A DNA stretch of 64,000 nucleotides from Candidatus Kapaibacterium sp. (lineage in GTDB: Bacteria; Bacteroidota; Ignavibacteria; Palsa-1295). Each line of letters starts with the position of its first letter. Within the stretch, counting starts at the first letter, position 1. Location of the stretch: contig JBBQGG010000007.1 of NCBI GenBank assembly GCA_038322815.1, positions 1,218-65,217 of the forward strand, given 5' to 3'. Positions 1 through 64,000 of the stretch are shown here, piece after piece. The notes beneath the pieces are model-generated. The model had not been told where the DNA came from, did no database searches, and saw nothing but the letters and a program-made list of their open reading frames with translations. The translations under genes and the position numbers were made by a program.

Positions 1-726
1 ATCTGGATTGCCAATATTAACCGGATTAGAATAATCACAAAGAAGTAAACGGTAAATTCCTTCCACAAGATCAGAAACATAGCAGACACTCCGGGTTTGC
101 GAGCCATCTCCAAAAACGGTTATCTCCTCATTGCGCAACGCCTGAGTGATGAAAGCGGGAATAGCTCTGCCATCATGAATTCGCATACGTTCGCCGTATG
201 TATTAAATATACGAATAATGCGCGTCTCAAGCCCATGATAGCGGTGATAAGCCATTGTTAGCGCTTCGGCAAATCGTTTTGCTTCGTCATAGACTCCGCG
301 GATACCGATAGGATTTACGTTACCCCAGTATGTTTCCGGTTGAGGATGAATTGAAGGATCACCATACGTCTCGCTGGTTGATGCCAAAAAGAATCTGGCG
401 TTTTTGGCTTTAGCCAGACCAAGAGCTTTATGAGTTCCGAGCGAACCAACCTTCAACGTTTGTATTGGAAGCTTCAGATAATCAATAGGTGATGCAGGCG
501 ATGCGAAATGAAGTATGTAATCAAGCGGACCATCGACATGAATAAAATTCGTCACATCGTAATGCACGAAAGAAAAATTCGGCTTGCCGATAAGATGGCC
601 GATATTATCGGCACTTCCGGTTACAAGATTATCCATGCAGATAACATCGTGACCTTCTTTGACAAACCTATCACAAAGATGACTACCTAAGAATCCGGCA
701 CCTCCAGTTATTAACGTCCTCGGCAT
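1..726 (-). CDS. UDP-glucuronate decarboxylase / NAD-dependent epimerase-dehydratase (UXS-like); the 3' end runs off the window start
   Basis: Reverse-strand translation starts [21 protein letters not shown] (GxGxxG Rossmann motif) and continues with the dTDP-glucose 4,6-dehydratase/UXS family pattern. ATG at 726..724. Confidence 0.8.
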
Positions 727-800
727 TGTTTTTAATTACGAATTAGAAATTATGAATTATGAATCGAAGAGCTTTTTCTTTAATGTTCGAGTAATTATTT

Positions 801-2105
801 CTATCTTCTTCCAATTCCATAATACTCCAGCCCATGCTCACGAATTTTTTCAGGATCATAAATATTTCGTCCGTCGAAAACTACTTTGTCTTTTAATTTT
901 GCAAGAAGATGAAAATCCGGATTGCGGAATTCATTCCATTCAGTTACGACAATAAGCGCATCAGCACCTTCAAGCGCTGTCATGTTTTTACGGTGATATT
1001 TCAATTGATCTGATTCAGGTAATATTTTCATCGTTGCCGGAATAGCAACAGGATCGCTTGCCTGGATCTTTGCTCCGAATGAAATAAGTGAATTGATTAT
1101 TTCGATGGAGGGCGCATCACGAATATCATCGGTTTTTGGTTTGAATGAAAGTCCCCAAAGCGCAAATGTTTTTCCGGAAATATTGCCGTTGTAATGCGCA
1201 AGAATTTTTTCAACTAAAACTTTCTTTTGCTTGTAATTTACTTCCTGAACAGCTTTTAGCGTTTTGAATTCGTAATTATTTTCAGCAGCAGTTTTTATTA
1301 TCGCGCTGACATCTTTCGGAAAGCAGCTACCGCCAAAACCGACTCCGGGAAAAAGAAATTGCTGACCGATCCGCCCATCAGAACCAATGCCCTTACGTAC
1401 ACTATCAACATCAGCGCCCACGGCATCACAAATATTTGCAATTTCATTCATGAAAGAAATACGGAGTGCAAGCATGGCATTGGCAGCATACTTCGTTATC
1501 TCCGCACTTTTTTCATCCATAATGTAGATCGGATTTCCGGTGCGAACAAATGGCTCGTATAACTCCTGCATTACTTCGATTGCTTCCGGACTCGATGAGC
1601 CAATGACAATTCTATCAGGTTTTAAAAAATCCTGTACTGCAGCCCCTTCTTTCAAAAATTCCGGATTTGAAACAACTTCAACTTTTATTTTTGTCTCCTG
1701 CTCAAATATTGCTTTTACTTTTCCTGCCGTACCGACCGGAACCGTTGATTTATTCACGATCACTTTCGGCTCAGTGATAATTTGCGCAATTTGTGTTGCT
1801 ACGGACATCACACGCGAAAGATCGGCAGCTCCATCTGCTCCCTGCGGTGTCGGAAGCGCAAGAAAAATTACTTGAGCACTAGCGATCGCCTCTTTCAGGT
1901 CCGTCGTGAATAATAATCGGCCTTCCGCAACATTAAATTTTACAATTTCTTCCAGTCCCGGTTCGTAAATCGGAATAATACCATTTTTTAATGCGTTTAC
2001 TTTTTCCTGCATAATATCCATGCAGACCACGTTATTGCCCGTCTCAGCAAAACCTGCACCTGTGACTAATCCGACATATCCTGTACCGACGATTGCGACG
2101 TTCAT
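801..2105 (-). CDS. ugd: UDP-glucose 6-dehydrogenase
   Basis: 434 aa with N-terminal MNVAIVGTGYVGLVTG NAD-binding motif and a central GGSCFPKD catalytic Cys motif typical of the UDP-glucose/GDP-mannose dehydrogenase family. Lies next to uxs, consistent with a UDP-Glc to UDP-GlcA to UDP-Xyl route. Confidence 0.9.
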   Translation of the reverse strand: MNVAIVGTGYVGLVTGAGFAETGNNVVCMDIMQEKVNALKNGIIPIYEPGLEEIVKFNVAEGRLLFTTDLKEAIASAQVIFLALPTPQGADGAADLSRVMSVATQIAQIITEPKVIVNKSTVPVGTAGKVKAIFEQETKIKVEVVSNPEFLKEGAAVQDFLKPDRIVIGSSSPEAIEVMQELYEPFVRTGNPIYIMDEKSAEITKYAANAMLALRISFMNEIANICDAVGADVDSVRKGIGSDGRIGQQFLFPGVGFGGSCFPKDVSAIIKTAAENNYEFKTLKAVQEVNYKQKKVLVEKILAHYNGNISGKTFALWGLSFKPKTDDIRDAPSIEIINSLISFGAKIQASDPVAIPATMKILPESDQLKYHRKNMTALEGADALIVVTEWNEFRNPDFHLLAKLKDKVVFDGRNIYDPEKIREHGLEYYGIGRR

Positions 2106-2140
2106 TTTTTAAAAAATATATCTTACCGGTAGAATTTTAT

Positions 2141-2186
2141 AGTGTCATTGCGAGTATGGCTTTAGCCGAACGAAGCAATGACATTC
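2141..2186. repeat. nested-palindrome repeat family, half copy (A)
   Basis: AGTGTCATTGCGAG...GCTTTAGCC...CGAAGCAATGACAT. Shares the left terminus and inner motif with copies B-F. Confidence 0.6.
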
Positions 2187-2635
2187 ACAAAATTTTATAA
2201 AATCAGAAAACTTCCGAATACTGAGCGATGTATAACTTTCATAATCTCTACTTTGTTCGGTTCTCTGAGATAATTTCTGAGCTTCAAATCTTTTCCCCAA
2301 ACCTCTTAATTCTTTAAACTACTGTTTTAAATACTTTTAAATACAGGTTATTTTAAAGGCTGTGGATATGTAGATAAGAATTTAAATTTCGTGATTATCT
2401 ACGATCCTGTACTAAGAACGACATATAACAAGTTATCCAGTATAGTGTTCGTATGTGGAAGGGTAAGAATTCATCCACATGAAAAGTTATAATCTACACT
2501 CTATCCGCATAGTAAAATAGTTATTGACAAAGTTATGGGCATCATCCACAATTATCGAAGGATAAATAATTTTTACCACGATGTTACCAAGAAGTTTGTA
2601 ATTTTGTGTGAAGAAGCTCATAACATTATTGATTT

Positions 2636-2833
2636 ATGAAATTACTGACACTGCATAAAATCCTAATCGCATTTGCGCTTGCCTTTTTCCTTTTCTTCGG
2701 ATTAAGAGAGATTTTGCGCGAATCGGGCAATGCCATTATAGGCGCGATTGTCCTCGGCATTGCAGTAGGGGTGAGTATTTATTTTGTATGGGTGCTGCGG
2801 GGAGGATATGAGAAGAAAAATAATTTAAACTGA
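2636..2833 (+). CDS. small hypothetical membrane protein (two predicted TM helices)
   Basis: 65-aa ORF with two hydrophobic helices, in the divergent intergenic region. No recognisable family. Confidence 0.3.
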   Translation: MKLLTLHKILIAFALAFFLFFGLREILRESGNAIIGAIVLGIAVGVSIYFVWVLRGGYEKKNNLN

Positions 2834-3229
2834 GGTATTATTTTGCTTAACGGCGCTCGGCAGTTCTGGAATATCATAATTCGTGTCAGATTTTTTTCCG
2901 AGGTTTATCATTATTGGATAGATTAAGAATGATAAAACCAATTGCTCTAATATCCTACAATATATAAAGTCAACAGTTAATAGATTCGAAATCCATTTAT
3001 CTGATGCAAACAAATAATTTACGGTGCTTGTAGTACACATCACAAACATACAAATCAATCCGGCTCGGAATACAGTTGTTGATCGCGCTCGATCATTGAA
3101 AGTCGTATCCTTAGTGAAACGCTGAAATTTAAAATGTTTTGGATAAAATATCAGAGGAAAGTAAATAGCAAAAAGGCCAGTTACAATCGTAAAAATTATT
3201 AATAATAGTACTCGCATGGTTATGGTCAA
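2825..3229 (-). CDS. hypothetical integral membrane protein
   Basis: 134-aa ORF with several hydrophobic segments. No family recognised. Confidence 0.35.
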   Translation of the reverse strand: MTITMRVLLLIIFTIVTGLFAIYFPLIFYPKHFKFQRFTKDTTFNDRARSTTVFRAGLICMFVMCTTSTVNYLFASDKWISNLLTVDFIYCRILEQLVLSFLIYPIMINLGKKSDTNYDIPELPSAVKQNNTSV

Positions 3230-3313
3230 TCAAATTAATACTATATCGAATCTCTTTTTGCTATTTATTGTTCCTCTTCCTGAAGTAAGATTATTAAATT
3301 AAAGGAAAAGACT

Positions 3314-3721
3314 ATGTATGATCCAGTGATGGTTCAGCCGATGAGAGATGAAGTTACCCGTATGGGTATGACGGAAATGCGGACGGCTGAAGAAGTTGAT
3401 AAAGAGTTGAATGCGCCGGGAACGGCGTTCGTATTCATTAATTCAGTTTGCGGCTGCGCTGCTGGCGGTGCAAGGCCGGCGTTAAAGTTGGCGCTCGCTA
3501 ATGCAAAGAAGCCTGAACGTATTACAACGGCATTCGCCGGAAATGATGTGGCAGCCGTTGCAAGGGCACGCTCATTCTTCACCGGTTTTCCGCCATCTTC
3601 GCCGCAATTTGCCATTATTAAAGATGGTAAACTTATCTGGATGATGGAGCGCTGGCAGATCGAAGGCAGAGCGCCGGAGGCGATCGCTGCGGAATTGGTG
3701 AAGGTTTTTGATGCGATGTAA
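3314..3721 (+). CDS. bacilliredoxin-like thiol-disulfide oxidoreductase (YphP/YqiW, DUF1094 family)
   Basis: 135 aa with an FINSVCGCAAG motif (CGC redox motif of BrxA/BrxB bacilliredoxins) and overall thioredoxin-like length. Confidence 0.65.
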   Translation: MYDPVMVQPMRDEVTRMGMTEMRTAEEVDKELNAPGTAFVFINSVCGCAAGGARPALKLALANAKKPERITTAFAGNDVAAVARARSFFTGFPPSSPQFAIIKDGKLIWMMERWQIEGRAPEAIAAELVKVFDAM

Positions 3722-3725
3722 ATAG

Positions 3726-3847
3726 AGTGTCATTGCGAGAAGTGCTTTAGCCTGACGAAGCAATCCCCTGATAGTTTGTAGAAAGCAACAGTCTATAATT
3801 ATTCAGGGGATTGCTTCGGTCGCCTTCGGCGCCTCTCGCAATGACAT
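3726..3847. repeat. nested-palindrome repeat family, copy B
   Basis: AGTGTCATTGCGAG...CGAAGCAATCC...GGGGATTGCTTCG...CTCGCAATGACAT. Starts 5 nt after the bacilliredoxin stop. Confidence 0.8.
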
Positions 3848-3866
3848 AATAGGTCACAGAAAATCC

Positions 3867-3895
3867 CCGCGATTAAATCGCGGAATTTTTTTCTT
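3867..3895 (+). terminator. rho-independent terminator after the bacilliredoxin gene
   Basis: CCGCGA-ttaaa-TCGCGG hairpin followed by AATTTTTTT, immediately downstream of repeat copy B. Confidence 0.55.
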
Positions 3896-3949
3896 TTGTT
3901 TTGAATCTGTTATTGGTATGATTTTTGTATAGTTAACAAAGAACACAGA

Positions 3950-5464
3950 ATGCTTCAGTTACGGCAAAAAATGGGAATGCATCAGAAGATGACACCGCAG
4001 CAGGTGCAATATCTGAAGCTATTACAAACTCCCGCTGCCGAACTCGAAGCAAAGATCAAAGAAGAACTCGATGATAATCCTCTCTTAGAAGAAGTCTCCG
4101 AAGAAGAACAGCAGCAGCAATCGGACCAAAATGAAGTAACTGAGCAGATCGCCGGATCATCCGAACAAGCGGCAACCGAATCAGGAACGGTGCCTATAGA
4201 GCAGGCTGAGCGCAACAATGACTATACCCTCGAAGATTTCATGAACGATGAAACTGAGGGTTTCAAAGCTCCACGCATTTCGCGTTCCGATGACGACGAT
4301 GAAAATTCCGAACGTTTCCAACAGGCATCCGAAGAAAGTTTTACCGAATCTCTTTCTTCACAACTTTCACTTTTAGGGTTATCGCCGCGCCTGCGCGTGC
4401 TTGCCGAAGAGATCATTGGTTCTCTCGATGAGGACGGATATCTGCGTGAGCCTCTTGATCAGATCGTCCGCGATACCAGCATTTATTTTGGTGAAGAATA
4501 TACGGAGATCGAAACTGAACGCCTGCTCAAGCGGATTCAGAGGCTCGATCCTATAGGCGTTGCGGCGCGGAATCTGCAGGAATGTCTGATGGTCCAGCTC
4601 GAAGCGACCCACGAGCATTCACCGGCGCGCGAATTTGCGATGGAGATCATTCGCGATCAATACGAAAATTTCGTGAAGAAAAATTATCAGGTTCTGGCAA
4701 AGAAATTCCGCATGGAAGTTCATGACTTAAAGCCTGCCATTGATCTAATTCAGCACCTCAATCCCAAGCCCGGCGCTCCTTCGCGCCCTGCATCAGAAAG
4801 TGCGCGCTACATAACACCTGATTTTTATATTGAGAAAACTCCGAGCGGAAAAGATTTTGTTATTACGCTTAACGAGCGTGGCATTCCTACTCTTCGCGTC
4901 AATGCTTCCTATAAAGAGCTTGCAAAAAAGAAAGGCAGCAATGGCGCAAAGCCTTTACCGGACGATGCACGGGAATTTATTAATAAGAAATTTGAAGCAG
5001 CAAAATTTTTCTTACAGGCGATCTACCAGCGCCGCGAAACACTGATGCGGGTTATGACGGCACTTGTCCACCGGCAGCACGAATTTTTCGTGAGCGGTGA
5101 GAAGTATCTGAAGCCGATGATCTATAAGATCATCGCCGAAGAGATCGGAATGGATATCTCGACGATCTGCCGTGTTGTCAACAGAAAATATTGCCAATGC
5201 GATTACGGAGTCTTCGAATTAAAATATTTTTTCAGTGAAGCAATTCCGCTCGAAGGCGGTGAAGGCGAAGCAGTTGCGAATAAAGTTGTGAAATCGCGTA
5301 TTAAGGAGTTGATCGAATCAGAAAACCCCGCCAAGCCGCTGAATGACGATAAGCTTGTCGAGCTTCTTCGTGCCGATAGTTATGATCTTGCCCGCCGCAC
5401 CGTTGCGAAGTACCGAGAGCAGATGCATATCCCTGTTGCAAGAATGCGAAAGAAGATAGTGTAG
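3950..5464 (+). CDS. rpoN: RNA polymerase sigma-54 factor
   Basis: 504 aa. N-terminal Gln/Leu-rich activator-interacting region (MLQLRQKMGMHQKMTPQQVQYLKLLQ), acidic linker, and C-terminal RpoN box (ARRTVAKYRE) with HTH. Confidence 0.95.
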   Translation: MLQLRQKMGMHQKMTPQQVQYLKLLQTPAAELEAKIKEELDDNPLLEEVSEEEQQQQSDQNEVTEQIAGSSEQAATESGTVPIEQAERNNDYTLEDFMNDETEGFKAPRISRSDDDDENSERFQQASEESFTESLSSQLSLLGLSPRLRVLAEEIIGSLDEDGYLREPLDQIVRDTSIYFGEEYTEIETERLLKRIQRLDPIGVAARNLQECLMVQLEATHEHSPAREFAMEIIRDQYENFVKKNYQVLAKKFRMEVHDLKPAIDLIQHLNPKPGAPSRPASESARYITPDFYIEKTPSGKDFVITLNERGIPTLRVNASYKELAKKKGSNGAKPLPDDAREFINKKFEAAKFFLQAIYQRRETLMRVMTALVHRQHEFFVSGEKYLKPMIYKIIAEEIGMDISTICRVVNRKYCQCDYGVFELKYFFSEAIPLEGGEGEAVANKVVKSRIKELIESENPAKPLNDDKLVELLRADSYDLARRTVAKYREQMHIPVARMRKKIV

Positions 5465-5471
5465 GGGAAAA

Positions 5472-7154
5472 TTATCTGACTATCGTAAAAGGCTTTGTTA
5501 TTGTATTGGTCGGAGTATGTAATCTCATAAAATAATTTCCTGACGGAAGATTTCCGACATTGTATTTTAAGTCGCCGGTTGAATTACTAAGGGAGACTGA
5601 GGCAATGGTATTGCCCATAAGCCCGACTATGTCTGCTTTGAGTACTTTATCCGAGCCGGAGGAATAGGCAATATTCAACACATTGGTACACGGATTTGGA
5701 TAAAGATCAAGAGCAGCTACATTTACAATATCATTACTATGCACTGCAGCCTGGCCGTCTTCAAGTTTTGCCATATACATTGAGCCACCAAAATCTGGAA
5801 ATAGAGGGGCACCAGTCTCACCGAGTACAACAATCTTATTATCATGCGAAATGAAGACATTTAGAATTTCATCCTTCAAACTATCTACGCCCCAGGTATA
5901 TTGCCAAACTGGTTTTCCTTGAGGATCGATTTTTGCTAAATACATATCCCAATTCAAACGATTATTGTTTATAACGGTAGAGTGATAATCGCCGGCTGCA
6001 CCGCCGAGAATAAAATTACCATCGTTATATGATGTGACACAAATAGGGTGGATATAAGTATGAGAGTCCATTCCGAATGTCTTTTCCCATAATATATCAC
6101 CGCTACTGCTTATCAATGCCGTAAAAACATTTTCTTTGGCTACACCATCGAAAGCTTCACCTGTAAGAAGAATATTTCCATCATTTGTTTCGATAAGTGA
6201 ATTCACGAATAAAGACGAGCCTGATTGTATACTCTTACTCCAAAGTATGTTACCGGCGCTGTCGGTCTTAAAGAGCAGACAATCGGAAATACGTTTACTA
6301 GAATCTATGGCATGTGTCCGTTTTACGCCAAAAACTAAATTTGCATCATGCGTTTCAATAAGTGATATTGCAGATGCATCAATATTAGCCTCTATCGAAT
6401 AAGGGAGAGTCCATTGAATTATACCTGAATTATCTATTTTTGAAACGAATAAACTGTCGTATTTACGCGTCCAAATAGAATTCATTGCCGTGCTGAAATA
6501 CCCGCCATCATGCGACTTAATAAGACTAGAATATCCATTCGGAAAGTAGGAATTGATACTATCCGTGAAATTGGATGCCTGTATATTTATTTCGTTATCA
6601 GTGATAACTTGGCAAAAAAAGCCTGAAGGGATGGCAAAAAAGTTCCTTTTCTTCCCCACAAAATAAAAACCGTTATTGTTTGGCTTCTTTTCTGCTAATG
6701 CTATATCGATAGCAGTATCCGTGCTTCCGTAATGTGTACGTTTTATTTCATTACCAGAAACATCTATTTTTAAAAAATATTTGACATAACCCACATCCCC
6801 ACAAACTGCGAATTTGCCATCATCGGATTCATTAATAGCTTGAGGCACAATCATAGGATTGGAGAAATCACCCGATGTATATGAATTTTGCCAAATCAGA
6901 GACGACGGAGAATTTGGTGGAAGTAATGAAAGGTTGGGCACAGTAAGGGACCTGTCACTTATCTGTATAAGTGAAATAAAATTTTTATTTTCACGGCTGT
7001 ACCAAGTTTCGCCATAATCCGTCGAAAGGTAAATGCTTCCGTCCGTCTTTTTGTGACAAATATTTTTGCATAATGATGGATGAGTTTGAGCCATCAAAGT
7101 GCCGCCTAATAAAATTACAATTACCGGGATAATACTTATGTGAGAATATTTCAT
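5472..7154 (-). CDS. secreted beta-propeller-like protein with T9SS C-terminal sorting domain
   Basis: 560 aa with N-terminal signal peptide and repeated propeller-like blades. C-terminus LYPNPCTNVLNIAYSS...GNYFMRLHTPTNTITKPFTIVR matches the Por secretion tail (TIGR04183-like). Confidence 0.7.
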   Translation of the reverse strand: MKYSHISIIPVIVILLGGTLMAQTHPSLCKNICHKKTDGSIYLSTDYGETWYSRENKNFISLIQISDRSLTVPNLSLLPPNSPSSLIWQNSYTSGDFSNPMIVPQAINESDDGKFAVCGDVGYVKYFLKIDVSGNEIKRTHYGSTDTAIDIALAEKKPNNNGFYFVGKKRNFFAIPSGFFCQVITDNEINIQASNFTDSINSYFPNGYSSLIKSHDGGYFSTAMNSIWTRKYDSLFVSKIDNSGIIQWTLPYSIEANIDASAISLIETHDANLVFGVKRTHAIDSSKRISDCLLFKTDSAGNILWSKSIQSGSSLFVNSLIETNDGNILLTGEAFDGVAKENVFTALISSSGDILWEKTFGMDSHTYIHPICVTSYNDGNFILGGAAGDYHSTVINNNRLNWDMYLAKIDPQGKPVWQYTWGVDSLKDEILNVFISHDNKIVVLGETGAPLFPDFGGSMYMAKLEDGQAAVHSNDIVNVAALDLYPNPCTNVLNIAYSSGSDKVLKADIVGLMGNTIASVSLSNSTGDLKYNVGNLPSGNYFMRLHTPTNTITKPFTIVR

Positions 7155-7190
7155 GCCTCGTCTCCATATAAAATTTTAAACATAGTATTG

Positions 7191-7895
7191 TTAGTGTGTA
7201 AGGGCAGTAGACCCGCAGAATGCCCTGCATCCGCTATGGAAAAGCGCCCCCGAAGGAAGAGGTACAATATCGGAGCTACAATCTGGCGCCGGGTTTTGCG
7301 TTTGAACCCACGTATCAGTCTCTTCATCAGTATGTGTTGTAGTGTTATAACAAAAAGTCGTTTGTAAAAGGCAACAGAGCTGAGTGGAACAAGGTTGCTT
7401 CTCGACTCTTGTCACTTGATGTGCCGGATCGTCGATATAGACCCAGTCAACGCATGATTCATAAGAACCTTGGTAAGTTACAGGTCCGTGATTAGGGCAT
7501 TCATACAGATACTTATACGGCGGAGGTCCTCCAGCATAGGCTTGATCAAACCATTTTTGAGCAATTACATGGAATCCCTCATCAAAAACCCAGGTAACGA
7601 AATCCCAATTTATTGAACCGCCAGTTCCACTAAAAAGAGCGGCGACGTATGTGCTACAAGGGACAGACGGAGTTGCCCAATAAACTTTTGGGAATGAAAG
7701 CGTCATAGTTCCATTTGGGCACAGTTGCCAAGCTACTAAATAGGTTATACTACAGCCTGGAAAACCAGGCAAACTTATTGTTTCGTAACTATGTCCATAT
7801 GTAGCAGAGTCGCAACTTGGAAAGCAATATGTTGGCTCTTGAGCAACAACTGGTGTTACCATGGTTACTTGAACTACGACAAATAAGGCAAGCAT
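7191..7895 (-). CDS. cysteine-rich secreted hypothetical protein
   Basis: 234 aa with a hydrophobic N-terminus and about 15 Cys residues in CxxC/CC-like spacings. No family recognised. Lies downstream of an ECF sigma gene on the same strand. Confidence 0.45.
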   Translation of the reverse strand: MLALFVVVQVTMVTPVVAQEPTYCFPSCDSATYGHSYETISLPGFPGCSITYLVAWQLCPNGTMTLSFPKVYWATPSVPCSTYVAALFSGTGGSINWDFVTWVFDEGFHVIAQKWFDQAYAGGPPPYKYLYECPNHGPVTYQGSYESCVDWVYIDDPAHQVTRVEKQPCSTQLCCLLQTTFCYNTTTHTDEETDTWVQTQNPAPDCSSDIVPLPSGALFHSGCRAFCGSTALTH

Positions 7896-8061
7896 TAAAA
7901 GAAAGAGGCTTCCCTTTTTTTCTGTGACCCCATATAAAGTAAAGTTTTCATAGCACTGTCAGATGAATGATGAATGTTTGAATACCAAAACATTATATGT
8001 CTTTTCTCCTTCAAAAACTGACACGAAAAAAGAAAATAATTTAAATAATTTTCAAAATCGC

Positions 8062-8634
8062 TTATTTCGCTTCGTTTTCGTTTTCGGTTTTCGGTTTTCG
8101 GGTGTAAACGGTTGACCGCCCACTGTCAGCATTCCTATTAGTTCCGCTCATATCTTTTTTTGCAATTACTGATAATCTTTCAATAATTCTTTTATGCCGC
8201 TGTTCCAGTGTATTCTTTTTAATTCCGGTAATTATTGCAATTTCTTTGAATGGAATCTCATCCATTCGCATTTGCAGCAGATCTTTTTCATCTTGCTTTA
8301 GCTCGAGCATCAATTGGTTAAGCGTTTCGGCTACAGTAAATTCTAATTCCAAATCATCCTGAGAAGGGAAGTCAATTCCTCTCGCAGTAAAGCCTTCAAT
8401 GCTTGAAGTTTTTTTCCTCTTCCGGTCAGTCGTCTCATGGTAAAGATTTCTATAGGCAATCGTGTAAAGCAGTCCAGTCGTTTGCTCTTCGGTTGAGTAT
8501 TTCAGGCATACTTCAATTGCTTCGGAAAGTGCATCATAAATAACTTCCGCGTCAACGGTACTGTATTTTCTGTGTAAAATAGCAAATAGCTTCCGAAGAA
8601 TTCGGTCGGCAGAATCAGGTTCTTTAAATATCAT
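8062..8634 (-). CDS. ECF-type RNA polymerase sigma-70 family factor
   Basis: 190 aa. Region 2 then region 4 HTH (IPFKEIAIITGIKKNTLEQRHKRIIERL). The low-complexity ENENEAK tail is encoded by a GTTTTCG heptamer repeat. Confidence 0.75.
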   Translation of the reverse strand: MIFKEPDSADRILRKLFAILHRKYSTVDAEVIYDALSEAIEVCLKYSTEEQTTGLLYTIAYRNLYHETTDRKRKKTSSIEGFTARGIDFPSQDDLELEFTVAETLNQLMLELKQDEKDLLQMRMDEIPFKEIAIITGIKKNTLEQRHKRIIERLSVIAKKDMSGTNRNADSGRSTVYTRKPKTENENEAK

Positions 8635-8755
8635 ATCGTCACGAGTTGATATGTGAATAGCTAATACGAGGCACTAAGGCACTTTTACAAATATAAGCAT
8701 ATTTCGGGATTCTTCACTATACTTCGCGTCGTTTAGCAAGACTATTTATTTCATA

Positions 8756-10036
8756 ATGATGATTTTCAAAAGATCTCTTCTTTTTTTCTTTTTAATCTCT
8801 TTCTTCTTTACTTCTGCAAGCAGCCAAGTCCGCACAGGTCTTGATAATCTCGTTTCGGAGAAATTTGTACAGCTTAAAGGAAAAAAAATCGGACTTATTT
8901 GTAATCAAACCTCACGTACTTTAAATGGTGAATTTGCGCCGAAGCTTTTTGTAAAGCAGAAATCTTTTAAGCTTGTTTCATTATTTTCTCCCGAGCATGG
9001 ATTATTGGGCGAGCGCAAAGCCGGAGTTCCGAGCGATAGCGCGGAAACATTTGAGGGCGTACCTGTCTATTCCCTTTATGGCAGCAATCGCAAACCGGCT
9101 CGCTCGATGCTCCGGGGCATTGATGCTTTAGTTTTTGATATTCAGGATATCGGTGTTCGTCCTTATACATATCTTTCAACGATGATCTATGCAATGGAAG
9201 CTGCGGCGGAAAACAATGTGCAGTTCATTGTTCTCGATAGACCGAATCCGTTATCAGGTGAACGCATCGAAGGAAATATTTTAGATACTTCGCTTCGCTC
9301 ATTTGTAGGCGCAATTCCTGTTCCGTATTTGCATGGGATGACGCTTGGTGAACTTGCAAAAATGGCGAAGGGCGAAAAGTGGTTTCACGGAGCAGAGAAA
9401 TTAAAGCTTACTATTATCAGAATGACGGGATGGGAAAGATCGATGTATTGGAATGAGACTGGTTTGAAATGGACAAGTCCAAGCCCTAACATTCCTACTT
9501 TCGAAAATGCAGTTGGCTGTGCGATGTTCGGCGCGATCGGAGAGCTTGGAATTCTTTCTGTCGGTATTGGCTCCGATAAACCATTTTTAAGGCTTGGTTC
9601 GAAACTTGTAAAACCGGAAATGTTAGAACATGTTCTTGCGTCATCACTTCCTCATGAAATTTCCGCAAAGCGAGAAGATTACACCGTGCCGTATGGAGAC
9701 TCGACTAAAACATTTTTAGGAATGGAGATCGAATTGCCAAAAGATATGCATAAGTTCAAGCTCGAAGAGTTATATGCATCGCAATTTGTTATAATGAATC
9801 AATTACTTGCCGATACAGTGTTCGCAAGATCATTTAAAGCTTTACCGGCAAGTACAAAAAAAATGTTTGAGAAAGTTACCGGCTCCAAACATGTATTTAC
9901 CATATTGCAAATGCCTAAAAAGAATGATGAAGGTTTTGTTCATTGGCAAGACGAAGCTTCACTTTTTCATATAGCTTGGAAAGATGGTCCTGTTACATTT
10001 CGGACCATGCGGAAAAAATATTTGCTTTACCAATAA
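8756..10036 (+). CDS. DUF1343 family exo-beta-N-acetylmuramidase (NamZ-like)
   Basis: Signal peptide. Strong match to the YbbC/NamZ pattern (VPVYSLYGSNRKP...GIDALVFDIQDIGVRPYTYLSTMIYAMEAAAENNVQFIVLDRPNP). Confidence 0.8.
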   Translation: MMIFKRSLLFFFLISFFFTSASSQVRTGLDNLVSEKFVQLKGKKIGLICNQTSRTLNGEFAPKLFVKQKSFKLVSLFSPEHGLLGERKAGVPSDSAETFEGVPVYSLYGSNRKPARSMLRGIDALVFDIQDIGVRPYTYLSTMIYAMEAAAENNVQFIVLDRPNPLSGERIEGNILDTSLRSFVGAIPVPYLHGMTLGELAKMAKGEKWFHGAEKLKLTIIRMTGWERSMYWNETGLKWTSPSPNIPTFENAVGCAMFGAIGELGILSVGIGSDKPFLRLGSKLVKPEMLEHVLASSLPHEISAKREDYTVPYGDSTKTFLGMEIELPKDMHKFKLEELYASQFVIMNQLLADTVFARSFKALPASTKKMFEKVTGSKHVFTILQMPKKNDEGFVHWQDEASLFHIAWKDGPVTFRTMRKKYLLYQ

Positions 10037-10043
10037 TAAAAAA

Positions 10044-10424
10044 ATGGCAGAACAATTCACCTATCAACCCGGTGTTTGCAATATTGATAGGACCGGCATT
10101 CAATGGAGAAAAAGACTTGCGTATATTTGTTTGATAGCAGGGGTACTGTCCCTTCTTCTTCTGTACTTCTTTCATGTAGGACTTATCGTTCGGTTTATTA
10201 TTTCCGCGGGATTCGGATTTACGACTTCGTTGAATTTTCTTCAGGCAAGCGAGCACTTTTGTGTTATCAATGCATCAAAGAGAACATTTGAAAGCTCAAT
10301 GCATCAAACAAAGATCATGGATGATCTTTATAAAGATATAGATATGAGAAAGACACGAAGTATGATGGGGAAAGCGTTGATCTATTCTTTGGCGACAGGA
10401 TGCTTAGGACTTTTGCCCCTCTAA
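10044..10424 (+). CDS. hypothetical membrane protein
   Basis: The ORF track gives 9984..10424. The likely start is the ATG at 10044 (MAEQFTYQPGVCNIDRTG), just after the namZ stop. Has hydrophobic helices and no family assignment. Confidence 0.35.
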   Translation: MAEQFTYQPGVCNIDRTGIQWRKRLAYICLIAGVLSLLLLYFFHVGLIVRFIISAGFGFTTSLNFLQASEHFCVINASKRTFESSMHQTKIMDDLYKDIDMRKTRSMMGKALIYSLATGCLGLLPL

Positions 10425-10600
10425 TTTTTTCTCTGCTGCTTTTTTCTCTGCCCATACATCTTTATAGCAGATATAGATAATCCCAGCCATTCCGGCAACC
10501 ATTCCAAAAAAGAAAATAAGCATAGTAGTTCGTGATAATTAGTTGTTGTGTCAAGATAACGGATTACGTGAGAAATTAGTTTTCTGGAAAATAATATCTT

Positions 10601-10726
10601 CCTCGCAATGACGACTCAATATAACGTCTTTGCGAGCGCAGCGAAGCAATCTAAAATTCAAGGGTTTATGAATCCGAAAGTGTAGATTGCTTCGTCAGTC
10701 GCTCCGCTCCATCCTCGCAATGACGT
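10601..10726. repeat. nested-palindrome repeat family, copy C (rearranged left end)
   Basis: CCTCGCAATGACG...AGCGAAGCAATC...GATTGCTTCGTC...CCTCGCAATGACG. Ends 2 nt before the MFS stop. Confidence 0.7.
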
Positions 10727-10727
10727 C

Positions 10728-12053
10728 TTACAATGCCATAACCTGATTATACATTTCCACTCGTATTGCTTTCGATCCGCTCTTCTCGGCAATGACCGAT
10801 AGACTGGGAAGTTTCCGGACGAAACGGTATGTAAGCGAGGCGACGATTACGAGTATTATTGAATCTGTCCAAAGGGCGACTCCTACTCCATACTCATGCG
10901 CTAAAAATCCTGCAAGCAAACTTCCGAAGGGAAATAATCCGGCGAAGGCAAGTGAGTATATGCCCATCACTCTTCCTCGTAATTCATCGGGTACAAATCT
11001 TTGTAATGTGGAATTCGCTGTGATGAAAAATGTAATGACACTCCAACCTGTAACTCCTAAACAGAAAAGTACGGGTACCGTAGAATTGAAAAGCGGGATA
11101 AGACTGATCGAAGCAATAAATGTTGCAATAGAAAAATACACCATAAATCTGGCGCGCAATTTATTGCTGAATGCAGCCTGTGTTAAAGCGGCGACAAGAG
11201 CACCAAGACCATTTGCTGAGAGTAAAGCCCCATACGTTGCTGAGTTTCCTTTTAATACTTCGACTGCAATCACAGGAAGATTCACGGTATAACTCCAAGC
11301 AAAGAGTGTCATCGCTACTACAAGAACCATCAGTGCTCTGAAATTCGGAATAGTATATAAATAGCGTATGCCAACTTTCATTGATTGCACACGCGACTCA
11401 TCTTTCAATCTTCTGTTGCGCACTTCATGTGGCATACGCATCATGAGTAATCCGATGATCACTGCAAGAAATGAAACACCATTAATAAGAAAGCATAGCT
11501 CGATTGAAACGGTTGCAATGATTAGTGCTCCAAGTGCCGGACCGATGAGTCGAGCAGCATTGAAGATCGCAGAGTTCAGAGCAACGGCATTCGGAACATC
11601 TTCTTTACCGACCATCTCAACAACAAATGCCTGGCGTGTGGGAAGATCAAAGGCAATCGTTGCACCGGAAAGCAAATTTACAAGACCAAGTATCCAAATA
11701 GCGGTCCAGTTTTGCCATACAAAGAATGCAAGAAGAAAAGCAAAAATGCCGAGCAGTGATTGCGTAATGAGAATGATCTTGCGCTTGGGGAATTCATCGG
11801 CAATTGTTCCGGCATAGACTCCGAGGAAAAGAATTGGTACAGCGCCAAGAAATCCCATTAGGCCCAGTGCTCGTGAATCCTTCGTGATCGAATAGACAAG
11901 CCATGCCAGCGCAGTATTCTGCAGCCACGTTCCGATCAGTGAAACGCATTGCCCCAGAAAGAACAAACGGTAATTGCGATGGCGTATCGAGCGGAACGTC
12001 GTACGGAAAAGATCGGAAAAACGTGCAATAGGATGATATGAACTGAAATGCAT
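10728..12053 (-). CDS. MFS transporter
   Basis: 12-TM major facilitator pattern. The ORF extends to 12230, but the MFS-like N-terminus begins at M60 (MHFSSYHPIARF...FRSIRHRNYRLFFLGQ), so the ATG at 12053 is preferred. Confidence 0.8.
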   Translation of the reverse strand: MHFSSYHPIARFSDLFRTTFRSIRHRNYRLFFLGQCVSLIGTWLQNTALAWLVYSITKDSRALGLMGFLGAVPILFLGVYAGTIADEFPKRKIILITQSLLGIFAFLLAFFVWQNWTAIWILGLVNLLSGATIAFDLPTRQAFVVEMVGKEDVPNAVALNSAIFNAARLIGPALGALIIATVSIELCFLINGVSFLAVIIGLLMMRMPHEVRNRRLKDESRVQSMKVGIRYLYTIPNFRALMVLVVAMTLFAWSYTVNLPVIAVEVLKGNSATYGALLSANGLGALVAALTQAAFSNKLRARFMVYFSIATFIASISLIPLFNSTVPVLFCLGVTGWSVITFFITANSTLQRFVPDELRGRVMGIYSLAFAGLFPFGSLLAGFLAHEYGVGVALWTDSIILVIVASLTYRFVRKLPSLSVIAEKSGSKAIRVEMYNQVMAL

Positions 12054-12239
12054 AGTTATTATTACGAAATTATCACAATGAAGTTGCATAAGTTTTGTCA
12101 GCGGAACGGGTGTTACTCCCTTCGTATCTGTGTATTGATGATTATCGCAAAAAACCCTTAAATCCGAAAAATCACGGTTCAGACCATATTTTCTCTGTAT
12201 ATTTGCATTCAGAATATTCACCAAAATCATTGAGAAATC

Positions 12240-13070
12240 GTGGCTGAAATAGCATTATCACATCAAACCGAAGTTCACGAGCATCATACGCCTGTCTATA
12301 CTAGCACCGGAACGCCGATGGGAAAAGTCTTTATGTGGCTTTTCCTGTGTCAGGATGCGTTGATGTTCATGGGACTTTTTGCAGCGTATATCTCCGTACG
12401 CATCGGTCAATCTGCGCTTTGGCCATCGCCGAACTCTGCGCATGCGCCGGGCATGGAGCACTATCCGCTGGATATCAATCTAACGGCTATCAATACCTTC
12501 ATCCTTATATGTTCGAGCGTAACGATGGTAATGGCTGTGCAGGCAGCGCAATCGGTTACGAAAAAAGGGCTTATTACATGGCTTCTTTTTACGGCGCTTG
12601 GCGGTGCGATATTTTTGGGAGTGCAGGTTTTTGAATACCGTCATCTCGTTTTTGAGGATGGCATGGGCATGGAAAAAAGTCTATTCGATGCTACTTTTTT
12701 CAGCCTCACAGGTTTTCACGGATTGCATGTACTTAGCGGAGTGATCTATCTGCTTTGCGTGGTGATCGCAACAAAGCTCGGACCAAAAGAACATTCGGAA
12801 AACGGCTGGGTGATGGCTTTTATGCGCATTGCTGCGATAGGCTTTTCACTATACTTATGGTTCGGACCATTGCATAAATGGCCGCCGCTTCCGCATGTAC
12901 TTGTTTCGATCCTTGCTGCAGCAGTACCATATATCATGATCCGCGGAGTAAAGTGGCTTCGCGAACGTCCGGTATCAGGACAAGGTGATGATGTGGAAGT
13001 AGTCGGATTGTACTGGCATTTTGTGGATCTGATCTGGATCATTTTGTTTACGCTTGTGTATCTGATCTGA
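12240..13070 (+). CDS. cytochrome c oxidase subunit III (heme-copper oxidase family)
   Basis: 276 aa and polytopic. Has the SLTGFHGLHVLSGVIYL motif characteristic of CoxC/CtaE. Confidence 0.85.
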   Translation: MAEIALSHQTEVHEHHTPVYTSTGTPMGKVFMWLFLCQDALMFMGLFAAYISVRIGQSALWPSPNSAHAPGMEHYPLDINLTAINTFILICSSVTMVMAVQAAQSVTKKGLITWLLFTALGGAIFLGVQVFEYRHLVFEDGMGMEKSLFDATFFSLTGFHGLHVLSGVIYLLCVVIATKLGPKEHSENGWVMAFMRIAAIGFSLYLWFGPLHKWPPLPHVLVSILAAAVPYIMIRGVKWLRERPVSGQGDDVEVVGLYWHFVDLIWIILFTLVYLI

Positions 13071-13075
13071 GTATT

Positions 13076-13194
13076 AGTGTCATTGCGAGGAGTCCGCTTG
13101 CGGGCGACGAAGCAATCCAGTATTCTAATATGTCAGTCTCTACCACGATGTAGGGGATTGCTTCGTCGGGCTAAAGCCCTTCTCGCAATGACAC
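13076..13194. repeat. nested-palindrome repeat family, copy D (between coxIII and coxIV)
   Basis: AGTGTCATTGCGAGGAG...CGACGAAGCAATCC...GGGGATTGCTTCGTCGGGCTAAAGCCC...CTCGCAATGACACT. Confidence 0.85.
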
Positions 13195-13212
13195 TTATAA
13201 TTTTTTTGAATT

Positions 13213-13515
13213 ATGACGATGGAACATAGCACAACCAACCATACTAAAACATATTTAAAGATCTTCGCAGCGCTTTTTGTGCTGACGGTTATCGAAGTAT
13301 TGCTTTCGCAAAGCGGAATGCCGCATACGCCGATGGTCGTATTGCTGATCGCGTTCGCACTTGTTAAAGCAGGGCTTGTTGCCGTGTATTTCATGCATTT
13401 GAAATATGATGCGAAATTCCTTTCGATCATTGCCTATGCTCCTCTTGTCGTTGCTTCGATCCTGATCTTCATGCTTGCAATGGAATGGACCTTCCAGCCG
13501 CATTGGCTATTTTAA
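13213..13515 (+). CDS. cytochrome c oxidase subunit IV (caa3-type small subunit)
   Basis: 100 aa with three TM helices, immediately after subunit III. Fits the subunit IV family pattern. Confidence 0.7.
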   Translation: MTMEHSTTNHTKTYLKIFAALFVLTVIEVLLSQSGMPHTPMVVLLIAFALVKAGLVAVYFMHLKYDAKFLSIIAYAPLVVASILIFMLAMEWTFQPHWLF

Positions 13516-13518
13516 ACT

Positions 13519-13647
13519 GTGAATGAAAAGCCGCTGCAGATTGATCGTAACCCAAAATTCCGGCGGTGGCTTGGCATTGGTATAGCGATCTGGGTTTTCC
13601 TAATGTTCGTATTTCTTGCATTTGCTATAGCGGTCGATTGGCATTAG
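13519..13647 (+). CDS. possible 42-aa single-TM small protein (GTG start), coupled to coxIV
   Basis: VNEKPLQIDRNPKFRRWLGIGIAIWVFLMFVFLAFAIAVDWH. Starts 3 nt after the coxIV stop. Not in the ORF track (under 60 aa). Confidence 0.25.
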   Translation: MNEKPLQIDRNPKFRRWLGIGIAIWVFLMFVFLAFAIAVDWH

Positions 13648-13690
13648 GCATAGAGCGCACCGACGTGGCTCAATTTAAAAGAACTTTAAT

Positions 13691-13810
13691 CTTGTCATTC
13701 TGAGCGAGGCAGCGAAGAATCTGAGATTTCGGTTTGTCTGAAAGCTCAGATTCTTCGTTCCGCTTCTGCTCCTGTGGTCGCAGAAGAATGCTTCACTCAG
13801 AATGACAATT
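13691..13810. repeat. nested-palindrome repeat, variant family (copy E) with co-varying arms
   Basis: TGTCATTCTGAGCGAGGCAGCGAAGAATCTGAG...CTCAGATTCTTCG...CACTCAGAATGACAA. Same architecture as B/D/F, but both inverted-repeat pairs carry matched substitutions. Confidence 0.75.
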
Positions 13811-13875
13811 TAAATTAAGCCACTACTGCTCACCGAGTGCAAGAACTTTTTCCTTCCTTTAATACTTTCTTATAG

Positions 13876-14544
13876 ATGAAATCATGTCATGGGAAAATTA
13901 TTTTTCTTCTTTGTATTAGCATTGCATTTATCTCCTGCAATACACAGAATACAGAAACAACTCCCGCGGCTCCGAAAGATTTTCATGGCATTCCTCCGCA
14001 GGGAATCGGCGGAGATAGTTTATTGAACATTGAAAAGAACAGATGGCTTTCTTCACAAAATTTTATTGATGTAAACGTCTCCGATATAATCGGCATTCAG
14101 CACGATATATTATCTGCCATCGGCAGTGAAGATCGCTATAAGTGGACTCCGGTTGCAATGAATCAGGCAGCTTCAGGTGAATTACGTGCCGTTCGTTTGA
14201 GTGGATATATACTAGCCGTAAAAGAAGAAGGTAATGAAAGTTGTAATGGCAATAATGATAATTATCATGATTACCATATTTGGATCACTGACTCTATCGG
14301 CAAAGATAAAAGCAAATCAATTATTGTTGAAGCAACTCCATTTTGGAAAGAACAATTTTCCGGTTGGCAATTGACAAAATTCGAGCAGTTAGTGAGCCAA
14401 CATGCATCCTTCAGAGTTTCTGGCTGGATCATGTGGGATGAAGATCATCCCGAGCAGATCGGCAGGAGCCGTGCATCATTATGGGAAATTCATCCGGTAA
14501 CGAAATTCGAATTCTTAAGCGGCGGAAACTGGCAGACATTATAA
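13876..14544 (+). CDS. lipoprotein of unknown function (paralog 1)
   Basis: Lipobox (LCISIAFISC). Shares a long conserved C-terminal block with 15887..16618 (PAPKDFHGIPP.GIGGD...YHD.HIWIT...I.VEATPFWKEQF..WQL..FE.L......RVSGWI.WDE.H.....SR.SLWE.HP.TKFE..SGG.W). Confidence 0.6.
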   Translation: MKSCHGKIIFLLCISIAFISCNTQNTETTPAAPKDFHGIPPQGIGGDSLLNIEKNRWLSSQNFIDVNVSDIIGIQHDILSAIGSEDRYKWTPVAMNQAASGELRAVRLSGYILAVKEEGNESCNGNNDNYHDYHIWITDSIGKDKSKSIIVEATPFWKEQFSGWQLTKFEQLVSQHASFRVSGWIMWDEDHPEQIGRSRASLWEIHPVTKFEFLSGGNWQTL

Positions 14545-14548
14545 TTCT

Positions 14549-15244
14549 ATGAAAAAAACATTCACATTTTTTGGAGTTTTTCTCTTCGCCACATTTCTTC
14601 TTTCCTGCGATGCAACGCCGGATGGAAAGGTGGAAGAGGCGTTAATGAAATTTCAGAAAGTTGATGATGGATTAAAGGCAAAATTATTCAGCACAACAAA
14701 ACTTTCTCCTGCTATTGCCGATAAAGACCTTACACCCGAATCGAAGTACCGCAATAATAGCTACGATACTGATCGTCCGCCATCGGATACGACACCAGAC
14801 TGGCGGTTGGAAGTTCGGGGCAATGTAAAATATCCGGGGTATTATTCGCTTGATCAAATTAAGACTCTTGGCATGACCATTGAAAATGCAAAGCATGTTT
14901 GCGTTGAAGGCTGGAGCCAGAATGTAAAATGGGGCGGCACACCGCTCTGGAAATTTCTGGATTGGATTGGTGCCGATCCTAAATCACAATTTATCTATGT
15001 GGAATGCGCCGATAAATATTATGAATCCTATGATATCGAAAGCGCGCGTCATCCGCAAACGCTTCTTTGTTATGAATCCTACAATAAACCTCTGGCACTT
15101 GAACACGGCGCACCATGCCGAATCGTCATGCCGACAAAGCTTGGATATAAGAGTGCGAAATGGCTTACCAAACTTGTCGTTACCGATAAAAAGCCCGGAG
15201 GATATTGGGAAGATCAGGGATATGATTGGCATGCAGGAATGTAA
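14549..15244 (+). CDS. molybdopterin-dependent oxidoreductase, sulfite-oxidase fold (MsrP/YedY-like catalytic subunit)
   Basis: 231 aa with an HVCVEGWSQNVKWGG motif (Mo-ligand Cys of the Oxidored_molyb/YedY family). The N-terminus is a Sec/lipoprotein-type signal (FLLSC), not a twin-arginine signal. Confidence 0.7.
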   Translation: MKKTFTFFGVFLFATFLLSCDATPDGKVEEALMKFQKVDDGLKAKLFSTTKLSPAIADKDLTPESKYRNNSYDTDRPPSDTTPDWRLEVRGNVKYPGYYSLDQIKTLGMTIENAKHVCVEGWSQNVKWGGTPLWKFLDWIGADPKSQFIYVECADKYYESYDIESARHPQTLLCYESYNKPLALEHGAPCRIVMPTKLGYKSAKWLTKLVVTDKKPGGYWEDQGYDWHAGM

Positions 15245-15873
15245 TGAAAACTAAATCCGGCAAAGAATATCTTCATCCTCTTATCGTGCGGCTTACGCAT
15301 TGGTTGAATTTTATTGCCCTTTCGATCATGGTTGCAAGCGGGTTGCGAATTTTTAATGCTTCTCCTCTTTTTGATTTCCATTTTCCAAAGTGGATCCTCT
15401 TGGGTGGTTGGCTGGGCGGAGCAAGGCTTTGGCATTTTGCTGCGATGTGGATATTTTTTTTCAACGGAGTTATTGCCGTTACCTATAATATCATTTCAAG
15501 ACACGGGCGCGATACCACGATCTTTCGCAAACAGGATATTCCCGGAGTTCTTCCCATGATCAAATATTATTTGCGGATAGAAAAAAAACCTCCGAAATAC
15601 GGAAAATATAATTCTCTGCAAAAACTTGCTTATACCAGTACTCCTTTTCTTGCGATCGGCGTAACGCTTTCAGGATCGGTCTTGTATCTGCCTGTCCAAT
15701 TGCAGCCCTTAACCTGGATCTTTGGCGGATATGATTTTGCGCGCTGGATTCATTTCCTTTTTATGGCAGCATTTATTTTCTTTTTTCTCGGTCATATTTT
15801 TATGGTCTCCATATCCGGCTGGTGGAATTTCTGGTCAATGATATCAGGATGGAAGAAAGTGTCGGAGCCATGA
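15244..15873 (+). CDS. b-type cytochrome membrane subunit (Ni/Fe-hydrogenase cytochrome-b / MsrQ-like partner)
   Basis: Overlaps the upstream stop (TAATG). Four TM helices with conserved His (LIVRLTHWLNFIALSIM, WHFAAMW, HFLFM). The ORF track starts at 15226; the ATG at 15244 is preferred. Confidence 0.65.
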   Translation: MKTKSGKEYLHPLIVRLTHWLNFIALSIMVASGLRIFNASPLFDFHFPKWILLGGWLGGARLWHFAAMWIFFFNGVIAVTYNIISRHGRDTTIFRKQDIPGVLPMIKYYLRIEKKPPKYGKYNSLQKLAYTSTPFLAIGVTLSGSVLYLPVQLQPLTWIFGGYDFARWIHFLFMAAFIFFFLGHIFMVSISGWWNFWSMISGWKKVSEP

Positions 15874-15886
15874 TTTCGGGGATTGT

Positions 15887-16618
15887 ATGATTAAAGGAAT
15901 GTCAAAAAGTAATAAAATTCTTCTTACCCTCGGTCTTCTTATTGTTATCGTATTGATCTATATTGCGATTCGTAAGAATGAATCGCCCAAAGGAACTGGA
16001 ACTCCTGCTCCCTCATCTATCGGTCCGGCTCCGAAAGATTTTCATGGTATCCCCCCGGAAGGTATTGGCGGCGACCCTGAACTAAATAAAGAAAAGAACA
16101 GGTGGGCAGCGTCCACACAATTTATACCAATTGGTGTCAGTCAGATCATTTCTTTACCTCATGATGCATTGTTTATGATGGGGAAAGAAAGACGCAGCAG
16201 GTGGACATCGGCTGCAATTGAGCAGGCTGCTGCCAATGAAAATCGTGGAATTCAAGTGATCGGATATTTAGCACATGCAAAAGAATCAGGGTCGGAAGCA
16301 TGTAACGGAAAAAGTGATCTTTACCATGATTTTCATATTTGGATAACTGAATTTCCGGGAGAAAATAAAAATAAGGGAATTGTCGTCGAAGCTACGCCTT
16401 TTTGGAAAGAACAATTTCCTGCCTGGCAGCTTCGTGTTTTTGAGAAGCTTGCTGACCAAAATGCGAAGGTCAGAGTCTCAGGCTGGATCCTTTGGGATGA
16501 AGAACATGGGGATGAAGTAGGCAAGTCTCGTGGTTCACTATGGGAAGTTCATCCTTTTACAAAGTTTGAGGTATTTTCGGGCGGCAAGTGGGTTGAACTA
16601 GGGGCAGATGCTATCTGA
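15887..16618 (+). CDS. lipoprotein of unknown function (paralog 2)
   Basis: Paralog of 13876..14544 (see that entry). Completes a four-gene cluster. Confidence 0.6.
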   Translation: MIKGMSKSNKILLTLGLLIVIVLIYIAIRKNESPKGTGTPAPSSIGPAPKDFHGIPPEGIGGDPELNKEKNRWAASTQFIPIGVSQIISLPHDALFMMGKERRSRWTSAAIEQAAANENRGIQVIGYLAHAKESGSEACNGKSDLYHDFHIWITEFPGENKNKGIVVEATPFWKEQFPAWQLRVFEKLADQNAKVRVSGWILWDEEHGDEVGKSRGSLWEVHPFTKFEVFSGGKWVELGADAI

Positions 16619-16680
16619 AAACTTTTAATCCCCTGATTATCGTTACATACGCCGTAATCATTCAGTAATATTCAATTATT

Positions 16681-17367
16681 ATGAGACTCCTAATTTTTGT
16701 ATCGATCTTTTTTTTCTGCAGGGTAGCTTTTTCTCAGGAAGACCCTCATCCGATGATGAAACCCGGGAGGACCATGGCTCCTATAGCTCCTAAATCGTAT
16801 GCCGATAGTGAAGAATTCAAAAAATTGTTCAAAGAATTTTATCCTATTATTAAACCTGCAAAATCCGTCAAAGAACAGGCAGCCCAATATTTTCAGGGTA
16901 TATCGCGTTCGTTTGCAATGCAGGGTATTGATTCTGCCGAAGCTGCAAAGGCAGCATTCAAAAATTTGGATGACCAAGCTTTTGAAAAACTATATTTCGA
17001 TATTTATCGTAGGAATTTAAGCGCAAAAGAATTAAAAATCTATAATGCGTTTATAAAAACCCCTGAAGGAAAACATATTGCAGAAGTATGGACAAATCTT
17101 CAGCGCGCATCAAGCGATGCAACAATGTATATTGCCCGAACATTGAATCTCAATCTTACTCCCATTCGTCAGGCAGCACGCGATAAGATGGAAAAAGAAC
17201 GATCTCAGAAAGGGGAGGAGCATCCGCCAAACATGCCGACTCGACGGGGAAACGTAGATGTCTTTGATCAGAGAAATGCCGGCTCAAAAGATTCGTTGAT
17301 GAATTTGCAAAGGCAGCAAGGCAAAATTCCTCCGGTGAAAATTCCTGCTGTCCCTTCAGAAAAGTGA
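16681..17367 (+). CDS. secreted hypothetical protein (possibly DUF2059-like)
   Basis: Signal peptide, alpha-helical composition, and a charged C-terminal tail. Confidence 0.4.
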   Translation: MRLLIFVSIFFFCRVAFSQEDPHPMMKPGRTMAPIAPKSYADSEEFKKLFKEFYPIIKPAKSVKEQAAQYFQGISRSFAMQGIDSAEAAKAAFKNLDDQAFEKLYFDIYRRNLSAKELKIYNAFIKTPEGKHIAEVWTNLQRASSDATMYIARTLNLNLTPIRQAARDKMEKERSQKGEEHPPNMPTRRGNVDVFDQRNAGSKDSLMNLQRQQGKIPPVKIPAVPSEK

Positions 17368-18185
17368 GTGAACAAAAATGCATCGGTGTCTTCGATTCCG
17401 GTATCGGCGGCTTGACGGTTGTTAAAGAATTATTTTCCAGCGTACCGGATGAGCGTATTGTCTATTTCGGTGATACCGCACGCGTTCCGTATGGCTCGAA
17501 ATCTGTCGAAACTGTTCGCCGCTATGCAAAGGAAGATACGGAGCTTCTTCTTTCACATAAGCCAAAACTAATCGTCGTTGCATGCAATACGGTTAGCGCC
17601 GTCGCTCTTGATGTCGTTAAATCTATTGCCGGCGATATCCCTGTTATCGGAATGATCGAACCTGCCTGCAAAGAAGCGTTACATGTTTCATCATCGGGCA
17701 GAATTGGCATTATCGGTACTGAGGCTACTATCTCAAGTAAAGCATACGAAATTGAATTACAAAGCGAAGCAAAAAGAATCGGCAAGCACATAGAAACATT
17801 CGCAAAAGCCTGTCCGCTTTTTGTGCCGCTTGCCGAAGAGGGTTGGGAAGAAAAAGTTGTTGCTGAACTTGTTGCTCGTGAATATCTGCAATCACTTCAC
17901 GAAGCAAAAATTGATACGTTGATCTTAGGCTGTACGCATTATCCTGTTCTTTCGCACGTCATTCAATCGGTGATGGGTGCAAATGTAACGCTTATCAATT
18001 CCGGAGCAGTTGCAGCACGAGAAATTAAAATATTAGAAGCAAATACTCCAAAAGCAAAACCGGAGCATATTTTTCTCGTCAGTGATATTCCAAGAAAATT
18101 TCAATCGATAGGTGAAAGATTTTTGGGATATGAATTACCGCAAATAAAACAAGTTATCTTTGAAGAAGCATGGGTAACTATCTGA
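17364..18185 (+). CDS. murI: glutamate racemase
   Basis: IGVFDSGIGGLTVVKEL N-terminal motif, the CNT catalytic-Cys region, and a second catalytic Cys in GCTHYP. Confidence 0.9.
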   Translation: MSEQKCIGVFDSGIGGLTVVKELFSSVPDERIVYFGDTARVPYGSKSVETVRRYAKEDTELLLSHKPKLIVVACNTVSAVALDVVKSIAGDIPVIGMIEPACKEALHVSSSGRIGIIGTEATISSKAYEIELQSEAKRIGKHIETFAKACPLFVPLAEEGWEEKVVAELVAREYLQSLHEAKIDTLILGCTHYPVLSHVIQSVMGANVTLINSGAVAAREIKILEANTPKAKPEHIFLVSDIPRKFQSIGERFLGYELPQIKQVIFEEAWVTI

Positions 18186-18262
18186 ACTATTAATTTGGAA
18201 CCCGTTACGGAGGCTATATTTCTCCGTACTTTTGTATTCAAACTTTTGACACAACCATACCC

Positions 18263-19279
18263 ATGAACCCCATTTCAGGACTTTCCATCGGCATTATTGT
18301 TGCCTGTTTATTTTTTCTCATTTTTTTGCTGTATATGGTACCGCTTGGTCTTTGGATCACGGCACTATCAAGCGGCGTTAAAGTCCGTATTTTCGGCGAC
18401 TTAGTAGGAATGCGATTCCGCAAAGTACCGCCGGACGTTATTATCCGCTCAAAGATCACGGCAACAAAAGCCGGTATCAATATTGATATTCCATCGCTTG
18501 AAGCGCATTATATGGCAGGGGGTAATGTGCCGAAAGTGATCAATGCCTTGATCAGTGCGCATAAAGCAAATATTGATCTGGATTTTAATCGTGCCGCAGC
18601 AATTGATCTTGCCGGACGCGATGTGCTTGAAGCGGTCAGGCTTTCGGTGAATCCGAAAGTTATTGAAACTCCGCCTGTTGCTGCAGTAGCAAAAAATGGA
18701 ATTCAGGTTACGGCAGTTGCAAGGGTTACTATCCGCGCGAATCTCGAGCGTCTTGTCGGCGGAGCAGGCGAAGCGACGATCCTTGCAAGAGTTGGCGAAG
18801 GAATCGTGACGACGATCGGCTCAAGCAATTCACATAAAGAAGTGTTGGAAAGCCCCGATAATATTTCGAAAACGGTTCTTGCAAAAGGACTTGATTCCGG
18901 TACGGCGTATGAAATTCTTTCGATCGATATTGCCGATGTTGATATCGGGCAAAATATCGGCGCGAAACTTCAGAGCGATCAAGCCGAAGCCGAATTAAAA
19001 GTTGCCCGCGCAAAAGCCGAAGAGCGCCGCGCCGCAGCTATTGCCTTCGAGCAGGAAATGAAAGCCAGGGTTCAAGAAATGCGTGCGAAGGTTGTTGAAT
19101 CCGAAGCGCAGATTCCGATGGCAATAGCCGAAGCATTCCGCTCAGGAAAACTTGGCGTTCTTGATTACTACAATATGCAAAACGTCCAAGCCGATACAGG
19201 TATGCGTAAAGCCATCGCCGAAAGTGCCTCGCCCGATCAAGGCAATCTCGGCGGCTCCTCGACGACGGGAAATGCATAG
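18263..19279 (+). CDS. floA: flotillin-like protein FloA (YqfA family)
   Basis: N-terminal TM, SPFH-like domain and the conserved YqfA block ([16 protein letters not shown]...[10 protein letters not shown]). C-terminal coiled coil. Confidence 0.85.
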
Positions 19280-19418
19280 ATACAGATAACCGTCTCAAAT
19301 AAGGGAATGATGTAACAAAAAGGTAACTACGAAGGTTATTTTTGGTATCAATACTTTTAATGACTAACTCCTTTAGTCGAGGAGAAGGTCGGGATTTTGT
19401 AGTATAAAAATGTGACCG

Positions 19419-20636
19419 ATGAAACATCTATTCCTTCTTCTGAGTATTTTGTGCCCTTTGAGTTTTGCATCTGCACAAAAGGTATCCGTTGGTACTATCT
19501 CGAAGTTCACAATGTGCACCGGGGATACATTGTTGGTGCCCTTCGAATCAAGCGGTACATTTCAACCTGATAACTTTTTCGCCATTCAGCTCTCCGATGC
19601 AAACGGATCGTTTGCGAAGTTCACGAATATTGGTCATTCAACTATTTCACCGAATACCATTCCGGTGGCAATAGGAATTAAAGGGGATCATTTTCGTGTA
19701 CGGGTAATTGCTACCGATCCCTATACTGTATCCGAGAATACCAGTCCTGATATTCAAGTAGTCAGTTATCCAAGACCTCAACCGATACCTAATGATTATG
19801 CAACTTCCTTTGGTTATGTAGGATTTACCGGAAATGCAGTTCAATTTTCAGATAATTCTTCCGAATCTTCCGGCACCACATATTCTTGGTCATTTGGACA
19901 GGACGCAGATATTACTACGTCTTCGAGTCCATCACCAAACGTCACGTATCATAGCGATGGTGTTAAATCGGGAATACTGACGGTTACTAATTCATTAGGT
20001 TGTACTGCCTCTGCTTCATTTCAAACAAAGATTATTTCCTGTTTTCCGGTAATCCCTGATACTGTACATATAGTGACCGGTACTGAATCCGGGAAATTTC
20101 CTTATGTCTGGGTAAAACCAGGGGGAAATTATACTGTTGAGGGTGGTTCAATCATTGGTAGAAAAACAACCATTGTTTTCGCTGAACCCGGTTCATCGAT
20201 AAGCACTACTTCACAGAGTTTAGGATTTTACTACCTTAAAAAAGATGCATCGTTTAATTGGGATTTCAACAGTAATGCAGTTGTAATACTTAAAAAAGGT
20301 AATGCTATTTCCTATCCATTCGATGTCCTGCATAATATGGATACGCTCTCTTGTGACAACCTTCAATTCGATTATTCCAAAGTCGGCGGAACTTCAGAAG
20401 TTCAACCTACAGAGAATCCTTTACAAATTCTGAACTCGGCTAATAGCCTTCGCATAAGCAATAAGGGGGCGGATATCTCAGCCTCAGTCGTTAATCTCCT
20501 AGGTGTTACTCTCCTTTCGAAAACAGAGTCAGATCAGCTTACTCTCGACTTATCTACTCTCACTAATGGAGTATATTTCGTTATTATTACATCAAATGGT
20601 CAACGAGAAATGAGAAAGATTACTGTTGTGCATTAA
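19419..20636 (+). CDS. secreted protein with T9SS C-terminal sorting domain
   Basis: Signal peptide, Ig/PKD-like middle region, and a C-terminal Por secretion tail (VNLLGVTLLSK...GVYFVIITSNGQREMRKITVVH). Confidence 0.7.
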   Translation: MKHLFLLLSILCPLSFASAQKVSVGTISKFTMCTGDTLLVPFESSGTFQPDNFFAIQLSDANGSFAKFTNIGHSTISPNTIPVAIGIKGDHFRVRVIATDPYTVSENTSPDIQVVSYPRPQPIPNDYATSFGYVGFTGNAVQFSDNSSESSGTTYSWSFGQDADITTSSSPSPNVTYHSDGVKSGILTVTNSLGCTASASFQTKIISCFPVIPDTVHIVTGTESGKFPYVWVKPGGNYTVEGGSIIGRKTTIVFAEPGSSISTTSQSLGFYYLKKDASFNWDFNSNAVVILKKGNAISYPFDVLHNMDTLSCDNLQFDYSKVGGTSEVQPTENPLQILNSANSLRISNKGADISASVVNLLGVTLLSKTESDQLTLDLSTLTNGVYFVIITSNGQREMRKITVVH

Positions 20637-20680
20637 TACCAAGCATGAACTCTTTTGATTTGGATTTTGGTTAGTTTAAT

Positions 20681-20878
20681 ATGTCAGGAATCTTAGAAAT
20701 AAAGAAAGAGAAAGTTCTCGATGCCCTCAAGGATCTGCCTGATAAAGGAGCTCTTCCTGAGTTCATAGAACGACTATATATTCTTTACAAGCTTCAAAAG
20801 GGAATTGACGCAGCAGACGCAGGGAATGTTATTACACTTGAAGAAGCAAAACAGCGGTTTCGAAAATGGCTCGTGTAG
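20681..20878 (+). CDS. putative type II antitoxin (addiction-module component, TIGR02574-like)
   Basis: 65 aa. Overlaps the downstream ParE-like ORF by 13 nt. Has a helical LPD...EFIERL...LEEAKQRFRKWL pattern. Confidence 0.5.
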   Translation: MSGILEIKKEKVLDALKDLPDKGALPEFIERLYILYKLQKGIDAADAGNVITLEEAKQRFRKWLV

Positions 20879-21162
20879 TAATAACCGGACCAGCCGCCGA
20901 TGATATTGATGACATCGCAGAGTTTATTGCAGCTGACGCACCTTTCCGCGCAACTCTTTTCGTTGAAGAATTGATTGAGTCTGCAGAACGTTTAGAAAAC
21001 TTCCCTCTCTCCGGAAGAATTATCCCCGAAATTAATAATCCTGAACATCGTTAAATAATATTCGGAAATTATCGAATCATGTATCGAGTTAGAAATTCTC
21101 TTGTTGAAATTCTGCGGGTTTTTCATGGTGCACGACTATTCGATGAGACGATATTAAACTAA
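20866..21162 (+). pseudogene. ParE/RelE-family toxin gene interrupted by an in-frame TAA at 21052..21054
   Basis: The ORF stops at ...EINNPEHR*. The same frame continues IIFGNYRIMYRVRNSLVEILRVFHGARLFDETILN*, which is the conserved ParE C-terminal core (YRIIYRV...ILRV.H). Confidence 0.65.
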
Positions 21163-21172
21163 TTTTTTTTCA

Positions 21173-22522
21173 ATGCTTATTCGCTCTATCTCAGGTCTTC
21201 GCGGAATCACCGCTGCACCGAACGGCTTCACTGAAGATGCCGCAAAGCTTTATGCCCAAAGTTTTGCCCAGATGCTCGGCAATAACGGGCTTGTTGCGCT
21301 TGGCTTCGACGGACGCCAGGGCGGCAAGCAATATTATGAGCTTATTGCCGATGAACTTCGCGATGCAGGCTGCGATGTGCTCGGGCTTTTAATGGTACCT
21401 ACACCGACGGTAATGTTCGCCGTCGAAACCCATACTTCTGTTAAAGGCGGAATATCTGTTACGGCAAGCCATAACCCACAGGAGTGGAATGGCATGAAGT
21501 TCATCGCACGGACGGGTTTATTTCTTGATCGATCCGAGAATGAAAAACTTTGGAGCATTGCTGATGGCGGCGCAGCAAAACATCACGGAGCTTCCGGTGA
21601 ATTGATTCCCGGTGATGAGGTCAAACTTGAGCATCTTGATTGTATTGTTCATATTCCTTTTTTAAGCATCGATGCTATTCGTGCACGAAAATTCAAGATC
21701 ATTCTTGATGCCGTAAATGCTTCCGGCTCCTTTATTGTCCGTGAACTTCTTGCACTTCTCGGAGTTGTCGATGTTCTGCCACTTCATGCCGATGGCTCCG
21801 GAAAATTTCCCCATGCTCCTGAACCTGTTCCGCAGAATCTAAGCGAGCTATGCAATGAAGTGAAAAAAAATAAAGCCGATCTCGGAATTGCCGTTGATCC
21901 CGATGCCGATCGCTGCGTCTTCATTATGGATAACGGCGAACCCTTCATCGAAGAAAATACGATCGTTCTTGCTGCTGAAGAGGTTTTACGAAATAGCGAA
22001 AGAGCGCAAAACATCGTTGTTAATCTTTCTACCACTCGCGCAATAGATGATCTTGCGGAAAAATTCGGAGCAACGGTTTATCGCACTGCTGTCGGCGAAA
22101 TAAATGTTGCGAAAAAAATGAAAGCTATTCATGCAATCATCGGCGGCGAAGGTTCGGGCGGCGTCATCTATCCGGCAGTGCATACGGGCCGCGATTCTCT
22201 TGTTGCAATTGCTTTGGCATTGAATAATCTTGCATTCAGCAATACAAGTTTATCCGAAAAGAAAAGATCGTTACCGCGATATGAGATCGTCAAATCAAAG
22301 ATCGCTTTAGAAAATGCAGAGCAAGTTGCATCTGTTCTTGCCGCTGTAAAATCAAAAATGGTTGCCGAAGCAATAAGCATTAATGAAGAAGACGGCATCC
22401 GCTTTGACTTTGGTAATAGCTGGCTGCACGTCCGCCCCTCGAACACCGAACCCATCACCCGCCTCATCGCCGAAGCTCCGACGAGAGAAGAAGCAGAGGG
22501 GATTTTGAAGAGAGCGAAATAA
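21173..22522 (+). CDS. glmM: phosphohexomutase (phosphoglucosamine mutase-like)
   Basis: 449 aa. GISVTASHNP active-site Ser loop, a D.DADR metal-binding loop (DPDADRCVF), and the four-domain alpha-D-phosphohexomutase layout. GlmM versus PMM cannot be settled from sequence alone. Confidence 0.75.
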   Translation: MLIRSISGLRGITAAPNGFTEDAAKLYAQSFAQMLGNNGLVALGFDGRQGGKQYYELIADELRDAGCDVLGLLMVPTPTVMFAVETHTSVKGGISVTASHNPQEWNGMKFIARTGLFLDRSENEKLWSIADGGAAKHHGASGELIPGDEVKLEHLDCIVHIPFLSIDAIRARKFKIILDAVNASGSFIVRELLALLGVVDVLPLHADGSGKFPHAPEPVPQNLSELCNEVKKNKADLGIAVDPDADRCVFIMDNGEPFIEENTIVLAAEEVLRNSERAQNIVVNLSTTRAIDDLAEKFGATVYRTAVGEINVAKKMKAIHAIIGGEGSGGVIYPAVHTGRDSLVAIALALNNLAFSNTSLSEKKRSLPRYEIVKSKIALENAEQVASVLAAVKSKMVAEAISINEEDGIRFDFGNSWLHVRPSNTEPITRLIAEAPTREEAEGILKRAK

Positions 22523-22634
22523 TCCTCCAGTCGGTCAATTATTTTTCCCAAACCTATCCTGTTTTTTTGGAGTTTTAGAGGGTTGTAGGGGAACATTCGC
22601 CTTGCTTGTCTCGTAAGGAATCAAAATTAACGCC

Positions 22635-23513
22635 GTGCCGTCTTTATTTCGTCATCTTTTTAAGCCTGAGCCTTATTCGCAAAGCGAAGAAGATAAGCTC
22701 GTCCAGGCTGATCTTCGTGCTGCGGGCGCAATACCTGCGCATGTGGCGATCATTATGGATGGCAACGGGCGCTGGGCTGAAGAGCGCGGCTTTCCCCGTG
22801 CTGCGGGGCATCAGGCAGGGATCTCAAGTGTCCGCGATGCTACACGCGCTTCGCGCGAACTTGGTTTGACGCATTTAACGCTTTATGCTTTCAGCACGGA
22901 AAATTGGAAGCGTCCCCGCCGCGAAGTCGGGATGCTGATGCGCCTGCTTCGCAAAATGCTTCATGAAGAGCTTGAGGAAATGCGCGAGAATGGCGTAAGA
23001 TTGAATACTATCGGTCAGACGAATGCTCTTCCCAAAGAAGTGCAGCATGATCTTTTTGATGCGATCGATAAGACTTCCGATAACACACGGCTTACGCTGA
23101 CGCTTGCATTATCCTATTCAGGCAGATGGGATCTTGTCCGCGCCTCGCAGCTTCTGGCGCTCGATGTGCGCCGCGGTAAAGTATCGCCGGAAGATATTAA
23201 TGAAGAATTGCTTGGCTCTTATCTCACAACCAATGAGCTTCCCGATCCCGATCTTCTGATCCGTACATCCGGGGAAGTTCGGTTATCGAACTTTATGCTT
23301 TGGGAGCTTGCTTATAGCGAGATCTATGTGACAAAAACAAGCTGGCCTGATTTCCGTAGGGAGCATCTATATAAGGCGATCCGTGAATATCAAAAGCGCG
23401 AACGCCGGTTCGGTATGACGGGTGCGCAGATCAAGAAAACCGAAGACGTTCTGAAAGAGCATTCATCGTATGTTAAAGATATTGTCCGGGTACTGACTAA
23501 AGGGACGATCTAA
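22635..23513 (+). CDS. uppS: isoprenyl transferase (undecaprenyl diphosphate synthase)
   Basis: HVAIIMDGNGRWAEERG motif, a conserved FSTENWKRP motif, and the conserved C-terminal RRFG. Confidence 0.9.
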   Translation: MPSLFRHLFKPEPYSQSEEDKLVQADLRAAGAIPAHVAIIMDGNGRWAEERGFPRAAGHQAGISSVRDATRASRELGLTHLTLYAFSTENWKRPRREVGMLMRLLRKMLHEELEEMRENGVRLNTIGQTNALPKEVQHDLFDAIDKTSDNTRLTLTLALSYSGRWDLVRASQLLALDVRRGKVSPEDINEELLGSYLTTNELPDPDLLIRTSGEVRLSNFMLWELAYSEIYVTKTSWPDFRREHLYKAIREYQKRERRFGMTGAQIKKTEDVLKEHSSYVKDIVRVLTKGTI

Positions 23514-23561
23514 AAATAATATTTCTACTCACTAATGATTTTCAAACGTAATAGTGTCATT

Positions 23562-23676
23562 GCGAGAAGGGCTTTAGCCCGCCGAAACAATCCCCTGAGG
23601 GTTAACCGAGAAGCTGATCATAATACCTCAGGAGATTGCTTCGTCGTCGCTGCACGACTCCTCGCAATGACACTCT
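23562..23676. repeat. nested-palindrome repeat family, copy F (contains the bamA start codon)
   Basis: AGTGTCATTGCGAGAAGGGCTTTAGCCC...CGAAACAATCC...GAGATTGCTTCG...CTCGCAATGACACT. The ATG at 23667 lies in the terminal CTCGCAATGAC. Confidence 0.85.
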
Positions 23677-26087
23677 TATTCGTTATGTGTAATTTTTCTG
23701 CAGCATTCTCTCAAACTCCCGGCAGTGAGCAGGAATATACTGTTCTCGGCATCACTGTCGAAGGAAATATTTCCGGCAGTGCGGAGACGATCATTGCGCA
23801 GAGCACGATCAGAAAAGGCGATAAGATCACGATGCCATCGGATGAGATACGCCGTGCGATCACTCGGCTTTGGCAGCAGAATATTTTTTCTGATGTGAAT
23901 ATCGAAGCAACGAAGATCATCCCACAAGATGGCGGAACGTTCGGAGTGTATCTGACGATCAAGGTAAAAGAATTCCAGCATGCTGATTCCATTATTATTG
24001 ACGGATACAAACATCTCTCATTAGGCGACATTCAGAAATCTTTTACGTTTTATAAAAATGATTTCTTGCGTCCGTGGGAAGTTGCAAATATCAGGCAGAA
24101 GATCAGAGCTGCATATATGAAAGAAGGGTATCAGTATGCCGATATTACAACGGAGATCAAGCCGGTCGGCGATGGCACCAATAAAGTCCGGCTGTATATT
24201 CATATCAATGAAGGTACGGAAGTAACGGTTCGTCATATTGATTTTGCCGGCAATGCCAATATTTCTTCAAGTGATCTGCGCAGTGCGATGGACGATACAC
24301 ATGAGAAGCGACCATTCCCCTCAATTATAAGTATCTTTCGAAGTGGAAATTTTGATGAGAAAAAATTTCAGGACGATAAACAACGAGTCCTTGCGTATTA
24401 CCGCACTAAGGGTTACCGTGATGCAGCAATTCTTGGTGATACCATTTGGGTAACTGATAAAGAAGATCTTAACATTCTCGTTTCGGTCTATGAAGGTCCT
24501 CAATATGTTCTTCGAAATATTTCCATCATCGGCAACGAAGTTTTCTCAGAAACTGAGGTTCGCCAAAATCTCGGATTCAAAAAAGGCGATGTGTATAATG
24601 TCGAGAAATTCCAATTGAATCTTAAAGGACCGACTCCTGATTTTATCGATGTTGGTTCATTATACTATGATCGCGGGTATATCGTCAATATCGAACCTGT
24701 CGAAACGATAATTCCGAGAGCTGAAGGCGAGAGCGGACCGGACTCACTCGATATTGCCATTCATATCATCGAAGGCAAACGACATTTTATTCGGAATGTA
24801 GATATTGCCGGTAATACAAAAACAAAAGATTATGTCATCCGTCGTGAGCTTTATACTCGCCCCGGCGACCCGTTCAGCCGCTCGGCGATCATCCGCTCAC
24901 TTCGTCAGCTTGCACAACTAAATTATTTTAATCAGGAAAAACTTGTTCCGGATGTAAAGCCGGTGCCGGACGCAACGCAATTTGATATTACCTATAATGT
25001 CGAAGAAAAATCGAGCGATACATTTAATGCTTCGCTTGGTTACGGAGGCTCTCTGGGTTTGACGGGTTCGATTGGTCTTTCATTTAACAATTTTGATATA
25101 GCTGATCCGCTTCATGGCGGAGCAGGTCAGATCGCAACGATTTCTGCAGAGTTCGGACAGTCGAGCTACCGGTCACTTTCGATCGGCGTAACGGAGCCAT
25201 GGCTTTTTCAGGAGCCGACAGCGCTTGGGTTTACGATCTTTAATCAGCAGAGTAATATTTATTACAGCATCGTCCGCACCGGTGCAACGATCTCTGTCGG
25301 CAGACGCTTTCGTGTGCCGGATGATTTTTTCCGCGGCGATTGGACATTACTCGGGCAGCATTCGAACATTACATCGGGCGGTGGCATCTACAATCCCGGT
25401 GTTCATGATGAAATTAGTTTGCAGCAAGTGATCTCGCGTAATTCGACGGACGACCCGCTCTTTCCCGGAGCAGGTTCCGATCTTTCATTCCTGACCAAGG
25501 TAGCGTTCTTACCATTGAAATCCAAAACTCCGAATGAGCCTGCAAATTATTATAAGGTCGGTTTTTCATTAAAATTTTATTCGACGATCGTGCAGTTCAA
25601 TGCAGTAAATAAAATTGTACTTGCAACAGTTGCCGATGTCGGGCAATTAGGTGGGATCAGCGGATCGCCGTTCGTACCACCACAAGAACGTTTCACCATG
25701 GGAGGTTCGGGTCTTGCAACAGGTTTTTATACGATTCCTCTTCGTGGATATAACGATGCTTCAATAGGCATTCAAACAGCTCCGGGTTCTACATATTCGC
25801 AAGGCGGACTTTTCTACAACCGCTATGCTGCCGAACTTCGCTTCCAGATTGCGCGTGAACCTATTCCTATTTTTGTCGAAGCATTTGCGGAAGCAGGAAA
25901 TGTGTGGACGAATTTTTCTCACAGCGATCCCTTTACCCTAAAACGCGCTGCAGGTGTTGGCGCAAGAGTACAGGTTCCTGCAGTAGGACTTATCGGTATA
26001 GATCTTGGTTACGGTTTCGATGCTAATATACCCTTCGGATCTGTCAGCGGCTGGCATACGCATTTCCAGTTCGGAAGATTTTTCTAA
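23667..26087 (+). CDS. bamA: outer membrane protein assembly factor BamA (Omp85)
   Basis: Five POTRA-like repeats and a C-terminal 16-strand barrel ending HTHFQFGRFF. The ORF track start at 23535 lies inside repeat copy F. The in-frame ATG at 23667 (MTLLFVMCNFSAAFSQ signal) is preferred. uppS-bamA adjacency is typical. Confidence 0.88.
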   Translation: MTLLFVMCNFSAAFSQTPGSEQEYTVLGITVEGNISGSAETIIAQSTIRKGDKITMPSDEIRRAITRLWQQNIFSDVNIEATKIIPQDGGTFGVYLTIKVKEFQHADSIIIDGYKHLSLGDIQKSFTFYKNDFLRPWEVANIRQKIRAAYMKEGYQYADITTEIKPVGDGTNKVRLYIHINEGTEVTVRHIDFAGNANISSSDLRSAMDDTHEKRPFPSIISIFRSGNFDEKKFQDDKQRVLAYYRTKGYRDAAILGDTIWVTDKEDLNILVSVYEGPQYVLRNISIIGNEVFSETEVRQNLGFKKGDVYNVEKFQLNLKGPTPDFIDVGSLYYDRGYIVNIEPVETIIPRAEGESGPDSLDIAIHIIEGKRHFIRNVDIAGNTKTKDYVIRRELYTRPGDPFSRSAIIRSLRQLAQLNYFNQEKLVPDVKPVPDATQFDITYNVEEKSSDTFNASLGYGGSLGLTGSIGLSFNNFDIADPLHGGAGQIATISAEFGQSSYRSLSIGVTEPWLFQEPTALGFTIFNQQSNIYYSIVRTGATISVGRRFRVPDDFFRGDWTLLGQHSNITSGGGIYNPGVHDEISLQQVISRNSTDDPLFPGAGSDLSFLTKVAFLPLKSKTPNEPANYYKVGFSLKFYSTIVQFNAVNKIVLATVADVGQLGGISGSPFVPPQERFTMGGSGLATGFYTIPLRGYNDASIGIQTAPGSTYSQGGLFYNRYAAELRFQIAREPIPIFVEAFAEAGNVWTNFSHSDPFTLKRAAGVGARVQVPAVGLIGIDLGYGFDANIPFGSVSGWHTHFQFGRFF

Positions 26088-26092
26088 GCTTA

Positions 26093-26329
26093 TTGAAAGT
26101 TACATACGATAAAAAGTATAATGTTGCGTACATTCGTTTTCGGGAGAAAAACGAAGAGGTCACCACTATACCTATCGGCGATGAAGTCAATATTGACATT
26201 GCCCCAGACGGGACAATATATGGCATCGAACTCTTAAATGCCAATGAGCAGCTTTACACACAAGATAACGGCAATTTAATTCTAGAGAATGCTTCGCACG
26301 ATCTACATAGCGAGTTGACATTTGCCTAA
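26093..26329 (+). CDS. DUF2283 family small protein
   Basis: MKVTYDKKYNVAYIRF...DGTIYGIELLNA matches the DUF2283 pattern (MKI.YD.E.DALYI...G.LVGIEIL.A). Confidence 0.55.
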   Translation: MKVTYDKKYNVAYIRFREKNEEVTTIPIGDEVNIDIAPDGTIYGIELLNANEQLYTQDNGNLILENASHDLHSELTFA

Positions 26330-26331
26330 AA

Positions 26332-26745
26332 TCACCGCAGATCAATATCAAAGACCAGCCGTGCTTTCAGACATACCAGCATATGAGTCCAACCATTGCA
26401 CTGTCCATACGAACTGACTCTTCCTGTTTCGTCATCATGAAATCCTGATTTGGTGATACGGACAATAGTTGTCGAGTCGTCTTTTTTTACAAAATCGAAT
26501 ACAGTGGTAACATAGTCTGCTTTCCAATGACCTTCTATCTTCTCGTTCTCGGTAACTTTACTTACGACGAATTCCTTTGATCCGTCCGTGACCCAATTCC
26601 AAACGACTGTTGCGCCTTCAACGATTGGTCCACTTGCTGATTTGCAGAAATAAGTTGAAAGAATTTTATCATCCACTACGGCTTGAAAAACTTCGGCAAT
26701 GGGTTTGCGGATGGTTTGGGAAATTGTGTATTTGATATTTTTCAT
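26332..26745 (-). CDS. SRPBCC (AHSA1/polyketide-cyclase-like) family protein
   Basis: The ORF extends to 26835 but would overlap higA. The start at M31 (MKNIKYTISQTIRKPIAEVF) is 1 nt after the higA stop. Confidence 0.5.
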   Translation of the reverse strand: MKNIKYTISQTIRKPIAEVFQAVVDDKILSTYFCKSASGPIVEGATVVWNWVTDGSKEFVVSKVTENEKIEGHWKADYVTTVFDFVKKDDSTTIVRITKSGFHDDETGRVSSYGQCNGWTHMLVCLKARLVFDIDLR

Positions 26746-26746
26746 A

Positions 26747-27040
26747 TCATGCAATCTTAACGCTAACATCTTTTCCGAGAGCTTTTGCATATTTTTGAAG
26801 CGTTGAAAGTCGAATATCTTCGGCGTGATTTTCAATACGGGAAATTGCAGATTTATTTGTTTTAAGTTTCTTCGCGATTTGGCTCTGCGTCATTCCCGAT
26901 TCTTCACGGGCTATTTTCAATAGGATGCCGATCTTGAAGTTACGATAACCTTCTTCATATCCCTCGGCAAATTCGGAATCTTTTCTTTTTCTTTCTTCTA
27001 TATAATCCTTGAAGTCAATCGTTAGTTTACTTTTCGCCAT
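26747..27040 (-). CDS. higA: XRE-family HTH antitoxin (HigA-like)
   Basis: 97 aa with an HTH ([23 protein letters not shown]). Immediately downstream of a Gp49/HigB-like ORF that it overlaps. Confidence 0.7.
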
Positions 27041-27371
27041 AAATAATCTTTTTTTCGCTCTTCTGCAAGTTTAATTTCCTTTTGCGGTACTTTATCTGTT
27101 TTCTTAAAAAAACCATTTGTGATAATAATTAAATCCTTGCCTCAAAGAAACCAAGTAATCGTATCGCGTCACTTCCCAGATGAACTCGTATTTCCAAAAG
27201 CTCATCGGTTCCGGAAAGTTTTTTAAGATATTCTGATGGTACCATTTGAAAATTCTCCACTAGTTCTACCGTCCAAGAAACTTTCTGAAATAACTTTCCT
27301 GGAAGTAAATCCAAAAACTCCTTCACTGGACTACGTCCATTCTTCTTTTCATAAAGTTTAACAGAACGCAT
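27022..27371 (-). pseudogene. higB: HigB/Gp49-like (PF05973) RelE/ParE-superfamily toxin, frameshifted
   Basis: Annotated ORF 27129..27371 ends ...[11 protein letters not shown]. The +1 frame continues [36 protein letters not shown], which is the expected Gp49 C-terminus. A 1-nt loss in a T-run at about 27131 explains the shift. Confidence 0.6.
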
Positions 27372-27421
27372 TTCTGGAAGTTCACATATATGTTAACCTC
27401 AATTCCTTACTCTTAGTTCTT

Positions 27422-28537
27422 TTATTTTGCCGCGACCACTGTATTCGTCAGATCCCCTAAATGCTCGATCGAGCACGTTACTACATCACCGATACCAATC
27501 CAACGATTATCGAAAACTTTCGAGCCGTTAAGTTCTAAGAAACAGCCTGTTCCGACCGTTCCGGAGCCGATGACATCACCGGGATAGAGAGTCACGCCAT
27601 AGCTTGCACGTTCGATGAGCTGGGCAAACGTCCAGGTCATATCTTTTAAGTTGCCGCGCGAGACTTCTTCGTTGCCGATTCGGCAAGTCATTTCAAGGTC
27701 GTAACGATCGCCTTTAGGTCCGGGGATTAGGCGAGATTCAAGTTCATCTTTGGTGACAAGCCAGGGACCGATTGCCGTTGCAAAATCTTTTCCTTTAGCA
27801 GGTCCGAGAGAAAGCTTCATTTCTTCCATTTGCAAATAACGTGCGCTCCAATCATTCATGATCGTGTAGCCGAAAATATATTCATCGGCATTCTCTGCTT
27901 TGATATTGCGCCCTTCTTTGCCGATGACGATCGCTGCTTCAAGTTCGAAATCGAGTTTTTTCAAATGCTCAGGCATTACTTCCATCGGTCCCGGACCGAT
28001 GACAGCCTGATGATTTGTAAAATAGAAGACAGGGAAAAGATCGAACTCCGGGATCATCTCCACACCGCGGTTACGGCGCGCTGCCTCGACATGCTGACGA
28101 AAAGCATAGCCATCACGCATGGAGGTCGGGCGTGGGACGGGGGCGAAAAGTTTGCTGATCTCCGCTAACGACCAAGCAATTGTGAATCCGGTATTAAGCT
28201 CTTCAAGAGTCCGCTTCATGCACCAATCATAAACCTCTCTTGCAAGCTTCAATGAAGTTTCACCCAAAGCCAAAAAAGTCAGAATATCAGATGGAAGCGT
28301 CGGCCGTAATAATTGCTTATCATCGCTGCGCATGACAAACTTCATTGATGCGGCCTCTGCGTCAATAATATTTCCATTGATAAAGAAACCTAATCGCCCC
28401 ATCGGAGCCAACGGATGGTGAACATTTTTCTCGGTTGTACGAAAAAAAGCTTCCCCCATCTTGAGGGTCACCGTTTTTGTAAGGAATGTATTGGCAGTGT
28501 CTTGGGGAGCAGGCCCTTTGTATGTTACAAATTTCAT
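27422..28537 (-). CDS. fumarylacetoacetate hydrolase (FAH) family protein
   Basis: 371 aa. The C-terminal FAH domain pattern (GYTIMNDWSARYLQ...PGDVIGSGTVGTGCFLEL) with metal-binding acidic residues. Confidence 0.8.
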   Translation of the reverse strand: MKFVTYKGPAPQDTANTFLTKTVTLKMGEAFFRTTEKNVHHPLAPMGRLGFFINGNIIDAEAASMKFVMRSDDKQLLRPTLPSDILTFLALGETSLKLAREVYDWCMKRTLEELNTGFTIAWSLAEISKLFAPVPRPTSMRDGYAFRQHVEAARRNRGVEMIPEFDLFPVFYFTNHQAVIGPGPMEVMPEHLKKLDFELEAAIVIGKEGRNIKAENADEYIFGYTIMNDWSARYLQMEEMKLSLGPAKGKDFATAIGPWLVTKDELESRLIPGPKGDRYDLEMTCRIGNEEVSRGNLKDMTWTFAQLIERASYGVTLYPGDVIGSGTVGTGCFLELNGSKVFDNRWIGIGDVVTCSIEHLGDLTNTVVAAK

Positions 28538-28675
28538 AGTTCAAAATTAATAATAAACAGAAAATACTGATCGGGAATGTAACGTCAAAAGGAGAAAGGG
28601 AATTCAATATGGAACTCACATCGCAAATTCTACATTCTTCACTTAGATTTTACCATACATCAAACTTATTATTAT

Positions 28676-29059
28676 ATGAATCGTTTTACTTTTATATTTT
28701 CGCTGCTGTTGGTATTCACCGCATGTTCAAAAATGGATGATAAGCCTGCGCAAACCAATGATTCGTTGCTTTCCAAGAGAATGGATATTGATCCCCTTCC
28801 GGAAATTAAACCCAAGAAAGATACGGCAACCGGACTTCTCATAGATCAATCCAGCCTTCGTACTCCTGAGCATGAAGCAATACTTCAGCGTTTTAACGCT
28901 GTTGAAGTTGCCAGGATCTATCATACATTCAGAGAAATCCGTAAGCCCGGCATCACCGAAGATCAGATTAATAAATTTACTAAAGAGAAAAAGATTACCG
29001 TTGATGAGTTGAAAGCTATCCTCGAAGAAGGTGATAGACTCGGATGGGGAAAGAAGTAA
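28676..29059 (+). CDS. hypothetical lipoprotein
   Basis: Lipobox FTACS. No family recognised. Confidence 0.4.
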   Translation: MNRFTFIFSLLLVFTACSKMDDKPAQTNDSLLSKRMDIDPLPEIKPKKDTATGLLIDQSSLRTPEHEAILQRFNAVEVARIYHTFREIRKPGITEDQINKFTKEKKITVDELKAILEEGDRLGWGKK

Positions 29060-29127
29060 GAAAAGATGAATATGAAATATAAAAAAAATTATTTCTACTC
29101 TAATTCATAATTCATATTTTCAGTAAC

Positions 29128-30048
29128 ATGCCGAATCGGAAACGCCGAGGCTCTCTTTTCATTCTTGCTGCAGCCGTGTTTTGGAGCACGGGTGGATATT
29201 TCATCAAGTATATTTCTCTCGATGCTTTTGGTATTTCACTTTGGCGCTCGTCTCTTGCAGCAATTAGCCTCTATATATTTTACCGTATAAATTTTTCTAA
29301 AAAGACCTCCCACTCCGGACTTCGGACGCCTGAGTCTCGGAAAGATTGGTACTCGCTCCGCACTCTCTCGACTGCAGTGGTATATGCAGCACTTCTTGTT
29401 CTTTTTGTGATGGCAACAAAACTTACAACGAGTGCGAATGCCATATTTCTTCAATACACTGCCCCGGTTTATGTTTTATTTTTTGATCCTATTATCTCCA
29501 GAACAAAGCTCAAACTTGCCGACATCATTGCCGTAGTTATTACGATTGCAGCGATGGGTTTATTTTTTGTCGGGAAATTCGAAACATCTTCTGCGATCGG
29601 AAATATACTTGCGTTAATAAGCGGCGTTTGTTTTGCCGGTTATACATTACTTCTCAAGCATGAAAAGACAACGGAGGCAATGCGGTGGCAATCAGTAATA
29701 GTTGGGCATCTTATTATTGTAGTGGTAATGCTTATCCTCACTCTTACAGGCAATGCTGTTGCGATGCCGAAGAATATAGAAGAGGTTGGAATGCTATGCT
29801 TCTTAGGAGTAATGCAGATCGGCGTGCCGTATGCGCTTTTCACGAAAGGAATTCCGCATGTTCGTGCACTTGATGCATTACTCTTATCTATGTTGGAGCC
29901 TGTTCTTAATCCGGTTTGGGTATATTTTGGTATTCATGAAACTCCAAGTGAGTATGCGATGATCGGCGGCGCGATCATCTTAGCTGTTGTTATTGTTCGT
30001 ACATTTTACGAAGGGAGGAAGCCAACTATTTCAATTCCGATGTCTTAG
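29128..30048 (+). CDS. DMT superfamily (EamA-like) transporter
   Basis: 306 aa with 10 TM helices and a duplicated EamA-like arrangement. Confidence 0.7.
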   Translation: MPNRKRRGSLFILAAAVFWSTGGYFIKYISLDAFGISLWRSSLAAISLYIFYRINFSKKTSHSGLRTPESRKDWYSLRTLSTAVVYAALLVLFVMATKLTTSANAIFLQYTAPVYVLFFDPIISRTKLKLADIIAVVITIAAMGLFFVGKFETSSAIGNILALISGVCFAGYTLLLKHEKTTEAMRWQSVIVGHLIIVVVMLILTLTGNAVAMPKNIEEVGMLCFLGVMQIGVPYALFTKGIPHVRALDALLLSMLEPVLNPVWVYFGIHETPSEYAMIGGAIILAVVIVRTFYEGRKPTISIPMS

Positions 30049-30755
30049 TCCTCATCGCTCGAACTTACATTCTCGGGAACATGATGCTTCATCATCTTTG
30101 CCTCTACGATAAAAACAACATCTTCAGCGATATTCGTGGCGTGATCGGCAAGGCGCTCAACATGTCGCAGAAGAGCCATTGCATGAGCGGCAGGTTCGAT
30201 CTGAATAGGGTCGCGTTTCATTTCAACGATAAGTTTTTCGAATGCGTCACGCGCAAGATCGTCAACGGTATCGTCACGTTCGAAGAGCGAACGCGCTAAC
30301 TCCGCATCATTATTTATAAAGGCATCAAAAGCATCACGAAACATCGTCATGGCTTCCGAAAGCATCTGTGTTATTCCTACGCGCTCTAAGATGGCAGATG
30401 ATCCGCCTAAAGGCTGCACACGTTCGGCAAAATTCACTGCAATATCTCCGATGCGTTCGAACTCACTGTCGATACGCATAGCGGCAATGAGCATTCGTAA
30501 ATCAATAGCAACAGGCTGCGTTAACGCAAGAATACGCTGGCATAATCCATCGACCATCAGATCGTATTCATTTACTCTGGCTTCACGTTTCAAAACAAAA
30601 CGTGCCGCTTCCATATCGTTCTGAAGGACTGCACGCGAAGCAAGCTCAACCTGTTCATCGACAAGGGAGCCCATGCGAATAAGCAAAGCGCGGAGCTTTT
30701 CCAACTCATCCTCAAAATGACGGTGAACACGCGGAGTGTGTAATGCTGTTGTCAT
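30045..30755 (-). CDS. phoU: phosphate signalling complex protein PhoU
   Basis: Two PhoU repeats (HRHFEDELEKLRALLIRMGSLVDEQ... and a second E..D..ID repeat). The ORF extends to 30893; the MTTALHTPRV start at 30755 matches canonical PhoU length. Lies downstream of pstB. Confidence 0.8.
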   Translation of the reverse strand: MTTALHTPRVHRHFEDELEKLRALLIRMGSLVDEQVELASRAVLQNDMEAARFVLKREARVNEYDLMVDGLCQRILALTQPVAIDLRMLIAAMRIDSEFERIGDIAVNFAERVQPLGGSSAILERVGITQMLSEAMTMFRDAFDAFINNDAELARSLFERDDTVDDLARDAFEKLIVEMKRDPIQIEPAAHAMALLRHVERLADHATNIAEDVVFIVEAKMMKHHVPENVSSSDED

Positions 30756-30819
30756 AGGTTGCTCGCTGGTAACTTGTTTTGTATTTAAAAGTTTTGCCCG
30801 TAATGATTTCATATATTGC

Positions 30820-31668
30820 TTATCCGAATCTGCCGGTAATATAATCTTCAGTTTGCTTTTTTTTCGGATTGGTGAACATATCCCGGGTCTCACCGATTTC
30901 GATCAGTTCGCCGATATAAAAGAACGCCGTTATATCACTTACTCGCGCTGCTTGCTGCATGTTATGCGTAACGATAATGATCGTGTATTCTTTTTTAAGC
31001 TCGAATATAAGTTCTTCGATCTTCGCTGTCGAGATCGGATCGAGTGCACTTGCCGGTTCATCCATCAGAAGTACTTCCGGGTTTGTTGCAAGCGCTCTGG
31101 CTATACAAAGCCTTTGCTGTTGCCCTCCGGATAATCCCAGAGCTGAGTGATGCAGTCGATCTTTAATTTCATCCCATAATGCAGCACGGCGAAGACTTTC
31201 TTCAACGATCTCATTGAGTGTCGTTTTATTTTTTTCCCCCAAGATCTTCGGTCCGTAAGCAACATTTTCCCAATTCGATTTAGGAAAAGGATTTGACTTC
31301 TGAAATACCATGCCAACGCGTTTGCGAAGTTCGACAACATCGAGCTTCGGATCATAAATATTGACACCATCAAACAGTACTTCTCCGGTAATGGAACATC
31401 CGGGAATAGTATCATTCATGCGGTTCAACGTGCGCAGATAGGTTGATTTACCACATCCGGAAGGACCAATTAAAGCCGTTACCTGTTTGACAGGAATATC
31501 AAGAGACACATTTTTCAATGCTTGCTTTGTTCCATAGAACAGATCAAGATTCCGCGTTGAAACTTTTGTTTCGTAATGCAGTCCTGCAGTTTTGGGAGCA
31601 GAGCGAACAGCCGTTTTGATATTCGGTGAACCGGTTTCCTGATTTTTTTCCATTTCCATCGTTTCCAT
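30820..31668 (-). CDS. pstB: phosphate ABC transporter ATP-binding protein
   Basis: Walker [10 protein letters not shown], signature LSGGQQQRL, Walker B LLMDEP, and the PstB-specific C-terminus. Confidence 0.95.
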
Positions 31669-31676
31669 AAATCCTC

Positions 31677-32609
31677 TTACTTAAATTTGTTTCTCAGACG
31701 TGAGCGCAAGATAACTGCAGAAATATTCAGTGTAAAAGTCAATAAGAGCAGTACCATCGTCGTTGTGTACTGCAGAGGAATAGTCTTATCGACATTTGCC
31801 GATTGCGTAGATAGAACATAAATATGATATCCTAAGTGCATGAACTGGCTTGTCAGAGCATGGGGGATCTGCGGTAAGAAGAACGCTGCTCCTGTAAAGA
31901 GGATAGGAGCAACTTCACCGGCTCCGCGGCTGATCGCAAGTATCATACCTGTTAAAATACCCGAAAGAGAACCCGGAATAACGATCTTGCGGATCGTTTG
32001 CAAACGTGTGGCTCCTAAAGCAAGCGAGGCATCCTGAACCTCGCGCGGAACAGTGCGGATCGCTTCCTCAACCGAAACAATGACAACAGGCAATGTTAAA
32101 AGACCCATCGTCATCGAAGCCCATAAAATATTTGGCTGCCCCCAGACAAGTGAACCCGGAGTAAAAACATCATCCATTCCTTTACCGACAAACTGCACAA
32201 AAAATCCTAAACCGAATAATCCAAAGACAATCGATGGAATGCTGGCAAGTGTATTGACGGCGAAGCGAATTGTACGCGCAAATCCTGAATCAGGCTTTGC
32301 GTATTCGGATAGATAGATAGCCGTTACTGTTCCAAGAGGTACAGCCATGATCGACATAAGCATTGTCATGATCACGGTACCGAGGATTGCCGGAAATATT
32401 CCTCCGGCAGTCATTCCTTCTGTCGGATCCTGAGTTAAAAATTCCCAAGTGAAATTTTTATAGCCACCAATGATAATAGTAGTAATGATAACGACAACGA
32501 TGGTAATGATCACCAATGCAGCAAAGCCGCTGATGCCTACCGATATATTGCCATAAAGCTTGCGCTTTGCGCTTCCTTTACTCGTGCTTATGAATGCTGC
32601 TTGTTCCAT
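31677..32609 (-). CDS. pstA: phosphate ABC transporter permease PstA
   Basis: 6-TM permease with EAA-like loop. Operon position after pstC. Confidence 0.9.
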
Positions 32610-34075
32610 TACAATCCCTGAAGCCTTCTCAATAATTTTTTACGCACATAGAATTCCACTATGGAATTTAGTGTAAAGGTAAAGATGAACAGCATTGATC
32701 CAATCAGAAACAATACGTTATAATGCTGATCACCGAAAACAACTTCTGCCATTTCTGCTCCGATCGTTGCTGCGAAAGTCCTTACGGGTTCTAAAATGTT
32801 TGCACTTGTCAGCGGAGCATTTCCTGTTGCCATCAATGCGATCATCGTCTCGCCAAACGCTCTTCCAAAGCCAAGAATGATCGCTGCAAATACTCCGGGT
32901 ACTGCTGCAGGCAACACAACTTTGAATGCCGTCTGCCACTTCGATGCACCGAGAGCGGTGCTGGCATCTCGAAGTGCTTGAGGCACAGCCGTCAATGCAT
33001 CTTCGGAGATAGTATAGATGATAGGAATAATGGCAAAGCTCATGGCAATACCTCCGACCAGAGAATTAAGACGGTATTCGTAATGAAAGAAATCCTGAAA
33101 GACCGTTGCCATGACAATCAGAGCAAAGAATCCGATCACGACGCTTGGAAAACCGGCTAATAATTCTATGACGGGCTTAACAATTTCACGCAGCCATTTG
33201 GGAGCAAACATGCTCGTAAATAATGCTGCTAAAATTGCCAGTGGTGCTCCGAAGAGCAACGAGATGAGCGTTACCTTCAGCGTGCCGATGATCAGCGGCA
33301 GCATCCCAAATTTTGGGACAGTCGAAACCGGCTGCCAGGTGTTACCGATAAGCATTTTGCCAAGATTCGCTGAAGATTTCCGTTCTTCTGCTTCACTCTT
33401 TTCCTTGATCGCAGCACTATCAGCTTCAGCTTTTTCCTTAATTATTGCAATGACTTCGGCTTGCGCATGGCTGGCGCTATCATTCGAAAGCTGCGCTATA
33501 GCAGCCTTAGCCTTTCGTATGGAATCTTGTTTTTCTTTTTCAGAGAGTACCGGAATCGCAGGAGCTTTTTTCGGAAGCTCTTTAATGGTGATAGGTTTTT
33601 TTTCAATTTTCTTTATAGTATCGGAAGGCTTCGAATCATCGGCGAACGGATCATATTCTTCCTGCTCGACCTTTCCGCCATTTGTAGTAACTTTTTTGCG
33701 GTTTCCTTTTTCGTCTATTTTAACAAGAACATCTGTACCTTTTAAAGCGCCTTTGCCTTTAATGACCTTTTCTACTTTTTCGTGAACGGTAGATGTAGAT
33801 GTATCGGCGACAGATTTTGATTGCGCGTTGATAACAGAAGCTAAGGAATCTTTAGCAGCAGTTTTTTCCGCTTCGCTTTTTCCGAAAAATATTGGAGAAG
33901 CTTCTTTAAATACGAAGATAAAGATCAGGATGATAGCAGCGAAAGAGAAAAAAGAAAGCGCACGAATACCGGACTCGATGAGCCATTCAAAAAATCGGAA
34001 TTTTTTTCCCAGCGTTAAAGGGGAGCGCTCGGTGGGTAGTTGCTGCATGGTGAGAAGTATGGTTTTCCTTAGCAA
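32609..34075 (-). CDS. pstC: phosphate ABC transporter permease PstC carrying a ~170-aa K/E/A-rich insertion between TM1 and TM2
   Basis: The C-terminal 300 aa are canonical PstC. Residues ~60-235 form a low-complexity charged segment (KEKAEADSAAIKEKSEAEERK...) that is absent from typical PstC. Confidence 0.85.
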   Translation of the reverse strand: MLRKTILLTMQQLPTERSPLTLGKKFRFFEWLIESGIRALSFFSFAAIILIFIFVFKEASPIFFGKSEAEKTAAKDSLASVINAQSKSVADTSTSTVHEKVEKVIKGKGALKGTDVLVKIDEKGNRKKVTTNGGKVEQEEYDPFADDSKPSDTIKKIEKKPITIKELPKKAPAIPVLSEKEKQDSIRKAKAAIAQLSNDSASHAQAEVIAIIKEKAEADSAAIKEKSEAEERKSSANLGKMLIGNTWQPVSTVPKFGMLPLIIGTLKVTLISLLFGAPLAILAALFTSMFAPKWLREIVKPVIELLAGFPSVVIGFFALIVMATVFQDFFHYEYRLNSLVGGIAMSFAIIPIIYTISEDALTAVPQALRDASTALGASKWQTAFKVVLPAAVPGVFAAIILGFGRAFGETMIALMATGNAPLTSANILEPVRTFAATIGAEMAEVVFGDQHYNVLFLIGSMLFIFTFTLNSIVEFYVRKKLLRRLQGL

Positions 34076-34143
34076 ACAATCCCAGAGAGCAGCGGATGGT
34101 TCCGCAAGCTCCCCGGGAATTCTCTTATGTCACTATCTACAAT

Positions 34144-34998
34144 CTATTTAACGGGAAAGAACCCCTCTTTTTCTACAACTTCCTGACCTTCAGATCCAAG
34201 AACCCATTTGATGAATTCTTTTGTATCGCCTGATGGTTTTTCACGAAGGTAGAAATAAAGGAAGCGGGTGATCGGGTATTCGCCGCTTGCAATATTTTCT
34301 CGATGTGGTAAATAGGCATTATCGCCGTCACCTTTTCTTATAGCAGTTTCTTTAACGCCCTTTGCATATCCTGCTCCGCCAAAACCTACTCCGTTCGGAT
34401 CGCGCTTTACTGCGTTAACAACAGCTGCTGTGCCGGGAAGAGCTTGCATGGAATTTGCATAATCTTCATTATTAAGTACGATCTCTTTTAAGAAGGCGTA
34501 CGTGCCTGAAGAATTTTCTCTTCCGTAAAGAATAATATCCGCATCATTTCCGCCGACATCTTTCCAGTTCTTGATCTTTCCTGTATAGATGCCTTTGATC
34601 TGAGCAAAGCTTAATTCTTTTACATTATTGGCTTCGTTGAGATAGATCGTAAGTCCGTCTTTAGCAGTGCGAACTTCGATACCTGTTGAACCGTAGCGCT
34701 CGCGAAGTTTCAGTTTCTCGGCATCTTTCATCGGGCGCGAAGCAGTGCATATATCCGTCGTGCCGTTAATAAGCGCACTGATCCCCGTTCCTGAACCCCC
34801 GCCGGTGACCTGAATATTCACTCCGCCTTCTTCTTTCATATATTTTTCAGCCCAGCGCTGAGCAAGCTGCACCATCGTATCCGATCCCTTGATCGTGATC
34901 GTTGTTGACGGAGCAAAGATGAAGCCGACAGCAATTGCAAAAAGTGCAATAGAGGCAGCAACGATTTTTATTTTATTCATTGACATTATTTTTTTCAT
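34144..34998 (-). CDS. pstS: phosphate ABC transporter substrate-binding protein PstS
   Basis: Signal peptide plus the PBP fold pattern (TGGGSGTGISAL...GAGYA). Confidence 0.9.
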   Translation of the reverse strand: MKKIMSMNKIKIVAASIALFAIAVGFIFAPSTTITIKGSDTMVQLAQRWAEKYMKEEGGVNIQVTGGGSGTGISALINGTTDICTASRPMKDAEKLKLRERYGSTGIEVRTAKDGLTIYLNEANNVKELSFAQIKGIYTGKIKNWKDVGGNDADIILYGRENSSGTYAFLKEIVLNNEDYANSMQALPGTAAVVNAVKRDPNGVGFGGAGYAKGVKETAIRKGDGDNAYLPHRENIASGEYPITRFLYFYLREKPSGDTKEFIKWVLGSEGQEVVEKEGFFPVK

Positions 34999-35023
34999 AA
35001 ATTATCCTTTCGTAAATAGCTAA

Positions 35024-36658
35024 TTAAAATTTGACCTGCATACGGAACGTGAAGCGGTCATCATGTGCATCTTTGACAAGCTGAGCTGCCTGCTGTGCTG
35101 CCGGTAATGATGAAGTTGCAGGGTCAACACGTGTGAAATCTTCAGTCATCGGATGGTCCCAGTCAAACATGATCCTCATAGCGCCTGATATGAAAACATT
35201 CAGATCGACTGAGATCGTATTGAGCGCAAGATCTCCGCCTAAATTTGTGTTTGCGTTTATGCCTTTGAGCTTTGTAAGGCTGCCCGTAGCACCGGTTACA
35301 AAATCAGTACCTTTTACAAGGGTGTTAGGATCGTACGTTTCAAATCGTCCGGCGATCTGGAACATATCCGATAAATTCTGTACGAGCATAATATACATAC
35401 CGGATACTTTTTTGTAGACCGTCGAAGCGATCGGATCGCCGATTGCCGTAAAATCCGAAGTTGAGAAAAGATTAGCCGATCCATAGAATGGAGTTTGGCC
35501 GTTATATAATTCGAATTTTAAGATCGTACCGCCCATGGGAAGAACGGAAAGATATGCCTGAGCATCTACGCCAAGGATATGGCGATTTGTTTCCATAAAC
35601 ACATGGTTTTGTGTGCTGAACGAATGACCGCCGAATGAACCGGTATTTGCAAGGACAAGTGCGCCGTTTGTACCTGTATAGGTTCCGATCACACTTGATG
35701 GCTCTGTAATACCGCCAAGATCATACGAAGCTCCAACATCAAAACTGAATTCATCGCTCAATAAGAAGGGCAGACGGAAATGTCCGATGAATTCTTTGGC
35801 GGGCTGGCCGAGAGGAGTTCCTGTGGTTCCTCCGGGCAATCCGCCCTGAGTAGTGAGAAATAGAGCAGTTTCTTTTGAAACAGCACTGTTAACTTTTAAT
35901 TGAAACAACGAGTCTGCGCCTTTCGGTGAATATGGTGCTACACCTGCAGCTGAACCGAAATTTCCGATCGGTACAAATGTAAAGCCCATCTTATTATTAG
36001 CTCCCGGAGCAGCTCCCGAAGGACCTGTTCCGAAATTATCTGTTCCGTTAAAAATACCAAGTTCAAAAAGTGGTTTAATACTTCCGATAGTCGGAGTAAC
36101 GTTAAATTGTAATCCGAGATCGCGTTCTCCATTGAAAAAATTATTTTCAAACTTGGTGCGCTCAGTTACTTCACGTGCGCTCGATGAATATCCGATTTCG
36201 TAACCGAACGGACGGTTCATTGCACCTAAGCTGATACCAAGAAGATTGCTGCCTCCGCTATGGAGTGCATTCCATGTAGCAAAAACTTCCTTTATCACGA
36301 CGCCATTCTCAGTAATATCCGGATAAAGAAGGTAGCTGACATCACCGGTAGTATAGACAAATTTCACACGGCCGCGGCGAATCTGGAAATAATTTCTGCT
36401 GTTGGCTTGGTTTGATAATAAAGAATCGCCGTCATTCCAAACCCATTGCGGTTGAACATATCCGCTGATCTTGAGCTTTGCCATGTTTGCCACGGTGCTT
36501 TCAAGTGTTGAAGTACGTTCTTCGAGTCCATCCACTTTGCCTTTTAAGGCAGCGGCATCATCAGCGGTTTGAGAAAAACCGGCGATGGGTTTGAAAGAGA
36601 CAACAAAAAGAATGACTGTAAGCAGTCCGAGAGAAAAACGATTAACTGGGGTCTTCAT
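35024..36658 (-). CDS. outer-membrane porin, likely phosphate-selective (OprO/OprP-like), first gene of the pst operon
   Basis: Signal peptide, N-terminal coiled-coil segment (ALKGKVDGLEERTSTLESTV), beta-rich remainder ending in aromatic F. Sits immediately upstream of pstS. Confidence 0.6.
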   Translation of the reverse strand: MKTPVNRFSLGLLTVILFVVSFKPIAGFSQTADDAAALKGKVDGLEERTSTLESTVANMAKLKISGYVQPQWVWNDGDSLLSNQANSRNYFQIRRGRVKFVYTTGDVSYLLYPDITENGVVIKEVFATWNALHSGGSNLLGISLGAMNRPFGYEIGYSSSAREVTERTKFENNFFNGERDLGLQFNVTPTIGSIKPLFELGIFNGTDNFGTGPSGAAPGANNKMGFTFVPIGNFGSAAGVAPYSPKGADSLFQLKVNSAVSKETALFLTTQGGLPGGTTGTPLGQPAKEFIGHFRLPFLLSDEFSFDVGASYDLGGITEPSSVIGTYTGTNGALVLANTGSFGGHSFSTQNHVFMETNRHILGVDAQAYLSVLPMGGTILKFELYNGQTPFYGSANLFSTSDFTAIGDPIASTVYKKVSGMYIMLVQNLSDMFQIAGRFETYDPNTLVKGTDFVTGATGSLTKLKGINANTNLGGDLALNTISVDLNVFISGAMRIMFDWDHPMTEDFTRVDPATSSLPAAQQAAQLVKDAHDDRFTFRMQVKF

Positions 36659-36790
36659 AGAGTATTTTGATTATTTTATATTATGGTAATGAATATTTAT
36701 AGGCAAATATACGAGCGGCACATTTCCTTACTGTTACCCCAATATTATCAAATTATTAACAAGACCCTTTTTTCCGAAACGGGCGTTTTT

Positions 36791-37210
36791 TTAACGAATT
36801 GCAATAGGTGAGACCGCTTTATTATCGGAAAGGATCGTCATTGTATTAATTTCCTGGACCATTACCGATTTTTGCGTATGATTGAGTAAGTCGTATCCGG
36901 ACCACATTTTGCCCATTCCGAGCAGTTCATTATCACCGTTTATCTTCACCGTTTGAAGATAGAACCGGTATTTTTCTCCATACACCGTCACGATTTCGAT
37001 CTTCGTTTTTGGATTGACTGCCAGGCGGTAGATACTTCCGTTTCCATCAACGACCGGAATGCTTGAGATCATAGAACCGCTATATCCCCAATGGACTGAA
37101 TCAGCAAATCGTTTTCTTTCGGATTCATCAGGCAAACGGTAGGTATAGAGCGTTTGGCAGGCAGTAAATAAGAGTAGGGAAATTATCCCATAGAGAAGTG
37201 GTGTTTTCAT
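36791..37210 (-). CDS. hypothetical lipoprotein
   Basis: Lipobox LFTACQ. No family recognised. Confidence 0.4.
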   Translation of the reverse strand: MKTPLLYGIISLLLFTACQTLYTYRLPDESERKRFADSVHWGYSGSMISSIPVVDGNGSIYRLAVNPKTKIEIVTVYGEKYRFYLQTVKINGDNELLGMGKMWSGYDLLNHTQKSVMVQEINTMTILSDNKAVSPIAIR

Positions 37211-37274
37211 CGGCTTTTATATTTGATATACCATAAAGAAAACTACTGAGGGCAAAGTTCCTTTTTACCAAGAA

Positions 37275-39326
37275 ATGTCAAAAACAAAATCTTCATTTAA
37301 TCTCGACTGGAAAAACGTTACCCGTACCGTACTCACTTCGCGTGCAATCGATAAGATCGAAGAGACTGAGCTTGTGCCGAAAGGACTTGTTACCTATCAG
37401 TTCTCCGCATGCGGTCATGATATGATCCAGGCGATTCTATCGGATTGTATTAATCATGAGCATGACGGAGCAACAGTTTATTACAGATCACGTCCATTTG
37501 TTTTAGGGCAAGGTCTGACTGCCGAAGAATCAATGGCAGCTTCAATGGCACGAAGCGGCGGAATTCACGGAGGACGCGATATTGGAGTAGTACATTTTCT
37601 AAGGTCTCGAGGAAAAGCTACTGTCCTTCCGGCTTCCGGTGATGTCGGAGCGCAATACTCTCCTGCTATCGGTTGGGCACAATCGGTTCAATATTTTGCA
37701 AATGTATTAAGCAATGATTCATATAAAGGTGCTATTGCTGTCGCGCTCGGCGGCGATGGCTCGACTGCTGCGAATGGATTTTGGGCAGCACTTAATGCTG
37801 CGACGACGCAGAAACTTCCTCTGCTTTTTTTCATAGAAGATAATGGGTACGGAATTTCGGTAACAAGTGATTTCCAAACTCCGGGACAGAACATCGCAAA
37901 AAATCTCGGCTCTTATACCAATCTCAAGATCTATGATTGCGATGGCACCGATCCAGAAATTGCTTCGAAGAATATTCTTGATGCAGTCGAATATACTCGT
38001 TCATGGCAAGGTCCGGCATTGATACGAATGACGATCCCAAGACTTTCCGGTCATTCATTCGTTGATACACAATCATATAAATCACTTGAGCTTTTAAAAA
38101 CTGAAAGAGCAAACGACCCACTTCCGAAATTAGAAAAATATTGTATTGCAAATAAAATATTTTCTAAAAAGAAATGGGATGCATTTGTTATCGAAGTTGA
38201 AACAGATGTCAACGCTGCTCGTGATAAAGCTCTTGATTCTCCACAGCCTGATCCATCCACCGTTCTCGATCATGTTTTCTCTGCAAGGCCTGTCGAGATA
38301 AATTCTACAAAAGAAGAAGGCATCAGAATGAATCTGCAGGATGCCGTTCGTAAAACTTTAGAAGTCGAACTTGCAAAAAATCCGAAGCTGCTTATTTTCG
38401 GCGAAGATGTCGGCGCTAAAGGCGGCGTGCATGGAGCGACGGTTGATCTGCAAGTCAAGTTCGGCAAAGACCGTGTGTTCGATACATCGTTATCCGAAGA
38501 AGGTATTATCGGCAGAGCTGTCGGTATGGCATTTGCAGGACTGATGCCTGTTCCGGAAATTCAATTCCGGAAGTACGCCGATCCGGCAACTGAGCAGATC
38601 AATGATTGCGGCACAGTTCGCTGGCGGAGTAAATCCCAATTCGCTGCGCCGATGGTCATCAGAATTCCGGCAGGCTATGCGAAGAAGACAGGTGATCCGT
38701 GGCATTCGGTTTCTGCTGAATCTGCTTTTGCTCATCAGATTGGCTGGCGTATTGCATTTCCATCGAATGCCGAAGATGCTGTGGGCTTGCTTCGCACTGC
38801 GCTTCGCGGTGACGATCCCACATTTTTCTTCGAGCATCGTGCCCTGCTCGATACCCCTCCCGGCAGAAAAAATTATCCTGGCGATGAATTTATGGTGCCG
38901 TTCGGCAAAGCACGAATTGTTCAGGAAGGAAAAGATCTCACCATCGTAACATGGGGAGCAATGGTTGAGCGAGCAGTGCTAGCAGCAGAGTCATTTGTGA
39001 ATACAGTGGGGCGGACTCTTAGTTCGCCGGTCAGCATAGAAATTCTCGATCTTCGCACGATCATCCCGTGGGATAAAGAATCCGTTTTAGAATCTATCAA
39101 AAAAACCAACCGCGCCATAATCCTCTGCGAAGATAACTGGACATGCAATTTCGCCGCTGAGATATGCGCAACCGTCACTCAAGAAGCATTTGAATATCTC
39201 GATGCTCCGATCGAACGTATTGCAACACCCGATGTTCCGATACCATATAATGTAGGTCTGATGAATGCAGTACTGCCGGGAGCGGAAGAAATTGGGGCGG
39301 CGATAGAGAGAATAATGAAGTTTTGA
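37275..39326 (+). CDS. 2-oxoacid dehydrogenase E1 component, fused alpha/beta subunits (TPP-dependent)
   Basis: 683 aa. The N-terminal half is E1-alpha-like with the TPP-binding GDG motif (GGDGSTAANGFWAALN). The C-terminal half is transketolase-like E1-beta (FGEDVGAKGGV...). Confidence 0.85.
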   Translation: MSKTKSSFNLDWKNVTRTVLTSRAIDKIEETELVPKGLVTYQFSACGHDMIQAILSDCINHEHDGATVYYRSRPFVLGQGLTAEESMAASMARSGGIHGGRDIGVVHFLRSRGKATVLPASGDVGAQYSPAIGWAQSVQYFANVLSNDSYKGAIAVALGGDGSTAANGFWAALNAATTQKLPLLFFIEDNGYGISVTSDFQTPGQNIAKNLGSYTNLKIYDCDGTDPEIASKNILDAVEYTRSWQGPALIRMTIPRLSGHSFVDTQSYKSLELLKTERANDPLPKLEKYCIANKIFSKKKWDAFVIEVETDVNAARDKALDSPQPDPSTVLDHVFSARPVEINSTKEEGIRMNLQDAVRKTLEVELAKNPKLLIFGEDVGAKGGVHGATVDLQVKFGKDRVFDTSLSEEGIIGRAVGMAFAGLMPVPEIQFRKYADPATEQINDCGTVRWRSKSQFAAPMVIRIPAGYAKKTGDPWHSVSAESAFAHQIGWRIAFPSNAEDAVGLLRTALRGDDPTFFFEHRALLDTPPGRKNYPGDEFMVPFGKARIVQEGKDLTIVTWGAMVERAVLAAESFVNTVGRTLSSPVSIEILDLRTIIPWDKESVLESIKKTNRAIILCEDNWTCNFAAEICATVTQEAFEYLDAPIERIATPDVPIPYNVGLMNAVLPGAEEIGAAIERIMKF

Positions 39327-39418
39327 AGAAGTGAGGTAACAATAATTGACCTATGTTAATGATGCACAGGCAACTTCCCCTGGATTTAGTTGTACTAATG
39401 GGATGTAAGGAATGTCAG

Positions 39419-39450
39419 TATAGCAGCCATAAAATTTTATGGCTGCTATA
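39419..39450. terminator. perfect 32-nt palindrome between convergent genes (candidate bidirectional terminator)
   Basis: TATAGCAGCCATAAAA/TTTTATGGCTGCTATA, a 16-bp perfect inverted repeat with no spacer. Lies between the E1 (+) and ytxH-like (-) stops. Confidence 0.45.
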
Positions 39451-39458
39451 ATATTGAT

Positions 39459-39719
39459 TTATCTTTTAGCTCTTGAAGACTTCGCTACTGCTTTCACTGT
39501 TTTAGCGGCAGACTTTTTTACCGGTTTTGAGGCGGTCTTAATTGTCTTCTTCAATTTATTGGTTGATTTCAAAAGCGAAGTAACGCCATCAGAGGCATCC
39601 TTCATCATTTTCTTGCCTTTTTTTGTTGAATAAAGTGCGGCAGCACCTGCTGCTACTGCTCCAACTGCTGTTGCAACGATCTTTCCGGTATTCGATTTTT
39701 TCTTTGTGAAGATACTCAT
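39459..39719 (-). CDS. YtxH-like small basic protein (Lys/Ala-rich)
   Basis: 86 aa with an N-terminal GAVAAGAAALYSTKKGKK segment (YtxH/DUF948-like) and a Lys-rich tail. Confidence 0.45.
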   Translation of the reverse strand: MSIFTKKKSNTGKIVATAVGAVAAGAAALYSTKKGKKMMKDASDGVTSLLKSTNKLKKTIKTASKPVKKSAAKTVKAVAKSSRAKR

Positions 39720-39910
39720 AATTGTATGGATATTGTTTATCTGTATTTATACGCTATTAAAGGACATACAGATTCCTTTTTTCAAAAAAACTGTCTTTTC
39801 AACGAATATTAAGTATGATCTCCACTGATCAGGAGATGTTTCAAATCTAATAAACGAGTAGCAATTCAAAAATTCCTTGCCTATTAATAAGCAGACCAAA
39901 ATCGCTACTT

Positions 39911-41143
39911 TTACTGGCTCACAATCATTTGCTTCTCAATTCCATCCGCTGTCCGGATGATACAAAAATAAACTCCTTTGGTTAAAAGAGAGCCATCTAA
40001 TTCATAGAAATGATCACCCGTTTCAAGTTCGCCGGAATAAAGATGAGCACATCCCTTTCCGAGAAGATCAATAATTTTCACATCAACAAATTGTTTTCTG
40101 GAAGTAGAAAAAGCTATTGTTGTTTGGGTAGAAAATGGATTTGGATAATTAGGATATAGCACAAGTCCTTGCCCTATGCGGGGCTTCTGATCTACAGTGT
40201 TAAGTTGATTAAGAGGGTATCGCCAAATACCAATGGTATCTGTAGCGGCGAAGAGGTATTTATCATTCAATGTCAACGACCCAATATCTAAATCGGGCAA
40301 ATTGTGAGCCAGTGACTTCCAGGTAGTATCTGAATCATTTAATCGGTAAACTCCGCTTCTTAAAGTACCCACAAAAAGAGTGGTTCCATTTGTTACAAGC
40401 GTTCTAATTATTGTATCACCCAAGCCCGAATTGTGTTGGACCCAAGTCACGCCCTCATCGCTTGAACTGAAGACACCTCTTGAAGTTCCTGCGTAAATAT
40501 CAGGTCCTTTCCGAACCAAAAAAATAGCACCAGTATTTTTTAGATTATTCTTTAAAGAAATCCAGCTTGCTCCGGAGTCGGAGGAGACAAATAATCCGCT
40601 GTCAGTCCCTGCAAGCAAACGGTTACCAATAGGTAGGATTCCACGTGTAGGCCTCTATTGCGGTAATCCTGTCGACACCATCCAACTATCGCCGAAATTT
40701 AGAGATCGAACGGCACCACCAAATTGAGAAAACGCAAAGATGATTTTTCCGCTTACCCCAAGCCACCAAGTGTACATATATTTACTGCCCTTTAAGCCAT
40801 TATTCACAGCGCTCCACGTGTCTCCATGATCAGTCGATCGATTAACCCCACCAGCATCAACTCCTGCAAAAAGCAACGTATCTACTTGAGCAAGTGCATA
40901 TACACCTGTGCCTCTCGGGCCATTCGAAGTCGTCCACGAGTCGCCATCATCAGTAGATCTATATACGTTGCTGCTTGTCGCGTACAGATTAGAACCAAAT
41001 GAGGCCAGAATTTGAACGCTAGGTCTAGGATTATTCACAGGGCTCCATTGCCCTTTGATATCTTCAGTTACCCACGTCGAAGCAGCGATAATACAGACAA
41101 AAAGTATATGTTTCATATTCGTAAAACGCTTACCATATGGCAA
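39911..41143 (-). pseudogene. BNR/Asp-box repeat protein with T9SS C-terminal domain, split by an in-frame TAG at 40655..40657
   Basis: ORFs 40655..41143 and 39911..40618 are in the same frame. Read-through gives ...STGLPQ*RPTRGILPIGNRLLAGTDSGLF... Repeated S.D.G.TW motifs sit on both sides. Signal peptide at the 5' end and a Por secretion tail at the 3' end. Confidence 0.6.
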
Positions 41144-41195
41144 AGTTACAAACTAATGAACGAATACAAACAGTTTTCCGTCGTATTTTTGCATT

Positions 41196-43328
41196 ATGAC
41201 TCTAAAAACCGGCATCTTTATCATCGTGCTTCTGGTCGCCTTTGGCGGTATTATTTATAATAGCCGCAGGCTGCTGGATTTTTTGCGTGTGGGCAAGTGG
41301 GTCAATCGCTTCGATAATATCCCCGAGCGGCTGCGGCGGACCTTTGTTATTGCTATCGGGCAATCGAAGATCATGCGCGATCCGGTTGCAGGTCCTATCC
41401 ATGCATTCATCTTCTGGGGATTTCTCGTTCTCGTTTTTGCTGTGATCGAATCCATCGGCGAAGGACTTCTCGGACGCTTCTCTCTTTCATTCCTTGGCGG
41501 GCTGTATTCGGTCATTACCGTATCTCAGGAAATTTTTATCGCTCTCATTATCGTATCGGTTTTTATTGCTCTCTGGCGTCGTCTGGTTTCGAAGGTCAAG
41601 CGCTTACAAGGCGATGAACATGAGAAAAAAGATGCGCAGCTTATTTTATATACCATCACGCTGATCGTCGTTGCGCTGTTGATAACCAATGCAACGCGCA
41701 TTGCAACAGGAGGAATTTATCCGCATGAAGTTCGTCCGCTTGCAAGCTGGCTTGCGGGTTTTATGTGCCCATGCGATAAGACTCTCGTTTGGTATGAAGG
41801 ATTCTGGTGGGTGCATATCGTTGCCGTGCTTGGCTTCATGAATTACCTGCCGTATTCGAAACATCTGCATGTGATGACAAGCATTCCGAATGTGTATTTA
41901 TCCGACTTAAAAAAGAAAAATTATCTTAAGCCGATCAACTTCGAAGATGAAACACTCTCGCAATATGGTGCGAAAGATATTGAGGACCTGACATGGAAGC
42001 AATTGCTCGATGGCGATACATGTACGCATTGCGGAAGATGCACATCGGTTTGTCCGGCGAATATCACAGGCAAGGTTCTTGATCCAAGATATATCATTAT
42101 TGCTACGCATCAAAGGATGCTGGATAAAGCTCCGTATAAAATTGCTGAAGGCGCGTACGGATTTGAATCATGGGAAGATGCGATCGCAGGGAAGCCGGGT
42201 ATTACGAACCACGAACCACAAACCACGAATCACGAAACCGCCGGTACGCTTTTAGGAATGAAAGCGAACCTGACGCAGGAAGAAGTATCAAATAAAAACT
42301 TCATCGGCGACTATATTCCTCAAGAAATGCTCTGGCAATGCACAACTTGCCAGGCATGTATGACAGAATGTCCCGTGATGATCGAGCATGTTGATGAGAT
42401 CGTCGATCTGCGCCGCAACTTAGTAATGATGGAAGCAAGCTTTCCGCCTGAATTGCAATCCGCATTCAGTTCTATGGAAAATAATTATTCGCCGTGGGCA
42501 TTCTCGCCAAGTGAGCGCGCCGACTGGTCGCATGGGATGGGAATTGAGACAATGGCGGAATACACGTCGACAGTTAACAGTAAACAGTTGACAGAGAAAG
42601 AAGATGTGATTCTCTTTTGGGTAGGATGTGCGGGATCTTTCGATGCTCGTGCGAAAAGCATTACGAAAGCATTTGCCGAGCTTATGCAAATTGCGAAGAT
42701 CAATTTCAAAATTCTCGGTACGGAAGAAAAATGCACCGGCGATCCGGCTCGCAGAATGGGAAATGAATACCTGGCTCAGACGTTGATCAAAGATAACATC
42801 GAAACGCTGAACCGTTACAATATTAAGAAGATCGTTACGACCTGTCCGCATTGCTTCAATGCCATCAAGAATGAATGGGGAGATTTTGGCGGCAATTATG
42901 ACGTCGTGCATCATACAGAATATGTGAACGAACTTCTTGCAAGCGGAAGTCTTGTGATAACCAAAGATCTCGAAGAACGAGTGACGTATCATGATTCCTG
43001 CTACCTCGGAAGATCAAATAATATTTACGATGCTCCGCGAGCAACGCTTGAATCCATTCCGGGACTTGAGATCATCGAAATGGATCGCAGTAAATCCAAA
43101 GGTCTCTGCTGCGGCGCCGGCGGCGGACAGATGTGGATGGAAGAAACGCAAGGCAAACGCATCAACATCGAACGCACCGAAGAAGCACTTGCAACTGAAG
43201 CAAATACTATCGCTTCAGCATGCCCATTCTGTATGACAATGATGACCGATGGTGTCAAAACAAAAGAGCAATCAGAAAATGTGCGAGTGCGGGATATTGC
43301 AGAGATATTGCTGGAGGTGGTGAGGTAA
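41196..43328 (+). CDS. membrane-bound HdrDE-like (Fe-S)-binding oxidoreductase: NarI/HdrE-like heme-b TM domain fused to an HdrD-like domain with two [4Fe-4S] motifs and two CCG motifs
   Basis: N-terminal ~250 aa with 5-6 TM helices and conserved His. Then CTHCGRCTSVCP and CTTCQACMTECP ferredoxin motifs. Then CCG-type cysteine clusters (CPHCFN, CCGAGGG, ACPFC). Confidence 0.8.
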   Translation: MTLKTGIFIIVLLVAFGGIIYNSRRLLDFLRVGKWVNRFDNIPERLRRTFVIAIGQSKIMRDPVAGPIHAFIFWGFLVLVFAVIESIGEGLLGRFSLSFLGGLYSVITVSQEIFIALIIVSVFIALWRRLVSKVKRLQGDEHEKKDAQLILYTITLIVVALLITNATRIATGGIYPHEVRPLASWLAGFMCPCDKTLVWYEGFWWVHIVAVLGFMNYLPYSKHLHVMTSIPNVYLSDLKKKNYLKPINFEDETLSQYGAKDIEDLTWKQLLDGDTCTHCGRCTSVCPANITGKVLDPRYIIIATHQRMLDKAPYKIAEGAYGFESWEDAIAGKPGITNHEPQTTNHETAGTLLGMKANLTQEEVSNKNFIGDYIPQEMLWQCTTCQACMTECPVMIEHVDEIVDLRRNLVMMEASFPPELQSAFSSMENNYSPWAFSPSERADWSHGMGIETMAEYTSTVNSKQLTEKEDVILFWVGCAGSFDARAKSITKAFAELMQIAKINFKILGTEEKCTGDPARRMGNEYLAQTLIKDNIETLNRYNIKKIVTTCPHCFNAIKNEWGDFGGNYDVVHHTEYVNELLASGSLVITKDLEERVTYHDSCYLGRSNNIYDAPRATLESIPGLEIIEMDRSKSKGLCCGAGGGQMWMEETQGKRINIERTEEALATEANTIASACPFCMTMMTDGVKTKEQSENVRVRDIAEILLEVVR
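42204..42239 (+). repeat. imperfect heptamer tandem repeat (ACGAACC x5) inside the HdrDE-like CDS
   Basis: ACGAACCACGAACCACAAACCACGAATCACGAAACC encodes TNHEPQTTNHET. Confidence 0.6.
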
Positions 43329-43331
43329 ATT

Positions 43332-43856
43332 ATGAATAAATACTACGCTCATAAACTTTCATCGGGCAATAATAATGTAGTGGTTGCGCTTTCGGATTCC
43401 GAATGCGGGAAATTATTTTCCGGTGATACCAGAAGCGATATTGGTTCGGAAGCTGAGAAAATGAGATTCGCTAATTCCATTAATGAACTCGTTGTCAAAT
43501 TCAAGCGTCTGGAATATAATGAAGCATCACAATCGGAAATGCTCGTTATGGAGAGGCTTTACCCTCTTGATTATCGCAGTTATGAAGTAGGAAAGCGCGA
43601 GATCATTTTTGAAGTATTTGAAGACGAATTACTTCAATTACATAAAGCCGGTTTTGTGCACCATGATATAAAGCGTCCAATGGGGGAAAGCGGTGAAGTG
43701 TATGACAATGTATTTTTGACGAATAAAGGAATTCGGCTTATTGACATTGGTATATCTATATTGCGCTCTCAGGTTGGAGATAAACTTTTCGACCGCTACC
43801 TCGCAGAAGAACGAAAAGAGATAGAAGAATTCAAGAAATATTTTATCGGACGGTAA
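43332..43856 (+). CDS. small protein-kinase-like fold protein (RIO/Bud32/Kdo-kinase-like catalytic core)
   Basis: 174 aa. LHKAGFVHHDIKRP...NVFLTNKGIRLIDIG resembles a kinase catalytic loop (HxDxK..N) plus a DFG-like DIG. Starts 4 nt after the HdrDE-like stop. Confidence 0.4.
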   Translation: MNKYYAHKLSSGNNNVVVALSDSECGKLFSGDTRSDIGSEAEKMRFANSINELVVKFKRLEYNEASQSEMLVMERLYPLDYRSYEVGKREIIFEVFEDELLQLHKAGFVHHDIKRPMGESGEVYDNVFLTNKGIRLIDIGISILRSQVGDKLFDRYLAEERKEIEEFKKYFIGR

Positions 43857-43944
43857 AGACGATGAAATATTTCTCATCAAGTTTTATTAAACATTTCCTT
43901 GACTGAATGTGTCTATAAGGTAGTAGACAATCATTACCGGAAAA

Positions 43945-44310
43945 ATGAAAACGAAATATTTTTATTTATTATTTGTATTTACTTTTGCTCTGTTCTTAAA
44001 TAGCTGCGGGCCATCTCTTGAGGAGCAGCGTACCGAGATCGAAACCTCAATGAAAAGCTGGATCGGGAAATCCGAGACCGAGCTTGTTGCGAAATGGGGA
44101 CCGCCATCGAATACGTATAAACTTCCTGATGGAGGCCGCGAGTTAACGTATGTTTACAGGCATTCATCTTCCTCGCCGGGTTATGCGTGGAGAGATTACT
44201 GGGGGAATCTGCATTTTTCGCGTCCGCACCGGAATCAATCGAAAACCGAGCGTGGTTTTACGATTGATCAAGCAGGCACGATCATCGCATATCGGTGGGA
44301 CGGGTTTTAG
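43945..44310 (+). CDS. hypothetical lipoprotein
   Basis: Lipobox FLNSCG. No family recognised. Confidence 0.4.
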   Translation: MKTKYFYLLFVFTFALFLNSCGPSLEEQRTEIETSMKSWIGKSETELVAKWGPPSNTYKLPDGGRELTYVYRHSSSSPGYAWRDYWGNLHFSRPHRNQSKTERGFTIDQAGTIIAYRWDGF

Positions 44311-44381
44311 CAGATAACTTTTTTGCTCGTTCGGAAGTTGTAAAGGAGAGTTTAAACTCTCCTTTACTTTTATATACGTAA

Positions 44382-44771
44382 ATGTCATTTACTCAAGAAG
44401 ATCTTCGCAAGCGGCTTACGCCGGAGCAATATCATGTCACGCAGGAAAAGGGCACTGAGCGCGCTTTTACCGGCGAGTATTGGGATAATCACGAGCGCGG
44501 AATGTATCATTGTATTGTCTGCGATACTCCGCTTTTTGCTTCGGAAGCAAAGTTCGAATCCGGCTGCGGCTGGCCGAGTTTTTATCAGCCTACAAAAGAT
44601 GTTATCGTAAAACAGACGAGTGATAAAACATTCTTCATGGAGCGCACGGAAATTACTTGTGCCACTTGCGGCGCGCATTTAGGTCATGTCTTTGATGACG
44701 GACCTAAGCCTACAGGACTTCGCTATTGTATCAACTCCGCCTCACTTAAATTTGTACCCAATGGCGACTGA
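44382..44771 (+). CDS. msrB: peptide-methionine (R)-S-oxide reductase
   Basis: Two CxxC pairs ([25 protein letters not shown]) and an RYCINSASL catalytic region. Confidence 0.9.
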
Positions 44772-45750
44772 ACTAAGCGGAAAAATGCAAAAAAAATTGC
44801 CGGAGCTTGCACCCGAGCTTGGATATGGCACGCGTGCGAGCAAAAGTCATCAAAGGCTGGTCAATCCGGATGGCTCTTTCAACGTTCGCCGTAAAGGCGA
44901 ACGGAAACTGACGCTTGCTGACGCCTACCACACTCTTATTATGCTGGGCTGGTGGAAATTCTTCGGAATAATTCTCGTAGGTTTTGTAGTAATAAATTTT
45001 ATTTTTGGCACGATCTATTACTTGATCGGCACAGAACATCTCATGGGAATCATCGGGGATTCCGCTTCTGATAAATTTTGGGAGTCGTTCTTTTTCAGTT
45101 CGCAGACCCTCACTACCGTTGGTTATGGAAGGATGAGCCCCGTTGGATTTGGAGCAAGTGCTGTAGCTGCAATTGAATCGGCTGTGGGATTACTTTCCTT
45201 CGCTCTTTCGACGAGTTTATTGTGGGGACGTTTCTCACGTCCAACGACAAAAGTGATCTATTCTGCGAATATACTTGTCTCCCCATATCGCGGAGGCAAA
45301 GGGGTAATGTTCCGTGCGATAAATAGCGGTCGGTCGCGTCTTATTGAAATAGAAGCCGATGTGACGATGGCGAGAACAGAAATGATCGAGGGCAAAGAGC
45401 AGCGCCGGTTCTATAAGCTCAAGCTCGAACTTAACCGGGTCAGCGTACTTCCGACAAACTGGACACTCGTTCATCCTATCACTGAAGAAAGCCCGTTTTA
45501 TGGCCGTTCAAAAGAAGATGTAACTCAGGAAGAGACGGAAGTTCTTGTCATGCTAAAGGCATTCGATGAAACATACTCGCAGACCGTGTATTCCCGCACA
45601 TCCTATAAATCACATCAGATCGTTACTGGAGCAAAATTTATTCCGATGATCGAAGATGGTGATGATGGTAGTATCATACTTGATATGGATAGATTAAATG
45701 CTTATGAGACTGCAGATCTGACGGAGGATCTTACTTTGTCATCTCCATAA
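44761..45750 (+). CDS. inward-rectifier-type potassium channel (KirBac family)
   Basis: TTVGYG selectivity filter, two TM helices flanking a pore helix, a KirBac-like N-terminal slide-helix region ([20 protein letters not shown]), and a C-terminal cytoplasmic Ig-like domain. The ATG at 44761 overlaps the msrB 3' end by 11 nt; the ORF track start at 44686 would overlap more. Confidence 0.8.
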
Positions 45751-46393
45751 CTTCATCAACTAATTTTTTTATTCCTTCAAACACTTCGTTGATCGGAGCG
45801 GCGTCATACATATACGCAGGGGTCGTTACGATCTTATTATTTGTATCTATGTGAATTTCGTTTGGCTTCGTTACAAAATGTGTATGTCCTAATTTTCTCA
45901 TCTCTTCGGCTTCATTGCCATCAGCGCCAAGTGTGAGTTCCAGTTTTTTTCCTTTTAATACAAGTCCGATCAGCGCAGGAGCAATACAAATAGCTCCGAT
46001 TGGTCTTCCATCGGAATGTATTGCAGAAATTTCATTTTGTAATTCTTTATAAAGAATTATACCGCCTGCTCCTTCTGCTACGAACGTACAAAGATTTTTT
46101 GCAACTCCGAAACCGCCAGGCATGATCAAGCCGTCGTAATCGTGATCCGGTAACGATGTAAGAGGTTCGATCTTTCCGCGTGCAATGCGTGCAGCCTCTG
46201 CAAGTATATTGCGCGTTTCACCGGTAGCTTTACCGGAGTAATGATTCATCACAATGGTCTGCGCTTGATCAGGTGCAAATATCTTTACCTCAACCTCATG
46301 CTGTGAAAGCGCCCAAAGTGTTGCAACGGATTCGCGAATTTCAGCGCCATCAAGGTATCCGCAGCCGGATAAAACTACTGCAATTGATTTCAT
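45731..46393 (-). CDS. elbB: DJ-1/PfpI superfamily protein (ElbB-like glyoxalase)
   Basis: MKSIAVVLSGCGYLDGAEI N-terminus and a conserved Cys in the ICIAPAL region. The start at M11 is preferred over the ORF-track start. Confidence 0.7.
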   Translation of the reverse strand: MKSIAVVLSGCGYLDGAEIRESVATLWALSQHEVEVKIFAPDQAQTIVMNHYSGKATGETRNILAEAARIARGKIEPLTSLPDHDYDGLIMPGGFGVAKNLCTFVAEGAGGIILYKELQNEISAIHSDGRPIGAICIAPALIGLVLKGKKLELTLGADGNEAEEMRKLGHTHFVTKPNEIHIDTNNKIVTTPAYMYDAAPINEVFEGIKKLVDEVMEMTK

Positions 46394-46528
46394 CTGATCT
46401 TTTATTCGTTCAATTATATACAAAAATACTACTATAGAACAAAAGGCATGGATTTTATCGAGAATTAATAGAATCCAAATGACTGTTCATAAATCCTAGT
46501 ACATATTTTTATTACCGAAGGGATTACC

Positions 46529-48205
46529 ATGAACCGCAGAAAATTCTTCAAACTCTCGCTCCAGGCAGGCTTAGTTACTGCTGCTTCACAGAACGTATCG
46601 GGACTTTTTGCGAAGTCTTCGAAAAAAGATATTCCGCTTGCTACGAATGCACTTCGAATTCCTCCCGTGATCTCCGGCGGTGATTTAGTCATTGCTCCAA
46701 CAACATTTGAGATAAATTCGGGAATACAGACAAATGTTATTTCGATCAATAATTCATTTCCTGCTCCGACGATACGATTAAAAAAGGGTGATACATTTTC
46801 CGCACAGATAAAAAATAATCTGACTGAGCCGACCGTTATCCATTGGCATGGTATTCATGCCCCTTCGACAATGGACGGACATCCGAGAAACGCAATCGCA
46901 CCCGGCGACACATTTAACCTCAGTTATCCTATTATCCAACGTGCCGGCACATATTTTTATCATTCTCATGCAGATATGAATACTGCAAAACAATCCTACC
47001 TGGGAATGACAGGAATGTTTATCGTCGAAGACGATGAAGAAAAAGCATTGGGGCTGCCTTCAGGAGAATTTGAAATCCCATTATTAATTCAAGATAAACG
47101 TTTTGATAAGAACGGTCAACTAATTTATGCACCCACAACTGCCGATATGAGTGCGGGCTGGCTTGGAGATACAGTTCTTATTAACGGCACGCCGCCTAAC
47201 GCTTTTTTAAATGTTGCCAATACGATGTACCGCTTTCGTATTGTCAACGGATCGAATGCGCGTACGTATAACATTGCCCTATCCGATGGAAAACAATTTA
47301 CGATCATCGGCAATGACGGCGGACTCTTAGAAAGTCCTGCAGCCGTTACTTCCGCAATGCTTGCTCCGGCGGAGCGGCTTGATATTGTCGTTGATTTTTC
47401 CGGATATTCCATCGGCGATAATCTTTTCTTAAAAAGCTTATCATTTTTTTACAGTGATGGTCCCGGTTCCGGAACATTACGGCAAGGTGCGGAGATAGAT
47501 CTTCTGCAATTTACTATTGATAGAACTGCCGCTAAAGGAAATCCCATTCCTGCTGCTCTTTCGGCGATCACAAAATTTAATTCATCGGATGCAGTAAACA
47601 ATCGAAGTTTTCAATTAAGTGGGCATCAGTATATTAATTCACAGAGTTTTGATATTAATAGAATAGATAATCATGTTCCGTTTGGTGCTCTTGAGCAATG
47701 GACGATTACGAATCTTAGCGAGAGCGTTCATCCGATGCATGTTCACGGAGTTCAATTTCAAATTGTCAATCCTACCCAGCCTTCGGAAGGCGGATGGAAA
47801 GATGTTGTGCGTATCGAATCATTTGCGACGGTACAGGTTCTTCTTCGTTTCACAGAGTACACCGGTATTTACCTCATTCATTGCCACATTCTTGAGCATG
47901 AAGATATGGGCATGATGTCGAATTTTCAGGTAGAGCAATCGGGGGCTGTAAAGCACGAGACGAACGGACAAAATGAAATAGTGATCTTCCCGAATCCCGC
48001 ATCGGATCATGCTTTCCTGAAATTCCCTTCTCTTGAAAAAGAAGAAATGCTGATGCTCATAGATATAACCGGCAGAGTAATTTCAAAAGATATTCTCGGT
48101 GCAGGTATTACCGATCATAAACTATTGACAGATAAAATTTCCAACGGAAGTTACCGTATTATTTTAGGAAACTATGAAGCTGAGTTGATCGTAATGCGGC
48201 AATAA
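46529..48205 (+). CDS. multicopper oxidase (laccase/CueO-like) with Tat signal and T9SS C-terminal sorting domain
   Basis: Twin-arginine motif MNRRKFFKLSLQAG. Copper sites HWHGIH, HSHAD, HPMHVHG, HCHILEHEDMGMM. C-terminal ~75 aa Por secretion tail (IVIFPNPASDHAFLKF...GSYRIILGN). Confidence 0.85.
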   Translation: MNRRKFFKLSLQAGLVTAASQNVSGLFAKSSKKDIPLATNALRIPPVISGGDLVIAPTTFEINSGIQTNVISINNSFPAPTIRLKKGDTFSAQIKNNLTEPTVIHWHGIHAPSTMDGHPRNAIAPGDTFNLSYPIIQRAGTYFYHSHADMNTAKQSYLGMTGMFIVEDDEEKALGLPSGEFEIPLLIQDKRFDKNGQLIYAPTTADMSAGWLGDTVLINGTPPNAFLNVANTMYRFRIVNGSNARTYNIALSDGKQFTIIGNDGGLLESPAAVTSAMLAPAERLDIVVDFSGYSIGDNLFLKSLSFFYSDGPGSGTLRQGAEIDLLQFTIDRTAAKGNPIPAALSAITKFNSSDAVNNRSFQLSGHQYINSQSFDINRIDNHVPFGALEQWTITNLSESVHPMHVHGVQFQIVNPTQPSEGGWKDVVRIESFATVQVLLRFTEYTGIYLIHCHILEHEDMGMMSNFQVEQSGAVKHETNGQNEIVIFPNPASDHAFLKFPSLEKEEMLMLIDITGRVISKDILGAGITDHKLLTDKISNGSYRIILGNYEAELIVMRQ

Positions 48206-48254
48206 ACGATCGGTTACGGGAGCAAAATCACATCAAAAATGTTTTCTCCCCCGA

Positions 48255-48299
48255 TTAAGAATTAAGAACTAAGAACTAAGCACTCAAAAATAAGAACTA
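48255..48299. repeat. heptamer tandem repeat (TAAGAAC-like x5-6) upstream of the M42 peptidase gene
   Basis: ATTAAGAATTAAGAACTAAGAACTAAGCACTCAAAAATAAGAACTAC. Confidence 0.65.
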
Positions 48300-48304
48300 C
48301 CCCA

Positions 48305-49381
48305 ATGACAAATCAGCAAGAACAATTTTTATCTAAGCTTATCGAATGCCCAGGTCCATCGAACTATGAAGAGAACGTGCAAAAACTTTGGCGCAGCGAA
48401 GTTTCGGCTGTTGTGCCGGATATAACTATTGATGCACATGGTAATAACGTTGCCACAGTAAGCGGCTCGGAGAATATTTCCGTTCTGATCGTCGGTCATG
48501 CCGATGAGATCGGACTTATTGTTCGCTACATAAATAGCGAAGGATTTATTTATGTTTCAAAAGTCGGAGGAGTCGATCCGGCAATTTTGCCGTCGCATCG
48601 TGTCCGTATTCTTTCTTCGAAATCAAACAGTACTGTTCATGGCGTGATCGGCAAAACTGCGCCCCATCAATCGAGTGCAGATGAAAAAGATAAGAAGATC
48701 ACCTATTCCGATGTTTGGATCGATATCGGCGCAAAAGATAAAGCGGAAGCAGAATCACTCGTCGGAATCGGCGACGTCGTGATCTATGGCGAAGGCTATC
48801 AACGATTGACAGGTACAAAGGCAACGGCACGCTGCTTCGATAATCGCATCGGAATTTATGTCGTTGCCGAAGTTCTAAAAAATCTTGTAAAAAGAAAAGC
48901 GGAATTGAAAGCTACTGTGTACGGAGTCAGTTCGATTCAGGAAGAGACAGGCGTATGGGGTGCGGGCAGAGCGGGATATGCTCTGGAACCGACACTTGCA
49001 ATTGCTATCGACGTTACACCTTCAACTGATTCACCCGGTATTTCAAAAGTGTTATGGGGTGAAATTAATGTTTCCAAAGGTGCAGTATTTAATAAAGGCA
49101 TCCGAAGCAACAGAAAGATCACACAGCTTTTTATTGATACAGCAGAGAAACATAAAATTCCTTATCAGATCGAAGTTGATAACGGCCATACTTCCACCGA
49201 TGCCGACCCAATCAGCCAACAGCGCGCCGGAATTCCTATCGGAGTACTCAGCTCCGCCACCCGCTATTTGCATTCATCTTGTGAAGTGCTTGATCTCGAT
49301 GATCTCGATCATTGTGTTAACCTCCTGACAGAATTTATTTTGAGTTTGAATGCGAAGACGGATTTTAGAAGCGGAGTGTAA
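48305..49381 (+). CDS. M42 family metallopeptidase (glutamyl aminopeptidase/FrvX-like)
   Basis: 358 aa with the M42 pattern (VGHADEIGLIV..., metal-binding His/Asp/Glu positions). Confidence 0.8.
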   Translation: MTNQQEQFLSKLIECPGPSNYEENVQKLWRSEVSAVVPDITIDAHGNNVATVSGSENISVLIVGHADEIGLIVRYINSEGFIYVSKVGGVDPAILPSHRVRILSSKSNSTVHGVIGKTAPHQSSADEKDKKITYSDVWIDIGAKDKAEAESLVGIGDVVIYGEGYQRLTGTKATARCFDNRIGIYVVAEVLKNLVKRKAELKATVYGVSSIQEETGVWGAGRAGYALEPTLAIAIDVTPSTDSPGISKVLWGEINVSKGAVFNKGIRSNRKITQLFIDTAEKHKIPYQIEVDNGHTSTDADPISQQRAGIPIGVLSSATRYLHSSCEVLDLDDLDHCVNLLTEFILSLNAKTDFRSGV

Positions 49382-49390
49382 GGGGCAAGG

Positions 49391-50713
49391 ATGAAGGATG
49401 CAGGTAAAAGTAAAGACGAATTAGATAAACTTCGGAAACTCAGTACAGAAATAGATAACTTGGAAAGCCCATACAAAGCAATTGTCTCAGTTATGGTTTT
49501 GCGTGAAGGCTGGGATGTATAGAACGTAACTTCAATTGTCGGCTTGCGCCCTTTTGGTGCGGATAGTAAAATCCTTCCGGAGCAGACGGTAGGCAGAGGA
49601 CTCAGATTAATGTTTCGTGGTTCAGGTGTTCAGGAAAAAGTCAGCGTAGTCGGTACTGCTGCTTTTATTGAATTCGTCGAAGGCATTAAGAAAGAAGGCG
49701 TTGAAATAGATTATGCTCCTATGGGACCGGGTACGACCGGCAAAACTCCATTGATTATCGAAGTTGATAGAGAGAATAAGAAAAAGAATATTGATGCACT
49801 CGATATTAAATTACCAATTCTGCAAGCCCGCATTGCACGAGATTACAAAAATCTTCATGAGCTAAATGTGGCCAACTTCAATTTCCAACCTGCAAAGATT
49901 ATTAGCTTTTCTGAAGCACAGCAGCGGGACATTGTATTCCGAGAAATTGTCGATGGCGAAATAAGTCATACAACACAAATGGATGGAAATCTCGAAATCA
50001 GCCCACAAAATGTTATCGGCTTCTTTGCACAAAATATAAGCCGCGAGCTTCGTCTAGTCGGTGCGAACGATGTACTTTTCGGCAAAGTGAAGCAATTCAT
50101 TACCGGACATTTGTTCGGAAAAGAAGTTGAAATCGCTGATCCAAATATCCTTCGGAATTTATCTGAGTCAGTTACTAAATCCCGGATATATGAAACGTTC
50201 AAAGGTGAGATTAATAAGTTAACCGTTCGGGATTCAGGCACCACGCGCATTTCTTCACACATAAAGTTAAGCGAGGCAAGACCTGTAGTAGTCAACGATC
50301 AGCCGGTTCTCTACCCGAAGCGATCAATTTTTAATAAAGTAGTTGGCAATAATCTTGAACTTGATTTTGCAAGCTTTCTCGATGATGCAAAAGATATTCT
50401 TTCTTTCGCTCGTAACAGGCAACGAGATGGTTTAAGTATTGAATATCAGCCATCGTCAGGTGGTATAGCAACCTATGTGCCTGACTATATCGTAAAAGAA
50501 CGCGATGATTCTATCTGGATAATAGAGACGAAGGGCAGAGAAGATATTGAAGATCCCCGCAAAATTGCCCGACTTCAGGATTGGTGCAAGGATGCAACTG
50601 CGCATGACGGGAAGATAAAGTACCAGGCAATGTTCGTACGGGAAGAGGATTTCAAGAAGTACCAGCCTACGAAGTTTTCGCAGGCGAACGAGTTATTCGT
50701 CAAAAAGAAATAA
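49391..50713 (+). pseudogene. 3' remnant of a type III restriction endonuclease Res subunit gene (helicase motifs V-VI plus C-terminal PD-(D/E)xK nuclease), with an in-frame TAG
   Basis: The frame opens immediately after the M42 stop. ...AIVSVMVLREGWDV*NVTSIVGLRPFGADSKILPEQTVGRGLRL matches Res motif V (ALREGWDNPNV) and motif VI (Q.IGRGLRL), with a stop in between. The C-terminal VPDYIV...IWIIETKG is nuclease-like. The N-terminal ~600 aa of a normal Res are absent. Confidence 0.6.
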
Positions 50714-50720
50714 AAACATT

Positions 50721-51047
50721 ATGGCAAAAGAAAAAGCGAGGCTCACTCTTCGTATCAAGCGCAAATGGCTTGAAGAAATCGTCTTCGGGAAGAAGCGGAT
50801 CGAGTGTCGGGACAATACAAAATTTTATGCGCAACGTCTTCTCGAGACAGACGAAGATGGTGATCTAGTGTGCAGAAAGTTTGATGAAGTGTATTTCTAT
50901 TGCCCAATCGGGCAGACGGGTCAGAATCTTATGGACGTCGTACAATACAAAAAGACTGACTGGAACGAGAAGATCAATCAGATGGAAATTTATTTAGGAA
51001 AGGTCATTTCGCATAATCTGCCGACGCCGAAGGTTAAGAAGAAATAA
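50721..51047 (+). CDS. ASCH domain protein
   Basis: 108 aa with the GxKxxExR signature (FGKKRIECR) characteristic of the ASCH/PUA-like fold. Confidence 0.55.
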   Translation: MAKEKARLTLRIKRKWLEEIVFGKKRIECRDNTKFYAQRLLETDEDGDLVCRKFDEVYFYCPIGQTGQNLMDVVQYKKTDWNEKINQMEIYLGKVISHNLPTPKVKKK

Positions 51048-51054
51048 GCGGGTG

Positions 51055-51141
51055 CGCCCACCTCACCCCAGCCCTCTCCTTAGGAAGGAGAGGGAGTTTT
51101 TTTAAATTCCCTCTCCTTTATAAGGAGAGGGTTAGGGTGAG
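51055..51141. repeat. hairpin repeat element (double copy, cruciform-capable) between the ASCH and DUF559 genes
   Basis: CCTCACCCCAGCCCTCTCCTTAggaAGGAGAGGGAG...CCCTCTCCTTTATAAGGAGAGGGttaGGGTGAGG. Two CCCTCTCC/GGAGAGGG hairpins sit inside an outer CCTCACCC/GGGTGAGG inverted repeat. Confidence 0.75.
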
Positions 51142-51155
51142 GTAGAGCCCGAGGG

Positions 51156-51536
51156 TTAGGGTGTGGTAGATCCCAGAAGCTTTTCTTTTGCTACTCGTTC
51201 TATCTCTGTCAGAACATCATCAATTGTGTTTGTCACTTCGGTATCTGTGAATCTGAGAAAAGTTATTTTATATCCTTCGATAATTTTTTGCCGCCATTCG
51301 TCTTTTCTTTTTGCATCTTCGCTATCGTGCGTTGCTCCATCGAGTTCGATGGCAAGTCTTATTTCAGGCGCATAAAAATCGAGGACGAAGCCGCCGACGC
51401 TGTATTGGCGGCGGAATTTTATTCCGGCAATTTGGGAGTTGCGGACACGTCGCCAAATCAGCTTTTCCGAGAAAGTAGAGTCATGCCTGAGCGCGCGGCG
51501 TTTTTCTTTATGCTCGGATTTGTTGTAGAGTTTCAT
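51156..51536 (-). CDS. DUF559 (Vsr-like endonuclease domain) protein
   Basis: 126 aa. The ...GFVLDFYAPEIRLAIELDGATHD...ITFLRF pattern is typical of DUF559. Flanked on both sides by a CCTCACCCCAGCCCTCTCCTTA hairpin repeat. Confidence 0.75.
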   Translation of the reverse strand: MKLYNKSEHKEKRRALRHDSTFSEKLIWRRVRNSQIAGIKFRRQYSVGGFVLDFYAPEIRLAIELDGATHDSEDAKRKDEWRQKIIEGYKITFLRFTDTEVTNTIDDVLTEIERVAKEKLLGSTTP

Positions 51537-51556
51537 GGTGCAAAAATACGAAGAGA

Positions 51557-51592
51557 CCTCACCCCAGCCCTCTCCTTATAAAGGAGAGGGAG
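51557..51592. repeat. hairpin repeat element, copy 2 (between DUF559 and AlbA_2)
   Basis: CCTCACCCCAGCCCTCTCCTTATAAAGGAGAGGGAG. Confidence 0.75.
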
Positions 51593-51601
51593 TTTGAAGC
51601 T

Positions 51602-52078
51602 TTGATTGCCCAAGGAGAAAGCCATGAATTGGAATTCAAAGAGACTGGACGCTGGGATGTACGGCAGGGAATGGTTAGCCCGGTTATGGGGCAGATACTC
51701 GTGAAGACAGTTGCCGGTTTCATGAATTCAGAATCCGGAGGTTCACTCATCATTGGAGTAGATGATTCAGGAATTGCTATTGGTATCGACCGAGACCTTG
51801 CGACATTCGGGAAGAAGCATAATCCAAAAGATGAATTCGAGCAGTACCTTCAAAATCTCATCCTTTCTCGTTGCGGAAAAGAATCTGCGGCATTAGTAAA
51901 GATTATTTTCCACACTACCCAAGGAAAAGAACTCTGTAAAATCGAAGTAAAGCCATCGCTGAAGCAAGTGTATGTTACCGAAGACTCTGTTGAGAAATTT
52001 TATGTCCGCTCAGGCAATACAACGCAAACACTTTCGATGAGTGAAGCACATGAGTATATCCGTCACAGATTCCGGTAA
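51602..52078 (+). CDS. AlbA_2 (Schlafen-like, 'divergent AAA') domain protein
   Basis: ESHELEFKETGRWDV...QILVKTVAGFMNSESGGSLIIGVDDSGIAIGI matches the AlbA_2 core (E.LEFK...LKTI.AFAN..GG.L.IGVDD.G.VVG). Confidence 0.6.
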   Translation: MIAQGESHELEFKETGRWDVRQGMVSPVMGQILVKTVAGFMNSESGGSLIIGVDDSGIAIGIDRDLATFGKKHNPKDEFEQYLQNLILSRCGKESAALVKIIFHTTQGKELCKIEVKPSLKQVYVTEDSVEKFYVRSGNTTQTLSMSEAHEYIRHRFR

Positions 52079-52091
52079 GGAGTTTAGATAA

Positions 52092-52130
52092 CCTCACCCC
52101 AGCCCTCTCCTTATTTTGAAGGAGTGGGAG
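52092..52130. repeat. hairpin repeat element, copy 3 (after AlbA_2; degenerate right arm)
   Basis: CCTCACCCCAGCCCTCTCCTTATTTTGAAGGAGTGGGAG. Confidence 0.7.
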
Positions 52131-52386
52131 TTATCAAGCTTAAAGCGAAAAGCGAAAAGCTAAAATGGGGAATTGAATTCGGTCCACAATTTTATTTTCT
52201 TTCCTTCCAACCCCGACCCCGATTATTATTCTATAAAAATTATATTTCATTGTATCTTAATCTTTTACAAACTTTTTTATTTTTTTTCTGTGAAATTCTT
52301 GGATTTTCTATTTTTATGTTGTATATTAGTTGGTGCTCTGATAGGCACCTATTAAAAATATATATTATTTTGGCATTCTGCCGAAA

Positions 52387-52520
52387 AGTAGTTAGTAGAT
52401 AGTAGTTAGTAGTGAGGAAAAAGAGTCCGGCTACTTACTACTAACTACTAACTACTTACTACTTACTACTTACTACTTACTACTAACTACTTACTACTAA
52501 CTACTATCTACTTACTACTG
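52387..52520. repeat. heptanucleotide microsatellite arranged as an inverted repeat (AGTAGTT x4 | spacer | AACTACT/TACTACT x~13)
   Basis: Left arm AGTAGTTAGTAGATAGTAGTTAGTAGT (52387-52413) is the reverse complement, with one mismatch, of the distal end of the right array (52494-52520). About 90 nt of TACTACT/AACTACT units lie between. Ends 34 nt upstream of ORF 52554. Confidence 0.8.
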
Positions 52521-52553
52521 ACCAGATTTTTTTAACATTACAGGAGAAATACG

Positions 52554-53357
52554 ATGATACCGAAAGACGTGAAAACAGTATATATAAAGAATATTCCAGT
52601 CGCTCACGGTGAGATCAGCGTTGTGCTGGCTGACGATGCGGAAAAATTGATGCGCCATTCTTGCCAAGTTGGAGAACAAATTAAGCGCGCAGGGCTTGGC
52701 GTCCTTCTCATTAATTGCGGAATGAGCGACCGTCGCTTCCGCAATCATGCGCGTGAAGCAACGACAGCACTGGAGGGTCAGCCGTTCGAGCACATGCCCT
52801 ACGCAACCGGAACCGATGCACCCAAAGAGATGCTGATCCATAGTTCGGTCGCCGGCGATCTTATCGGCGAGATGGATCTGCTCAGCGGACTTGTTGCCCA
52901 GTGCGCGATCGGTGTCGTAATAATCGCCGGATGGGAATGGACTTCATCCGGATATCGCCGGAAAGAACGGCTGCTCTATGCCATACGTGAGATGATGAGG
53001 AAGTATGATGTAGCCGTAGTCATTTATGCATCAGCCAAGACGAATTCGCAGCCCGGCAAATGTGACCGCGGCGGAATCGGCAGATTAGCGATGCTTGCCG
53101 TCTCGATCCTGAATTTGGATGCTGCTGATATGTTAGAATCGGTTTCTCCGAAGCCGCTGCCCATCGTTGCAACTAAAAAAGATTGGGAAGATGCCGAGCG
53201 AAGTGCACAATTACTTGGCAGTAAAATCAATGAGTTAGGGGGGGGTCGATGGTCGATCGTCGATAGTCGGGGAATGAGGGCAAAAGGATTGAAGGCGCCG
53301 GTGAAGTCAACATTATTGATGAAACCGAAGATTTTAACCGGGAATCAGGCAGGGTAA
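52554..53357 (+). CDS. hypothetical protein, possibly a degenerate RecA/DnaB-like P-loop fold lacking Walker A
   Basis: 267 aa. Alternating beta-strand-like hydrophobic runs (GVLLINCG, VVIIAGWEW, VAVVIYASAKTNSQ), but no GxxxxGK[ST] motif. Good RBS (AGGAG) upstream. Lies in the island next to the AlbA_2 and DUF559 genes. Confidence 0.35.
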   Translation: MIPKDVKTVYIKNIPVAHGEISVVLADDAEKLMRHSCQVGEQIKRAGLGVLLINCGMSDRRFRNHAREATTALEGQPFEHMPYATGTDAPKEMLIHSSVAGDLIGEMDLLSGLVAQCAIGVVIIAGWEWTSSGYRRKERLLYAIREMMRKYDVAVVIYASAKTNSQPGKCDRGGIGRLAMLAVSILNLDAADMLESVSPKPLPIVATKKDWEDAERSAQLLGSKINELGGGRWSIVDSRGMRAKGLKAPVKSTLLMKPKILTGNQAG

Positions 53358-53360
53358 CGA

Positions 53361-53397
53361 ATGTAAAATGTAAAATATAAAATGTAAAATATAAAAT
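53361..53397. repeat. heptamer tandem repeat (TGTAAAA/TATAAAA x5) upstream of kdsA
   Basis: ATGTAAAATGTAAAATATAAAATGTAAAATATAAAAT. Confidence 0.7.
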
Positions 53398-53479
53398 TGA
53401 ACTTGTTCTTTGAAAATAGTCACACGGAATAATTCAGGCTTCGTTTTTGTTGGCGCATCACTTGAAAAACCAGTAGTTA

Positions 53480-54340
53480 ATGAAAGAAAAGAAGATCGTA
53501 CGAGTCGGATCTGTTGAATGCGGAGCAGATACGCTGTTTTTGATTTCCGGTCCCTGTGTCATCGAAGATGATACAGTGATGAACCGTACGGCAGAAAAGC
53601 TGAAGATGGTATCTGAGCGATTGAATATTCCCGTTATTTTCAAATCATCATTTCAAAAAGATAATCGCAGCTCCGTAAAATTTTATCAGGGACCTGGATT
53701 AGAAAAAGGATTACGCACCCTTGAAAGAATAAAAAATGATTTTGGGTTTGCACTACTGACCGATGTTCACTATCCCGAACAAGTAAACGCTGCTGCCGAT
53801 GTTGTTGATGTTATTCAGATCCCAGCATATCTTTGTATGCAGACAACACTTACCGTCGAATGCGCGAAGACGATGAAAGTAGTAAATATCAAGCATGGGC
53901 AGTTCATTGCGCCGGAGATGATGATCAAGCCCATCGAAAAATGCTTGGAATCCGGCAACGATCAGATCATTCTTACTGAACGCGGATATGCATTCGGTTA
54001 TAACGATCTTGTTGTTGATCCCCGGAGTTTTTATCATTTGAATAAAACAGGGTATCCTGTTGTTTTTGATATCACCCATTCCATCCGCAAATATGGTATT
54101 CCGAGTTCGGATCCGCGCGGAGGATCAAAAGAATTTTTAGATACGATCGGGCGCGCAGGTGTTGCAGCAGGAGTTGACGGCATATTTGTTGAAACACATC
54201 CTGAACCGGAGAAAGCATTATGCGATGCAGCAAGCCAGATGTGCGTTTATGATCTCGAAGAATTTCTCTTGCCTCTTATTGATCTGCACGAGACCGAAGT
54301 AAAATACAGAAAAAAGACCCACCATGGAGTTATATCTTGA
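53480..54340 (+). CDS. kdsA: 3-deoxy-8-phosphooctulonate synthase
   Basis: 286 aa with the KdsA pattern (LFLISGPCVIE...VIFKSSFQKDNRSS...HYPEQ). DAHP-synthase-like TIM barrel. Confidence 0.9.
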   Translation: MKEKKIVRVGSVECGADTLFLISGPCVIEDDTVMNRTAEKLKMVSERLNIPVIFKSSFQKDNRSSVKFYQGPGLEKGLRTLERIKNDFGFALLTDVHYPEQVNAAADVVDVIQIPAYLCMQTTLTVECAKTMKVVNIKHGQFIAPEMMIKPIEKCLESGNDQIILTERGYAFGYNDLVVDPRSFYHLNKTGYPVVFDITHSIRKYGIPSSDPRGGSKEFLDTIGRAGVAAGVDGIFVETHPEPEKALCDAASQMCVYDLEEFLLPLIDLHETEVKYRKKTHHGVIS

Positions 54341-55349
54341 TTCGGTAAATATTAAAGAAATTGAAAGTGCGTTTAAACTCGGCATTCTTGCCGGGCTTAC
54401 AACAACGCCGACTTTTCTGCATCGCGAAGGCATTACCGATATTGACGGTACGATCCTGAAGCTTGCAAAGATTGTCCCGATACTACAAGTCGAAGCATTA
54501 GGAAAAAATGCCGATGAGATCGTTGCCGAAGCAGATCGTCTTATTAAGATCGGTCTCGATCCGAAAAAAACTGTTTTTAAGATACCTGTATCACTCGAAG
54601 GTATCACGGCATGCAAGCGTCTTCGTGATAAAGGGATGATGGTCAATATTCATCTTGTCTATACATTGCAGCAGGCATACATGGCAGCTACTGCCGGGGC
54701 GACGTATGTTTGCCCGCTTGTCGGAAGATTGCAGGATCAGGGGCATGATGCTCTTGCACTTATTGAGCAATGCGTGAAGATGGTTGACAGGTATAAATAT
54801 GATACGAAGATCATGTTCTCATCGGTACGAAACGTAGAGCATGTGCGCAATGCCATCAATCTCGGAGTGCAGACGATAACCGTTCCGTGGAGCGTTATGA
54901 AAAAGCTGACGGAAAACTCATTCACTGATCTCGGCACAAAACAATTTTTTGATCATACGACGCTGATGACAACAACCGTTGCAGAAGTGATTCGTGAAGA
55001 CAATCCAATTGTAACTCTTGATAGTACAGTACTCGATGCATCGCTGAAAATGACGGAGTCAGGTTTCGGAGCGGTGACAGTTGTAGGAAGCAAAGGAGAG
55101 GTTATCGGAGTCTTTACCGACGGCGTGCTCCGCCGCGAACTCAAAGACAAAGGAAAATCCCTGCTCGATAAGAAAATGTCCGATTTTACATTTAAAGCGC
55201 CGATCACAACTACAGCAGACGATATTCTTGAAAATGCCGTTGCACTTATGAAAACTCATAAGGTGGATAATATTGTTGTGACAACTGATGCAAAGCCTAT
55301 CGGTATGCTTGACGTACAGGATCTTCTAAAACTGGATCTAAGTGAGTGA
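54324..55349 (+). CDS. fructose-6-phosphate aldolase/TalC-family (class I aldolase) domain fused to a C-terminal CBS-domain pair
   Basis: The N-terminal ~215 aa (MELYLDSVNIKEIESAFKLGILAGLTTTPTFLHREG, catalytic Lys in VFKIPVSLEG, YVCPLVGRL) is FSA/TalC-like. The C-terminal ~125 aa is two CBS motifs. Overlaps kdsA by 17 nt and is followed by kdsC. Confidence 0.75.
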   Translation: MELYLDSVNIKEIESAFKLGILAGLTTTPTFLHREGITDIDGTILKLAKIVPILQVEALGKNADEIVAEADRLIKIGLDPKKTVFKIPVSLEGITACKRLRDKGMMVNIHLVYTLQQAYMAATAGATYVCPLVGRLQDQGHDALALIEQCVKMVDRYKYDTKIMFSSVRNVEHVRNAINLGVQTITVPWSVMKKLTENSFTDLGTKQFFDHTTLMTTTVAEVIREDNPIVTLDSTVLDASLKMTESGFGAVTVVGSKGEVIGVFTDGVLRRELKDKGKSLLDKKMSDFTFKAPITTTADDILENAVALMKTHKVDNIVVTTDAKPIGMLDVQDLLKLDLSE

Positions 55350-56022
55350 TTCCTTAAAACATCTTGAGCAGATATTTACTGATGCCGGAGGCGTATTCTC
55401 TGTGCCGATTGCCGCGCTTCAATTAAAACTTCAGTCCGTATCCGCTTTTATTTTTGATTGGGACGGAGTTTTCAACGATGGACGTAAAAGTGATGATTCC
55501 TCCAGCGGCTTCACCGAAACCGATTCGATGGGGACCAATCTTTTGCGCTTCTCATACTGGAAAGATCGCGGCATACTTCCCTTTACAGCGATCTTAAGCG
55601 GCGAAGAAAATCCGGACGCAATAAAACTTGCCAAGCGCGAACATTTTCATACTGTGTACCAAAAAGTAAAAGATAAATCGGAGATCTTCGCACGTTTGAA
55701 AGAAGACTATAATATTGAGCCGAAAAATATCGCATACTTTTTTGACGACGTTCTCGATCTTGCTGTTGCAGATAAATGTGGAGTTCGCATTTGTATAAGA
55801 ACCGATGCTTCGCTTCTGATGCATGATTACATCTCGGAGCATTCATTATGCGATTATCGAACTGCTCTGAGTGGAGAAAATAATGGCGTTCGTGAAGGAT
55901 GCGAACTGATGATCGGCTTACGAGGTAATTATAATGCTATTCTCAAAGAAAGAATAGATTATACGGAAACCTATCAAAAATATTTCTTGCAGCGACAGGA
56001 GATCAAAACGGAAATAGTTTGA
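55342..56022 (+). CDS. kdsC: Kdo-8-phosphate phosphatase-like HAD hydrolase
   Basis: DWDGV HAD motif I. Aligns with E. coli KdsC through the C-terminal ...AYFFDDVLDLAVADKCGVRICIRTDA...GENNGVREGCELMIGLRG (compare GGRGAVREVCDLLL). Confidence 0.75.
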   Translation: MSDSLKHLEQIFTDAGGVFSVPIAALQLKLQSVSAFIFDWDGVFNDGRKSDDSSSGFTETDSMGTNLLRFSYWKDRGILPFTAILSGEENPDAIKLAKREHFHTVYQKVKDKSEIFARLKEDYNIEPKNIAYFFDDVLDLAVADKCGVRICIRTDASLLMHDYISEHSLCDYRTALSGENNGVREGCELMIGLRGNYNAILKERIDYTETYQKYFLQRQEIKTEIV

Positions 56023-56056
56023 TCACAGTGATTCACAATTTACTATATTATTAATT

Positions 56057-56449
56057 ATGAAACGCCAACATTTTTTTATTATTGCCGCTCTTATTGCATG
56101 GCTTTTTGGACTAATGATGATCTTTGTGCCTGATAAGGCACTCGATACCGGTTCTGCAGCGAATCTTGGTATGCAATGGTATGGCATTGCACTTTTTTCG
56201 ATCGGCGTGATAATATTTTTCTCACGCAACGATCCGGGATCGAAAGCGCTGAAGGCAGTAATGATCGGCAATATCCTTTTTCATCTTATTGGAGAAGCGT
56301 TTGATGTATATGATTATACTGCAGGCTTTACTCAGCTTTCGGGAATACTGGCAAGCGGAATCATTCATGTTCTGCTTTTCATAGGTTTTACGTACTATCT
56401 TTTGAAAATTCCAAAAATTTCCGAAACGGAAAATAAAGAGATAGTTTAA
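56057..56449 (+). CDS. hypothetical small membrane protein (4 TM)
   Basis: 130 aa with four hydrophobic helices. Confidence 0.4.
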   Translation: MKRQHFFIIAALIAWLFGLMMIFVPDKALDTGSAANLGMQWYGIALFSIGVIIFFSRNDPGSKALKAVMIGNILFHLIGEAFDVYDYTAGFTQLSGILASGIIHVLLFIGFTYYLLKIPKISETENKEIV

Positions 56450-56573
56450 CTTCTTGCAAATTGTGAGCCAATTTTGCCTAGTATCCATACGGTTATACCC
56501 ATAATTATTAATATGTAATATACGGTTATACCCGAATAAAAGTCCCTCAGTTTTATGGCTTTACCCGTATGAT

Positions 56574-57404
56574 TTAATTGAGCCAACCTTGTAACCAAAG
56601 GATCAAGACCAATCCACCAAAGATTATTCTATAGATTCCGAATCCCGTGAAGCTATGGGTTCGGACGTATTTAACGAGCCAGCGGACGACAGCCAATGCT
56701 GTGATAAAGGCAACTAAAAATCCGATGCCGAGAATTGAGTACATATCGGTACTCAAGAGATCACGATGTTTGAAGAGGTCATACATCGTTGCGGCGATCA
56801 TGACGGGGAAGCTAAGCAGAAAGCTGAATTCAGTCGCTGCCGGCCGCGTCATTCCGCCGGACATCCCTCCGATGATCGTCGCGCCTGAACGCGAAACGCC
56901 TGGAATCAGCGATAGCACCTGTGAGAATCCGACAATGAGCGCATCTTTGATCGTCATCGTCTTAAGCTCAGTTTTTTGTCTGTGAACGCTGATAAAACTT
57001 TCGACATACACAATTATTATTCCGCCAATAATAAGGCTGATCGAAACTGTTAGCGGCGAGAAAAGATATTTCGTGATCGTTGAATGTAGGAAAAATCCGA
57101 TAATTGCAACCGGCAAAAAAGCGACAAAGAGATGTGTGCGCATTCTTCCCGGATCAGAGCTTGTACTGGAAGCATTTATTGCCCGCCAAAGATCGCGCCG
57201 ATAGAGAAAACCGACGGCAAGGATGGCACCGAGCTGGATCACGATCTCAAATAGCTCAGCTTTATCAGTACTTTGCAGAGCTTCTTTGAACTGAAGGAAA
57301 TGATCGGCGATGATAAGATGTCCTGTTGAGGAGACAGGAATGAATTCGGTTAATCCCTCGATGATTCCGAGAATTATTGAGAGCAGCCAAAGTGGTAACG
57401 GCAT
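56574..57404 (-). CDS. uppP: undecaprenyl-diphosphate phosphatase
   Basis: 276 aa. BacA motifs (GIIEGLTEFIPVSSTGHL, PGVSRSGATI). Confidence 0.9.
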   Translation of the reverse strand: MPLPLWLLSIILGIIEGLTEFIPVSSTGHLIIADHFLQFKEALQSTDKAELFEIVIQLGAILAVGFLYRRDLWRAINASSTSSDPGRMRTHLFVAFLPVAIIGFFLHSTITKYLFSPLTVSISLIIGGIIIVYVESFISVHRQKTELKTMTIKDALIVGFSQVLSLIPGVSRSGATIIGGMSGGMTRPAATEFSFLLSFPVMIAATMYDLFKHRDLLSTDMYSILGIGFLVAFITALAVVRWLVKYVRTHSFTGFGIYRIIFGGLVLILWLQGWLN

Positions 57405-57673
57405 GGTTATGATGATTTGTAAAGTGCAAAGTTACGAAATAAACAATATTGCTCACCGTATCTGTAACGAAATCTTTAATGAGAAGGAACTCCGGATGGA
57501 GAGATTTTTCAGGAAATCATACGAAGAATTTGAGTTGCCGGACCGTATCCCAGGTTAAAAAATCTTTGATAAAACAATAATCTGCTGCCTTATTCGTCTA
57601 AACCTTCTCAGCCTCTTCGGCGTTTGTAACGGGCTAAAAATTTTCTCTCTAAAGAAGAAACAGATACCAATTC

Positions 57674-59503
57674 ATGAATTCCTCACGTTCGACGACGATT
57701 GCCATTGCGCTCATAGTAGTTATAGTCTTTGGCTGGCTTGTCTTAAATCAGCCAAAACAGAAGCCCCAGGCTCCAAAACCTGCTCCAATGGCATTAGATT
57801 CATCAAAGATTGAAGCGGTTTCGCCTACGGTTGCAGCTCCGAAACCTGCGGAGCATTCAACGGTTTTTCGGGTCGATACTAGCACTGCCAATCAAAATAT
57901 TCATATCGAGACTCCCCTTGTAACGGCTATTATTTCTTCTAAGGGCGGAAATATCTCAAGCTGGATATTAAAGAATTATAAGACATTCGATAAAAAGCCC
58001 CTTGAACTGGTTGATCAATCGCGTAATGGAAAATCAGGGGATGTGAATCTTCGTTTTGTTGCTTCTGATGGCAAAAGCGTCAGCACAAAAGATCTTGTTT
58101 TTCATTTTACCGATTCAGTTTCCCATCAGCTTGGTGAAAAAGATTCGGTCACATTTTCGGCGATCTGCAAAATTGATTCAGGCGCTTCGATCATTAAGAC
58201 CTTTACTATCCGCGGTGATGATTATACGATCGGGATCTCTTATCATCTTGTCGGTTTGCAGACGAAGGTATCAGGATATAAATACGGACTTGTCGTAGAT
58301 AATGCTCTTCCTTATACTGAGGCATCAAGCAACAATGAATCCACAACGGCGAAGGCATTTGCCGGAATGAAAACCGGTGTCGAAGATATCGATGCAAGCA
58401 AGGTCGGCGAACCGGTTCATAAATCTTTTAACGGCGATCCGGAATTTGTCGCATCGCGCACGCAATATTTTCTTCAGGCAATGATCCCCGTTTCGCCGCG
58501 TCCGGTTGGAACAGATATTTTAGGCACTGCGCATTCAGCACCTGATGGCGGGCATACTGAAGAATATAATCTTTCCGTATCTGTGCCGATCACATCGGCA
58601 GGAAACGATTCCATCTCCACAAGATTTTATCTCGGACCTCTTGAATACAAGCGATTATCACACATGGAGCCATCGCTTGACCGGACAATGGATTTCGGCT
58701 GGAGTTTTCTTGTGCGCCCCATCAGTACGTATCTGATGATGCCGCTCTTTATGTTTTTGCATTCATTCATTTTTAATTGGGGACTTGTCATTATCGTTTT
58801 CTCAATCGCAGTGAAACTTATCACCTATCCTTTTTCAAAAGGGCAGATGAATTCAATGCGAAAGATGCAGGCATTGCAGCCGAAGATCACGCAGATCAAA
58901 GAGGATTATAAAGACGATCAGAAAAAACAGCAGGAAGAGACTTTCAAGATGTATCGCACCTACGGCGTGAACCCTGCCGGAGGATGCTTGCCGCTTCTGC
59001 TTCAGATGCCCATCCTCTTTTCACTGTATGCCGTACTGCGCAATGTTATCGAGCTTCGTCAAGCGCCGTTCTTCTCATGGATACAGGATCTTTCTGTACC
59101 CGACGGACTTTTCAAATTCAGCACAAGCATTCCTATCATAGGCAATCAGCTTTCCGGTTTGACACTGCTTATGGGAATAACGATGGTCGTGCAGTCAGCG
59201 CTAACAACAACTGATCCGCGTCAGAAAAAGATGGCATACATCATGCCGATCATGTTCACGTTCTTATTCAATAATCTTCCTGCCGGTGTTGCGCTGTATT
59301 ATTTTATGTTCAATATTTTCGGAATTGCGCAGCAATTTTACAATAAGAAATTCCTTCCGCCTCTTGATCTCGAACAGATGAAAGCAACTGCCAGCACAAA
59401 GAAAGGCTTCATGTCCAGAATGCAGGACTTAGAAAAAAATGCACGTACAACAAGACAAGGCAATATGGCAGGCCAGCTTCCGGGGAAGAAAAAGAAGAAG
59501 TAA
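57674..59503 (+). CDS. yidC: membrane protein insertase YidC
   Basis: 609 aa. N-terminal TM, large periplasmic domain, then the 5-TM YidC/Oxa1 core and a C-terminal Lys-rich tail (PGKKKKK). Confidence 0.9.
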   Translation: MNSSRSTTIAIALIVVIVFGWLVLNQPKQKPQAPKPAPMALDSSKIEAVSPTVAAPKPAEHSTVFRVDTSTANQNIHIETPLVTAIISSKGGNISSWILKNYKTFDKKPLELVDQSRNGKSGDVNLRFVASDGKSVSTKDLVFHFTDSVSHQLGEKDSVTFSAICKIDSGASIIKTFTIRGDDYTIGISYHLVGLQTKVSGYKYGLVVDNALPYTEASSNNESTTAKAFAGMKTGVEDIDASKVGEPVHKSFNGDPEFVASRTQYFLQAMIPVSPRPVGTDILGTAHSAPDGGHTEEYNLSVSVPITSAGNDSISTRFYLGPLEYKRLSHMEPSLDRTMDFGWSFLVRPISTYLMMPLFMFLHSFIFNWGLVIIVFSIAVKLITYPFSKGQMNSMRKMQALQPKITQIKEDYKDDQKKQQEETFKMYRTYGVNPAGGCLPLLLQMPILFSLYAVLRNVIELRQAPFFSWIQDLSVPDGLFKFSTSIPIIGNQLSGLTLLMGITMVVQSALTTTDPRQKKMAYIMPIMFTFLFNNLPAGVALYYFMFNIFGIAQQFYNKKFLPPLDLEQMKATASTKKGFMSRMQDLEKNARTTRQGNMAGQLPGKKKKK

Positions 59504-59526
59504 CGTTGAAGTGAAATAGACTTCTG

Positions 59527-61188
59527 TTACATTTCCTGTAAATATTTCCTTACAAATCTTATAGCCAAGGCACCTTCGCCTACGGCAGATGAAATACCTG
59601 CAAGCGCTCCGGAGCGGACATCACCTGAAGCAAAGATACCCGGAATACTTGTTTCCGGTATATATGGCTCTCTGCTTAATTTCCAAAACGTATTATACGA
59701 TTTTTCTTTTTTAAGATCACTGCCGGTGAGGACGAATCCCTTTTCATCTTTTAAAACAACATCACTAAGCCACTGCGTACCCGGTCTTACACCAATATAA
59801 ATAAACAAGGCTTTTGCAGACACTGATATTTCCGTATTTGTTTTTGTATTCTTCAGAGTAATGTTTTCCAGTACATCTTTGCCCGTGACCGAAGTTACTT
59901 CAGTATTCGGATGAACCACAATATTTGGAGTGTTGCTGATATTTTGCACTAAATAATTTGCTGCGGCTTGCTTCAAGGTATCCTGTCGGATAAGAATATG
60001 TACTTCTTTTGCAAATTTAGACATATACATTGCAGCCTGACACGCTGAGTTACCTCCGCCGACAATGTAAATATTTTCATTACGGCAGGCATGAGCTTCC
60101 ACTGAAGCTGCACCATAATAGATTCCTGCTCCCGTAAATTTTTCTATTCCCGGTATTTCAAGTTTGATGTACGAAGCGCCGGTTGCAATGACGATCGTTT
60201 TACTATGGACAAGTGAACCATCACTTAATTCGATGATCTTATATCCATCTTGTACCGTAATATTTTTTACTGATTGCGGAGTAAGTATTTCCGTACCGAA
60301 TCGCAGCGTTTGCGAGATCGCTCTTCTGCTTAACTCCGCACCGGATAGACCTGTGGGAAAGCCAAGGTAATTTTCTATTCTTGCACTGCTCGAAGCCTGC
60401 CCGCCCGGATTACTTCTTTCGATAAGGAGTGTTGTCAATCCTTCACAGGAGCCATAGACCGATGCGGTAAGCCCTGCAGGACCTGCGCCGATGATCGCAA
60501 CGTCATACATTTTTGCCGAGGCTTGCTGGCGAAGCCCGACCTGTGCACCAAGATCAGTGAGTGAAGGGTCAACAAGAAATGATCCATCCTTCAATATGAC
60601 AAGCGGAAGTTCTGACCGTGAGATATCAGAACTCGCAAGATATTTTTCTGCATCTTCGTGAGATTCAACATCCATCCACAGGAATGGCACTAAATTTCCT
60701 GAAAGAAATTCTTTTAACTTATGTGATTTTGGTGACCATTGAAAACCGATGATCCTTATTCCTTCATGATCGGGTTTATATAATGCCTGCCAGTCATCGA
60801 GCATATCATTGATCACCGGGTAGAGTTTTTCTTCAGGAGGATCCCACGGTTTGAGAAGATAGTAATCAAGCTTTACAGTATTAATTGCTTTGATCGCCGC
60901 TTCAATATCCGAATATGCGGTGAGCAATATCTGTTTGGCATCGGGAAAAATTTCTCTCGTCTTTTCGAGAAATTCAATTCCTTCCATTTCCGGCATCCGC
61001 TGATCCGAAATAAATAATGCCACAGATTCATTTTTCAGCTTCAATTCTTTAATAAGTTCAAGCGCTTCTGCGGCCGATTCTGTTGCGACGATGCGGTACT
61101 CTTCGCGATACTTATTCCGTATATCGCGGCTGATCGCGCGGAGTACTTGCGTGTCATCATCAACAATGACAATAAATGGAAGTTTCAT
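59527..61188 (-). CDS. response regulator: REC domain, then a CxxC-less glutaredoxin-like domain, then a thioredoxin-reductase-like FAD/NAD(P) domain lacking the redox-active CxxC
   Basis: REC (IVIVDDD...D at ISDQRMP...K in YLLKP). Middle region WSPKS where Grx has CPYC. TrxR-like part with GAGPAG and GGGNSA dinucleotide motifs, but ASVEAHAC where TrxR has CATC. Confidence 0.7.
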   Translation of the reverse strand: MKLPFIVIVDDDTQVLRAISRDIRNKYREEYRIVATESAAEALELIKELKLKNESVALFISDQRMPEMEGIEFLEKTREIFPDAKQILLTAYSDIEAAIKAINTVKLDYYLLKPWDPPEEKLYPVINDMLDDWQALYKPDHEGIRIIGFQWSPKSHKLKEFLSGNLVPFLWMDVESHEDAEKYLASSDISRSELPLVILKDGSFLVDPSLTDLGAQVGLRQQASAKMYDVAIIGAGPAGLTASVYGSCEGLTTLLIERSNPGGQASSSARIENYLGFPTGLSGAELSRRAISQTLRFGTEILTPQSVKNITVQDGYKIIELSDGSLVHSKTIVIATGASYIKLEIPGIEKFTGAGIYYGAASVEAHACRNENIYIVGGGNSACQAAMYMSKFAKEVHILIRQDTLKQAAANYLVQNISNTPNIVVHPNTEVTSVTGKDVLENITLKNTKTNTEISVSAKALFIYIGVRPGTQWLSDVVLKDEKGFVLTGSDLKKEKSYNTFWKLSREPYIPETSIPGIFASGDVRSGALAGISSAVGEGALAIRFVRKYLQEM

Positions 61189-61212
61189 TTTCTCTGTGAT
61201 AACGATTTAAAA

Positions 61213-62634
61213 TTAAGGTGATTCCTGAACTTGTGAAACAGGAATGCAGACGACAAATTCCGTTTTGCCCGGAACAGAATTTACTGTTATAACCCCATGA
61301 TGTCTCGTGATAATTCTTTTGACAACATCCAAACCGATCCCTGTGCCTTGTCCTATTTTTTTTGTCGTGAAAAATGGATCAAAAATTCTGGATTGTATCT
61401 CTTTCGGAATTCCAGCACCGTTATCAATAATGCGGATGGTAATGTCTTTTTTTCCTGATGATGTTTCGATCACTAACTCTCCGTTCGTTTCAAGTGCATC
61501 GATCGCATTGTCGATCAGATTTGTCCAGACCTGATTGAGTTCACCGATGTAAGCCTCGACCATAGGCATCTCTGCGCAAAAAGTTTTTTTCACCGTGATC
61601 TTTTTGTCGCGGATCTTGTATCCCATAAGCGTCAGCGTATTTTCAATATCGGTATGAATATTGGTACGCTGTGCATCATTGGTTCTATCCATGTGCACAT
61701 GACTTTTAATAGCGCCTACTAATGTTGAGATACGAGTTGAAGCATCTGTAAGATCAACGATCAGCCGGTCAGAGATTATAATATTTTCTATCCATCGAAG
61801 CAGATCGGCAAGTGTATCACCTTTGAGCTCGCGGCGGATGTTCTCTAGATCAATAGTTGAAAATCCGAATTCAGAAAATGTCTCGGCAGCGGCGATATTA
61901 TCAGGTATACCGTTAGCAGATAACCAGTCGGCTATCTCATCCTCTTTTTGCATCCGTTCGCGTGCGCTCAATGTCTTTTTTTGTTTTGATTCTTTTTCAT
62001 TTACCAATGACCTGATATTTTCAATATGCTTGGCGTCAAAATTATCGGCAAGAAGTTTGGAGATCAGATCGTAATTTGCATTCAACCTTTTTTTTAATTC
62101 TGCAGCGATTCTTGCGATCGCTGAAGCTGGGTTATTGAGTTCATGTGCAATACCTGCAGATAATTTTCCGAGTGCACTGACCTTTTCATGCTGTAGCTGT
62201 ACCGTTGCAAACGCCTTTGCACGTTCAGTCATATAGCCGATAAGCTTCTGAACAAAATTAGAGTTCAGCTGCTCCAACTCTCCAAAGTAATCCTTATGCA
62301 GACTAAGCACTCTGAGCTTACTAACACTTATGGATTTTCCCGGAGAAGTTTTCATGCGTGAATGGGGGATCAACCCGGTAATGCCGCCGGAGGACCTATC
62401 ATTCTCAAAACTCATATAATAGACTAATGTGCCATTCATATCCATATAGAAATCAAGCTTGCCTTCAAGCAGGATCCACATATACATTGCCGGTTCTCTG
62501 GTATTGAAGAGCACAGTACCATCTTCATATTCATTATACTCAGTACGATCGATGATCCATTGAAGATGTTCATCCGGCAGATCGCTCAGAGCAATTACAT
62601 TTTTTAGTTCTTGGGTCGTTACGTTGTGACTCAT
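61213..62634 (-). CDS. sensor histidine kinase with an N-terminal cyclic-nucleotide-binding-like domain
   Basis: The N-terminal ~120 aa has a cNMP-binding/CAP-like beta-roll (TVLFNTREPAMYMWILLEGKLD). Then HisKA (H-box AHELNNP) and HATPase_c (NLIDNA, GxGxG). No TM segments. Confidence 0.7.
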   Translation of the reverse strand: MSHNVTTQELKNVIALSDLPDEHLQWIIDRTEYNEYEDGTVLFNTREPAMYMWILLEGKLDFYMDMNGTLVYYMSFENDRSSGGITGLIPHSRMKTSPGKSISVSKLRVLSLHKDYFGELEQLNSNFVQKLIGYMTERAKAFATVQLQHEKVSALGKLSAGIAHELNNPASAIARIAAELKKRLNANYDLISKLLADNFDAKHIENIRSLVNEKESKQKKTLSARERMQKEDEIADWLSANGIPDNIAAAETFSEFGFSTIDLENIRRELKGDTLADLLRWIENIIISDRLIVDLTDASTRISTLVGAIKSHVHMDRTNDAQRTNIHTDIENTLTLMGYKIRDKKITVKKTFCAEMPMVEAYIGELNQVWTNLIDNAIDALETNGELVIETSSGKKDITIRIIDNGAGIPKEIQSRIFDPFFTTKKIGQGTGIGLDVVKRIITRHHGVITVNSVPGKTEFVVCIPVSQVQESP

Positions 62635-62804
62635 TGGGGCATAGGTAAATAGTCAGCTTAAAAATTATACCTTGTCTTCAAATTCTTGGCAGCTTTTCCG
62701 ATGCAAAGATACGAAGCCGAACAAGTACGTAAGAATAGTTTGGTTTCTTCGCGAAACTATAGGGAGTATCAAGAGCACTTGGTTTGTTTGCATAAACCAA
62801 TTGT

Positions 62805-64000
62805 ATGTCACTTACCACTCTTCACGATACGATCTTCGCTCTTTCGACACCTCCGGGAAAGAGTGCGATTGCCGTTATCCGCATTTCCGGAAGTGATGCG
62901 ATAAGAATTTCGGCAAAATGTATTAGCGATCCTGATAAAATATTTACTGATCGAGGTGGTGATTCTATTTATACAAATGTAATTGATAAGCATAAAAATC
63001 ACATTGATGATGTGATTGTTACGGTGTTTCGCGCACCGCATTCCTATACTGGCGAAGATTTGGTTGAAATTCATACCCATGGCTCAACATTAATTATTGA
63101 TCTGCTTCAGCACCTTCTCCGATCAAGCGGGGCAAGGCTTGCTGAAGCAGGCGAGTTCTCACGCCGGGCGTATATGAATGGTAAAATTTCGCTTGAAGAA
63201 CTTGAAACATTGGTTCTTCGCATTGATGCATCAAGCGAAAGATCACTATCCAAAGTAGAATTTCTTGTAAAGAAAAAATTCGATACGCTACGTTCAATAT
63301 ATGAATCGCTTATTGCACTTCTTGCTCAAGTCAATGCGCAGATAGATTTTGGCGAATCAGATCACGTCGTTGTTGATGGTTTAGAAAGTCAAGTATATGA
63401 TCTGTGTTCATCGCTACAGCTTTATCTCGATCAGGCTTCAAACAAGTTTGCGAATAAAGGATATTACTCTATTGCTCTTACCGGTCCGCCGAATGTAGGC
63501 AAGAGCAGTCTTTTTAATGCTCTCTTGAAATATGAAAGAAGCATCGTCAGCGACATTCCCGGCACGACTCGTGATTATCTTGAAGCATTTATTATTCTCC
63601 ATGGCTTTCGTGTAAAGCTTATTGATACTGCAGGTCTTCGTGAAGCGAATGAGGAGATCGAATCGAAAGGTATTGCACTTGGTAAATCTGCAACGGAAGA
63701 AGCCGATCTTACGCTTCGCGTTACTGACCCGGGAAGCCGTGCTACCATTGCATTGCAGGACGAGATACTGATTCATAATAAATCTGATCTTGATAATTAT
63801 GATAACGCATTGTCTGTTTCAGCATTTACGGGGAATGGTCTTGATGAATTGATGAATTTTATTAAAGAGCATCTTATCAATTTTGACTCTCAATATTCAG
63901 GATATTCAATTTCCGATTCCGAACGAAGCCTTATCTCCGAAGTGTTAAGAATCCTCGAAAAAGTTTTATCATTCGATGATATTACTTTATTAGCTGAAAA
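62805..64000 (+). CDS. mnmE: tRNA modification GTPase MnmE (3' end beyond the window)
   Basis: N-terminal TrmE domain (DTIFALSTPPGKSAIAVIRISG), G1 GPPNVGKSSL, and G3 DTAGLR. Runs off the window end. Confidence 0.85.
   Translation, partial: MSLTTLHDTIFALSTPPGKSAIAVIRISGSDAIRISAKCISDPDKIFTDRGGDSIYTNVIDKHKNHIDDVIVTVFRAPHSYTGEDLVEIHTHGSTLIIDLLQHLLRSSGARLAEAGEFSRRAYMNGKISLEELETLVLRIDASSERSLSKVEFLVKKKFDTLRSIYESLIALLAQVNAQIDFGESDHVVVDGLESQVYDLCSSLQLYLDQASNKFANKGYYSIALTGPPNVGKSSLFNALLKYERSIVSDIPGTTRDYLEAFIILHGFRVKLIDTAGLREANEEIESKGIALGKSATEEADLTLRVTDPGSRATIALQDEILIHNKSDLDNYDNALSVSAFTGNGLDELMNFIKEHLINFDSQYSGYSISDSERSLISEVLRILEKVLSFDDITLLAE

Follow-up and report, generated by a model that had tools for sequence, protein, structure and literature searches.

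The ~120-nt repeats of the analysed stretch (64,000 nucleotides of Candidatus Kapaibacterium sp. DNA, hereafter the window) are head-to-head doublets of two short hairpin units whose tags point outward. Most likely, they are doublets of CGTC/TGTC-tagged REP units that have spread by the mechanism proposed below. The repeats fit the already published CGTC/TGTC-tagged REP superfamily rather than a new family, and the window repeat is nothing unusual within this described class.

Copies in the window

All six copies that a sequence-only reading of the window had reported exist, with coordinates within a few bases of those given (Table 1). The ends were revised for copy F, previously placed at 23562-23676, and for copy C, which was resolved into a doublet and a separate fragment. 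Full-length identity between the window copies is only 55-76%, and the fold of every copy lies well beyond that of its shuffles (z -3.6 to -10.2). With up to two mismatches, AGTGTCATTGCGAG matched the window seven times against 0.45 expected, a count reached by 0 of 100 shuffles. Similarly, CGAAGCAATCC with up to one mismatch matched 10 times (1.79 expected) and GTCATTSYGAG 15 times (3.66 expected). These counts and folds bear out the conserved termini and folding interior that had been described. The six copies all lie within 2-24 kb and none within 24-64 kb; therefore the reported density of one copy per ~10 kb is not uniform.

The tag is CGTC on both arms of copy C and on the extra fragment, and TGTC on copies A, B, D, E and F. 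In copy A, the 5' end is the tag and the 3' end the tag complement, as would result from a doublet with a central deletion. The apical hairpins of copies B, D and F are unlike between the two arms; that at the left of copy B is just GC-TTTA-GC, not the GGCTTTAGCC read earlier. In copy E the stem is ATTCT/AGAAT, replacing ATTGC/GCAAT. The left tail of copy D reads AAT-CCA-G. Partial end duplications like the fragment beside copy C recurred at phage loci.

Table 1. Repeat copies and their parts in the window (z, fold relative to shuffles)
Feature	Position	Strand	Fold	Description
Copy A	2141-2186	.	-21.7 kcal/mol, z -6.0	single 'double-foot' unit, AGTGTC-ATTGC-GAG-[GGC TTTA GCC]-CGAA-GCAAT-GACA
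Copy B	3726-3848	.	z -10.2	head-to-head doublet
B, left unit	3729-3765			
B, spacer	3766-3808			
B, right unit	3809-3845			
Right-end fragment	10600-10613	-		CCTCGCAATGACG; isolated, 13 nt off copy C, tail-to-tail
Copy C	10626-10724	.	z -3.6	head-to-head doublet, CGTC tags
C, left unit	10626-10651			26-nt minimal form, apical C-GCA-G, one mismatch in tag region
C, right unit	10685-10724			
Copy D	13076-13195	.	z -7.5	head-to-head doublet
D, left unit	13079-13117			apical GTCCGC-TT-GCGGGC
D, spacer	13118-13155			
D, right unit	13156-13192			apical GGGC-TAAA-GCCC
Copy E	13691-13810	.	z -9.9	doublet of sister sub-type, variant with GTCATTCTGAG and CGAAGAATC
E, left unit	13694-13721			
E, right unit	13749-13806			long apical insert
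Copy F	23553-23674	.	z -6.4	head-to-head doublet
F, left unit	23556-23592			apical GGGC-TTTA-GCCC, one stem mismatch CGAAACAAT
F, right unit	23634-23671			apical GTCG-CTGCA-CGAC

The conserved pairing lies within each arm

Each unit comprises 25-45 nt and contains, in order, a YGTC tag, an AT-NNN stem strand, GA, a variable apical hairpin, GA(A), the complementary N'N'N'-AT strand and a C-Y-M tail. The AT that starts the 5-bp stem is constant; the other three pairs vary and retain complementarity. Tandem G.A pairs may form in the GA/GA(A) internal loop. The apical part extends from a 7-nt G-C-GNA-G-C mini-hairpin up to stem-loops of 12-38 nt, the latter in the window, where every unit conforms to GTC-AT...AT-C. 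At its minimum of 25-26 nt, the unit can also be drawn with 8-9 stem positions, of which two are G.A mismatches, around a loop of 3-5 nt. In palindromes, self-complementarity can persist by template-switch repair without selection.

Covariation was measured over hundreds of copies from other sequences, using a unit set with fixed tag, loop and tail. In this set, NNN and N'N'N' were Watson-Crick complementary in 123 of 134 units, which represented at least 11 different stems; the copy E stem, ATTCT/AGAAT, accounted for 24 of the 134 and was found in the related locus L239 as well. Where the left stem triplet was other than TGC, 52 of 60 units were fully complementary, as compared with a chance expectation of ~1 in 64. 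Viral contigs were also scanned with a loose wildcard pattern (GTCATTHNGAG...GAANNAATC); 9 of its 105 matches were complementary, and because the matches were chance ones it was dropped in favour of a more specific pattern.

The doublets locate this pairing. Among 84 doublets found without a pairing requirement, 16 had two different arms, each internally complementary, and the reverse pattern occurred in none; unlike stem types on the two arms were seen in 20 of 78 doublets. The apical segments also fold: 175 distinct segments averaged -4.39 kcal/mol against -2.01 for their own shuffles (p = 7e-19), and C-GNA-G was carried by 56 of 185 units in a sample unselected on the loop. Compensatory swaps were evident in related copies, with GGGC/GCCC in one and GGAC/GTCC in another, and likewise GGCGAAGCC versus GCCGAAGGC. 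Overall, it is the hairpin formed inside each arm that is constrained, with the outer-left strand pairing with the inner-left strand (ATTGC/GCAAT or ATTCT/AGAAT). The outer and inner inverted repeats previously taken for the key pairings are thus not the constrained ones. The accompanying proposal of selection on structure stands in so far as pairing is kept as sequence varies; selection at the RNA level is not established, as 53 single units have the orientation of their flanking genes and 37 the opposite one.

The units were arranged head-to-head in 39 cases, in tandem in 15 and tail-to-tail in five. Over 473 units, the base preceding GTC was T in 57%, C in 39% and another base in 4%. The tail of the same units was C in 97%, then T (57%) or C (38%), then C (49%) or A (32%), hence C-Y-M.

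Comparison with known repeat families

The CGTC-tagged REP superfamily was defined by Di Nocera, De Gregorio and Rocco (2013, BMC Genomics 14:522, PMC3733652). It comprises families CGTC-1 to CGTC-4, takes in RPE-4 and RPE-6 of Rickettsia and dRS3 of Neisseria (dRS3 being CGTC-1), and occurs in many bacteria, Chlorobi and Bacteroidetes among them. The window units share with it the unpaired terminal tag CGTC, often TGTC or CCTC, and the complementary A/T at stem positions one and two. A short unpaired tail of 3 nt, with consensus CCA in the superfamily, is matched here by C-Y-M. In both, head-to-head dimers dominate, tail-to-tail ones are rare and heterodimers common, and spacers are 20-100 nt long with often complementary ends. 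Both are intergenic near the 3' ends of ORFs, with some units intragenic and in frame, and both are unevenly abundant across related genomes. Neither shows an association with transposases, for the units here in the genome fragments searched. When the listed Rickettsia conorii peptide VIPAKAGI (PMC3733652) is back-translated, the resulting unit, GTCATTCCCGCGAAAGCGGGAATC, shares its frame with those of the window and other sequences analysed. This match agrees with the earlier assignment of the copies to a REP-like interspersed family.

The units also differ from the superfamily as the survey describes it. Superfamily stems are continuous over 8-9 bp and have 4-5-nt loops, although some CGTC-1 and CGTC-3 families have other loop lengths; here a 5-bp stem is followed by the GA/GA(A) break and an apical hairpin, and the apical part, at 12-38 nt in window units, is longer than the superfamily loops (PMC3733652). 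Given these three features, the superfamily fits and its four named families perhaps do not, the comparison being one with published descriptions rather than with consensus sequences. A Kapabacteria host and wide phage carriage lie outside what the survey covers. The survey reports no transposase flanked by CGTC repeats and suggests that CGTC REPs are relics nearing extinction.

REPINs, hairpin-forming REP doublets, depend on RAYT tyrosine transposases for their mobility (Bertels and Rainey 2011, PMC3116915; Quentin et al. 2018, PMC6006769). They resemble the units here in having two inverted units around a less conserved spacer, with a long hairpin possible, and in the copying of doublet and spacer as one unit. 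In both systems singlets are remnant-like, copies are extragenic and lack target duplications, and numbers vary strongly among relatives. By contrast, REPINs carry a 5' GT[AG]G guide at the hairpin foot where the present units have YGTC, and their cognate single-copy RAYT is flanked by its own REPs (PMC3116915, PMC6006769), whereas none was found in the genome fragments covered here. Literature searches with the exact motif (GTCATTGCGAG), its complement and longer variants returned chance primer matches or nothing, and nothing relevant was found in a search on Kapabacteria repeats.

The SDR elements of Nostoc are said to have been described by Elhai et al. in Genome Research in 2008 as apparently mobile hairpins of 21-27 nt with compensatory changes, which reportedly nest in one another and in heptamer arrays and for which an RNA intermediate is said to have been proposed. 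To our knowledge they have no known enzyme and are limited to cyanobacteria. They are like the present units as tiny, mobile-looking, nesting hairpins, and unlike them in sequence. Integron attC sites consist of R''/L''...L'/R' boxes with a GTTRRRY core and are arrayed after cassettes beside an integrase. They were rejected as a match: the termini here read YGTCAT... and not GTTRRRY, no integrase family appeared in the window Pfam output, and the core housekeeping genes between which the copies lie show synteny in relatives.

Filled, empty and nested sites

The site of copy D is filled by an orthologue in L239 and empty in L238 and L240-L244; in L238 the coxIII stop overlaps the coxIV start (TAATG). 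The copy F site is empty in L240 and L243. Conversely, L239 holds copies absent from the window, including an E-type doublet nested within a decayed G-type orthologue of copy C. In L410, the sole useful contig from a metagenome scan for closer relatives, the coxIII/coxIV junction holds a different, B-type doublet with other flanks. Copies have been gained and lost among genomes whose CoxIII is 83-89% identical to that of the window, and close relatives have anywhere between 0 and about 5 copies per 20 kb. The empty orthologous sites support the spread by insertion that had been surmised from the window.

Doublets were found again, spacer and all, at unrelated loci: copy B and the L410 doublet are 78% identical with the spacer included, at different loci, and one heterodimer is present in three copies in L385. 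The doublet is therefore copied as one piece. A lone unit of 25-26 nt can also insert by itself. Related phages differ by one clean insertion of 40 nt and one of 25-26 nt, neither with a duplication. Insertions are precise and sit in short spacers by stop codons, ribosome-binding sites and start codons. No consistent target-site duplication was detected in the window copies, and none in 70 listed doublet flanks from elsewhere. Taken together, filled and empty sites, nested insertion and clean insertions without duplication show that the elements are mobile and yet not classical MITEs.

Many phages carry these units, which suggests phages as their vehicles. Some, such as L015, have one unit in nearly every intergenic gap, in uniform orientation, and in two phages in-frame units fall in the same loop of the large terminase.

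In the L239 orthologue of copy D, the left arm has five substitutions and an indel, with no compensating change on the paired strand. Single copies can therefore decay, and not all are under structural selection. Between the window and L239, copy D is 100% identical in its right half, as compared with ~81% in the flanking genes, an identity that suggests gene conversion or recent replacement. A blastn search with copy D against plasmids gave no match because the query was too short and divergent.

Gene context in the window

Pfam scans covering 58 of the 61 window ORFs were used to check the context of all six copies, and confirmed that they are intergenic and lie by stop or start codons, as first read. 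Copy A is 5' of a minus-strand UDP-glucose dehydrogenase gene. Copy B starts 5 nt past the stop of a bacilliredoxin-type gene (PF06491), with rpoN downstream; the intrinsic terminator of the bacilliredoxin-like gene (3867-3883 plus a T-run) is just downstream of the copy. Copy C ends 3 nt past the stop of a minus-strand MFS_3 transporter gene. Copy D occupies the spacer that runs from the coxIII stop (13070) to the coxIV start (13213), and copy E follows a small ORF located after coxIV. Copy F separates uppS from bamA. Starting at 23535, the mechanical bamA ORF reads through copy F; the true start is therefore probably the ATG at 23685.

A role as intrinsic terminator was rejected, as none of the elements passed a hairpin-plus-T-run scan. 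According to Rfam, the whole window contains no match to a curated model at gathering thresholds, and relaxed thresholds around copies D and E yielded only weak, chance-level miRNA and snoRNA matches. All of the elements appear to be co-transcribed spacers.

Search for a partner enzyme

We know of no enzyme that mobilises REPs of the CGTC type. No transposase bounded by the termini was found in ~4 Mb of loci, which are genome fragments picked for holding the repeat, and no transposase or integrase family was found in the Pfam scans of the window ORFs (58 of 61). In those genome fragments no Y1, GIY-YIG or other nuclease was flanked by units, and neighbour-gene enrichment yielded phage structural genes only. 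ORFs between two elements at most 1.8 kb apart were mostly phage structural or hypothetical and included no transposase. Y1_Tnp was absent from the window and from ~230 kb of Kapaibacterium-related loci.

Two candidates were rejected. Small GIY-YIG nucleases, suspected as the partner, were dropped because a motif scan of all loci did not support them, returning one homing-endonuclease-like ORF only. For a RAYT partner, phmmer queries with IS200 TnpA and E. coli RAYT sequences returned three Y1_Tnp genes, each with its own different hairpins; the RAYT-like genes in L333 and L349 are flanked by another REP, GTGGCGCAGGCTTCCAGCCTGTGGG. In the published table of RAYT-associated REPs, no sequence contains GTCATT or AATGAC.

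Mechanism and alternatives

In the mechanism that we propose, the elements would spread as non-autonomous DNA through a hairpin-forming single-stranded intermediate, and an enzyme acting in trans would recognise the hairpin and tag and cut there. By analogy with GTAG REPs, this enzyme would most likely be an HUH/Y1 (RAYT-like) nuclease. Once inserted, the element would be transcribed together with its neighbours without acting as a terminator. At most, it would act as a stable RNA hairpin, either buffering the message upstream at its 3' end or uncoupling the translation of neighbouring genes, coxIII and coxIV for instance.

A cis-acting structured RNA held in place by selection, as a processing or RNase site, a 3'-end stabiliser or a translational uncoupler, with repetition reflecting convergent recruitment, is improbable. 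It would account for the stable, co-varying hairpins, for the position of copies B, C and D 3-6 nt past stop codons, with D between co-transcribed genes, and for the uniformly oriented units of L015-type phages; published work also places REPs mostly downstream of ORFs, where they plausibly act as RNA. However, the near-balanced orientation of single units (53 versus 37), presence or absence at essential operons among close relatives, and the occupation of one junction by different doublets in different genomes all argue against it, as do the lack of Rfam matches at gathering thresholds in the whole window, the absence of a T-run and the tolerance of in-frame units within terminase genes. The structured-RNA reading can stand as a secondary role once the element has inserted, but not as an origin in place.

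Nor is it at all probable that the copies are sites for a DNA-binding protein that are needed in number, be it a nucleoid or topology factor, as with gyrase and the REPs of E. coli, or a site-specific recombinase using them as landing pads. Each doublet presents four ATTGC/GCAAT pentamers in alternating orientation, and tag, GA and tail are strongly conserved in hosts of very different base composition. Gyrase targeting is among the published roles of REPs. dRS3, a CGTC-1 repeat, offers a parallel for the landing pad, being the target of neisserial prophages. Against such sites, the co-varying stem bases point to a folded single strand and not to duplex readout, a range of 0 to about 5 copies per 20 kb among close relatives does not suit a needed chromosomal function, and the window copies are clumped in 24 of 64 kb.

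Very unlikely is a classical MITE, derived by deletion from an insertion sequence, with GTGTCATTGCGAG serving as terminal inverted repeats and a DDE transposase moving it and making target-site duplications. Like MITEs such as Correia elements, RUP and Nezha, which are ~100-150 nt long, the elements here have terminal inverted repeats (11-14 nt) and are intergenic and co-transcribed; their ~120 nt and their presence/absence polymorphism fit as well. MITEs, however, duplicate their target sites and can be traced to identifiable insertion sequences, and neither is true here: consistent duplications were lacking in the window copies, the 70 other doublets and the clean insertions, and no terminus-bounded transposase was present in the ~4 Mb of repeat-holding loci or in the Pfam scans of 58 of 61 window ORFs. 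Moreover, a lone 25-26-nt unit inserts, and arms with unlike stems within one element break the 'TIR' pairing and leave own-arm pairing intact. With no duplication, no autonomous partner found in these sequences and insertion of lone units, the MITE part of the 'REP/MITE-like' label originally given to the copies is not supported. An extremely improbable account is that the covariation is a mutational artefact, with pairing kept by intrastrand template switching or gene conversion without selection or recognition: the 100% identity of the right half of copy D to L239 (against ~81% in flanking genes) and the recurring partial end duplications would suit it, but it leaves unexplained the same tag, GA/GA loop and tail across at least 11 stems and the uncorrected decay of the L239 left arm, and explains maintenance rather than spread to new loci.

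The spread of REP doublets proposed above would need an enzyme, and a search for it must explain constraint on the single arm, precise insertion without duplication, gain and loss between related genomes, and phage carriage. A more speculative view, which we hold to be doubtful, is that CGTC/TGTC REPs are active mini-elements whose smallest mobile form is a 25-26-nt hairpin, inserted precisely and without duplication, carried by phages between distant phyla and served by a phage- or host-encoded enzyme of a class new to REPs. If true, elements among the smallest mobile ones known would exemplify a new route of DNA mobility. On a practical level, the repeats give rise to spurious ORFs and false start codons, as in the mechanical bamA ORF that begins ahead of copy F, and they mark remodelled operon junctions: coxIII and coxIV are 142 nt apart here and overlap in the closest relative.

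Characterization of the repeat family

The sequence-only reading described a repeat family in the window, and this family proved genuine and well described: all six copies (A–F) were confirmed. In the window, the 14-mer AGTGTCATTGCGAG occurred seven times with up to two mismatches (0.45 expected), the inner 11-mer 10 times (1.79 expected) and the looser pattern GTCATTSYGAG 15 times (3.66 expected). A repeat finder recovered the same copies. Each copy folded far better than its shuffles (z of −3.6 to −10.2), and pairwise identity between whole copies was only 55–76%. The named gene contexts, bacilliredoxin-type, MFS_3, coxIII/coxIV and uppS/bamA, agreed with Pfam. All six copies lie within the first 24 kb; a unit search found no complete units in the remaining 40 kb of the window.

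Location and context of the repeat copies and associated genes
Feature	Location	Strand	Context or match
Copy A	window 2141–2186		upstream of UDP-glucose dehydrogenase gene
Copy B	window 3726–3848		bacilliredoxin-type gene
Stray right-end fragment	window 10600–10613		beside copy C
Copy C	window 10626–10724		MFS_3 transporter
Copy D	window 13076–13195		coxIII/coxIV junction
Copy E	window 13691–13810		variant, stem ATTCT/AGAAT
Copy F	window 23553–23674		uppS/bamA spacer
Small DUF559/Vsr-like endonuclease gene	window 51156–51536	minus	PF04480, E = 2e-27
Schlafen AlbA_2 gene	window 51602–52078		
RAYT-like Y1_Tnp gene	L333 1000–1860		doublets of another REP, GTGGCGCAGGCTTC(C)AGCCTGTGGG, on both sides
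RAYT-like Y1_Tnp gene, degraded	L349 1200–1800		doublets of another REP, GTGGCGCAGGCTTC(C)AGCCTGTGGG, on both sides

The hairpin arm as the constrained unit

The copies had been read as nested palindromes. The inverted repeats are present, but pairing occurs within each arm and the element is a doublet of hairpins. We refer to one arm, comprising a YGTC tag, stem, GA/GA loop, apical part and tail, as a unit. In the G-type stem, the outer-left ATTGC complements the inner-left GCAAT, and variant E alters both, to ATTCT/AGAAT. We therefore performed a scan in which the stem triplets were free and the tag, loop and tail were fixed. Of 134 units, 123 had Watson-Crick triplets, representing at least 11 different stems; when units with the left triplet TGC were set aside, 52 of 60 were fully complementary. 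We also collected 84 doublets without requiring pairing. Fifty-four were uninformative as to pairing mode and 16 had two differing arms, each complementary internally; none of the 84 had arms paired to each other yet not internally. Together, the scan and the doublet comparison indicate that the conserved structure is each arm's own hairpin. Constraint acts on the hairpin of a single arm, and the "outer" and "inner" inverted repeats are a consequence of two hairpins set back to back.

A half-element pattern scan of IMG/VR matched at least 120 contigs. Among the matches listed (185 units), the stretch between GTCATTGCGAG and CGAAGCAATC was most often 5 nt (CGAAG in 28/185, CGCAG in 12/185, CGGAG and CGTAG in 8/185 each), and the other stretches were longer and self-complementary. 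Neighbouring units among these matches were convergent with tags outward (39), divergent (5) or tandem (15), with a modal spacer of ∼23 nt. Apical segments of at least 9 nt had a folding energy of −4.39 kcal/mol vs −2.01 kcal/mol for shuffles (p = 7e-19; 175 distinct sequences), the commonest apical loop being GAA. Across 473 units, the base preceding GTC was T or C in 96%, and the tail was C-Y-M. Mini-hairpins of the form d(GCGNAGC) are very stable. The minimal apical form, G-C-GNA-G-C within GA/GA, resembles them, a likeness that is a hint of a DNA-level hairpin rather than evidence for it.

Insertion and turnover

In a species-level genome collection, CoxIII relatives were MAGs labelled Candidatus Kapaibacterium or Bacteroidota, with amino-acid identities to the window of 89% (L238), 86% (L239), 83% (L240) and 64–70% (L241–L244). 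The window also encodes proteins with a type IX secretion sorting domain. Gene order is kept across the relatives' loci, allowing site-by-site comparison. Copy D is common to the window and L239. At the same junction, L238 has zero spacer, the stop and start overlapping as TAATG, and L240–L244 have short, unrelated spacers. A metagenome contig, L410 (CoxIII identity 85%), carries a doublet at this junction with differing flanks; its spacer matches that of copy B, not D, and it is 78% identical to copy B across the alignment, spacer included. In L240 and L243, the spacer separating uppS from bamA lacks copy F. L239 contains a full copy (12184–12295) where the window has none and, at the position of copy C, an E-type doublet nested within a decayed G-type copy. 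Overall, L238 contains no copies in 20.8 kb and L239 about five in 19.8 kb. The elements are insertions, and their turnover is recent.

At the position of copy E, L410 (1090–1170) has a different palindromic doublet, GTGGGACGGACTCTTAGTCCGTCC ... GGCGGACTAAGAGTCCGCCCCAC; the hairpin repeat that occupies this spacer thus varies from genome to genome.

In the flanks of 70 doublets we saw no direct repeats; the palindrome continued there only as a weak pyrimidine/purine pattern. We then joined each element's flanks and sought them in other loci, which yielded many filled/empty pairs among related phages. Comparison of L404 with L003 revealed 40 nt inserted cleanly in the gap separating a ribosome-binding site from the start codon; that of L388 with L401, a clean insertion of 25–26 nt, exactly one unit; and that of L393 with L105, an insertion immediately 3′ of a TGA stop, with CAT at both edges. 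At another phage spacer, three phages had an insertion and four did not, and the orthologous copies differed by a compensatory apical-stem swap (GGCGAAGCC vs GCCGAAGGC). The elements insert precisely, without duplication. Partial end duplications of the form ...AATGAC N6-13 GTCATT... were recurrent, and the same arrangement occurs beside copy C. Single units lay in the same direction as flanking genes in 53 cases and in the opposite direction in 37, without a clear preference.

Many phages carry the units, Helicobacter canis prophages among them. Two phage large terminase genes (L039 7311–9068 and L063 804–2432) contain in-frame REP-derived inserts, EEAEIASLEGRQLAMTK and three ARNDG-type units, in the same variable surface loop. 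L039 also has a second, unrelated repeat-derived insert, HTKDTKGTQRDTK....

Relationship to known repeats

The REP-like reading was right. Di Nocera et al. (2013, PMC3733652) describe CGTC-tagged REPs with an unpaired CGTC, often TGTC, tag, stems starting with AT and a 3-nt tail close to CCA. Head-to-head dimers, with tags outside, predominate and heterodimers are common; spacers are 20–100 nt with complementary ends. The repeats are intergenic near ORF 3′ ends, some intragenic copies being in frame, and occur in Proteobacteria, Chlorobi, Bacteroidetes, Spirochaetes and Thermotogae, without association to transposase genes. The elements fit this description closely and belong to the superfamily; our tag and tail counts over 473 units and the in-frame terminase units agree with it as well. 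One of the Rickettsia CGTC-1 peptides given there, VIPAKAGI, back-translates to GTCATTCCCGCGAAAGCGGGAATC, whose frame is shared by the present units. Relative to that description, the interrupted stem and long apical hairpins are features of this lineage. What is new is the host lineage and the elaborated apical hairpin; the constrained single-arm hairpin, precise duplication-free insertion, recent turnover and wide phage carriage are added points. Rfam contained no family for these elements, and the motif was not found printed in the literature searched by sequence.

REPINs, whose definition requires a GT[AG]G guide together with a cognate RAYT (PMC3116915, PMC6006769), have an architecture that works alike, but their guide is absent from the elements here. 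No cognate RAYT was found among window ORFs or in 4.2 Mb of loci, and the published RAYT-REP table contained no sequence of the present family.

When all ORFs at the 120 loci listed were clustered, the only families to recur were those of phage head and packaging genes. ORFs between two nearby elements were mostly phage structural or hypothetical, with no transposase, and Pfam scans of 58 of the 61 window ORFs detected no transposase families. A GIY-YIG partner was discarded, a motif scan of the loci giving a single match. Using IS200 and RAYT seeds, phmmer identified three Y1_Tnp genes in the 4.2 Mb, each rejected as partner: one, an IS200, has end hairpins of its own, and two are RAYT-like and framed by a different REP, GTGGCGCAGGCTTCCAGCCTGTGGG. 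With no direct repeats in the flanks of the 70 doublets and no transposase partner at the loci searched, the proposed MITE reading was unsupported.

The RAYT-like arrangement in L333 and L349, contigs classed as viral by IMG/VR, looks like a REPtron. L349 also contains ∼7 tandem copies of a 17-nt unit, TCAAATCGAATGATCTT, at 2190–2300, in the spacer ∼30 nt upstream of the RAYT-like ORF (1410–2165, minus strand).

Effects at insertion sites

None of the six window copies passed a hairpin-plus-T-run terminator scan; the true terminator of the bacilliredoxin-like gene (3867–3883) lies just past copy B. In the closest relative, the two genes that copy D separates overlap, so D must be transcribed through. 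We take the copies to be co-transcribed spacers, which may affect mRNA 3′-end stability or translational coupling. The longest bamA ORF starts at 23535 and runs through copy F (23535–23690). The real start is likely the ATG at 23685, past the copy, and automatic annotation of bamA would gain ∼50 spurious residues. The right flank of copy D (13195–13215), TATAATTTTTTTGAATTATGACGATGG, contains an exact TATAAT and then a T-run immediately 5′ of coxIV; a promoter-like element may have been created or brought in beside the insertion.

Other repeats in the window

The window also has four copies, at 51060–52130, of another hairpin repeat family, ACCTCACCCCAGCCCTCTCC-loop-GGAGAGGG...GGGTGAGGT, unrelated to the first; they bracket the DUF559/Vsr-like endonuclease and AlbA_2 genes. 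With a nuclease gene enclosed by hairpin repeats of its own, the region resembles a small islet of a mobile or defence type.

Two neighbouring ORFs without a Pfam match (13876–14544 and 15887–16618) share an 80-nt stretch at 76% identity (13967–14046 vs 16026–16105) and resemble tandem paralogues. Only the second aligns to L238 and L239, and L240 is without the first.

Finally, two arrays of 7-nt repeats lie in inverted orientation at 52386–52535, (AGTAGTT)n opposite (ACTACTT)n; jointly they can fold into a long hairpin immediately 5′ of a gene starting at 52554. A similar heptamer array adjoins a REP unit in L239 (∼17140–17180).

Follow-up and report, generated by a model that had tools for sequence, protein, structure and literature searches.

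The four closely packed genes at positions 13876-16618 of the window, the 64,000-nt stretch of Candidatus Kapaibacterium sp. DNA analysed here, probably represent two separate modules and not a four-part machine, because the arrangement does not extend beyond a single bacterial lineage. The reading that we favour, with a confidence slightly better than even, is that two modules lie side by side in this lineage: a member of an envelope family with an OB fold, probably acting on nucleic acids, has been duplicated locally next to an independent, quinol-linked molybdenum (Mo) module. The first module (14549-15873) would be an autonomous two-gene respiratory or repair unit, in which a lipid-anchored Mo enzyme exchanges electrons with the quinone pool via a four-helix, four-His cytochrome b; it would work like MsrPQ, with a membrane partner that is not homologous to MsrQ. 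The second would comprise the two flanking paralogs, members of a widespread membrane-tethered family in which an N-terminal helix/loop subdomain is packed on an OB barrel. The near-invariant residues of this family may build a ligand- or metal-binding site, possibly a catalytic one, acting on a polyanionic polymer at the cell envelope, and nucleic acid seems the most likely ligand. The downstream copy would be the ancestral single-copy Kapaibacteria gene and the upstream copy a lineage-specific duplicate that gained a lipobox. If the flanking genes are independent of the Mo pair, as we infer for its function in vivo, the "four-gene cassette" is ordinary lineage-specific synteny.

Layout and synteny of the locus

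The features of the region are as follows.

12240..13070, + strand, cytochrome c oxidase subunit III, COX3 (PF00510, E 1.9e-18)
13213..13515, + strand, prokaryotic cytochrome oxidase subunit IV, COX4 (PF03626, E 3.9e-15)
13519..13647, + strand, conserved 42-aa membrane ORF with one helix, immediately following COX4 (GTG start, last residues ...IDWH)
13686..13822, no strand assigned, long nested hairpin of the repeat-element type (MFE -66.8 kcal/mol, z -8.5)
13876..14544, + strand, upstream OB-fold paralog "LipoA" (222 aa; lipobox F-I-S-C21)
14549..15244, + strand, sulfite-oxidase-fold molybdoenzyme, YedY/MsrP-like (231 aa; PF00174; lipobox L-L-S-C20)
15244..15873, + strand, four-helix b-type cytochrome, HyaC/FdnI-type (PF01292, E 3.9e-24)
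15887..16618, + strand, downstream OB-fold paralog "LipoB" (243 aa; signal-anchor helix, no lipobox)
16681..17367, + strand, DUF2059 protein, the usual gene after LipoB in Kapaibacteria (PF09832, E 2.8e-05)
17364..18185, + strand, glutamate racemase (MurI-like) overlapping the DUF2059 stop codon (PF01177 on orthologues)

All four ORFs of the locus were found on the + strand where the preliminary description had placed them, and they are packed as tightly as an operon. As read from the DNA, the TAA of LipoA (14542-14544) is followed after 4 nt by the ATG of the Mo enzyme (14549), whose own TAA (15242-15244) shares 1 nt with the ATG of cytochrome b at 15244 (TAATG); this ATG is the most likely start of cytochrome b, for which the ORF list opens upstream at TTG 15226. 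The 4-nt gap and the TAATG overlap were described correctly, while the last gap, between TGA 15871-15873 and ATG 15887, is 13 nt and not 14 nt.

The backbone order in Kapaibacteria is COX3, COX4, small ORF, Mo–cytochrome b pair where present, OB gene, DUF2059 and MurI, with COX3-COX4 upstream of the locus in at least 12 loci. OB, DUF2059 and MurI stand together in every Kapaibacteria locus retrieved with the OB protein; an exception to this order is L093, where DUF2059-MurI is absent and the downstream OB copy remains with the Mo–cytochrome b pair. This pair occurs in L008, L010, L012, L013, L027, L066 and L090-L093, and its distribution is patchy: it is present in L027 and absent from the near-identical L025 and L028.

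The flanking proteins had been suggested to serve as substrate-presenting or electron-relay components. In the corresponding reading, a sublineage recruited both OB proteins as accessory subunits of the Mo–cytochrome b pair, where they would hold a damaged polymer or envelope protein, or stabilise the complex. The operon-like spacing would suit such recruitment, as would the retention of the full four-gene unit, with its tight spacing, in four assemblies (the window, L010, the P0024 contig and L093). A LipoA-type paralog stands directly before the Mo enzyme in all four known contexts, the upstream copies diverging to 50% identity, and in L008 and L012 the OB gene abuts or overlaps that of cytochrome b; the gene content of L093 points the same way. 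Nevertheless, neither a Mo enzyme nor a cytochrome b is encoded within 8 kb of the OB gene at any of the 56 loci from outside Kapaibacteria, and most Kapaibacteria loci (at least 15) hold the downstream OB copy without the pair. Conversely, the pair stands without an OB gene in all three other genomes examined, from other Bacteroidota/Ignavibacteriota, once within a Moco-biosynthesis cluster. Both paralogs share the invariant residues of relatives unlinked to Mo, so they show no sign of a new function, and no redox-cofactor motif (haem, Fe-S or other) was found in either. We therefore regard recruitment as accessory subunits as unlikely: the retention in four assemblies stands, but the family-wide link to Mo does not.

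The four-gene arrangement is limited to one bacterial lineage. The survey of gene neighbourhoods that the preliminary description had called for largely returned the outcome it had named as adverse, namely a common family that is not syntenic with Mo enzymes elsewhere. Neighbour-ORF clustering and a Pfam scan of the immediate neighbours revealed no neighbour conserved across phyla. The OB neighbours are lineage-specific, namely PurF-like genes, ABC transporters and GT9 in Chloroflexia, where a heptosyltransferase adjoins the OB gene.

The molybdoenzyme and its cytochrome b partner

The assignment of the middle pair to a sulfite-oxidase-fold Mo enzyme and a haem-b membrane protein is borne out by the PF00174 and PF01292 matches. 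The Mo enzyme matches PF00174 (Oxidored_molyb) with E 7.5e-31, and its closest solved relative in the PDB search is E. coli YedY/MsrP (1xdq, E 1.4e-13). The Mo-ligand Cys is conserved, as KHVCVEGWS aligns to RMRCVEAWS of 1xdq. These matches point to a periplasm-facing, YedY/MsrP-like enzyme with a sulfite-oxidase fold. Against the NCBIfam MsrP equivalog NF003767 it scores 85.7 bits, under the 207-bit cut-off. The twin-arginine motif sought in its N-terminus (MKKTFTFFGVFLFATFLLSC) is absent; a Sec-type lipoprotein signal with the lipobox L-L-S-C20 is found there, and the enzyme is predicted to be a lipoprotein. For LipoA and the Mo enzyme, the lipoboxes were called from the motif in the ORF translations alone. 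Among the 7,453 homologues found, comparison of the signal peptides detected the RR motif in 1 of the 20 closest versus 90 of the 100 next ones. The apparent loss of the twin-arginine signal in Kapaibacteria raises the question of how a Moco enzyme gets to the periplasm in this lineage.

Cytochrome b has four His residues that are invariant across 10 homologues at helix-like positions, the last two lying 14 residues apart in the last helix. PF01292 (Ni_hydr_CYTB) is its sole Pfam match at E<=0.1. It scores under every NCBIfam equivalog cut-off, including that of TIGR02125 (E 5.5e-21). Its features suggest a di-haem-type PF01292 protein, likely the quinol-linked redox partner of the Mo enzyme. 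The identification of cytochrome b as MsrQ was rejected, since it belongs to the PF01292 family and is not ferric-reductase-like; PF01794, the family of MsrQ, gave no match. A YceI-like partner of cytochrome b561 was also considered, and no Pfam match of this kind was obtained.

The comparison with MsrPQ (YedYZ) made earlier is fair as an analogy between electron-transfer pairs. In both systems, a periplasm-facing Mo subunit with a sulfite-oxidase fold and a Cys ligand, for which YedY is the best solved relative, is combined with a haem-b membrane protein, the presumed link to quinol; here, the two genes are translationally coupled. However, membership in MsrPQ does not hold. The partner in the window is a four-helix PF01292 cytochrome b, unlike the six-helix, ferric-reductase-like MsrQ; the catalytic subunit, shorter by about 100 aa, is far under the MsrP equivalog cut-off; and it carries the Sec-type lipoprotein signal in place of a Tat signal. 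The cytochrome resembles FdnI and HyaC, the membrane subunits of formate dehydrogenase-N and Ni/Fe hydrogenase, in its Pfam family, its four transmembrane helices, and its four His with the 14-residue spacing in the last helix. It differs from them in its partner, which has a sulfite-oxidase fold and is neither a DMSO-reductase-family nor a hydrogenase subunit. Pairs of a Mo enzyme and a PF01292 cytochrome b that are annotated as "YedYZ" are thus not strictly MsrPQ.

The OB-fold family and its putative ligand

The flanking genes are indeed paralogous (54% identity over 223 columns, E 3e-91), and the conserved block quoted for them is present. No family could be recognised earlier, and matches are likewise lacking in Pfam, NCBIfam, PADLOC, PHROGs and PDB sequences. 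Both had been called lipoproteins, which applies to the upstream copy, with its lipobox, but not to the downstream one. LipoB has no Cys in its N-terminal region and possesses an 18-residue hydrophobic anchor that is modelled as a helix (residues 8-31); we therefore read it as a signal-anchored protein. LipoA retains all 20 family-invariant residues and belongs to a monophyletic, lipobox-bearing clade within Kapaibacteria in the NJ tree, consistent with an origin of this clade by duplication within Kapaibacteria.

Remote-homology searches with profiles yielded nothing significant, whereas AF2 modelling and Foldseek provided an OB fold with weak matches. The LipoB model (pLDDT 91.7) consists of the anchor helix, an N-terminal helix/loop subdomain (about 50-120) and an OB barrel (121-237). 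According to DSSP, the barrel comprises strands 121-133, 149-154 and 165-169, helix 182-190, and strands 194-203 and 219-231; LipoB is thus predicted to adopt an OB fold, a five-stranded barrel with a helix between strands 3 and 4. The Foldseek matches include the anticodon-binding OB domains of AspRS, AsnRS and LysRS, as well as Stn1 and RPA32 (prob 1.0, E ~7e-4), and are weak (TM 0.25-0.36); further weak matches are tRNA_anti-like and ssDNA-binding viral proteins, and the typhoid-toxin B subunit is also among them. These tRNA_anti-codon-type domains (AspRS, AsnRS and LysRS N-domains, Stn1, RPA32) come closest among solved folds and share the five-strand topology, but the scores are weak, no Pfam or profile match accompanies them, and LipoB is predicted to be extracytoplasmic.

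The family comprises 2,231 cluster representatives (50% identity) at E<=1e-3, 382 of them at E<=1e-30, and occurs at 277 GTDB loci from Kapaibacteria/Ignavibacteriota, Chloroflexia, Acidobacteriota, Gemmatimonadota and Myxococcales. About 20 positions with polar or aromatic side chains hardly vary, among them D63, K70-N71-R72, E137, D148-x-H150, E168, R196, D204-x-x-H207, R215 and W219-E220-x-H222; in typical members, two cysteines, C55 and C141, are conserved as a pair as well. A TM anchor or lipobox opens the sequence of nearly all members, which indicates an extracytoplasmic, membrane-tethered family. Named OB families (tRNA_anti-codon, SNase, BOF, NfeD and others) gave no Pfam or NCBIfam match for the window proteins, nor for the members in alignments A1 (50 sequences) and A2 (150 sequences), and no sequence or profile similarity to a known nuclease or nucleic-acid-binding family was detected. 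With at least 2,200 clusters at 50% identity, mostly from uncultured soil and freshwater phyla, the family has neither a Pfam/NCBIfam model nor a solved structure. Now that it has a confident predicted fold, candidate functional residues and informative fusions, it is ready for a DUF-style definition.

Several candidate relationships were rejected. Staphylococcal nuclease (SNase) is the classic OB-fold nuclease; like the window proteins, it combines an OB barrel with conserved acidic and Arg residues, and the SNc+LTD architecture is known. Visually, two short motifs of the window proteins are reminiscent of SNase, VVEATP behind strand 3 of LVDTPE and SRGSLW ahead of strand 5 of GRGLAY; we take this resemblance as a lead only. 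hhalign gave a probability of 0.1 against the S. aureus nuclease, and no SNase chain is among the top 50 Foldseek matches. PDB searches with the flanking proteins, by single sequence or profile, returned nothing significant; the lone profile match was the colicin E3 rRNase domain (E 1.2), and one family member matched Pfam "Cytotoxic" (E 4e-4). This relationship was treated as chance, as the aligned stretch does not contain the catalytic His and the window proteins do not retain the Glu. An NfeD-like OB domain was considered because FloA lies 1.6 kb downstream; Pfam NfeD did not match, no NfeD is among the fold matches, by its predicted topology the domain lies on the outside, and linkage to FloA does not extend beyond Kapaibacteria. 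PADLOC matched none of the four window proteins to anti-phage defence.

Nucleic acid is favoured as the ligand because the OB domain is repeatedly fused to S1/P1 nuclease and lamin-tail domains (LTD). An S1/P1 nuclease stands N-terminal to the OB domain in at least seven clusters (30-47% identity), and no stand-alone S1/P1 nuclease was seen near the family in the fetched loci. A C-terminal LTD is present at 18 of 80 GTDB loci and in P0087. In P0087, the LTD part alone is matched by the PADLOC "SNc+LTD" model, so the OB domain stands where this known architecture has a nuclease domain. Taken with the weak fold matches, these fusions in distant relatives suggest that a link to nucleic acids is probable. 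Comparable extracellular architectures of LTD, OB fold and EEP nuclease are known from ExeM of Shewanella and Xds of Vibrio, in which the OB fold is needed for DNA degradation (PMC6085458, PMC6746945). Like these proteins, relatives of the window proteins join the OB domain with an LTD or an S1/P1 nuclease in an envelope-associated setting. In contrast to them, the window proteins carry neither an LTD nor a nuclease domain, show no sequence similarity to the YhcR-type OB domain of ExeM and Xds, and add to the barrel an N-terminal subdomain and an invariant His/Asp/Glu set.

Oligosaccharides are also among the ligands of OB folds. The family might bind or cleave a glycan of the cell envelope (peptidoglycan or polysaccharide) in place of nucleic acid, although we give this only a slim chance. 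SH3_3 fusions, typical of cell-wall enzymes, occur in 7 of 150 family representatives; together with the cell-wall genes near the window locus (MurI, NamZ, GlmM-like), they would suit a glycan ligand equally well. Several invariant Trp residues, the MurI synteny in Kapaibacteria, BamA near the window locus, the heptosyltransferase neighbour in Chloroflexia and the typhoid-toxin match would also agree with a glycan, and LTDs are reported alongside oligosaccharide-binding domains in Mans 2004, as cited in PMC6085458. However, S1/P1 fusions are nucleic-acid-specific and SH3_3 is also found on S1/P1 nucleases as such, most of the best-scoring folds are OB domains that bind nucleic acid, and the neighbours are conserved within lineages only.

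A role as a periplasmic metal binder or metallochaperone seems similarly improbable. CusF is a periplasmic OB-fold copper chaperone, and OB-fold metal binders of this type exist. In a CusF-like role, the three invariant His and the carboxylates (D148-x-H150, D204-x-x-H207, E220-x-H222) would form the site, and the protein would serve the oxidase encoded directly upstream in at least 12 Kapaibacteria loci or the molybdoenzyme, or deliver zinc to the fused S1/P1 nucleases, which are zinc enzymes. Yet no oxidase or metal-transport genes lie near the family in other phyla, no CusF-like or Mop-like structure is among the 50 best Foldseek matches, Met- or Cys-rich motifs are lacking, and LTD and SH3 fusions are atypical for chaperones. 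A bolder version of the nucleic-acid reading, which we consider quite doubtful, would see in the family a novel kind of metal-dependent enzyme, or of receptor for extracellular nucleic acid, tethered to the envelope and centred on the invariant His/Asp/Glu/Arg/Trp residues, with the duplicated Kapaibacteria pair co-opted to act in physical contact with a quinol-driven molybdoenzyme that, unusually, switched from a Tat to a Sec-lipoprotein signal.

Minor features of the neighbourhood

The neighbourhood of the window locus also holds NamZ, a GlmM-like mutase and BamA. The MurI-like assignment rests on PF01177 (Asp_Glu_race) matches of orthologues at the same position, which the window ORF detects by phmmer. 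The 42-aa ORF has tblastn matches at the same position in 17 related loci (50-90% identity). The hairpin at 13686-13822 lies within the 360 nt that separate LipoA from the oxidase genes; an Rfam search with it returned nothing significant, and its motif CATTCTGAGC...CGAAGAATC recurs in loci from unrelated phyla.

Gene layout of the locus

The four-gene cassette of the preliminary description was borne out on the DNA, where four co-directional ORFs encode two paralogous proteins, LipoA (upstream) and LipoB (downstream), on either side of a molybdenum (Mo) enzyme and a cytochrome b, together referred to as the Mo pair.

Features of the locus, by position in the window
13519-13647, + strand: unannotated 42-aa ORF that follows immediately on the stop codon of COX4, starts with GTG, contains a single hydrophobic helix and ends in IDWH
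13686-13822: nested hairpin of 137 nt (MFE -66.8 kcal/mol, z -8.5), located between the oxidase genes and LipoA
13876-14544, + strand: LipoA, 222 aa
14549-15244, + strand: Mo enzyme, 231 aa, PF00174 Oxidored_molyb
15244-15873, + strand: cytochrome b, 209 aa counted from ATG (TTG upstream at 15226), PF01292
15887-16618, + strand: LipoB, 243 aa

The junctions, read off the DNA, are in order a 4-nt gap, a TAATG stop/start overlap and a 13-nt gap, the first two as described before and the last in place of the 14 nt claimed. LipoA and LipoB are 54% identical across 223 columns (E 3e-91) and share the conserved block that had been read from both. Neither has a match in Pfam, NCBIfam, PADLOC, PHROGs or PDB sequences, in agreement with the earlier statement that no family was recognisable. 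The designation of both as lipoproteins applies to LipoA, which carries a lipobox (FISC21), and has to be dropped for LipoB, whose N-terminus is a hydrophobic anchor, uncleaved in appearance and with no Cys.

In 17 related loci the 42-aa ORF recurs at the corresponding position (50-90% identity), and it probably encodes a small oxidase-associated membrane protein; in loci L095 and L096 the gene caller set a gene of 43 aa on the other strand where this ORF lies. The hairpin had no match in Rfam. Its motif CATTCTGAGC...CGAAGAATC recurs in the Kapaibacterium locus L011 and the Chloroflexia loci L033 and L045, and it is therefore a widespread repeat-type element.

The Mo enzyme and its cytochrome b

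The Mo enzyme belongs to PF00174 (Pfam, E 7.5e-31), and the closest solved structure is E. coli YedY/MsrP (1xdq, E 1.4e-13), with whose Mo-ligand Cys its own is aligned (KHVCVEGWS versus RMRCVEAWS). It scores 85.7 bits, whereas the MsrP equivalog cut-off is 207 bits. The cytochrome b has PF01292 (prokaryotic cytochrome b, E 3.9e-24) as its sole Pfam match and is therefore not MsrQ, a member of the ferric-reductase-like family. Four His are invariant in it among ten homologues, and the last two, both in the final helix, are separated by 14 residues, a spacing typical of FdnI/HyaC-type di-haem subunits. The resemblance to MsrPQ proposed earlier thus survives as an analogy, with YedY nearest and the Cys kept, and not as membership, given the score and the PF01292 partner. 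The Mo pair can be read as a quinol-linked periplasmic Mo enzyme system, although one outside the MsrPQ family.

Homologues of the Mo enzyme number 7,453 and bear the source labels 'molybdopterin-dependent oxidoreductase' or 'YedYZ catalytic subunit'. Its pairing with a PF01292 protein occurs also in three other Bacteroidota/Ignavibacteriota genomes, in unrelated neighbourhoods and without any OB-fold gene of the LipoA/LipoB kind, and one of these pairs is embedded in a Moco-biosynthesis cluster. The Mo pair is an autonomous module.

The N-terminus of the Mo enzyme (window 14549-14611) is a short Sec-type lipoprotein signal with the lipobox LLSC20 and no twin arginines. The signal comparison took in homologues P0222-P0341. 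The roughly 20 closest, which belong to the Kapaibacteria clade and are at least 67% identical, have lipoprotein signals that are short and Sec-type, with an RR motif in 1/20; in 90 of the next 100 (53-62% identical) a lipobox comes after a twin-arginine motif, as in a Tat lipoprotein signal. The lack of a Tat signal is unexpected for a Moco enzyme; the Mo-ligand Cys is nonetheless kept.

The OB-fold family of LipoA and LipoB

A word-indexed search found just 73 relatives of the flanking proteins, and an exhaustive profile search recovered far more: 2,231 cluster representatives at E<=1e-3, including 382 at E<=1e-30. Scanning GTDB species genomes gave 277 loci, nearly all in MAGs, from Kapaibacteria/Ignavibacteriota, Chloroflexia, Blastocatellia/Pyrinomonadaceae, Gemmatimonadota and Myxococcales; none of the sources gives the family a name. 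Nearly all members bear a TM anchor or a lipobox at the N-terminus, and the family is predicted to be extracytoplasmic and membrane-tethered.

An AlphaFold2 model of LipoB from a 50-sequence alignment (pLDDT 91.7) comprises a membrane helix (8-31), a helix/loop subdomain (about 50-120) and a barrel of five strands. A helix separates strands 3 and 4 of the barrel, which as modelled is an OB fold. The OB-fold matches that Foldseek returned from the PDB were all weak (E ~7e-4, TM 0.25-0.36): anticodon-binding domains of AsnRS, AspRS and LysRS, Stn1, RPA32 and OBodies. Likewise weak were matches in a viral library to 'tRNA_anti-like', 'nucleic acid-binding lipoprotein', SSB and LEF-3 proteins. Both LipoA and LipoB keep all twenty residues that do not vary across the alignment (G59, D63, K70, N71, R72, E137, D148, H150, E168, P171, W180, R196, G199, D204, H207, R215, W219, E220, H222 and P223), and the same twenty are at least 90% conserved among 150 diverse representatives. 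The latter have a Cys pair as well (C55 and C141); the Kapaibacteria proteins are without C55 and have a Cys at 139 instead of C141. A relationship to SNase, a motif likeness seen by eye, is unsupported by hhalign, and similarity to colicin E3 is marginal and not significant.

Among the domain fusions of the family, an S1/P1 nuclease lies N-terminal to the OB-family domain in at least seven clusters (P0089, P0111, P0348, P0350, P0351, P0353 and P0359) of just 30-47% mutual identity, two of which additionally contain SH3_3. A lamin-tail domain (LTD) is C-terminal in P0087 and in 18/80 GTDB loci, all Chloroflexia. The PADLOC model 'SNc+LTD' matched the LTD portion of P0087 alone, so the OB-family domain fills the position of the staphylococcal nuclease domain in a known architecture. 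In the extracellular nucleases ExeM and Xds, a nuclease domain is joined to an LTD and to an OB fold, the last of which is needed for DNA degradation (PMC6085458, PMC6746945). Mainly from the S1/P1 and LTD fusions and the ExeM/Xds architectures, we infer a nucleic acid-related role for the family; beside it, a metal-binding or chaperone role appears improbable, and a glycan-directed one just as improbable. Among the 150 representatives, SH3_3 was present in seven and DUF5667 in two. Further odd architectures are P0175, P0208 and P0452, two of them with DUF5667 (anti-sigma-factor-like) in the N-terminal region and a long linker, rich in Thr and Pro, leading up to the domain, and one in which the part N-terminal to the domain has a precomputed annotation as DnaJ (PF00226).

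Synteny and duplication around the OB gene

ORFs were called in 89 fetched loci and searched with the window proteins. Past LipoB, window positions 16681-19279 carry DUF2059 (16681-17367) and MurI (17364-18185) genes, DUF2059 overlapping the MurI start by 4 nt, and the order OB-DUF2059-MurI recurs in every Kapaibacteria-clade locus found via the OB protein (L006-L032, L066); among all loci of the clade that were examined, L093 is the exception. FloA frequently comes next, and COX3-COX4 frequently lies directly upstream. Loci in which the Mo pair lies between COX4 and an OB gene are confined to L008/L016, L010, L012, L013, L015 (cytochrome b detected), L027, L066, the P0024 contig and L093. Of three near-identical OB genes, the one in L027 has the pair beside it and those in L025 and L028 lack it, and across three subclades the site of the pair is constant, which suggests an ancestral pair repeatedly lost; the patchy distribution may also be explained by insertion.

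In the tree, LipoA falls in a monophyletic lipobox-bearing clade nested within Kapaibacteria, and it is a lineage-specific duplicate. All four known contexts of the LipoA-type clade are directly before a Mo enzyme. Besides the window, L010, the P0024 contig and L093 retain the full four-gene unit; in L093 the two OB proteins are at 50% and 58% identity and the downstream context differs.

The preliminary description had suggested that the flanking proteins could be partners of the Mo enzyme, and had named, as the finding that would speak against this, membership of a common, unrelated family that elsewhere lacks synteny with such enzymes. The family is common, and no Mo enzyme or cytochrome b was found within 8 kb of the OB gene in any of 56 loci from other phyla, so that a generic partnership fails; nor did OB loci of different phyla have a neighbour family in common. 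We lean towards reading the locus as two modules, set among housekeeping genes of the envelope (RpoN, NamZ, COX3/4, MurI, FloA, GlmM-like mutase, BamA): a quinol-linked Mo pair that would act independently of the OB proteins, and a resident gene, duplicated locally, whose product is an OB-fold protein of the envelope, so far uncharacterised. That the OB proteins were recruited to the Mo system in this lineage only, to which the operon-like tight spacing and the persistence of the four-gene unit point, is rather unlikely beside the two-module reading.

A pooled Pfam scan of 76 immediate OB-gene neighbours contained five GATase_6/7 proteins, four of them also with Pribosyltran (amidophosphoribosyltransferase-like, PurF). 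They come from non-Kapaibacteria GTDB loci, probably Blastocatellia/Pyrinomonadaceae, pooled rather than traced per locus, and probably represent lineage-specific synteny; such neighbours deserve attention given a possible nucleotide-related role of the OB family. The Gemmatimonadota loci L001 and L003 are alike in having the OB-family gene between a divergently transcribed gene for a TrAA12/GSDH-like beta-propeller dehydrogenase and a YCII-family gene.

What the first reader, a model, noticed from the sequence alone, without database searches (positions are those of the whole stretch)
49382..53357. Compact remnant defence island: Res fragment, ASCH, DUF559, AlbA_2 and an unassigned 267-aa protein, stitched together by hairpin repeats and microsatellites
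The neighbours are Res (type III R-M), an ASCH/PUA-like reader domain, a Vsr-like DUF559 nuclease and an AlbA_2/Schlafen-like domain. These families commonly co-occur in defence islands. Here each small gene is bracketed by copies of one hairpin repeat, and the last gene is preceded by a large heptamer inverted array. The 52554-53357 product has a RecA/DnaB-like strand pattern without a Walker A motif and may be an uncharacterised defence component.
Basis: inference. Interest (0 to 1): 0.6.

Follow-up and report, generated by a model that had tools for sequence, protein, structure and literature searches.

The report
Decayed restriction islet with triplex-motif repeats
A 4-kb strain-variable patch in a Kapabacteria-like genome holds restriction-gene debris. 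It also holds a small nuclease gene wrapped in a repeat whose function has been unknown since the 1990s (BoxC/triplex motif). The repeat and the nuclease family turn up together in many bacteria, E. coli included, which makes the repeat's function testable.

Summary
The sequence features are real. The "defence island" reading is only half right. The 4.1 kb between an M42 peptidase gene and kdsA is variable: the closest relative carries an unrelated secreted-protein gene in that slot.

The segment contains:
- a dead type III Res gene (N-terminal half missing, in-frame stop, internal duplication);
- an intact ASCH/PUA-like gene whose few homologues all trail restriction genes;
- an apparently intact DUF559 nuclease gene;
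- a stand-alone AlbA_2 domain gene;
- a 267-aa protein with a RecA/DnaB fold and no Walker motifs.

No complete defence system is present. The 267-aa protein is not a defence-island gene. Its roughly 65 to 120 relatives are solitary, multi-paralog genes beside housekeeping genes, each with a long repeat-laden leader.

The "hairpin repeat" is a known element: the BoxC/PIT/TMECO intrastrand-triplex motif. It shares an exact 19-mer with E. coli copies. It brackets only DUF559 and AlbA_2.

The unexpected result is that strict triplex motifs lie within 300 nt of 12 of 22 DUF559 genes from several phyla. Their density there is about 170 times that of control loci. E. coli ycjD is one of these genes. 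I found no report of this link in the library searched.

The parts
49382..50713 (+). Type III Res-like pseudogene remnant (C-terminal half only). It starts directly after, and in frame with, the M42 peptidase stop codon. It has an in-frame TAG at 49523-49525.
   Evidence: NCBIfam BPTD_3080 model positions 599-946 of 970, E 2e-14. EcoP15I Res residues 485-540 (helicase motifs V-VI) plus a weak match to 888-961. PADLOC REase_III weak. Sequence read.
49418..49475 (.). 28-nt tandem duplication inside the Res remnant, a further sign of decay.
   Evidence: TRF period 28, 2.0 copies, 80% matches.
50721..51047 (+). 108-aa ASCH/PUA-like small protein with an intact ORF.
   Evidence: Pfam ASCH 18 bits (below the 21.2 threshold) and DUF3850 weak. 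AF2 pLDDT 78; the top Foldseek PDB hits are ASCH proteins 3iuw and 5y6c. It has only 4 homologues, which are 59-69% identical. The three whose contigs were read (two distinct loci, one recovered from two assemblies) lie downstream of restriction genes.
51060..51143 (.). Inverted pair of triplex-motif (BoxC/PIT/TMECO-type) units. TM1 is 51061-51094 (C-rich on the + strand, second loop CTG). TM2 is 51109-51142 (CCCTCTCC-TTTATAA-GGAGAGGG-TTA-GGGTGAGG).
   Evidence: (I2). As DNA it folds into one 40-bp palindrome, -36 kcal/mol, z -11.6. The TM1 hairpin plus T-run matches a terminator pattern. The 19-mer GGAGAGGGTTAGGGTGAGG is identical to part of E. coli TMECO no. 2 (PMC4666352 Table 1).
51151..51167 (.). 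Partial TM copy (second unit of the 24-nt tandem repeat 51127-51174). It overlaps the last codons and the stop codon of DUF559.
   Evidence: (D6). The ORF end ...LLGSTTP* was read.
51156..51536 (-). DUF559 (Vsr-like PD-(D/E)XK) nuclease gene, 126 aa, apparently intact.
   Evidence: Pfam PF04480 95.6 bits and MTES_1575 40.5 bits. NCBIfam PRK09767 (YcjD) E 5.5e-17, below its threshold. It carries all 22 invariant columns of a 38-sequence alignment.
51541..51552 (-). Bacteroidota-type promoter-like box TTCGTATTTTTG, 5 nt upstream of the DUF559 ATG.
   Evidence: Pattern scan. Function is inferred.
51556..51598 (.). TM3, a single triplex-motif unit. With TM2 it forms a 43-nt, 91% inverted repeat around DUF559.
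   Evidence: (I1).
51602..52078 (+). Stand-alone AlbA_2 (Schlafen-type) domain protein, 158 aa, TTG start.
   Evidence: Pfam PF04326 66.3 bits, profile positions 1-117 of 118. Weak PADLOC pAgo N-terminal hit.
52091..52130 (.). TM4, a degenerate triplex-motif unit (GGAGTGGG, 10-nt loop).
   Evidence: (D2).
52142..52165 (.). Heptamer microsatellite (AAAGCGA) x3.4.
52387..52519 (+). Inverted heptamer arrays in the 5' leader of the 267-aa gene. The 5' arm is 52387-52416 and the 3' array is 52431-52519. They form a hairpin of about 30 bp that ends about 35 nt before the ATG.
   Evidence: (I3-I8).
52554..53357 (+). 267-aa P-loop-less RecA/DnaB-fold protein of an uncharacterised, Kapabacteria-centred family.
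53360..53397 (.). Heptamer microsatellite (AATGTAA) x5.4, directly after the stop codon. Homology with the relative's kdsA upstream region resumes near 53441.

Best explanation
Positions 49382 to about 53440 are a small strain-variable islet in the M42-peptidase|kdsA intergenic slot of a Kapabacteria/Ignavibacteriota-like genome. It is not a working defence system. It is a patchwork of four things.

1. A dead type III Res gene (5' half deleted, in-frame stop, internal duplication), followed by a still-intact ASCH/PUA-like small gene that in relatives always trails restriction genes.

2. A DUF559 (Vsr-like PD-(D/E)XK) nuclease cassette bounded by inverted copies of a G/C-rich intrastrand-triplex motif of the BoxC/PIT/TMECO family. 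A stand-alone AlbA_2 gene sits between two further copies.

3. A lineage-specific 267-aa protein with a RecA/DnaB fold but no Walker A or B motif. It is expressed behind a long leader that folds into a heptamer-repeat hairpin.

4. Heptamer microsatellites, which are typical of the lineage.

Inferred mechanism: the triplex-motif palindromes and the DUF559 gene form one selfish or recombinogenic unit. Either the nuclease acts on the structured repeat, or the repeats serve as the cassette's termini. Units of this kind make their surroundings prone to rearrangement, which would explain the decay and the variability of the slot.

The 267-aa protein most likely acts as a non-catalytic RecA-fold binding or scaffold protein. 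Its function is unrelated to phage defence.
For: **Variability (shown)**
- L003 has a different gene in the slot and none of the five island genes.

**Res decay (shown)**
-.

**ASCH-like gene travels with restriction genes (shown, small n)**
-.

**Repeat identity (shown)**
- All 4 window copies satisfy the C-stem/G-stem/G-stem purine-motif triplet rule.
- They share a 19-mer with E. coli TMECO no. 2. The paired arrangement with TTA and CTG second loops mirrors the E. coli A+B inverted pairs (PMC4666352).

**DUF559-TM linkage (shown statistically)**
- 12 of 22 DUF559 genes have a strict TM within 300 nt.
- Density is 1.81/kb near DUF559. It is 0.18/kb elsewhere in the same loci and 0.010/kb in 959 kb of loci without DUF559.
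- The taxa include Kapabacteria, Ignavibacteria, Azospirillum, Sphingomonas, Photobacterium, Neisseria, Deinococcus, Synechocystis and E. coli ycjD.
- DUF559 ORF ends run into TM sequence in many lineages, giving tails such as PHPNPLLGKERE, SPLLAKERGRG and TSP.
- DUF559 is enriched among predicted inversion targets (PMC9881135).
- TM loci are rearrangement-prone in E. coli (PMC4666352 abstract).

**267-aa protein**
- Fold and motif loss.
- Solitary housekeeping contexts and old paralogs.
Against: - No biochemical link between DUF559 and triplex motifs exists. The association could reflect a shared preference for accessory or intergenic DNA.
- The TM detector was written after I had seen the window's motif.
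- Control loci come from other genomes, so genome-level TM abundance is not matched.
- 10 of 22 DUF559 genes lack a strict TM. Two of these (L069, L072) do have flanking hairpins that are not strict TMs.
- The orientation rule (G-rich TM upstream, C-rich TM overlapping the stop codon) holds cleanly in only 4 of 12 loci.
- In E. coli most TM copies are far from ycjD.
- PIT elements were reported to have no detectable in vivo activity (cited in PMC4666352).
- The role of the 267-aa protein is pure inference.
- The ASCH-like gene, AlbA_2 and DUF559 are intact, so some residual defence function is not excluded.
Confidence: 0.65

Rival explanations
1. One reading: a compact, at least partly functional defence island. 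The ASCH reader, the DUF559 nuclease, AlbA_2 and the 267-aa RecA-like protein would cooperate as an uncharacterised anti-phage system.
For: The slot is strain-variable. The ASCH-like, DUF559 and AlbA_2 ORFs are intact. ASCH-like homologues trail restriction genes. DUF559 and AlbA_2 recur near an R-M-like system in L067/L068. In L064 a DUF559 gene lies directly upstream of a homologue of the 267-aa gene.
Against: No PADLOC hit for the 267-aa protein, and only weak hits for the others. The five genes do not recur together in any fetched locus. Homologues of the 267-aa protein are solitary in housekeeping contexts. DUF559 is on the opposite strand and has its own promoter-like box. Res is a pseudogene and no Mod gene is present.
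Confidence: 0.1
2. The triplex-motif hairpins are passive structural elements, such as terminators, insulators or mRNA stabilisers. They accumulate in accessory intergenic DNA. Their proximity to DUF559 is a by-product, because both are enriched in horizontally acquired, non-essential regions.
For: TM1 plus its T-run fits an intrinsic-terminator pattern at the end of the ASCH gene. TMs also occur without DUF559, in the L001 leader and in most E. coli copies. AlbA_2 is bracketed too.
Against: The enrichment is about 170-fold, and 959 kb of other loci contain many accessory genes but only 10 TMs. The linkage recurs across phyla with lineage-specific stem sequences. DUF559 reading frames regularly end inside a TM. 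PIT elements showed no terminator or promoter activity in E. coli (PMC4666352).
Confidence: 0.2
3. DUF559 here is a Vsr-type mismatch-repair nuclease paired with a cytosine methyltransferase elsewhere in the genome, as with Caulobacter VsrA/ScmA. The neighbouring repeats play no part in its function.
For: DUF559 is Vsr-like. A DUF559 protein causes methylation-dependent DNA damage in Caulobacter without genetic linkage to its methyltransferase (PMC12907096). L066 has a methylase nearby.
Against: This does not explain the repeated flanking by TMs or the ORF ends inside TMs. No C5-methyltransferase lies in the island. The idea is compatible with DUF559 also acting on TMs, rather than exclusive of it.
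Confidence: 0.15

Closest known systems
BoxC / PIT (potential intrastrand triplex) / TMECO repeats of E. coli and other bacteria (Holder et al. 2015, PMC4666352)
   Same: The same three-block architecture: C-rich stem, loop, G-rich stem, 3-nt loop (TTA), second G-rich stem. The blocks can form purine-motif triplets. The units are intergenic and occur singly and as inverted pairs. An exact 19-mer, GGAGAGGGTTAGGGTGAGG, is shared with TMECO no. 2. The locus is rearranged relative to close relatives.
   Different: Stems are 8 nt (CCCTCTCC/GGAGAGGG), not the 9-nt CCCTCNCCC/GGGNGAGGG. The first loop is 7 nt. The host is outside Proteobacteria and Cyanobacteria. All copies in 64 kb cluster at one DUF559 locus. 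That paper did not report a link to a nuclease gene; it states that no mobility functions were found.
REP elements with their RAYT transposase (REPtron architecture); comparison from memory of the literature
   Same: A small nuclease gene flanked by inverted copies of a short palindromic repeat that is also dispersed elsewhere in the genome.
   Different: The enzyme here has a PD-(D/E)XK Vsr-like fold and is not an IS200/IS605-type Y1 transposase. No activity on the repeat has been shown.
Vsr and Vsr-like DUF559 proteins (E. coli Vsr; Caulobacter VsrA, PMC12907096) and the Vsr-like homing endonuclease I-Bth0305I (PMC3239194)
   Same: Same superfamily (PF04480, grouped with VSR in PMC3424549). 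Members nick or cleave DNA. One branch acts as a selfish homing nuclease.
   Different: There is no adjacent cytosine methyltransferase, no intron or intein context, and the substrate is unknown.
Type III restriction subunit Res (EcoP15I, PDB 4zcf; NCBIfam BPTD_3080 family)
   Same: Helicase motifs V-VI and the C-terminal region align.
   Different: The N-terminal ~600 residues (by NCBIfam model position) are absent, a stop codon interrupts the frame and there is no Mod partner. It is a pseudogene.
RecA/DnaB/KaiC superfamily, and P-loop-less RecA-fold proteins such as SulA, ImuA and Rad51 paralogs (the latter group from memory)
   Same: The predicted core fold matches RecA, T7 gp4, DnaB, KaiC and RadA. 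Like SulA and ImuA, it lacks nucleotide-binding motifs.
   Different: There is no sequence relationship to SulA (hhalign probability 0.1%) and no Pfam family. It forms its own conserved motif set: LLINCGMSxxRF, GWEW, VYSQA, YDRGGIGKL.
Cyanobacterial STRR heptamer repeats (from memory)
   Same: Tandem heptanucleotide arrays concentrated in non-coding DNA, with period 7 dominant.
   Different: Different phylum and different sequences. Here two complementary arrays form a leader hairpin.

Membership tests
Type III R-M Res subunit (EcoP15I / BPTD_3080 family) | N-terminal SF2 helicase core (motifs I-IV, ResIII domain) | tested here: not met
   Only model positions 599-946 of 970 align. There is no ResIII Pfam hit. 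The ORF begins at the neighbour's stop codon.
Type III R-M Res subunit (EcoP15I / BPTD_3080 family) | Helicase motifs V-VI (LREGWD...QxxGRGLR) | tested here: met
   Aligned to EcoP15I Res residues 485-540, E 5.5e-5.
Type III R-M Res subunit (EcoP15I / BPTD_3080 family) | Uninterrupted reading frame and an adjacent Mod methyltransferase | tested here: not met
   TAG at 49523. No methyltransferase ORF lies between 46.5 and 56 kb.
ASCH domain (PF04266, PUA-like) | Pfam gathering score | tested here: not met
   18.0 bits against a threshold of 21.2.
ASCH domain (PF04266, PUA-like) | ASCH/PUA-like beta-barrel fold | tested here: inconclusive
   AF2 pLDDT 78 in one of five models only. The top Foldseek hits are 3iuw and ZmASCH, but E is 0.03-0.07 and TM is 0.47-0.67.
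DUF559 (PF04480, Vsr-like PD-(D/E)XK) | Pfam gathering score and conserved core residues | tested here: met
   95.6 bits against a threshold of 20.6. All 22 invariant alignment columns are present.
DUF559 (PF04480, Vsr-like PD-(D/E)XK) | Endonuclease activity and its substrate | not testable with these tools
   Needs biochemistry.
AlbA_2 / Schlafen (PF04326) | Pfam gathering score and full domain coverage | tested here: met
   66.3 bits against a threshold of 25.3; profile positions 1-117 of 118.
BoxC / PIT / TMECO intrastrand triplex motif | Three consecutive blocks (C stem, G stem 1, G stem 2) able to form G.G-C and A/T.A-T triplets with at most 1 mismatch | tested here: met
   All 4 window copies pass a strict scan.
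BoxC / PIT / TMECO intrastrand triplex motif | Literal TMECO pattern CCCTCNCCC-N3-6-GGGNGAGGG-N3-GGGNGAGGG | tested here: not met
   The window unit is CCCTCTCC-N7-GGAGAGGG-TTA-GGGTGAGG, with 8-nt stems and a 7-nt loop. It does share a 19-mer with TMECO no. 2.
BoxC / PIT / TMECO intrastrand triplex motif | Intergenic location, both orientations, inverted pairs | tested here: met
   compared with PMC4666352 section 18.
BoxC / PIT / TMECO intrastrand triplex motif | Triplex formation in vitro | not testable with these tools
   ViennaRNA models only duplex hairpins.
RecA/DnaB/KaiC ATPases | RecA-like alpha/beta core fold | tested here: met
   Foldseek PDB probability 1.00, E 2e-6, TM 0.44-0.47. 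The viral library gives SF4 helicases.
RecA/DnaB/KaiC ATPases | Walker A GxxxxGK[ST] and Walker B hhhhD/E | tested here: not met
   The family has invariant N54..S58..F62 (LLINCGMSxxRF) and GWEW instead. There is no Pfam ATPase hit even at E 10.
Known anti-phage defence systems (PADLOC-DB 2.0) | Significant match of the components to system models | tested here: not met
   The 267-aa and ASCH-like proteins have no hit. Res matches REase_III at E 0.003, DUF559 matches mREase_II at 3e-8, and AlbA_2 matches pAgo at 2.5e-4. There is no complete system.
REP/RAYT (REPtron) | Nuclease gene flanked by inverted copies of the dispersed palindrome | tested here: met
   43-nt inverted repeat, 91% complementary, around DUF559 (I1). 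Similar arrangements occur in L065, L066 and L086.
REP/RAYT (REPtron) | IS200/IS605-type Y1 (HUH) transposase | tested here: not met
   The protein is PF04480, a PD-(D/E)XK family.

The most novel reading that the evidence does not exclude
DUF559/YcjD-type Vsr-like nucleases may be the missing protein partner of the BoxC/PIT/TMECO intrastrand-triplex repeats. Together they would form a widespread selfish system, analogous to RAYT-REP or IS-MITE but built on a PD-(D/E)XK nuclease. The nuclease would recognise or cut the structured repeat. That would drive the spread of the repeat and of the gene cassette, and cause the genomic instability reported at triplex-motif loci. Separately, the 267-aa family would be a new class of catalytically dead SF4/RecA-fold proteins specific to Kapabacteria and Ignavibacteriota.
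Probability: 0.35. Interest if true: 0.8.

Novelty: new variant of a known kind. Interest (0 to 1): 0.55.

Why it matters
As a defence island the locus is ordinary. It is a small variable slot holding restriction-gene debris.

Its value lies in what it exposes. BoxC/PIT/TMECO repeats have been known in E. coli since the 1990s. They are highly conserved across bacteria and are linked to genome instability. No function or associated protein has been assigned to them, and the 2015 survey explicitly found no mobility genes near them.

Here the same motif brackets a DUF559 nuclease gene. The pairing recurs in many phyla and includes E. coli ycjD. This turns an open question into a simple experiment in a model organism. 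It also offers a lead on the function of DUF559, a large family that remains poorly characterised.

In addition, the work defines an uncharacterised P-loop-less RecA-fold family. It also shows that heptamer microsatellites are a feature of Kapabacteria non-coding DNA.

Tried and rejected
**Tried, negative or uninformative**
- Rfam at gathering threshold and tRNA scans over the whole window found nothing.
- The 267-aa protein was tested against SulA, a P-loop-less RecA-fold protein recalled from memory. hhalign gave 0.1% probability, so the idea was rejected at sequence level. The recalled SulA sequence did hit PDB 1ofu, which confirms that the query was valid.
- A profile of the 267-aa family against PDB sequences gave nothing significant.
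- Pfam at E 10 gave nothing.
- Distant relatives of the 267-aa protein also lack any Pfam hit, and cluster names gave no taxonomy.

**Ideas rejected**
- The 267-aa gene as a recently mobile element: paralogs are only 35-48% identical.
- The upstream box TTTCGTATATTTG as a family-specific regulatory site: it also precedes other genes (L075, L077, L009, window 62715). It is probably the lineage's consensus promoter, although it is enriched upstream of this family, 6 of 13 occurrences.
- Complementarity of the 5' and 3' heptamer arms as a conserved feature of the leader: it is strong in the window, partial in L054 and absent in L055, L061 and L062.
- The 164-aa genes upstream of the ASCH-like homologues as a conserved partner: they are unrelated to each other and to Res.
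- An E. coli "empty site" for ycjD: strains lacking it carry an efflux gene pair in the slot, so no clean insertion junction was obtained.

**Could not be run or gave too little**
- The metagenome scan for the 267-aa family returned only 8 loci.
- The exact-sequence look-up of the window's own protein found nothing.

Full report
**Observation**

The segment lies between an M42 glutamyl aminopeptidase gene (48305-49381) and kdsA (53480-54340). A multicopper oxidase gene lies upstream. A TAL_FSA+CBS gene and a KdsC-like ORF (inferred, not scanned) lie downstream, so the flanks are housekeeping genes.

Base composition is unremarkable. Rfam and tRNA scans of the window are empty. The protein sets point to a Kapabacteria/Ignavibacteriota-like organism.

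**The slot is variable**

The closest genome found is L003, whose M42 peptidase is 94% identical. It keeps the order MCO-M42-...-kdsA. Between M42 and kdsA it carries a single 447-aa T9SS-type secreted protein and none of the five island genes. Homology resumes at about window 53441. More distant relatives (83-89% identical) have a rearranged order.

The "strain variability" criterion of the finding is therefore met. The sample is only one syntenic relative.

**Genes**

*Res.* The frame runs straight out of the M42 stop codon. It is broken by a TAG at 49523 and contains a 28-nt tandem duplication at 49418-49475. It matches only the C-terminal part of full-length enzymes: NCBIfam BPTD_3080 model positions 599-946 of 970 and EcoP15I Res residues 485-540, with a weak match to 888-961. 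No Mod gene is present. It is a pseudogene.

*ASCH-like gene (50721-51047).* It scores below the Pfam threshold. The structure prediction is only moderately confident, but its best PDB matches are ASCH proteins. It has just four homologues, all in Kapabacteria-like sequences and 59-69% identical. Contigs were read for three of them, giving two distinct loci:
- after an MmeI/Eco57I-like type IIG enzyme (the same locus recovered from two assemblies, L075 and L076);
- after Mrr plus an HNH_repeat protein (L077).

The intervening 164-aa genes are unrelated to each other.

*DUF559 (51156-51536, minus strand).* This is a clear PF04480 member. It has every invariant residue of a 38-sequence alignment. 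A promoter-like box lies 5 nt before its ATG.

*AlbA_2 (51602-52078).* This is a complete stand-alone domain.

PADLOC finds no system.

**The hairpin repeat is a known element**

The unit reads CCCTCTCC-N7-GGAGAGGG-TTA/CTG-GGGTGAGG(T). That is a C-rich stem, a complementary G-rich stem, a 3-nt loop and a second G-rich block. The second block can pair in purine-motif triplets with the first.

This is the architecture of BoxC/PIT/TMECO intrastrand-triplex motifs (Holder et al. 2015, PMC4666352). The paper gives the following:
- the pattern CCCTCNCCC-N3-6-GGGNGAGGG-N3-GGGNGAGGG;
- type A units with a TTA second loop;
- 23 copies in MG1655, five of them as inverted pairs;
- 3610 copies in 262 proteobacterial genomes;
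- no known function;
- association with rearranged loci;
- "never found" associated mobility genes.

Window 51124-51142 is identical to 19 nt of TMECO no. 2.

The window has four copies. An inverted pair lies at 51060-51143 and folds as a 40-bp palindrome (z -11.6). Its first hairpin plus T-run also fits a terminator pattern. Single units lie at 51556-51598 and 52091-52130. A partial copy overlaps the DUF559 stop codon. The repeat occurs nowhere else in the 64 kb. The units bracket DUF559 (43-nt inverted repeat, 91% complementary) and AlbA_2, but not Res or ASCH.

**DUF559 and triplex motifs travel together**

Every close DUF559 homologue whose locus I fetched is flanked by the same class of unit:
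- L064 has 13 units;
- L065 has an ORF that ends inside a unit;
- L066 has an 85-nt double unit repeated on both sides of the gene;
- L067/L068 have DUF559 inserted between the genes of an R-M-like system.

Protein tails in the family alignment translate the repeat. Examples are PHPNPLLGKERE, SPLLAKERGRG in a CPR bacterium, TSP and PHP.

Independent samples show the same pattern. Two of six IMG/VR loci have flanking hairpins. Six of ten plasmid or chromid loci have strict TMs next to the gene: Azospirillum, Photobacterium (15 units), Deinococcus, Sphingomonas, Synechocystis and Neisseria.

In E. coli K-12, TMECO no. 9 lies 167 nt from ycjD (Supplementary Table S2 of PMC4666352; my reading). 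The ycjD ORF itself ends in TM-like CACCCTCTCCC. The unit is present in all 5426 complete E. coli genomes, with a median of 16 places per genome.

Pooled figures:
- 12 of 22 DUF559 genes have a strict TM within 300 nt;
- TM density is 1.81/kb there;
- it is 0.18/kb elsewhere in the same loci;
- it is 0.010/kb in 959 kb of loci without DUF559.

The layout [quoted passage not shown] holds in the window, L065, L066 and L086. It holds only partly elsewhere.

DUF559 is also listed among families enriched at predicted programmed inversions (PMC9881135). That fits flanking inverted repeats.

I found no paper in the library that links DUF559 to these repeats.

Caveats: the detector was designed after I had seen the motif, the controls come from other genomes, and ten DUF559 loci are negative.

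**The 267-aa protein**

It has no family assignment. It has 65 homologues at E<=1e-3 in the word-indexed search, all unnamed and from Kapabacteria/Ignavibacteriota-type MAGs. The exhaustive search finds 119 clusters.

The AF2 model is confident (pLDDT 84, pTM 0.76). It matches RecA, T7 gp4, DnaB, KaiC and RadA.

The Walker A position holds the invariant N54..S58..F62 (LLINCGMSxxRF). The Walker B position holds GWEW. Further conserved blocks are WRRKERLL, VYSQA and YDRGGIGKL. Distant relatives also lack a P-loop.

Context argues against defence. The homologues are solitary genes beside dnaX, icd, uvrA, T9SS genes, hemN and rpsA, or near dnaA/secG. Two or more paralogs occur per genome or MAG, and these are 35-48% identical.

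All homologues have a non-coding leader of 360-730 nt. A Bacteroidota-type promoter box is followed by degenerate heptamers, variable REP-like or TM hairpins, and a G-poor heptamer-like tract before the ATG. In the window the two heptamer arrays are complementary and form a hairpin of about 30 bp. This complementarity is not conserved across loci.

**Heptamers**

Period 7 is the dominant tandem-repeat period in the Kapabacteria loci: 15 arrays against 5 or fewer for any other period. In the window, five of eight strict arrays lie in 52142-53398. Others precede the M42 start codon or lie elsewhere. The microsatellites are thus a trait of the lineage that is locally concentrated around the 267-aa gene. 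They are not glue specific to the island.

**Mechanism**

Shown:
- the variable slot;
- the Res pseudogene;
- the identity of the repeat;
- the statistical linkage between DUF559 and TMs;
- the P-loop-less RecA fold.

Inferred:
- DUF559 and the TMs act as one selfish or recombinogenic unit, either as nuclease and substrate or as a cassette with TM termini;
- this unit contributes to the decay and variability of the slot;
- the 267-aa protein is a non-catalytic binding or scaffold protein.

The rival explanations are a working novel defence system, passive terminator-like hairpins, and a Vsr-type repair role unrelated to the repeats. Each is scored in its own section.

**Verdict**

As a "remnant defence island" the locus is real but ordinary and non-functional as a system. 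The 267-aa gene should not be filed as a defence component. The repeat is already known.

The most interesting result is the cross-phylum association between DUF559 and BoxC/PIT/TMECO repeats. It appears to be unreported in the library searched and can be tested directly in E. coli.

Noticed in passing
window 54324-55349 (+): A transaldolase/fructose-6-phosphate-aldolase family domain is fused to two CBS domains. The gene sits between kdsA and a KdsC-like ORF, where an SIS+CBS arabinose-5-phosphate isomerase (KdsD/KpsF) would be expected (that expectation is from memory). It may be a non-orthologous replacement in KDO synthesis.
   Followed up: no
window 7962-7976, 8074-8101, 42204-42236, 48254-48286, 53244-53269; also L057, L061, L062: Period-7 tandem arrays are the dominant microsatellite class in these Kapabacteria-like sequences. 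They often lie just upstream of start codons and sometimes inside coding regions. They resemble cyanobacterial STRR repeats.
   Followed up: partly
L080 (E. coli K-12 1351000-1352300), L091, L092: The ycjD (DUF559) plus TMECO no. 9 cassette between fabI and sapF is accessory. It is present in 3374 of 5426 complete E. coli genomes. Strains ATCC 25922 and 99-3311 carry an MFS efflux gene and an outer-membrane subunit gene next to sapF instead. A partial duplicate of the ycjD 3' end lies downstream of the gene in K-12.
   Followed up: partly
L064 110-4861: One Kapabacteria-like contig combines several elements directly upstream of rpsA. They are an IS1595/ISXO2-like transposase (my reading, not scanned), a cluster of 13 triplex-motif units, a DUF559 gene and a homologue of the 267-aa protein.
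   Followed up: partly
L067/L068 1220-8384: A DUF559 gene with flanking triplex motifs is inserted between a PLD/SNF2-like 869-aa gene and an MmeI/Eco57I-like methyltransferase gene of about 1200 aa. Further triplex motifs lie near the 3' end of the methyltransferase gene, and an AlbA_2 gene follows.
   Followed up: no
L082 2898-4480 (Photobacterium sp. GJ3 replicon pGJ3-1): A tandem field of 15 triplex-motif units of two alternating types starts 50 nt after a DUF559 gene.
   Followed up: no
window 51541-51552 and 62715; L002, L009, L054-L056, L061, L063, L075, L077: The box TTCGTATNTTTG recurs upstream of genes. It is probably an extended Bacteroidota-type -7 promoter element. Six of its 13 occurrences precede homologues of the 267-aa gene.
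   Followed up: partly
L002 7316-8000 and L054 5270-6000: The leaders of two 267-aa homologues carry a second family of short GC-rich hairpins (GTCCC-N4-GGGAC and CCCGCC-N8-GGCGGG) in several copies. These are REP-like elements distinct from the triplex motif.
   Followed up: no
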